The position numbers were made by a program, and so were the translations under genes. The notes under the pieces are model-generated. The model ran no database searches. It was not told the DNA's origin and saw only the letters and a list, made by a program, of their open reading frames with translations. 11,076 bases of DNA. Source: an uncultured archaeon. Its GTDB lineage: Archaea > Asgardarchaeota > Heimdallarchaeia > Heimdallarchaeales > Heimdallarchaeaceae. Shown here in pieces: positions 1-11,076 of the stretch. Location: the NCBI GenBank assembly GCA_964534625.1, contig CAZHRF010000004.1:116941-128016 (forward strand), in the 5' to 3' direction. Positions within the stretch are counted from its first letter, which is position 1. The number at the start of each line of letters is the position of its first letter.

Positions 1-2
1 TG

Positions 3-1223
3 ACATATATGTTCCGAGAGGCTTATTCCTTTAACCAACCTATAGGTGCATGGGACACGAGCCAAGTAAACTATTTGAATCATATGTTTCTTAAAGCTTA
101 TTCCTTCAACCAACCTATAGGTGCATGGGACACGAGCCAAGTAACCGATATGCGATATATGTTTTGGAGAGCTTATTCCTTCAACCAACCTATAGGTACA
201 TGGGATACGAGCCAAGTAACAAATATGAGATATATGCTTTCTGAGGCTGATTCTTTTGATCAAGATCTAGGCTCTTGGGATGTCAGTAGTGTTACAGATT
301 TTGATCATAGTTTCGATAATTGTTCTTTGTCAATTGGAAATTATGATAGTCTATTAATAGGCTGGTCCAAATTAACGTTACAATCAGGATTATCATTCGA
401 AGTTCCTGGTGTTCAGTATAGTGGTGCTGCAAAAGCATCCAGACAGATTATTATCTCTCTATATGAGTGGATAATTAATGACGGTGGTTTGTATGAAAAT
501 ACTGAAGATCCTTTGATTACCAATGTCTATCATACACCATCTTCTCCTACTGGTCAAGACAATATTCTTATCAGTTCAACTGTTACAGATAATGTTGCAG
601 TAGGTCATGTTTCACTATATTATCGCATTAATGGTGGAGACTGGCAACCTATTACGATGAATGACAATGGCCATTTCTATACTGCTACCATTGGTCCTTT
701 TGTTGAAGGTTCCACTATTGATTACTATATCTATGCAGAAGACACCAGTAAAAATAATGTTATCAGTGAAACAAAAACCCTTACAGTCATTGATACTCAA
801 CCACCCGTCATCTCTAATATCACTCATTCACCCATTTTACCAGATCAAAACCAGTTAATAACTATTGGTGCTAATATTACCGATAATATCGAATTAGAGA
901 CAGTTACACTATATTATCGTATTAATGATGATATCTGGAAATTAATCCCAATGGGTTCAACAGGTGTTTTTTATAGTACACTAATTGGCCCATTTACAGA
1001 CAATGGTTTCCTTGAGTATTATATTTATGCTGAAGATAGTAGTGGTAATAGTGTAGAAAGTGATATTAAACGTATAACCATCCAAGATAATTATGCTTTA
1101 GGTACTTGGAATTTTGATTATATCTCAACAGCTATAGGTGTAACAGCAGGAATAGTTGTTGTTGGATCAATTGTAGGTATTATCACTTTGGTAAGGAGTG
1201 GTGCAAAGGGTAAGAAAAAATGA
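3..1223 (+). CDS. DUF285/BspA-like repeat surface protein with two Ig-like repeats and a C-terminal membrane anchor (5'-partial)
   Basis: 25-aa repeats [17 protein letters not shown] typical of DUF285. Two related ~96-aa beta-rich domains (P.I.N..H.P...V.LYYRIN...W...IGPF....YYIYAED.S.N). Hydrophobic C-terminal helix followed by KGKKK. The frame is open from the window edge. Confidence 0.88.
21..218 (+). repeat. 75-bp tandem coding repeats (DUF285 units)
   Basis: Near-identical 48-bp block gcttattcctt(t/c)aaccaacctataggt(g/a)catggga(c/t)acgagccaagta at 21, 96 and 171, separated by 27-bp variable segments. Confidence 0.92.
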
Positions 1224-1236
1224 CCAATAGGTTGGA

Positions 1237-1273
1237 TTTTTACTTACTTTTTTACTTTTTCTATTTTTCTTTT
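1237..1273 (+). terminator. T-rich archaeal-type terminator region between convergent genes
   Basis: Several T5-T6 runs directly after the stop at 1223. Confidence 0.4.
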
Positions 1274-1313
1274 AAGTTAAATATTTCATATTAGTAATCG
1301 TTCTAGTCTTCAT

Positions 1314-1616
1314 TTACTGTTTAACTACTAATTCATCTGGTGTCAATAAGTAATCTTTTTCTAACCACAAAAAATGTTTTGTATTGAATGTAATAAGTTT
1401 AGCTTGATCAATCTGTGCTTGTGTGCCTATGATAAAGTCTCTTGCACCCATATGATCTGAAATGATTAAAAGGTCAATATCGCTTTTATAATTGCTTTTT
1501 CCTTTTGTTATGGATCCGAATAGAATAACAGCATTTATTTCGAAATTATTTTCAAGTTTTTCTAAATATTCTTTTAGTATAGATTCTTCATCTGGTTTCA
1601 ATTTCTGATTTAACAT
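1314..1616 (-). CDS. Minimal nucleotidyltransferase (MNT antitoxin) N-half, apparently fused to a PIN-domain C-terminal fragment
   Basis: Residues 1-55 carry the Pol-beta motif VILFGS..KG......DIDLLII. Residues 56-100 (ARDFIIGTQAQIDQAKLITFNTKHF) match the PIN C-terminal pattern D..I...A......L.T.N..HF. Overlaps the 3' end of the HEPN gene. Confidence 0.7.
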   Translation of the reverse strand: MLNQKLKPDEESILKEYLEKLENNFEINAVILFGSITKGKSNYKSDIDLLIISDHMGARDFIIGTQAQIDQAKLITFNTKHFLWLEKDYLLTPDELVVKQ

Positions 1617-1980
1617 AATTCAAAACCTCTTTTGCATCTTTTATGGCTTGATTTGATTGACTTCTGGTGAATTTTTCTGATGGAGAACCTGATGAAAAAG
1701 CATCTGGATATCTAGTCGGAATATAATAAAGATTTAGTCTTGCACAAGCATTTACTAATTCCTCTGGTATATCAATACTATCTTGCAATTTTATAATTAA
1801 ATCTGTTAAATCATGACCCCATCCAGGTTTGTTAAGAGATTCCAAAAAAGCGTTTAAAGCTTTTTCTGCTACTTGATGTGAAATAAAACAAACCCAAGCA
1901 TACTTCTCATGCTGAACAAGAGTTTCTGCTGTTTCAAAATCGAATTCAGCTTGTTTTATCCAATCATGTGAACGTTCCAT
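1588..1980 (-). CDS. HEPN domain protein (HEPN-MNT toxin-antitoxin)
   Basis: W...A..D...A, CF.SHQ.AEKAL.A, GHDL..L, L...YIPTRYPD: the archaeal HEPN signature. Adjacent to MNT. Confidence 0.92.
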   Translation of the reverse strand: MERSHDWIKQAEFDFETAETLVQHEKYAWVCFISHQVAEKALNAFLESLNKPGWGHDLTDLIIKLQDSIDIPEELVNACARLNLYYIPTRYPDAFSSGSPSEKFTRSQSNQAIKDAKEVLNYVKSEIETR

Positions 1981-2088
1981 ATGTACAATAAGTAATTTGT
2001 TTATTATATGTTTTCTTTTGAAAGCTAAGGGTAAAATTAGCTTTGTTTGAATGTCCTTATTTTAGTTGAGAATTGAGAATCCCACCAA

Positions 2089-2300
2089 ACATGATCATTA
2101 AAAGATCCAATGTTAGTGGAATAAATAGAACTATTGGCTTTCATTTGCACCACTTACCAGAACATTTGTTAACACGAAAGTACAACTCTACGCCATATAA
2201 TAGTGTCATTGGGGGATGTTGGAATAAAATCGATAGAAGCTATGAAAGGTGGAGTTGTATCTTCTCCTGCGTCGGTTATCGTCCAATTAAAGCTGTCAAT
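2089..2300 (-). pseudogene. Relic of a paralogue of the DUF285 surface protein (DUF285 end plus Ig-like domain)
   Basis: Minus-strand translation across two frameshifts and a stop gives IDSFNWTITDAGEDTTPPFIASIDFIPTSPNDT / LYGVELYFRVNK / W*VVQMKANSSIYSTNIGSFND. This aligns with YEWIINDGG and [14 protein letters not shown]...[17 protein letters not shown]...[11 protein letters not shown] of the 3..1223 protein. Confidence 0.7.
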
Positions 2301-2383
2301 TTTGTGATTATTATCACATAATTCTTTTAGAATTTTTTACCCAAAAGAGAAGATATAAGTAATCACATCTTTCAAACTGATTC

Positions 2384-3019
2384 ATGGTCTCAAAGAATGA
2401 ACTTTTTTCCAGAGCTCTAGAAGTAATAAGTGATCTTCTAGAAGGAAATAACAGGTTTGTTAATGAAACTTGTACTGCAAACTTAACTAGATCGCGTAGA
2501 TTAGAACTATTAAAAGGTCAAGAACCAATAGCTACGATTTTAACATGTAGTGATTCTCGCGTAATGCCTGGATATATCTTTGATCAAGGTCTCGGTAACC
2601 TATTTATTATTCGAACTGCTGGTGAAGCTCTAGATGACATTAGTTTAGCTAGTCTAGAGTATGGTGTTGAACATCTAAAGACTCCTTTACTCGTTGTATT
2701 GGGACATACTGATTGTGGCGCTGTTAAAGCCACTGTATCTAATGCAAATGTTAATGGCCATCTTCCGTTGTTGATAGAGAAAATAAACCCAGCAGTCACT
2801 TGTTGTAAAAATATTTACAGAACATCTGATGGGTTATTTTGTAATGAAGTTAGTAAAGAAAATGTCCTTGAAATTGCTGAAATTCTTCCCTCTCTTTCAG
2901 AACCAATCCAAGATGCTGTAAACAATAAGTCAACAGTAATTATTCCTGCTATGTATGATTTAGAATCTGGAAAAGTTGAAATCTTATTTGATGTAAAATC
3001 ACACTTAAAAAATATATAA
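2384..3019 (+). CDS. Beta-class carbonic anhydrase
   Basis: Zn-ligand motifs CSDSRV and HTDCGAV, plus L.EGN.RF, GQ.P, GLGNLF.IRTAG, SLEYGV..L and YDL.SG.V. Confidence 0.95.
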   Translation: MVSKNELFSRALEVISDLLEGNNRFVNETCTANLTRSRRLELLKGQEPIATILTCSDSRVMPGYIFDQGLGNLFIIRTAGEALDDISLASLEYGVEHLKTPLLVVLGHTDCGAVKATVSNANVNGHLPLLIEKINPAVTCCKNIYRTSDGLFCNEVSKENVLEIAEILPSLSEPIQDAVNNKSTVIIPAMYDLESGKVEILFDVKSHLKNI

Positions 3020-3121
3020 TCGTAAACTCAAAAAATAGTTACAGATTGAGCTGCTAGAATCTTTATAACAAACAAGTACTTGAAAATATATAACTAAACA
3101 TGTTTATCAAATAATATTAGT

Positions 3122-3697
3122 TTATCTATCCTCTTTTTTTTTATCAAGGAAAGAATGCACTTGGTTGATAATGTCCTCTATTATATCCTGTATTCCCATT
3201 TTTTGGCCCCTTCTTCGTAGTTGTTCTATACATATACGATCCCTATTTCGTACAAAAACTGCTAAAGCGTCTTCTATGTCTTGTTCAGAACCAAATTTGG
3301 CTTTCCATAAAATAGTATTTTCTGGATGAGAAATTTTTACTTTAATACCATTGTAAATTTCATCAATAGCCATATCAATACTTTTTTTATCCTCAGACGA
3401 ATAAATACCTTTTAGATCAATACGAAACATTCCTTCCTTAAGAAAGAAAGTACAATGAGATTGTTCATCTAAACCTAGTAAATCATTTAAGGTAGCATCA
3501 AAACCATTATTTTGTAAAAAATCAATAAAATGTTGTCGATCTAATTGATGATGATCAATAATGATATCAATATCCATTGTCATACGAGTTCTGCCAGTGA
3601 CGATAACAGAAACTCCACCCACTATTACATAGGGAATAGACTGGGTGGAGAAATAAGCACAGAGTTTTTTGAGTGATTTGGAGATAGGATCAATCAT
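3122..3697 (-). CDS. Nucleotidyltransferase-fold protein (DUF6036/AbiEii-like)
   Basis: YVIVGGVSV..TGR.R.T.DIDII motif; C-terminal PE..I..K...G...D..DA. Confidence 0.8.
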   Translation of the reverse strand: MIDPISKSLKKLCAYFSTQSIPYVIVGGVSVIVTGRTRMTMDIDIIIDHHQLDRQHFIDFLQNNGFDATLNDLLGLDEQSHCTFFLKEGMFRIDLKGIYSSEDKKSIDMAIDEIYNGIKVKISHPENTILWKAKFGSEQDIEDALAVFVRNRDRICIEQLRRRGQKMGIQDIIEDIINQVHSFLDKKKEDR

Positions 3698-3881
3698 TAT
3701 TTTTTCTACTCCTCTTTTTACGAATTTTTTCTAATGATAAACAAAACTTAATGAAATTTGAGGCTTCTTTAGTTAATTCATCGGTAGTGAATTGTCTAGC
3801 CCTATATGCTGTCTCCATCACTTCTAGCCTCCTTTGATAGATTCTCTTCTCTTTCTGTGTCTTTACAGTATCTTCCATCAT
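3690..3881 (-). CDS. Small basic helical protein, probable partner of the nucleotidyltransferase
   Basis: 63-aa ORF overlapping the start of the NTase by 8 bp, a TA-like two-gene layout. No recognisable motif. Confidence 0.55.
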   Translation of the reverse strand: MMEDTVKTQKEKRIYQRRLEVMETAYRARQFTTDELTKEASNFIKFCLSLEKIRKKRSRKNND

Positions 3882-4032
3882 AATAGAATAGTTTCGGGAT
3901 TAAATAAAGTTTGCTTCGTGTAAATCAGGATGGCAATTTTAACATCGTTAAGTGCAACCCTTTATAATCTTGGAAAAAATGAAAACAGAAAAGCCTACAA
4001 ATAAAACAAAAATATTATCATACTTATGTAAG

Positions 4033-4212
4033 GTAAGTGTTTCATCCCCTATTTAGATTAGACCAATAAAGAAACGGAGGCACATTTATGTGAAGAAAAT
4101 AAACAATTTCAAATAAACCTCGGAATTTATGAAATATATCACCAACAGTTCTCCCTTCAACTGACGCCTAGGGGTGAAAAACGTACTATGTAAGTGTTTC
4201 ATCCCCTATTTA
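4033..4212. repeat. Direct and inverted repeat cluster (MITE-like element or recombination site)
   Basis: gtaagtgtttcatcccctattta occurs exactly at 4033-4055 and 4190-4212. An imperfect inverted copy taggggtgaaaaacgtac lies at 4169-4186. Confidence 0.75.
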
Positions 4213-4467
4213 CATTAAACTAGGAACAAAACGGAGAAACGGACTGTAAGGAAAATAAATCCGTATTGGAACCATTGAAAAGTAGGGGTTGTTTAGACTA
4301 GTTTTAACCTTAAGGTTTAAACGGGTATACCTTCTTGGATAGTCTCCTATACAAGTACTTCCCACTTTATCGGCAGTTGAAAAGATAAAAAGTTCTAATG
4401 GAAAAAGCAAAAAGTGTAATCGGTGTTGAATTGACACATAATGTTTTTATAACGTGAAAATAAAAAA

Positions 4468-4897
4468 AAAGAGAATAACTCAGAAAGGCAAAATTTTCTA
4501 GTTTAAGTAGACGAACAGTAAACACACTCAAATAAGAAATCAAATGGGTCTATACACATGTATTCACCCAGCCACTGACTGATGAAATGAAGGATATATT
4601 AAAGAGAGAACAATTAACCCCTATAGGAACGACTATACCAACCCAAGTGTTCAAGAAGGTTATACAAACAATAACTGATCCATCTTTAGGTGTGGCACTC
4701 CAGCTAGTATATGTAACAGGCATACGCCCACATGAACTATTATCATCCATCTGAAAGGGACAGACCTTCTAGCATGGGCACAAAAAGGCAGAAAAGATGA
4801 AAGGAAAACTATGAACCCTATGAACCCATCTATAAACGAAGAAGAACAGCAAGAGAAGGGGACAGAGTTACAAAGGTTGTTATATCGTTCTTCCTAA
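4468..4897 (+). pseudogene. Tyrosine recombinase (Xer/Int family) fragment including the catalytic-Arg box I
   Basis: Reads SLSRRTVNTLK*EIKWVYTHVF...LGVALQLVYVTGIRPHELLS, then after a frameshift HLKGTDLL, i.e. L..TG.R..EL..L...D. Lesions: 1-nt deletion near 4495, TAA at 4533-4535, frameshift near 4747. No HxxR/Tyr box II. Confidence 0.82.
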
Positions 4898-4943
4898 TCT
4901 CATCCCACCATTTATTGTGTGTGTTTTCTTTTTACGTTGATAT

Positions 4944-7576
4944 CTATTGGTTAATAGTACAGCTGGAGTTCTTCTTTTTTATCTCTTTCAGTATCTCTTT
5001 TGCTTGCTGGTTCAAGGGATTACTTCTTACATCTAACCAGGTTAATTTTTCTAGTTGAATCAAACTCTCTGGGAGCGAGGTTAACTGATTATCTCTTAAA
5101 TACAGTTTCTGGAGGTTTTTCAGCTCATTTATACTTGCTGGGAGCGCGAGTAACTGGTTATTGCTTAAATACAGTTCCTGGAGGTTCTCGAGCCAGGTTA
5201 TACTTATTGGGAGCGAGTGTAACTGATTTGAGCTTAAATGTAGTGTTTGGAGGTTTTTGAGCCCACTTATACTCTCCGGGAGAAAGAGTAAATTATTCCA
5301 ACTTAAATTCAACTCGTGAAGGTTCTCGAGTTGACTTATATTTGTTGGGAGTGAGATTAACTTATTACCGCCTAAACTTAATGTCTGGAGGTTCTGGGGG
5401 CCACTAAAACTCTCTGGAAAAAAGGTTAACTGGTTCCCATTTAAATTCAGTGTCTGGAGGTTCTTCAGCTCACTTATACTCGGTGGCAGCGAGGTCAGCC
5501 CTTTCTCATATAATCCTAACCCTATTATGGTATTGTCTTGGATGACAACTCCAAACGCGTTTCTGTACATTTTTCCTACTACTGGTATTGTTCTCCCTAT
5601 TTGTTGTTCCAATTCTTCTAAGATGAGAATCTCTTCTTCCTTTACTGTACGCTTCATTACTATATCCTTCAAATCAGCATCTAGTTGTAGATTTAGTGTT
5701 TTTTTGCTGTTCAGTTCTTGTAGCATGTTTAGTGTTGTTCTGTTATATTGATCTAGTGGATTATCCCCTAAATTCAGGTACTGGAGGTTCTTGAGTTCAC
5801 TTATACTCGGTGGCAGCGAGGTCAGCCCTTTCCCATATAATCCTAGTTCTGTTATACTATTGTCTTGGATGACAACTCCAAATGTGTTTCTGTACATTTT
5901 TCCTACTACTGGTATTGTTCTCCCTATTTGTTGTTCTAATTCTTCTAAGATGAGAATCTCTTCTTCCTTTACTGTACGCTTCATTACTATATCCTTCAAA
6001 TCAGCATCTAGTTGTAGATTTAGTGTTTTTTTGCTGTTCAGTTCTTGTAGCATGTTTAGTGTTGTTCTGTTATATTGATCTAGTGGATTGTCTCTTAAAT
6101 TCAGTTGCTGGAGGCTAGTAAGCCTCGTTATACTCGCGGGGAGAGAGTGTAACTGGTTTTCTGATAAATTCAAGTACTGGAGGTTCTTCAGCCTAGTTAT
6201 ACTCGCGGGGAGAGAGTTCAACTGGTTATTGCTTAAATACAGTTTCTGGAGGCTAGTAAGCCTAGTTATACTCGCTGGGAGAGAGTTCAACTGGTTATTG
6301 CTTAAATACAGGTACTGGAGGTTCTTAAGCCTAGTTATACTCGCGGGGAGAGAGGTTAACTGATTTTTACCTAAATTCAGGTACTGGAGGTTCTCGAGCC
6401 CGGTCAAACTCTCTGGGAGAGAATTCAACTTGTTCCATCTTAAATCTAGTGTCTGGAGGTTCTGGAGCCTCGTTATACTCGCTGGGAGAGAGGTTAACTT
6501 ATTTTCTCCTAGATACAAGTCTCGCAAGTTCTCGAGCCTTGTTATACTCTTTGGGAGAGAGGTTAACCTTTTATTATATAGTCCTAGTCCTATTATAGTA
6601 TTGCCTTGGATGACAACTCCAAGGTATTATGGTTTATTTTTTTTACTACTGGTATTACGCCTGTTTCTTTTTCTAATTCTACTAAGCCTATAATCTCTTC
6701 TTCCTTTAGTGTATGCTTGATTTCTGCGTCCTTAAAATTATAATCTAATTGTAGGTCTAGTGTTGGTTGATTGTTCAGTTCTTTTAAGACTTTGAGTGTT
6801 TTTGCGTCAGAACATAGTGGATTTGCCCGTAGATCCAACTCTCGGAGGTTCTCCAGCTTGGTTATACTCGCTGGCAGAGAACGTAACTGATTCCAACGTA
6901 AATCCAGTTTCTGGAGGTTCTTCAGCCCACTTATACTCGCTGGGAGAGAGCGTAACTTGTTACATGATAAATCCAACTTTTGAAGGTTCTTGAGCCCACT
7001 TATACTCGCTGGGAGAGAGCGTAACTTGTTACATGATAAATCCAACTTTTGAAGGTTCTTGAGCCCACTTATACTCGCTGGGAGAGAGCGTAACTGATTT
7101 TCGTACAGAAATAGTTTCTGGAGGTTCTTCAGCCCACTTATACTCGCTGGGAGAGAGCGTAACTGATTTTCGTACAGAAATAGTTTCTGGAGGTTCTTCA
7201 GCCCACTTATACTCGCTGGGAGAGAGCGTAACTCGTTATCGCCTAAATCCAGGTACTGGAGGTTCTTAAGCCTAGTTATACTCGCTGGGAGAGAGTTGAA
7301 CCGATTTTTTCTTAAATTCAACTCTTGAAGGTTCTTAAGCCCACTTATACTCGCTGGGAGAGAGGTTAACCATCTATTATATAATCCTAGTCCTGTTATA
7401 CTATTGTCTTGGATGACAACTCCAAATGTATTATATTTTATCTCTCCTATTATTGGTATGGTTCTCCATACTTGATGTTCTAGTACTTCTAGGATCTCTT
7501 TTTCTTTATTAAACAGTGGTGTTCCCTTGAAAGAACTGATCTTTTCTGCCTCTTTCCTTTCTCTGTTTGATGGCAT
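4944..7576 (-). CDS. Multi-module leucine-rich repeat protein (~877 aa if repaired), split by a 1-nt frameshift at ~6621
   Basis: ORFs 6593..7576 and 4944..6527 join if one base is restored. At 6619-6623 the sequence is ccaag, whereas the three paralogous modules have ccaaa (NTFGVVIQDN). Four cap+LRR modules with 8, 7, 1 and 7 repeats of 23 aa (L.SLP.SI..L.NLQ.L.L..N). Confidence 0.88.
5442..6089 (-). repeat. 327-bp (109-codon) tandem duplication inside the LRR gene
   Basis: 5442-5762 vs 5769-6089. PLDQYNRTTLNML...GRTIPVVGKMYRN is repeated exactly at protein level. Confidence 0.93.
6905..7234 (-). repeat. 69-bp tandem LRR units including two exactly duplicated pairs
   Basis: KLFLYENQLRSLPASISGLKNLQ x2 and KLDLSCNKLRSLPASISGLKNLQ x2, essentially identical in DNA within each pair. 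Confidence 0.93.
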
Positions 7577-7601
7577 TTTCTTCTCTGCTTTTTTATCTTC
7601 A

Positions 7602-7613
7602 CCTTATAAAAAG
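7602..7613 (-). promoter_or_regulatory. Putative TATA box of the LRR gene
   Basis: Minus-strand TTTTTATAA about 30 bp upstream of the ATG at 7576, the usual spacing for near-leaderless archaeal transcripts. Confidence 0.4.
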
Positions 7614-7898
7614 GTTATGTCATCAATAGAAGCCTTATGCTTTGCTTTTTTTCACGTATCATTTGGCTAGTTTTTTAACTTTAAAATGAGCATTTAGATA
7701 TTATAGGTAAATTTTAACTTAATTATCCTTTCTCTCTATACTTGATAAGAAAGGTCTATCATGTTTAGGTTTTCCTCTCATAGGCTTGAGATGGTCTTTT
7801 TTTATCCCTCTCAGCGTATAAAAACTATAAGGCTAGTATAACCATAGGTTATTCATTTTCAAGGTATTTATAAATGAGTATTTTCACCCATAACATAC

Positions 7899-8749
7899 AT
7901 GCAATATCAATATAGACTTCATGGAGAAGAACCTAATTCTGTAGTATTACTTCACGGAGGCCCTGGTGCCTGGGGAGAGATATTTTCTCTCGCAGATCTA
8001 CTAAAAGATAGATATGGACTAATCGAGCCATTTCAAATGCAACCTTCGTTAGATGGGCAACTAGAAGAGTTACATGGTATTATTAAAGAGAACGCTTTCT
8101 CTCCAGTAGCCCATAGGTTTTTAATGGGGTGCTTGGTTGGCTTATTCATTCTCTGCACGATATTCTAGTGAAAAATTAGTTTCTAAACTCATTCTAATAG
8201 GTAGTGGCTCATACACAAAGACTATTATAATGAACTAGTTATAAATCCAAGAGAACGAACGAATACAGCCCAATTAAGACTTTCTGAACAATTATTTACT
8301 GATATTAACAATCCCCTAATCAATGACAAAGAAAGTATTATTCTTTCATTAGGAAAATTATATCATTATATCGACCAATATGACCCCGAACCTTTTGAAT
8401 CGGCAGAACTTGTGGATCTTCCCTTTTCAAGCTACCAAGTTGATCGAAGCACATTTTTTAATCAATGTTTGAATGAAGTTATATAAATGCGCAAATCTGG
8501 AGAATTATTAGACTATGCTAAAAAAATCACTATACCTGTTGTGGCAATTCATGAGTTCTTTTGGGTACTTTTGGGTACGTGACCCATGGTGTGTATGATC
8601 CTCATCCTGCAGATGGTGTTATTAAACCTCTAAGAGAGACTATTGCTAATTTTCAATGGCATTTGTTAAAAAAATGTGGTCACAAACCTTGGAAGGAAAA
8701 ACAAGCGAAAGAAGATTTTTATCACGTTCTTAAGAGTGTAATTAACTGA
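7899..8749 (+). pseudogene. Alpha/beta hydrolase pseudogene
   Basis: VLLHGGPG; after a frameshift IGF*WGAWLA (G-x-S-x-G with the Ser codon now TAA, 8122-8124); KLILIGS; a second frameshift near 8218; TAA at 8484; ITIPVVAIH [35-bp insert] GVYDPHP; CGHKPW.E. Confidence 0.88.
8550..8588. other. 31-bp insertion flanked by a CATG duplication
   Basis: catg-agttcttttgggtacttttgggtacgtgacc-catg. Removing 35 bp restores VVAIHGVYDPHP in frame. Confidence 0.75.
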
Positions 8750-8927
8750 ACTCCCCCACCCAAAGGTAGATATTTTACTTTTCTACGAAGGTTGCCCATA
8801 ACTATAATTCTTTTATCCTCTTTTCAGGCTTCGTTATTATTTTAAATATTGATTTTCTGATTTATTGAATGAAGAAACTTCTTCTGCCATTGTTTACCTT
8901 TGCTTGTTAAACTAATATTTTTGACTA

Positions 8928-9434
8928 TTACTGATTAAAATGAGTTTCAAAGGTTTTTTTGAGTTCATCAATTGAGCTAGGGGTTGGGTATATTTGCACT
9001 CCTTGATCTTTCATTATACTTGTGCTTAGTCTTTTAAAATGATAATCATCTACTAAAATTACTTTGCAATCTTTTTGAGTTGCTGTTGCAAGATGTAAAG
9101 CATCTGAACCATAGAGATTATATTTCCAAATGAACTTTTTAGATAGTGATATGTTATCATCAGTAACTTTTACTAATTCAATCATATTGGTATTAATCAA
9201 TTTCATTAAATCTTTCTCTATGAAAAATTGCAATTGCTTTGCTTCTTCTTTTGTAATTTCATTTTGATTCTCCCGTTTCTTTATCCCTCTTGTAATCTCA
9301 ATATTGCTCCACACAGAACTAATACACAAGATATTTTCATCTCTTATACAATATTCAACTGTTTCACTTCCTTTTTCTTCATAGAATAAGTTCCAAAGAG
9401 CAGAGCTTTCAAGATAACATTTAACTTTCTTCAT
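8928..9434 (-). CDS. vapC: PIN-domain ribonuclease toxin (VapC-like)
   Basis: YLESSAL...EE.GS, S.....EI, L.GSDALHLATA, ILVDD. Overlaps the upstream antitoxin by 14 bp. Confidence 0.88.
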   Translation of the reverse strand: MKKVKCYLESSALWNLFYEEKGSETVEYCIRDENILCISSVWSNIEITRGIKKRENQNEITKEEAKQLQFFIEKDLMKLINTNMIELVKVTDDNISLSKKFIWKYNLYGSDALHLATATQKDCKVILVDDYHFKRLSTSIMKDQGVQIYPTPSSIDELKKTFETHFNQ

Positions 9435-9654
9435 GATGCAAATCCTCTAGTCCTTTTAGTTTTTTGTCTTTTTTAGTGAAATAATTTCTTACCTCACTTC
9501 TTGTTTTCCAAGATACATCCTTCTGTTCTTCTTGCATTAATTCATAAATACCTGCTTTCAATGCTTCACTTATTGAAGAATACTTCCCCTTCGCAACAAG
9601 TCCTTCCAAAAATTTTTGCTCTTCTTCTGTTAGTTTAACTGAAGTAATTGCCAT
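9421..9654 (-). CDS. Ribbon-helix-helix antitoxin (CopG/ParD-like, VapB role)
   Basis: TSVKLTEE...LE.LV..GKYSS.SEALKAGI.EL; lies directly upstream of the PIN gene. Confidence 0.85.
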   Translation of the reverse strand: MAITSVKLTEEEQKFLEGLVAKGKYSSISEALKAGIYELMQEEQKDVSWKTRSEVRNYFTKKDKKLKGLEDLHHEES

Positions 9655-9739
9655 TTTTCCACACCATGTATTTTATTTGTACCAAATATTATTCTATATG
9701 TATTAATTCTTTTTGTTTTCTTTCTTAGTACATATGTAC

Positions 9740-9916
9740 TTATGCAACCATCAAATCCCATAGATTAATATTAGCTTTCTTTGCTGCATCTTCCAACGAA
9801 TTCCCTTCTTCGTAATATTCAAGAAAACAGTTAACTTTCTTCATGATGTAACTCCTCAAGTCCTTTTAGCTTTTTTTCTTTTTTAGTGAAATATTTTCTT
9901 ATCTCGCTTCTTGTTT
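9740..9916 (-). pseudogene. Relic second copy of the antitoxin/toxin junction fused to a UPF0175-like fragment
   Basis: 9818-9916 repeats 9408-9506 (offset 410, about 10 mismatches in 99 nt). The duplicated toxin start MKKVNCFLE runs into YYEEGNSLEDAAKKANINLWDLMVA*, similar to the UPF0175 motif G..S...AA..A....W. Confidence 0.7.
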
Positions 9917-9960
9917 CAATTTTGGGGTAGTTCCTTGTTTTGCATAGTTTGTTACTGCAG

Positions 9961-10484
9961 TATACTAGCTGGAGTGCCACACCTAAAGATGGATCAGCTA
10001 GTGTTCATTGTATGACCTTCTTGAACACCTGAGTTGGTATAGTCGTTCCTATAGGGGTTAATTGTTCTCTCTTTAATATATCCTTCATTTCATCAGTCAG
10101 TGGCTGGGTGAATACATGTGTATAGACCCATTTGATTTCTTGTTTGAGTGTGTTTACTGTTCGTCTACTTAAACTAGAAAAATTTTGCCTTTCTGAGTTA
10201 TTCTCTTTCTGTCGGTGAAAAAACTTCCGTATTTCATCTGTTGTTACATCTTGTATTTGTCCCAGTCAGACGTTCCATAAAGATATTTTCTTTTGAATAG
10301 TTGATGCAGCCAGTCCATGTTTTCTGGCTGTCCACCTAATCTTATCTAATAACACTCTTTGTATCTCCTGTTCAATGCCAGAGGTGATTCGTACGTCCGT
10401 TTCATTGGTATATGTCATATATAGCCTTTTTTCTTCCTCTTTTTCATTCGCTGTATTTTTTCGATGTGTAACACGTATTCTCAT
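9961..10484 (-). pseudogene. Tyrosine recombinase N-terminal/core-binding region, truncated just before the catalytic Arg
   Basis: The 72-aa ORF continues in frame past TGA (10266-10268): GLAASTIQKKISLWNV*LGQIQDVTTDEIRKFF...SLSRRTVNTLKQEIKWVY...KKVIQ*TLADPSLGVALQLVY. This has the SAM-like pattern GL...TI / VT..EI..F / LS..T.N and is homologous to the 4468 copy that carries TGIRPHELL. Confidence 0.8.
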
Positions 10485-10637
10485 ATATCTTCTATGTCTA
10501 AGAGAAAAGGGAGAGTCTGCACGAAAAAACAGGACTGGTCATACTTTGATGAAAACTATGGGGATCTATTGGTTATAAACTTTAAATAATTTAGAAAAAA
10601 GGTAGTTGAATATTGAACTCTGTTAGCCTCTTAAGAA

Positions 10638-11076
10638 TTATTTATAGACGGAACACCCGTTCTTTTTTAACACTGCCAAGATCTTCTGTGCCTTCCTATC
10701 TAATTCATTCCCTTCAATCGATAATTTCTTTAGTTTTGGTAGCCTGGTCAAACTCTCTGGGAGAGAGCGTAACTGGTTAACTGCTAAAATCAACTCTTGA
10801 AGGTTCTTGAGCCCACTCAAACTCTCTGGGAGAGAGCGTAACTGGTTTTTGTACAGATTCAACACTTGCAAGTTCTCGAGCATGGTTATACTCTCTGGGA
10901 CAGAGGTTAACTGATTTTTTCCTAAATTCAAGTACTGGAGGTTCTCGAGCCTCGTTATACTCTCTGGGAGAGAGTTGAATTCATTTCCACCTAAATCCAG
11001 TACCTGGAGGTTTATAAGCCCAGTTATACTCTCTGGGAGAGAGCGTAACTGGTTTTCGTACAGATTCAACACTTGC
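10638..11076 (-). CDS. Leucine-rich repeat protein, C-terminal part (5' end beyond the window)
   Basis: 23-aa repeats LRSLPESI..L.NLQ.L.L..N and C-cap N.L...A..IL..LKK, as in the 4944 gene. Confidence 0.9.
   Translation of the reverse strand, partial: QVLNLYENQLRSLPESITGLINLQVLDLGGNEFNSLPESITRLENLQYLNLGKNQLTSVPESITMLENLQVLNLYKNQLRSLPESLSGLKNLQELILAVNQLRSLPESLTRLPKLKKLSIEGNELDRKAQKILAVLKKNGCSVYK

Follow-up and report, generated by a model that had tools for sequence, protein, structure and literature searches.

The window described here, an 11,076-nt stretch of a Heimdallarchaeaceae genome, very probably hosts the wreck of an LRR-cap switch cassette, a fossil and not a working switch. A sequence-only reading of the same DNA had proposed a candidate invertible locus bounded by two inverted repeats. 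Our analyses do not support this: the repeat arms are duplicated coding sequence and not recombinase sites, the signature of a site is found in the LRR units, and the catalytic core of the recombinase is absent from the assembly. The features are, from left to right:

4398-4436, plus strand: perhaps the first 13 codons of an RHH antitoxin gene, truncated at the left junction (a weak match: profile P ~0.001 post hoc, DNA P 0.04-0.09)
4436-4478, plus strand: orphan copy of an LRR-gene promoter/leader, identical at 41/43 positions to 44103-44145 of contig C24 and 84% identical to 7578-7620
4468-4711, plus strand: left arm, spanning the middle of the recombinase gene from where the core-binding domain ends to LQLVY; one nucleotide is deleted near 4497 and there is a TAA at 4533-4535
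4712-4745, plus strand: box I, present once, including the catalytic Arg (GIRPHELLS)
4745-4897, plus strand: recombinase C-terminal tail, out of frame with box I, stop at 4895-4897
4944-7576, minus strand: LRR-B, an LRR gene of four modules that converges on the recombinase tail and is broken near 6620 by a -1 frameshift into ORFs 6593-7576 and 4944-6527
7578-7620, minus strand: LRR-B promoter/leader
7899-8749, plus strand: passenger, a broken gene with apparent alpha/beta-hydrolase-like motifs, hosting an IS-end remnant at ~8553-8587
8928-9654, minus strand: passenger, an intact toxin-antitoxin pair (RHH antitoxin 9421-9654, PIN toxin 8928-9434)
9740-9960, minus strand: debris abutting the right arm, made up of an RHH antitoxin paralog's C-terminal half together with the start of a PIN gene and a UPF0175-like scrap
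9961-10208, minus strand: right arm, in which three inserted nucleotides read TGA (10005-10007)
10209-10484, minus strand: recombinase N-terminus, single copy, from the ATG at 10484, with a TGA at codon 73 (10266-10268)
10638-11076, minus strand: LRR-A, last units and cap, co-directional with and upstream of the recombinase, running off the contig end

Two recombinase pieces of ~245 bp do face each other, as had been noticed from the letters. The arms are identical at 238 of 248 positions (96% over 248 nt), lie 5,249 nt apart and share an identical core of 109 bp. Their differences comprise six substitutions, one 1-nt indel and one 3-nt indel, and six of these eight are clustered inside 34 nt (P 0.004). 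The right-arm variants extend a local hairpin, which hints at template switching but is not significant (P 0.066). After re-inversion all in-arm lesions fall on one haplotype, an uninformative pattern with no power, as 4/8 patterns would give the same. A Logan contig found in five runs (L123) begins with exactly the last 30 nt common to both arms; such a start is what a k=31 branch leaves, so the reads contain both arm copies. There is no third copy of the arm in the 3.37-Mb assembly, where the arm pair is the only intra-contig inverted repeat of at least 150 bp and at least 90% identity. The 248-bp repeat itself is ordinary decay.

The identification of the pieces as tyrosine recombinase holds up. 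In an exhaustive search both match the intact Pfam PF00589 recombinases P0005 and P0006 with E-values of 1e-10 to 1e-12, and a profile of the family matches them with E-values of 1e-16 and 1e-14. A Pfam search of the separate pieces and a word-based search of longer proteins gave no match, a PHROGs search gave an integrase at E 0.17 only, and the PDB sequence matches were rejected as chance coiled-coil matches. Identity between the pieces and the closest intact recombinases is only 28-38%. The left piece had no close relative in 60 related genomes or in genome contigs, none of the 82 genomes of the class has an unbroken locus or a close relative of the family, and searches for DNA syntenic with the left or right junction found none.

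The gene is divided between the two copies much as first described. The right copy runs from its N-terminus at the ATG at 10484 to LQLVY, the left copy has no N-terminus and reads into box I, and inverting 4712-9960 makes N-terminus, shared part and box I colinear; a crossover made in silico in the 109-bp core yields one frame that extends from the ATG as far as box I and is interrupted once, by a TGA at codon 73. The letters LK..DL, which had been taken as the continuation of box I, belong elsewhere, in the tail on the C-terminal side of the catalytic Tyr. Against a profile of this tail, the 14-mer at 4745 outscores all others among the 6.7 million six-frame 14-mers of the genome. The box I Arg is present (GIRPHE at 4719-4736, invariant in 24 relatives). 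Since the left piece jumps from box I to the tail behind the catalytic Tyr, ~152 codons have been deleted, and with them the Lys, box II (YDLRH), Trp and Tyr, which are conserved in intact relatives (K176, R264, W287 and Y297 in P0005 numbering). As the sequence-only reading anticipated, the rebuilt gene is still lesioned, because the TGA at codon 73 and the core deletion both persist after a flip. The core was not found anywhere in the assembly, which is ~90% complete, and the enzyme therefore cannot be rebuilt. The same ~90% complete assembly contains no PF00589 match, and no intact recombinase of the kind that an Int1- or shufflon-type switch employs was found in it, either at the locus or to act in trans. 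Three serine-recombinase (resolvase) genes are present; such enzymes are not expected to act on these sequences.

The intact relatives of the recombinase form an Asgard clade, with loci that include Hel_GB_B. LRR units of 69 bp are found at 14 of 16 distinct family loci, kin loci among these not being independent; the other two loci have very short flanks, and none of ~70 distant recombinase loci carries such units. The LRR genes are always co-directional upstream of the recombinase and convergent downstream, never the opposite (LRR> Int> <LRR), and they include TIR-, PIN- and NTPase-like fusions. Start-less LRR cassettes at five loci (L007, L008, L009, L014 and L015) all begin at the same unit register. 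The expressed gene body lies upstream in L008, L009 and L015, and downstream in L007, L010 and L014; across these loci the cap type goes with the recombinase side. In the sister Helarchaeota genomes L014 and L015 the upstream cap is the same, and one of them expresses it while the other keeps it silent; the two genomes have this cap joined to opposite sides. Judged by this comparison between species, the intact relatives appear to swap the tail ends of mirror-image LRR genes, and we infer that the family has invertase activity.

A comparison of LRR units at the locus with those of control arrays yields a concrete candidate for the recombination site. The Leu codon before the Pro is CTC in 78 of 79 family units and in 20 of 21 units at this locus, where LRR-B carries the family motif, versus 20/151 in control arrays and 1/9 in an unlinked array of the same genome (contig C38). 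At the other Leu positions of the same units, CTC accounts for 26-33% of cases. The partner cassettes therefore have a conserved in-frame DNA site in common, and the C24 gene and LRR-B match exactly over 69 bp that end inside it. This fixed motif is likely the crossover site, and the shared ancestry of the arrays could explain part of its fixity. The 248-bp arms do not contain it.

As the candidate site is found in every 69-bp unit, a combinatorial reshuffling of LRR units would be possible, beyond a toggle between two caps. We tentatively suggest that the Asgard clade may reshuffle its units in this way, so that a population has a range of LRR receptors; the mosaic LRR-B might be a frozen Heimdallarchaeia product of the process. 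If the clade does shuffle LRR units, then in Asgard archaea sensor-like LRR proteins would be diversified by a recombinase. The recombinase clade tied to LRR genes now reaches a Heimdallarchaeia genome. The literature searched, mostly outside subscription journals, contained no published description of this LRR-recombinase system.

For the locus itself we infer the following order of events. In the working form the gene for a 310-420-aa tyrosine recombinase would have been located between two oppositely oriented LRR arrays, as it is in relatives. The enzyme would recombine at a short site in every 69-bp LRR unit (the codons for L-x-x-L-P-E-S), and this would invert the cap-recombinase-cap segment and supply the LRR protein with a different C-terminal end. 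Here, a part of the cassette, from the promoter to mid-recombinase, would have been duplicated in inverted orientation ~5 kb away, and a deletion that spans a shared 11-nt word would have removed the duplicate's LRR gene and recombinase N-terminus. The 5.25-kb interval was then most likely turned round by a single crossover within the identical 109 bp, or else by a single template switch. The recombinase has additionally lost its catalytic core and gained stops, and the switch geometry has gone too, now that both LRR arrays lie on one strand.

When 4712-9960 is re-inverted in silico, LRR-A, the recombinase and LRR-B fall into the family layout. A decayed LRR-cap switch, scrambled once, is therefore the most likely reading of the locus. 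Both arrays are now on the minus strand, and it is only after this re-inversion that they are oppositely oriented. The shared 11-nt word through which the orphan promoter is fused to the left arm lies at 4468-4478. Of the two LRR genes, LRR-B has a promoter and LRR-A probably has one too, its missing 5′ part probably being the C24 contig end, across a gap; promoters thus seem to be present on both LRR bodies, in contrast to the one-silent design of most relatives. This speaks against the decayed-switch reading, as do the lack of an unbroken locus among the 82 genomes of the class and the low identity of the closest intact recombinases. Of the earlier suggestion, a past inversion between two integrase paralogues, the past rearrangement stands and the paralogues do not: a divergence of 3-5% in both the arm and the copied promoter is a better fit to a recent partial duplication. 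A simple staggered-break inversion, with the outer flanks once adjacent and only the arm duplicated, does not account for the promoter copy that came along with the arm, and is rejected. We are moderately confident that the present order came from an inversion.

It is doubtful, but deserves to be weighed, that the present order arose from duplication plus separate deletions; the relic would be the same one, with its inner 5.25 kb never inverted. The left cassette would then be the original and the right an inverted partial duplicate comprising promoter, LRR-A, N-terminus and arm; each copy would have lost a different end, and the complementarity of the pieces would be merely apparent. This history requires one event fewer than duplication followed by inversion. 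It also agrees with the fusion of the left arm to its own LRR promoter, from which it follows that an upstream LRR gene of its own, or a copy of such a gene, once accompanied this arm. Against it, the possible RHH N-terminus is at the left junction and an RHH C-terminal half at the right, in the orientation that an inversion predicts, an argument with a post hoc protein-profile P of ~0.001 that is not significant at the DNA level.

It is quite unlikely that the segment still flips as a phase-variable switch, by homologous recombination across the 109-bp core or with an unassembled recombinase. The 96% identity of the arms, their exact core and the clustering of their differences speak for such flipping, and one assembled sequence (L005, run SRR7048222) combines the right-arm context with the TAA allele of the left arm, a possible exchange between arms. 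However, this allele may be a collapsed assembly bubble, the right-hand junction is identical in every contig seen, no flip restores a working gene, the arms are coding sequence that carries no family site, and no PF00589 match occurs in the assembly.

An assembly error is very unlikely to explain the orientation. In the true genome N-terminus, arm and box I would then be colinear and the crossover in the identical core would be the assembler's, as might happen with 109 bp in a metagenome bin assembled from short reads; the swapped order also fits the family layout. Yet L005 passes without a branch from N-terminus to arm to antitoxin debris, in the order given here, and L123 places the duplication itself in the reads. 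A core of 109 bp is within reach of read pairs.

Split integrases of the SSV1/pNOB8 type are archaeal, with a short direct att repeat and a tRNA target. The locus resembles them in being an archaeal tyrosine-recombinase gene in pieces, but an SSV1-type gene flanking an integrated element is refuted by the repeat orientation and the missing tRNA: the repeat is an inverted duplication of 248 bp, a difference already remarked on from the letters, there is no tRNA gene in the window and no viral cargo (in viral contigs the family has weak generic matches only), and no C-terminal fragment retains an intact catalytic domain.

A closer parallel is the invertible Int1 tail-fibre region of the haloarchaeal viruses phiCh1 (ORF34-36) and phiH1, where a central XerD-type recombinase gene lies between opposed repeat-rich genes, one of them uncoupled from its start, and inversion swaps the C-terminal ends (PMC6210493). 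The intact Asgard relatives share this design, with the difference that their substrate is cellular LRR genes and not phage tail fibres. The copy in the window differs further in being dead and rearranged, apparently with promoters on both LRR bodies. In the R64 shufflon (Rci, sfx sites, pilV) and in similar invertons that swap C-terminal ends, a tyrosine recombinase exchanges C-terminal coding cassettes at in-frame sites. The Asgard family would share with it a C-terminal-swapping design with sites inside the reading frame. Unlike the shufflon, the window locus has lost its enzyme, and in the Asgard family the recombinase lies inside the invertible unit and the candidate site recurs in every 69-bp repeat.

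The window is the final 11 kb of contig C4, in a bin of 3.37 Mb and 120 contigs that is about 90% complete. Its main features are as follows.

1-1223, DUF285 (BspA-like) repeat surface protein with a C-terminal membrane anchor
1314-1980, HEPN-MNT pair
2384-3019, beta-class carbonic anhydrase
3122-3881, DUF6036/DUF2204 nucleotidyltransferase with a small partner
4468-4711, plus strand, left arm of the inverted repeat, within the left recombinase piece
4944-7576, minus strand, LRR-B
9961-10208, minus strand, right arm, within the right recombinase piece
10638-11076, minus strand, LRR-A, running off the contig end

The recombinase in the window is dead. Domain libraries did not recognise a recombinase in the separate pieces; an exhaustive profile search led to two intact PF00589 proteins of 347-348 aa, to which both pieces align at 28-38%, bearing out the tyrosine-recombinase identity proposed in the sequence-only reading. 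The right piece, which holds the N-terminal domain as far as LQLVY, is interrupted by TGA at codon 73 and again at codon 160. In the left piece a frameshift and a TAA precede box I, and beyond box I the DNA skips out of frame to the tail downstream of the catalytic Tyr. A tail 14-mer ranks first of the 6.7 million six-frame 14-mers of the whole genome against the tail profile, and the stop of the tail frame coincides in position with that of P0006, one of the intact relatives. About 152 codons are absent, including the Lys, the YDLRH box, the Trp and the Tyr, all four conserved in 24 relatives. A search of the assembly with a profile of this missing core was negative (best E 0.35). PF00589 also gave zero matches there, the same search being positive in 14/14 control genomes, which means that it turned up no XerA-like dimer resolvase in this roughly 90% complete assembly. 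Inversion had been expected to rebuild one colinear gene; an in-silico crossover between the arms does give a single frame, of 187 codons, but with one internal stop and without the core. With its recombinase dead and the core gone, the proposed invertible locus bounded by the repeats is not a working switch.

The named relatives of the recombinase come from Hermod-, Loki- and Helarchaeota. The clade is patchy, being absent from 82 genomes of the class and clear in four of 400 genomes of the phylum, one of which has a second, decayed copy. This copy, in the Hel_GB_B genome (L102, G125:C2:1-2208), has 8 stops and 78% identity to the intact one, so decay of these cassettes recurs. LRR units of 23 residues lie near the recombinase in 14/16 distinct clade loci, always on its strand when upstream and always on the opposite strand when downstream; of some 70 distant recombinase loci, none had any. 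Often, the LRR cassette on one side lacks a start, and such cassettes open at one and the same unit register. The expressed LRR body is upstream in some clade loci and downstream in others, while the type of C-terminal cap keeps to its side of the recombinase; in the sister Helarchaeota loci L014 and L015, the same upstream cap is silent in the former and expressed in the latter. This is the pattern predicted for an inverting cap-recombinase-cap segment, as seen between species rather than within one population. In two assemblies of one intact locus (L010 and L011, about 1243-1312), the number of LRR units near the cap is not the same: one has an extra 69-bp unit, through either genuine variation in units or a discrepancy between the assemblies.

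Codon usage in the units points to where such a recombinase might act. Where the array is linked to a recombinase, CTC encodes the Leu before Pro in 78/79 units, and GAG encodes the following Glu in 72/73; the window and contig C24 of the same assembly have CTC in 20/21 and GAG in 6/6 at these positions. Arrays from 29 control loci, in related genomes without such a recombinase in the class-wide search, have CTC in 20/151 and GAG in 20/65. These include an unlinked array on contig C38, from the same genome as the window (CTC 1/9, GAG 0/6). Other Leu positions of recombinase-linked units are CTC in 26-33%. CTC and GAG are mutually reverse-complementary and flank the Pro codon, and we infer from these codon counts that each LRR unit carries a candidate recombination site. 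Shared ancestry may contribute to the fixity of the motif but leaves the variable neighbouring synonymous positions unexplained. The C24 gene and LRR-B share a 69-bp exact match ending in the CTC/GAG motif, and contig C24 itself terminates in this motif. A dispersed, many-copy element of about 400 bp is located directly upstream of the LRR promoter there (C24:43600-44003).

Together LRR-A and LRR-B make up a single family cassette, of which each is one half and occurs once. A gap of 154 bp separates the end of LRR-A from the recombinase start downstream, LRR-B converges on the recombinase tail and ends about 46 bp from the tail stop, and re-inverting 4712-9960 in silico restores the order LRR> Int> <LRR. 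The LRR gene at the C24 end is probably the 5' part of LRR-A. A copy of that gene's promoter/leader, matching at 41/43 positions, adjoins the left arm, the two being fused at a shared word of 11 nt; at least the stretch from promoter to mid-recombinase was therefore duplicated. Shortening of the duplicate would have followed, or the copying itself could have involved a template switch. At the right arm the fusion partner is an RHH antitoxin paralog, of which the second half is present; at the left junction, the last 13 codons before it look like the beginning of such an antitoxin gene (protein P about 0.001 post hoc, DNA not significant). On balance we favour a true inversion as the source of the present order. 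Duplication followed by separate deletions, with no true inversion, is a less probable route: it would share the duplicated promoter, but the antitoxin half at the right junction and the start-like codons at the left tilt towards inversion. Scattered mobile-element debris is ruled out, since across the whole assembly no second intra-contig inverted repeat reaches 150 bp and 90%, and the arm fragment has no third copy. The 5.25-kb segment represents a one-off scar rather than the natural invertible unit.

The repeat itself is real, unique and derived from the dead recombinase. Its arms match at 238/248 positions, and the core, their longest stretch of exact identity, measures 109 bp. Logan contig L123, common to 5 runs, is identical to 8558-9990, and its opening bases are precisely the final 30 nt shared by the two arms; a k=31 branch would give such a start, so both arm copies are present in the reads. 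Contig L005, from another run, has N-terminus, arm and antitoxin in the same order as the window, but its first 55 nt are different and it has the TAA allele of the left arm; this allele may reflect exchange between the arms or a collapsed bubble. Right-arm variants at 9985-10025 form a 7-bp inverted repeat lacking in the left arm (P 0.066 against random changes, not significant).

The region is generally unstable, with a frameshift in LRR-B, an IS-end remnant in a passenger gene and a nearby inversion-split gene. The 33-nt remnant (8553-8587) interrupts a hydrolase-like gene. It recurs at C4:111332-111366, a few kb to the left, at the breakpoint of a wHTH gene split by a radA-containing inversion, which was therefore probably IS-driven. 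The IS family is uncharacterised; these two and 11 others make up its 13 end matches in the genome, mostly after AT, with many lying where contigs end. At 4030-4190 there is a dispersed MITE-like element, about 160 bp long (15 genome matches of at least 120 nt), with a second partial copy to about 4260. The HEPN-MNT, nucleotidyltransferase and RHH-PIN pairs together form a toxin-antitoxin-rich island. A RHH/PIN junction of roughly 99 bp occurs three times within 16 kb (9818-9916, 9408-9506 and C4:110428-110506), once intact and twice as scraps. Beside its recombinase, the relative locus L091 likewise has MNT-HEPN, together with UPF0175-DUF3368 and a PIN-LRR fusion.

In the literature searched we found no Asgard or archaeal LRR inversion system; the one paper combining Asgard, LRR and integrase reports only an LRR peptide on a mobile element. 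The locus is not an SSV1-type split integrase, a distinction that the sequence-only reading had drawn correctly. What makes these results worthwhile is almost wholly the recombinase family with its candidate site; taken by itself, the repeat is of far smaller value. Shufflons are a looser parallel to the working design of the intact relatives. The locus in the window is not itself a working switch of this kind, whereas the working form in its intact relatives would have the same design as the phiCh1/phiH1 Int1 tail-fibre switch (PMC6210493).

What the first reader, a model, noticed from the sequence alone, without database searches (positions are those of the whole stretch)
4944..11076. LRR genes built from exchangeable 69-bp cassettes with constant and hypervariable halves, each gene ending beside a recombinase relic: possible receptor-diversification system
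Seen: most units in modules 1-2 keep the DNA core TCTCTCCC(A/C)GCGAGTATAA...AACCT(C/T)CA(G/A), conserved even at synonymous sites. The codons for xLxLxxN vary strongly (ELNLRKN, YLDLGDN, KLFLYEN, KLDLSCN, KLDLRWN, YLYLSNN). Both LRR 3' ends are within ~50-155 bp of a tyrosine-recombinase remnant, and several TA modules are nearby. Known: xLxLxxN forms the ligand-binding concave face, and lamprey VLRs diversify by copying LRR cassettes through short homologies. Inference: a prokaryotic LRR repertoire reshuffled by recombination or gene conversion at the constant cores, perhaps for defence or recognition. No signal peptide or effector domain is evident.
Basis: partly seen in the sequence, partly recalled or inferred. 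Interest (0 to 1): 0.72.

Follow-up and report, generated by a model that had tools for sequence, protein, structure and literature searches.

The report
Recombining LRR repeats in Asgard archaeon
An Asgard-type archaeon carries a small, partly broken family of leucine-rich-repeat genes whose 69-base units share a nearly identical scaffold half but have very different binding-face halves; ordinary recombination between repeats plus selection explains this better than a dedicated diversification machine.

Summary
The sequence observation holds. The window has 28 in-register 69-bp LRR units. The stated DNA core is exact in 12 of them, against 0 expected. It uses codons that are rare in this genome. 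Synonymous divergence is 0.06-0.18 in codons 1-6 of three of four arrays, and 0.69-0.93 in the beta-strand half. Eight control LRR arrays show no such gradient. The two halves of a unit have separate histories.

The "system" reading is not supported.
- ORFs 6593-7576 and 4944-6527 are one four-module gene split by a 1-nt frameshift.
- The third gene is cut by the contig end.
- The two "recombinase relics" are overlapping pieces of one dead gene, forming a 244/248-bp inverted repeat. Its recombinase identity is only weakly indicated.
- I found no reverse transcriptase, no intact integrase, no silent cassette store and no LRR-integrase linkage in relatives.

Best reading: concerted evolution by homologous recombination at the scaffold half, with distinct concave-face segments retained. 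Fungal NLR repeats behave this way. Earlier notes of this scan reached the same verdict for LRR families on other DNA. Variation within the population could not be resolved.

The parts
6593..7576 (-). 5' ORF of the multi-module LRR gene (327 aa). It holds a hydrophilic N-terminus, an N-cap (…NTFGVVIQDNSITGLGLY…), 8 LRR units (6812-7363), a C-cap and a linker. It ends inside the next N-cap.
   Evidence: AlphaFold2 model: solenoid over residues 51-277, with pLDDT about 80-95 over most of the repeats.
6617..6625 (-). Frameshift site. One base is missing from the Phe codon of the N-cap motif NTFGVVIQ. This splits one roughly 890-codon reading frame into ORFs 6593-7576 and 4944-6626.
   Evidence: Three-frame translation. 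Contigs from 4 of 4 runs cover 6591-6935 with 0 differences, and no indel row lies near this site.
4944..6626 (-). 3' part of the same gene (open frame of 560 codons). It holds module 2 (7 units, 6078-6560), module 3 (1 unit, 5751-5819) and module 4 (7 units, 5010-5492), each with its own caps.
5442..6095 (-). Tandem duplication of 327 bp (C-cap, linker, N-cap and one LRR unit), with 18 differences between the copies. It created the one-unit module 3.
10638..11075 (-). 3' end of a second LRR gene (5 complete units plus a C-cap). Its 5' part is missing because the contig ends here.
   Evidence: Contigs continue beyond 11065 into a core of the 6908-type.
4468..4751 (+). Relic arm A. It is the repeat arm (4468-4711) plus 40 unique bases, and reads …ALQLVYVTGIRPHELLSSI*. 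There is one in-frame TAA upstream. It resembles the junction between the N-terminal and catalytic domains of a recombinase.
9961..10484 (-). Relic arm B. It is the repeat arm (9961-10208) plus the N-terminal part of the same gene (up to 10484), with two in-frame stops. At 9960 it breaks off and joins a duplicated 3' end of the RHH gene.
9818..9916 (-). Duplicated 3' end of the RHH antitoxin gene (90% identical to 9408-9506). It is a rearrangement scar next to relic arm B.
8928..9654 (-). PIN toxin and RHH antitoxin pair, lying inside the segment bracketed by the inverted repeat.

Best explanation
This is a small, lineage-specific family of cytoplasmic LRR proteins. Each protein is a string of self-contained LRR domains (N-cap, up to 8 repeats of 23 residues, C-cap). 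The family sits in a decaying, rearranged island with toxin-antitoxin pairs, small dispersed repeats and pseudogenes.

The 69-bp units evolve by ordinary homologous recombination: unequal crossing-over and short gene-conversion tracts that start in the conserved scaffold half. This keeps the convex-side half (SLPxSIxxLxNLQ) nearly identical in DNA within and between arrays, and probably enriches it in G/C-ending codons. The roughly 24-bp beta-strand segment (xLxLxxN, the concave binding face) escapes homogenisation and stays very different from unit to unit, most likely because selection keeps distinct binding-face residues.

Recombination break points between the two halves have made mosaic units and moved some variable segments between modules and genes.

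The 'recombinase relics' are two overlapping pieces of one dead, probably tyrosine-recombinase-like gene. It once lay between two LRR genes and was split by an inversion that duplicated 244-248 bp. It plays no present role.

Shown here: the unit anatomy, the codon-level gradient, the mosaic pairs, the frameshift, and the repeat structure of the relic.
Inferred: gene conversion as the homogenising force, selection on the variable half, and the inversion history.
For: 1. Gradient within the unit.
- Synonymous divergence (pS) in scaffold codons 1-6 is 0.06, 0.18, 0.07 and 0.40 in the four arrays. In scaffold codons 15-22 it is 0.93, 0.83, 0.87 and 0.69.
- Eight control LRR arrays (2 from this genome, 6 from relatives) have pS 0.60-0.78 in codons 1-6. 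One of them (L007) has an equally conserved amino-acid scaffold.

2. Whole-unit duplication alone cannot give this. Adjacent identical units exist (7157=7088, 7019=6950), but other pairs have 0/36 core differences with 11/30 variable-half differences (Fisher p=5e-5).

3. The opposite mosaics also exist. Unit 6216 versus 5148 has 2/30 variable differences and 11/36 core differences (p=0.027). Unit 6354 versus 10905, across genes, has 2/30 and 4/36. Unit 10767 versus the C24 unit has 3/30 and 7/36. This argues against hypermutation aimed only at the variable half.

4. Decoupling of the halves.
- Mantel r=0.17 between core and variable distances.
- Variable halves are not structured by module: the nearest neighbour is in the same module for 5.5 of 28 units, against 5.9 for shuffled labels.
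- Cores are weakly structured by module: 10.9 against 5.9.
- PHI p=0.0002 to 0.04 over four window sizes.

5. Core pS between modules (0.08-0.44) tracks the pS of the N-caps of the same modules (0.07-0.49). So the caps and cores share a recent history that the variable halves lack.

6. GC3 is 0.47-0.55 in the units, 0.27-0.34 in the linkers and caps of the same gene, and 0.236 genome-wide. This fits a process acting on the repeats, such as GC-biased conversion, better than import of the whole gene.

7. No machinery was found.
- No PF00589 integrase match in the genome.
- No PF00078 reverse transcriptase.
- No extra copies of any variable segment outside this family.
- A DNA profile of the unit finds only the window, one contig-end unit on C24, one fragment on C4 and 5 weak hits on C38 (35 hits in all).

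8. The model places the helix on the constant A-S-I-S-G stretch and the strand on the variable E-L-N stretch. The best fold matches are ordinary 23-residue LRR proteins: Leptospira LIC12759 (42% identity, rmsd 2.3) and SHOC2.

9. The relic.
- Arm B carries the N-terminal part up to …ALQLVY.
- Arm A carries the 244/248-bp overlap and continues …VTGIRPHELLSSI.
Against: 1. Everything rests on one short-read metagenome assembly. The order and copy number of units with long identical stretches may be wrong, and one array breaks the contig.
2. No orthologue, sister strain or long read was available, so no exchange event was seen directly.
3. Some synonymous sites are fixed in every unit (AAC 24/24, AGT 27/27, ATA 23/23), while the wobble base of Leu-9 inside the core varies freely. 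That looks more like site-specific constraint on DNA or RNA than like tract-wise conversion.
4. pN/pS at the concave x positions is 0.89, not above 1. Positive selection is therefore not shown, and the sites are near saturation.
5. PHI can be inflated by dependence of sites within a codon.
6. Leu-15 is 75% G-ending. The variable half is therefore not simply old neutral sequence at the genome's codon equilibrium.
7. The gene is frameshifted, so present-day selection on it is doubtful.
Confidence: 0.68

Rival explanations
1. A dedicated receptor-diversification system. Here the constant 69-bp cores are recombination sites, and a site-specific recombinase, or another dedicated enzyme acting in trans, swaps variable cassettes between LRR genes to generate a repertoire for defence or recognition.
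For: - Constant cores with very different variable halves, and mosaic units shared across genes.
- A recombinase-like relic next to two LRR 3' ends.
- An island context with TA modules.
- Relatives of the N-cap LRR type fused to NACHT or TIR, that is, immune-type architectures.
Against: - The relic is a single dead gene with stops, truncated before nearly all of the catalytic domain.
- It has no convincing relative in 60 related genomes.
- The genome has no PF00589 match.
- The units are direct repeats, so site-specific recombination between them would delete units, not shuffle them.
- There is no cassette store.
- 0 of 7 LRR loci in 5 relatives have an integrase within 10 kb.
- The pattern is absent from 8 other LRR arrays of this genome and its relatives.
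- The main gene is frameshifted.
Confidence: 0.06
2. Targeted hypermutation of the 24-bp beta-strand segment. A diversity-generating retroelement, a deaminase or error-prone repair would act on recently duplicated units. The constant half would then simply reflect recent duplication.
For: - Caps and cores differ by pS of only 0.07-0.16 between the first two modules, while the variable halves differ by pS 0.88.
- No positional orthology of variable halves between modules.
Against: - No reverse transcriptase in the assembly.
- The variation involves all four bases, including T/C at first positions of Leu codons, and is not adenine-specific.
- At least five unit pairs have a variable half less diverged than their core.
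- No template repeat was found.
Confidence: 0.06
3. The constant core is held by selection on the nucleic acid itself, for example an RNA or DNA motif, or a conserved cluster of rare codons that paces translation at each repeat. Recombination would not be the cause.
For: - Particular synonymous sites are fixed in all units across three genes (AAC 24/24, AGT 27/27, ATA 23/23), while the Leu-9 wobble base between them is free.
- Rare codons CTC and GCG are kept.
Against: - No Rfam match in the window.
- The fixed codons are a mix of rare and common ones.
- The exact core occurs in no other LRR array. There are only single 19-23-nt chance matches in 4 genome loci and 7 metagenome loci.
- The mosaic pairs still require recombination.
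Confidence: 0.1
4. An assembly artefact. Short-read assembly across near-identical cores would have produced chimeric or mis-ordered units, so the mosaicism and the adjacent identical units would not be real.
For: - The contig ends inside an LRR array.
- Independent contigs of the four runs are broken into pieces of 267-437 bp across the arrays.
- Identical stretches exceed 100 bp at the duplicated units.
Against: - Mis-joining can only happen where sequences are identical. It can change unit order or number, but it cannot create the codon-level gradient or link a divergent core to a given variable half.
- The pieces that contigs of 4 of 4 runs do cover agree with the window, with 0-1 differences.
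Confidence: 0.08

Closest known systems
Repeats with high internal conservation in fungal NLR/STAND proteins, for example the WD repeats of het-d/het-e (HNWD family) in Podospora. Sources: PMC1805685 (abstract and outline read) and PMC4986451 (passages read).
   Same: - Repeat units are kept alike in DNA within and between paralogous genes by concerted evolution.
- A few positions on the binding surface are hypervariable.
- Units are exchanged within and between family members.
- Pseudogenes occur in the family.
- Relatives of the present LRR type can carry NACHT or TIR domains.
   Different: - The repeats here are LRR; the fungal survey found none of this type (passage seen).
- The organism is an archaeon.
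- Only the scaffold half of the unit is homogenised. Mean amino-acid identity between units is 0.51-0.74, below the 85% used to define the fungal class.
- This gene has no NOD domain.
- Repeat-number polymorphism and positive selection are not shown here.
Clustered plant NBS-LRR / R genes that evolve by unequal crossing-over and gene conversion, with variable solvent-exposed xxLxLxx residues. This is recalled knowledge. Papers such as PMC3113787 and PMC6032283 were seen only in a search listing.
   Same: - LRR fold.
- Variation is concentrated on the beta-strand face.
- There are recombination footprints among repeats and paralogues.
   Different: - Exchange in plants is mostly between whole genes or long tracts. 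Here the periodic 45/24-bp pattern lies inside each unit.
- No NB-ARC domain is present.
- The context is a prokaryotic genome.
TAL effector repeats of Xanthomonas
   Same: The units are nearly identical in DNA apart from a short hypervariable specificity segment, and the arrays evolve by recombination among repeats.
   Different: - TALE units are 102 bp and vary in two codons only, with essentially no synonymous divergence.
- Here 8 codons vary, including synonymous sites.
- The fold and the target differ (DNA for TALE).
Programmed diversification systems: lamprey VLR cassette assembly, shufflons (Rci recombinase) and diversity-generating retroelements. All are recalled. PMC10907252 on DGRs in multicellular bacteria was seen only in a search listing.
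   Same: - VLRs are also LRR proteins assembled from units through short homologies.
- All of these systems give variable binding faces on a constant scaffold.
   Different: - There is no incomplete acceptor gene with a flanking silent cassette store.
- No intact recombinase is present, and the units are direct rather than inverted repeats.
- No reverse transcriptase or template repeat is present.
Typical 23-residue LRR proteins: Leptospira LIC12759, LIC11098 and LIC10831, SHOC2, LRRC8 and Rsu1 (fold search), together with LRR cargo genes of Heimdall-group mobile elements (HeimM2 in PMC8813620; passages read).
   Same: - The fold and repeat class match: 42% identity and rmsd 2.3 over 213 columns to 4u09_B.
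- An LRR gene as cargo of a mobile or variable region in Heimdall-group archaea is in print.
- Asgard LRR proteins are numerous and of unknown function (10.64898/2026.10.28.762692; passages read).
   Different: - The beads-on-a-string build, with several capped LRR domains and a distinctive N-cap, is uncommon. Only 54 cluster representatives score E<=0.001, and the best is 42% identical.
- No close homologue of this gene was found. The best is 53% identical over 57% of the query.

Membership tests
Leucine-rich repeat proteins, typical 23-residue class (Pfam LRR_8 / LRR_4) | A profile match above the curated cut-off | tested here: met
   LRR_8 scores 185.6, 184.1 and 103 bits against a cut-off of 27 for the three ORFs.
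Leucine-rich repeat proteins, typical 23-residue class (Pfam LRR_8 / LRR_4) | A solenoid with one beta-strand (LxxLxLxxN) and one short helix per unit, plus caps | tested here: met
   The AlphaFold2 model of 6593-7576 has alternating strand and helix over residues 51-277 at pLDDT about 80-95 over most of the repeats. It also has an N-cap hairpin and a C-cap helix. Foldseek matches Leptospira LRR proteins and SHOC2 at E 1e-16 to 1e-13.
Concerted-evolution repeat families (fungal NLR type with high internal conservation) | Repeat units alike in DNA within and between paralogous genes, beyond what protein constraint requires | tested here: met
   pS is 0.06-0.18 in core codons within three arrays and 0.08-0.16 between them. 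It is 0.60-0.78 in 8 control arrays.
Concerted-evolution repeat families (fungal NLR type with high internal conservation) | More than 85% identity between whole repeats over at least 100 residues (criterion quoted in PMC4986451) | tested here: not met
   Mean amino-acid identity between units is 0.74, 0.68, 0.51 and 0.58 in the four arrays.
Concerted-evolution repeat families (fungal NLR type with high internal conservation) | Hypervariable positions on the binding surface under positive selection | tested here: inconclusive
   The variable codons map to the beta-strand face. However, pN/pS there is 0.89, with sites near saturation.
Concerted-evolution repeat families (fungal NLR type with high internal conservation) | Repeat-number polymorphism among individuals | not testable with these tools
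   Only contigs of 4 runs from one study hold the locus. They break at the cores.
VLR-type somatic cassette assembly | An incomplete acceptor gene flanked by a store of silent LRR cassettes | tested here: not met
   The unit DNA profile finds nothing outside the genes except one fragment on C4, one contig-end unit and 5 weak hits in another LRR gene. No extra copy of any variable segment was found.
VLR-type somatic cassette assembly | An AID/APOBEC-like cytidine deaminase | not tested
   No search for deaminase families was run.
Shufflon / invertible-segment systems | An intact site-specific recombinase beside the segments | tested here: not met
   Both relic copies carry in-frame stops and lack nearly all of the catalytic domain. 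The genome has no PF00589 match, at 89.8% completeness.
Shufflon / invertible-segment systems | Segments separated by short inverted recombination sites | tested here: not met
   All 28 units are direct repeats on one strand. The only inverted repeat is the 244/248-bp relic pair, which brackets whole genes.
Diversity-generating retroelements | A reverse transcriptase plus a template repeat whose adenines are the varied sites | tested here: not met
   No PF00078 match in the genome. No second copy of the variable segments. The substitutions are not restricted to one base.
Tyrosine recombinases (for the relic) | A match to the Phage_integrase catalytic domain, or to an N-terminal SAM-like domain profile | tested here: not met
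   No Pfam family at E<=10 apart from unrelated weak hits. PHROG integrase scores E=0.17 over residues 36-70. Nothing was found in the PDB.
Tyrosine recombinases (for the relic) | The catalytic residues R-K-H-R-H/W-Y | tested here: inconclusive
   Only a stretch that looks like the first-arginine motif (…LVYVTGIRPHEL…) is present, and the frame ends 9 codons later. Calling it that motif rests on recall and on language-model look-alikes: 0.91, with 118 shared features, which is below the level usual for true family members.

The most novel reading that the evidence does not exclude
In this Heimdall-group lineage, the 24-bp concave-face segments of a capped, multi-module LRR family behave as exchangeable cassettes. 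Short-patch homologous recombination nucleated at GC-rich constant cores moves them between units, modules and genes, while selection keeps the cassettes distinct. This would be an archaeal, recombinase-independent counterpart of the repeat-shuffling repertoire of fungal NLRs. It would serve an NLR-like recognition function, since relatives carry NACHT or TIR domains. It would also carry a visible footprint of GC-biased gene conversion in an archaeon.
Probability: 0.2. Interest if true: 0.6.

Novelty: new member of a known kind. Interest (0 to 1): 0.3.

Why it matters
Asgard archaea are unusually rich in LRR proteins of unknown function (10.64898/2026.10.28.762692, passages read). This locus gives a clean, quantifiable example of how one such family evolves.

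- The scaffold half of each repeat is kept almost identical in DNA.
- The binding-face half differs from unit to unit.
- The two halves have separate histories.

This is the evolutionary style of recognition repertoires in fungi and plants, so the family may be, or may have been, a recognition module. The confinement of high GC3 to the repeated units also hints at GC-biased conversion in an archaeon, which has been little studied.

The finding does not add a new mechanism. There is no sign of programmed diversification, and the main gene is broken.

Tried and rejected
1. Population variation. One look-up found 4 DNA runs of one study, and no RNA holder was listed. Laying their contigs gave pieces of 221-1433 bp that stop at the cores and at the inverted-repeat arms. 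Unit order, unit number and the orientation of the 5.2-kb segment therefore could not be read.
- The 'joints' 11065>6908, 10794>6183 and 10976>7257, and the clustered variants at 10882-10885, are best read as units from the unassembled part of the third gene that share at least 31 nt with window units. I do not read them as rearrangements.
- The letters at 4533 and 10142 are the two repeat arms laid on each other.

2. Relatives by DNA. The 19-nt core pattern gave only single 19-23-nt matches in 4 genome loci and 7 metagenome loci. None holds an LRR unit. Records of the window's own genome may be left out of those scans.

3. Relatives by protein.
- The best homologue of ORF 6593-7576 is 53% identical over 57% of the query. 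No near-identical variant turned up among 357 hits at E<=1e-20.
- P0142 and P0055 are unrelated generic LRR proteins.

4. Relic identity. Pfam, the longer-protein search (314 candidates, none at E<=0.01) and PDB sequences gave nothing. PHROGs gave integrase at E=0.17. In related genomes, 2 of 60 had matches, at E 0.0015 and 0.005.

5. DGR. Rejected, because there is no reverse transcriptase.

6. RNA element or tRNA in the window. None found.

7. CRISPR-like reading of the 69-bp period. Rejected, because the arrays are strong LRR coding sequence.

8. Whole-gene import from a GC-richer donor as the cause of the rare codons. This is weakened because linkers and caps of the same gene have GC3 of 0.27-0.34, against 0.47-0.55 in the units.

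9. Technical. A fuzzy-regex scan for donor copies timed out and was redone with blastn-short.

Full report
WHERE THE WINDOW LIES
The window is the last 11,076 bases of contig C4 of a 3.37-Mb, 120-contig assembly that is 89.8% complete. Overall GC is 32%. Earlier notes of this scan call the genome a Heimdall-group Asgard MAG. In my own calls the only taxon names were 'Promethearchaeota archaeon' on two of the better LRR homologues, and that name is the Asgard phylum in the NCBI taxonomy. The four public runs that hold the locus are labelled microbial mat metagenome and belong to one study.

CHECK OF THE OBSERVATION
Three minus-strand ORFs (4944-6527, 6593-7576, 10638-11075) are strong LRR proteins, with LRR_8 E-values of 1.2e-55, 3.3e-55 and 6.9e-30 and no other family above its cut-off. 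Tandem Repeats Finder reports period-69 arrays, plus 138- and 207-bp higher orders.

In register SLPxSIxxLxNLQxLxLxxNxLx I extracted 28 units: 8, then 7+1+7, then 5. One out-of-register regex match was dropped.

No match occurred in 200 shuffles. All quoted variable motifs are there.

The core uses codons that are rare in this genome and keeps them:
- CTC in 23 of 26 Leu (7% of Leu codons genome-wide)
- GCG in 13 of 14 Ala (8%)
- AAG in 12 of 14 Lys (20%)
- AAC in 24 of 24 Asn (24%)
- CAG in 17 of 23 Gln (18%)

The toxin-antitoxin-like neighbours are real.

1. ORFs 6593-7576 and 4944-6527 are one gene. The first ORF ends inside an N-cap motif (…KKINHNT|LELSSKAIL*). The same motif continues in another frame (…YLGVVIQGNTIIGLGLYNKRLTSLP…). 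One base is missing from the Phe codon of NTFGVVIQ near 6620-6622. Independently built contigs of 4 of 4 runs cover 6591-6935 without a difference, and no indel is listed near the site. The frameshift is therefore in the reads.

2. The restored frame would encode four self-contained LRR domains in a row. Each has an N-cap (…EEEILxLEELExxxGxxIPVV…NTFGVVIQDNxIxxLGLY…LTSLP) and a C-cap (NPLxxxxxxxLxxLxELN…). They hold 8, 7, 1 and 7 repeats. The one-repeat module comes from a 327-bp tandem duplication with 18 differences between copies.

3. The third gene is cut by the contig end. Contig C24 ends (44120-44397) with the 5' end of an LRR gene of the same kind. The last 60 nt of its N-cap are identical to those of module 2.

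4. An AlphaFold2 model of the 327-aa ORF gives a confident solenoid over residues 51-277. The short helix lies on the constant A-S-I-S-G stretch and the beta-strand on the variable E-L-N stretch. The best fold matches are ordinary 23-residue LRR proteins: Leptospira LIC12759 (42% identity, rmsd 2.3 over 213 columns), SHOC2, LRRC8, Rsu1 and a Roco LRR domain.

IS THE CONSTANT/VARIABLE PATTERN MORE THAN PROTEIN CONSTRAINT?
Yes. Nei-Gojobori synonymous divergence was computed over all unit pairs.

pS | array 1 (6593-7576) | module 2 | third gene | module 4
scaffold codons 1,2,3,5,6 | 0.06 | 0.18 | 0.07 | 0.40
scaffold codons 15,17,20,22 | 0.93 | 0.83 | 0.87 | 0.69

Eight control arrays were taken by the same regex: two from this genome (C38, and C4 near 41 kb) and six from relatives. 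Their pS is 0.60-0.78 in codons 1-6 and 0.65-1.02 in codons 15-22. One control (L007) has an equally conserved amino-acid scaffold (SLPESLGxLQNLQ) but pS of 0.60. Protein constraint alone therefore does not give the pattern.

Over all 28 units, pN/pS at the concave x positions is 0.89 and at the scaffold positions 0.14. The x positions are unconstrained or diversified, but an excess over 1 is not shown.

HISTORIES OF THE TWO HALVES
- Distances in the core (codons 1-11) and in the variable segment (codons 13-20) are uncorrelated (Mantel r=0.17, p=0.07).
- Cores are weakly structured by module. The nearest neighbour is in the same module for 10.9 of 28 units, against 5.9 with shuffled labels (maximum 14.2).
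- Variable segments are not structured by module: 5.5 against 5.9.
- A PHI test on 26 distinct units and 49 informative sites gives p=0.0002, 0.0006, 0.002 and 0.037 for windows of 3, 5, 8 and 12 sites. Dependence of sites within a codon may inflate the small windows.
- Pairs with an identical core and a different variable half exist. Unit 7157 versus 6881 has 0/36 and 11/30 differences (Fisher p=5e-5).
- Pairs of the opposite kind also exist. Unit 6216 versus 5148, in different modules, has 11/36 and 2/30 (p=0.027). Unit 6354 versus 10905, in different genes, has 4/36 and 2/30. Unit 10767 versus the C24 unit has 7/36 and 3/30.
- Two adjacent pairs are fully identical (7157=7088 and 7019=6950), which points to recent single-unit duplication.
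- Synonymous divergence of the N-caps between modules (0.07-0.49) tracks that of the cores between the same modules (0.08-0.44). The variable halves are at 0.75-0.90 throughout.

COMPOSITION
GC3 is 0.47-0.55 in the LRR units, 0.27-0.34 in the linkers and caps of the same gene, 0.15-0.24 in neighbouring genes and 0.236 genome-wide. Inside the unit it is 0.57 for codons 1-13 and 0.42 for codons 14-23. Control arrays have 0.16-0.41. The G/C-ending rare codons are therefore a property of the repeated units, not of the whole gene.

IS THERE MACHINERY OR A CASSETTE STORE?
- A DNA profile of the unit finds 35 places in the genome. Of these, 28 are the window units. The others are one fragment at C4:114626-114672, one unit at the end of C24, and five weak hits in the C38 LRR gene.
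- No variable segment has a further copy (at least 24 of 30 nt) outside this family.
- The assembly has no match to reverse transcriptase PF00078 and none to Phage_integrase PF00589. The integrase control rings in 14 of 14 reference genomes. The assembly is about 90% complete, so absence is not proven.
- The core pattern is found in no other LRR array in the two public collections. There are only single chance matches: 4 and 7 loci, each with a 19-23-nt hit.

THE 'RECOMBINASE RELICS'
ORF 4587-4754 has a second copy at window 9954-10088 (C4:126894-127028) on the other strand. The two form an inverted repeat, 4468-4711 and 9961-10208, that is 96% identical and 5.2 kb apart.

Read through their stops:
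- Arm B carries an N-terminal part from 10484 and ends at …ALQLVY, where it is joined to a duplicated 3' end of the RHH gene.
- Arm A starts within the overlap and continues …ALQLVYVTGIRPHELLSSI*, then decays.

They are therefore two overlapping pieces of one gene. The simplest history, which is an inference, is an inversion of the segment that now holds the frameshifted LRR gene, a split hydrolase gene and the PIN-RHH pair, with duplication of the break-point region. Before it, a single gene lay between the two LRR genes. This explains why each LRR 3' end now has a 'relic' beside it, in non-equivalent orientations.

Its identity as a tyrosine recombinase is plausible but weak:
- No Pfam hit at E<=10.
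- PHROG integrase at E=0.17.
- Nothing in PDB sequences.
- No longer homologue.
- Language-model look-alikes are dominated by integrase fragments (score 0.91, 118 shared features).
- Among 60 related genomes, only two weak matches (E 0.0015 and 0.005).

LINKAGE ELSEWHERE
The N-cap/linker segment finds 54 cluster representatives at E<=0.001 in 1.84 billion proteins. The best is 42% identical, and several hold 2-4 copies of the cap. I scanned 13 of those 54 against Pfam. Twelve are LRR proteins, one of which also has NACHT (27.8 bits, cut-off 26.7) and one TIR_2 (30.5, cut-off 28). One (P0015) is an unrelated surface protein.

In 60 related genomes the cap is found in 8. In five of these I searched for integrases. 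Of their 7 LRR loci, none has an integrase within 10 kb. The nearest is 16 kb away on G034:C203.

WHAT IT MOST LIKELY IS
It is a lineage-specific family of cytoplasmic, multi-domain LRR proteins in a rearranged, decaying island. Its units evolve by unequal crossing-over and short gene-conversion tracts that start in the conserved scaffold half.

Homogenisation keeps cores and caps young and, I infer, G/C-rich. The 24-bp beta-strand segments escape it, most simply because conversions that overwrite distinct binding-face residues are removed by selection. The wobble bases interleaved with those residues are then shielded as well.

This mode is described for the WD, ANK and TPR repeats of fungal NLR proteins: concerted evolution within and between genes, with a few hypervariable surface positions (PMC1805685, abstract; PMC4986451, passages). 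From recall, it is also described for plant R-gene LRRs and TALE repeats.

It fails the fungal 85% whole-repeat criterion. It also lacks a NOD domain in this gene, although relatives carry NACHT or TIR.

An LRR gene as cargo of a Heimdall-group mobile element is in print (PMC8813620, passages). A preprint notes the abundance and unknown function of Asgard LRR proteins (10.64898/2026.10.28.762692, passages). I searched for, but did not find, a paper on codon-level concerted evolution of LRR units in archaea. The four searches were made, so this is weak evidence of absence.

Earlier notes of this scan describe recombining LRR gene families on other DNA, in phages and in a small bacterium, with the same 'ordinary recombination' verdict. 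I did not re-test them.

WHAT REMAINS OPEN
- Everything comes from one short-read assembly.
- The order and number of units with long identical stretches may be wrong.
- No orthologue or long read shows an exchange event.
- Some invariant synonymous sites (AAC 24/24, AGT 27/27, ATA 23/23) sit next to a freely varying Leu-9 wobble base. This could mean a constraint on the nucleic acid itself.
- The main gene is broken, so the family may be on its way out.

A programmed system is not excluded by direct observation, but none of its expected parts was found.

Noticed in passing
window 4029-4258: A dispersed repeat of about 155 bp, here as one full copy and one partial tandem copy. It has matches of 71-93% identity on about 17 other contigs of the genome (C47, C31, C23, C50, C100, C9, C21 and others). 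Contig depth there is several times that of the flanks. It has no Rfam match. It may be a MITE-like element or an unknown small RNA.
   Followed up: partly
window 7899-8168 and 8561-8749, with a repeat at 8549-8590: An alpha/beta-hydrolase-like gene (…VVLLHGGPG… and …CGHKPW…) appears split into two ORFs about 390 bp apart. A 37-41-bp element sits at the break and recurs at 10 or more places in the genome at 89-100% identity. It contains the tandem 10-mer CTTTTGGGTA. Neither ORF gave a Pfam hit at E<=0.01.
   Followed up: partly
G000:C4:114516-114769 (about 2.3 kb before the window start): More scars of the same family. There is a C-terminal LRR-cap fragment 76% identical to window 10628-10743, an inverted fragment of an LRR unit, and a weak piece of the recombinase-like relic (E=0.31).
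   Followed up: partly
G000:C24:44103-44397 and window 4436-4478: Contig C24 ends with the 5' end of an LRR gene of this family. The 43 nt just upstream of its start codon are 95% identical to window 4436-4478, which now lies beside relic arm A. So a promoter-proximal piece of an LRR gene seems to have been moved in the rearrangement.
   Followed up: partly
whole genome G000, and G021: No match to the Phage_integrase family PF00589 in this genome (89.8% complete) or in one genome of the same family. Three genomes of another family of the same order and one of the same class have 2-6 matches each, and 14 of 14 control genomes ring.
   Followed up: no
window 4944-7576 and 10638-11075: GC3 of the LRR units (0.47-0.55) is about twice that of the linkers and caps of the same gene (0.27-0.34) and of the genome (0.236). 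This may be a footprint of GC-biased gene conversion in an archaeon.
   Followed up: partly
proteins P0001, P0035, P0002, P0009 (relatives of the N-cap): The N-cap of this LRR type recurs 2-4 times per protein in multi-module LRR proteins from other sources. Some are fused to NACHT or TIR domains. Two (P0002, P0009) share a similar N-terminal region of about 110 residues that Pfam did not name.
   Followed up: partly
window 1-281 and G000:C4:116350-116940: A DUF285 (BspA-like) surface protein with 75-bp tandem units and a C-terminal membrane anchor. A run of N in the contig interrupts the gene just before the window start.
   Followed up: no
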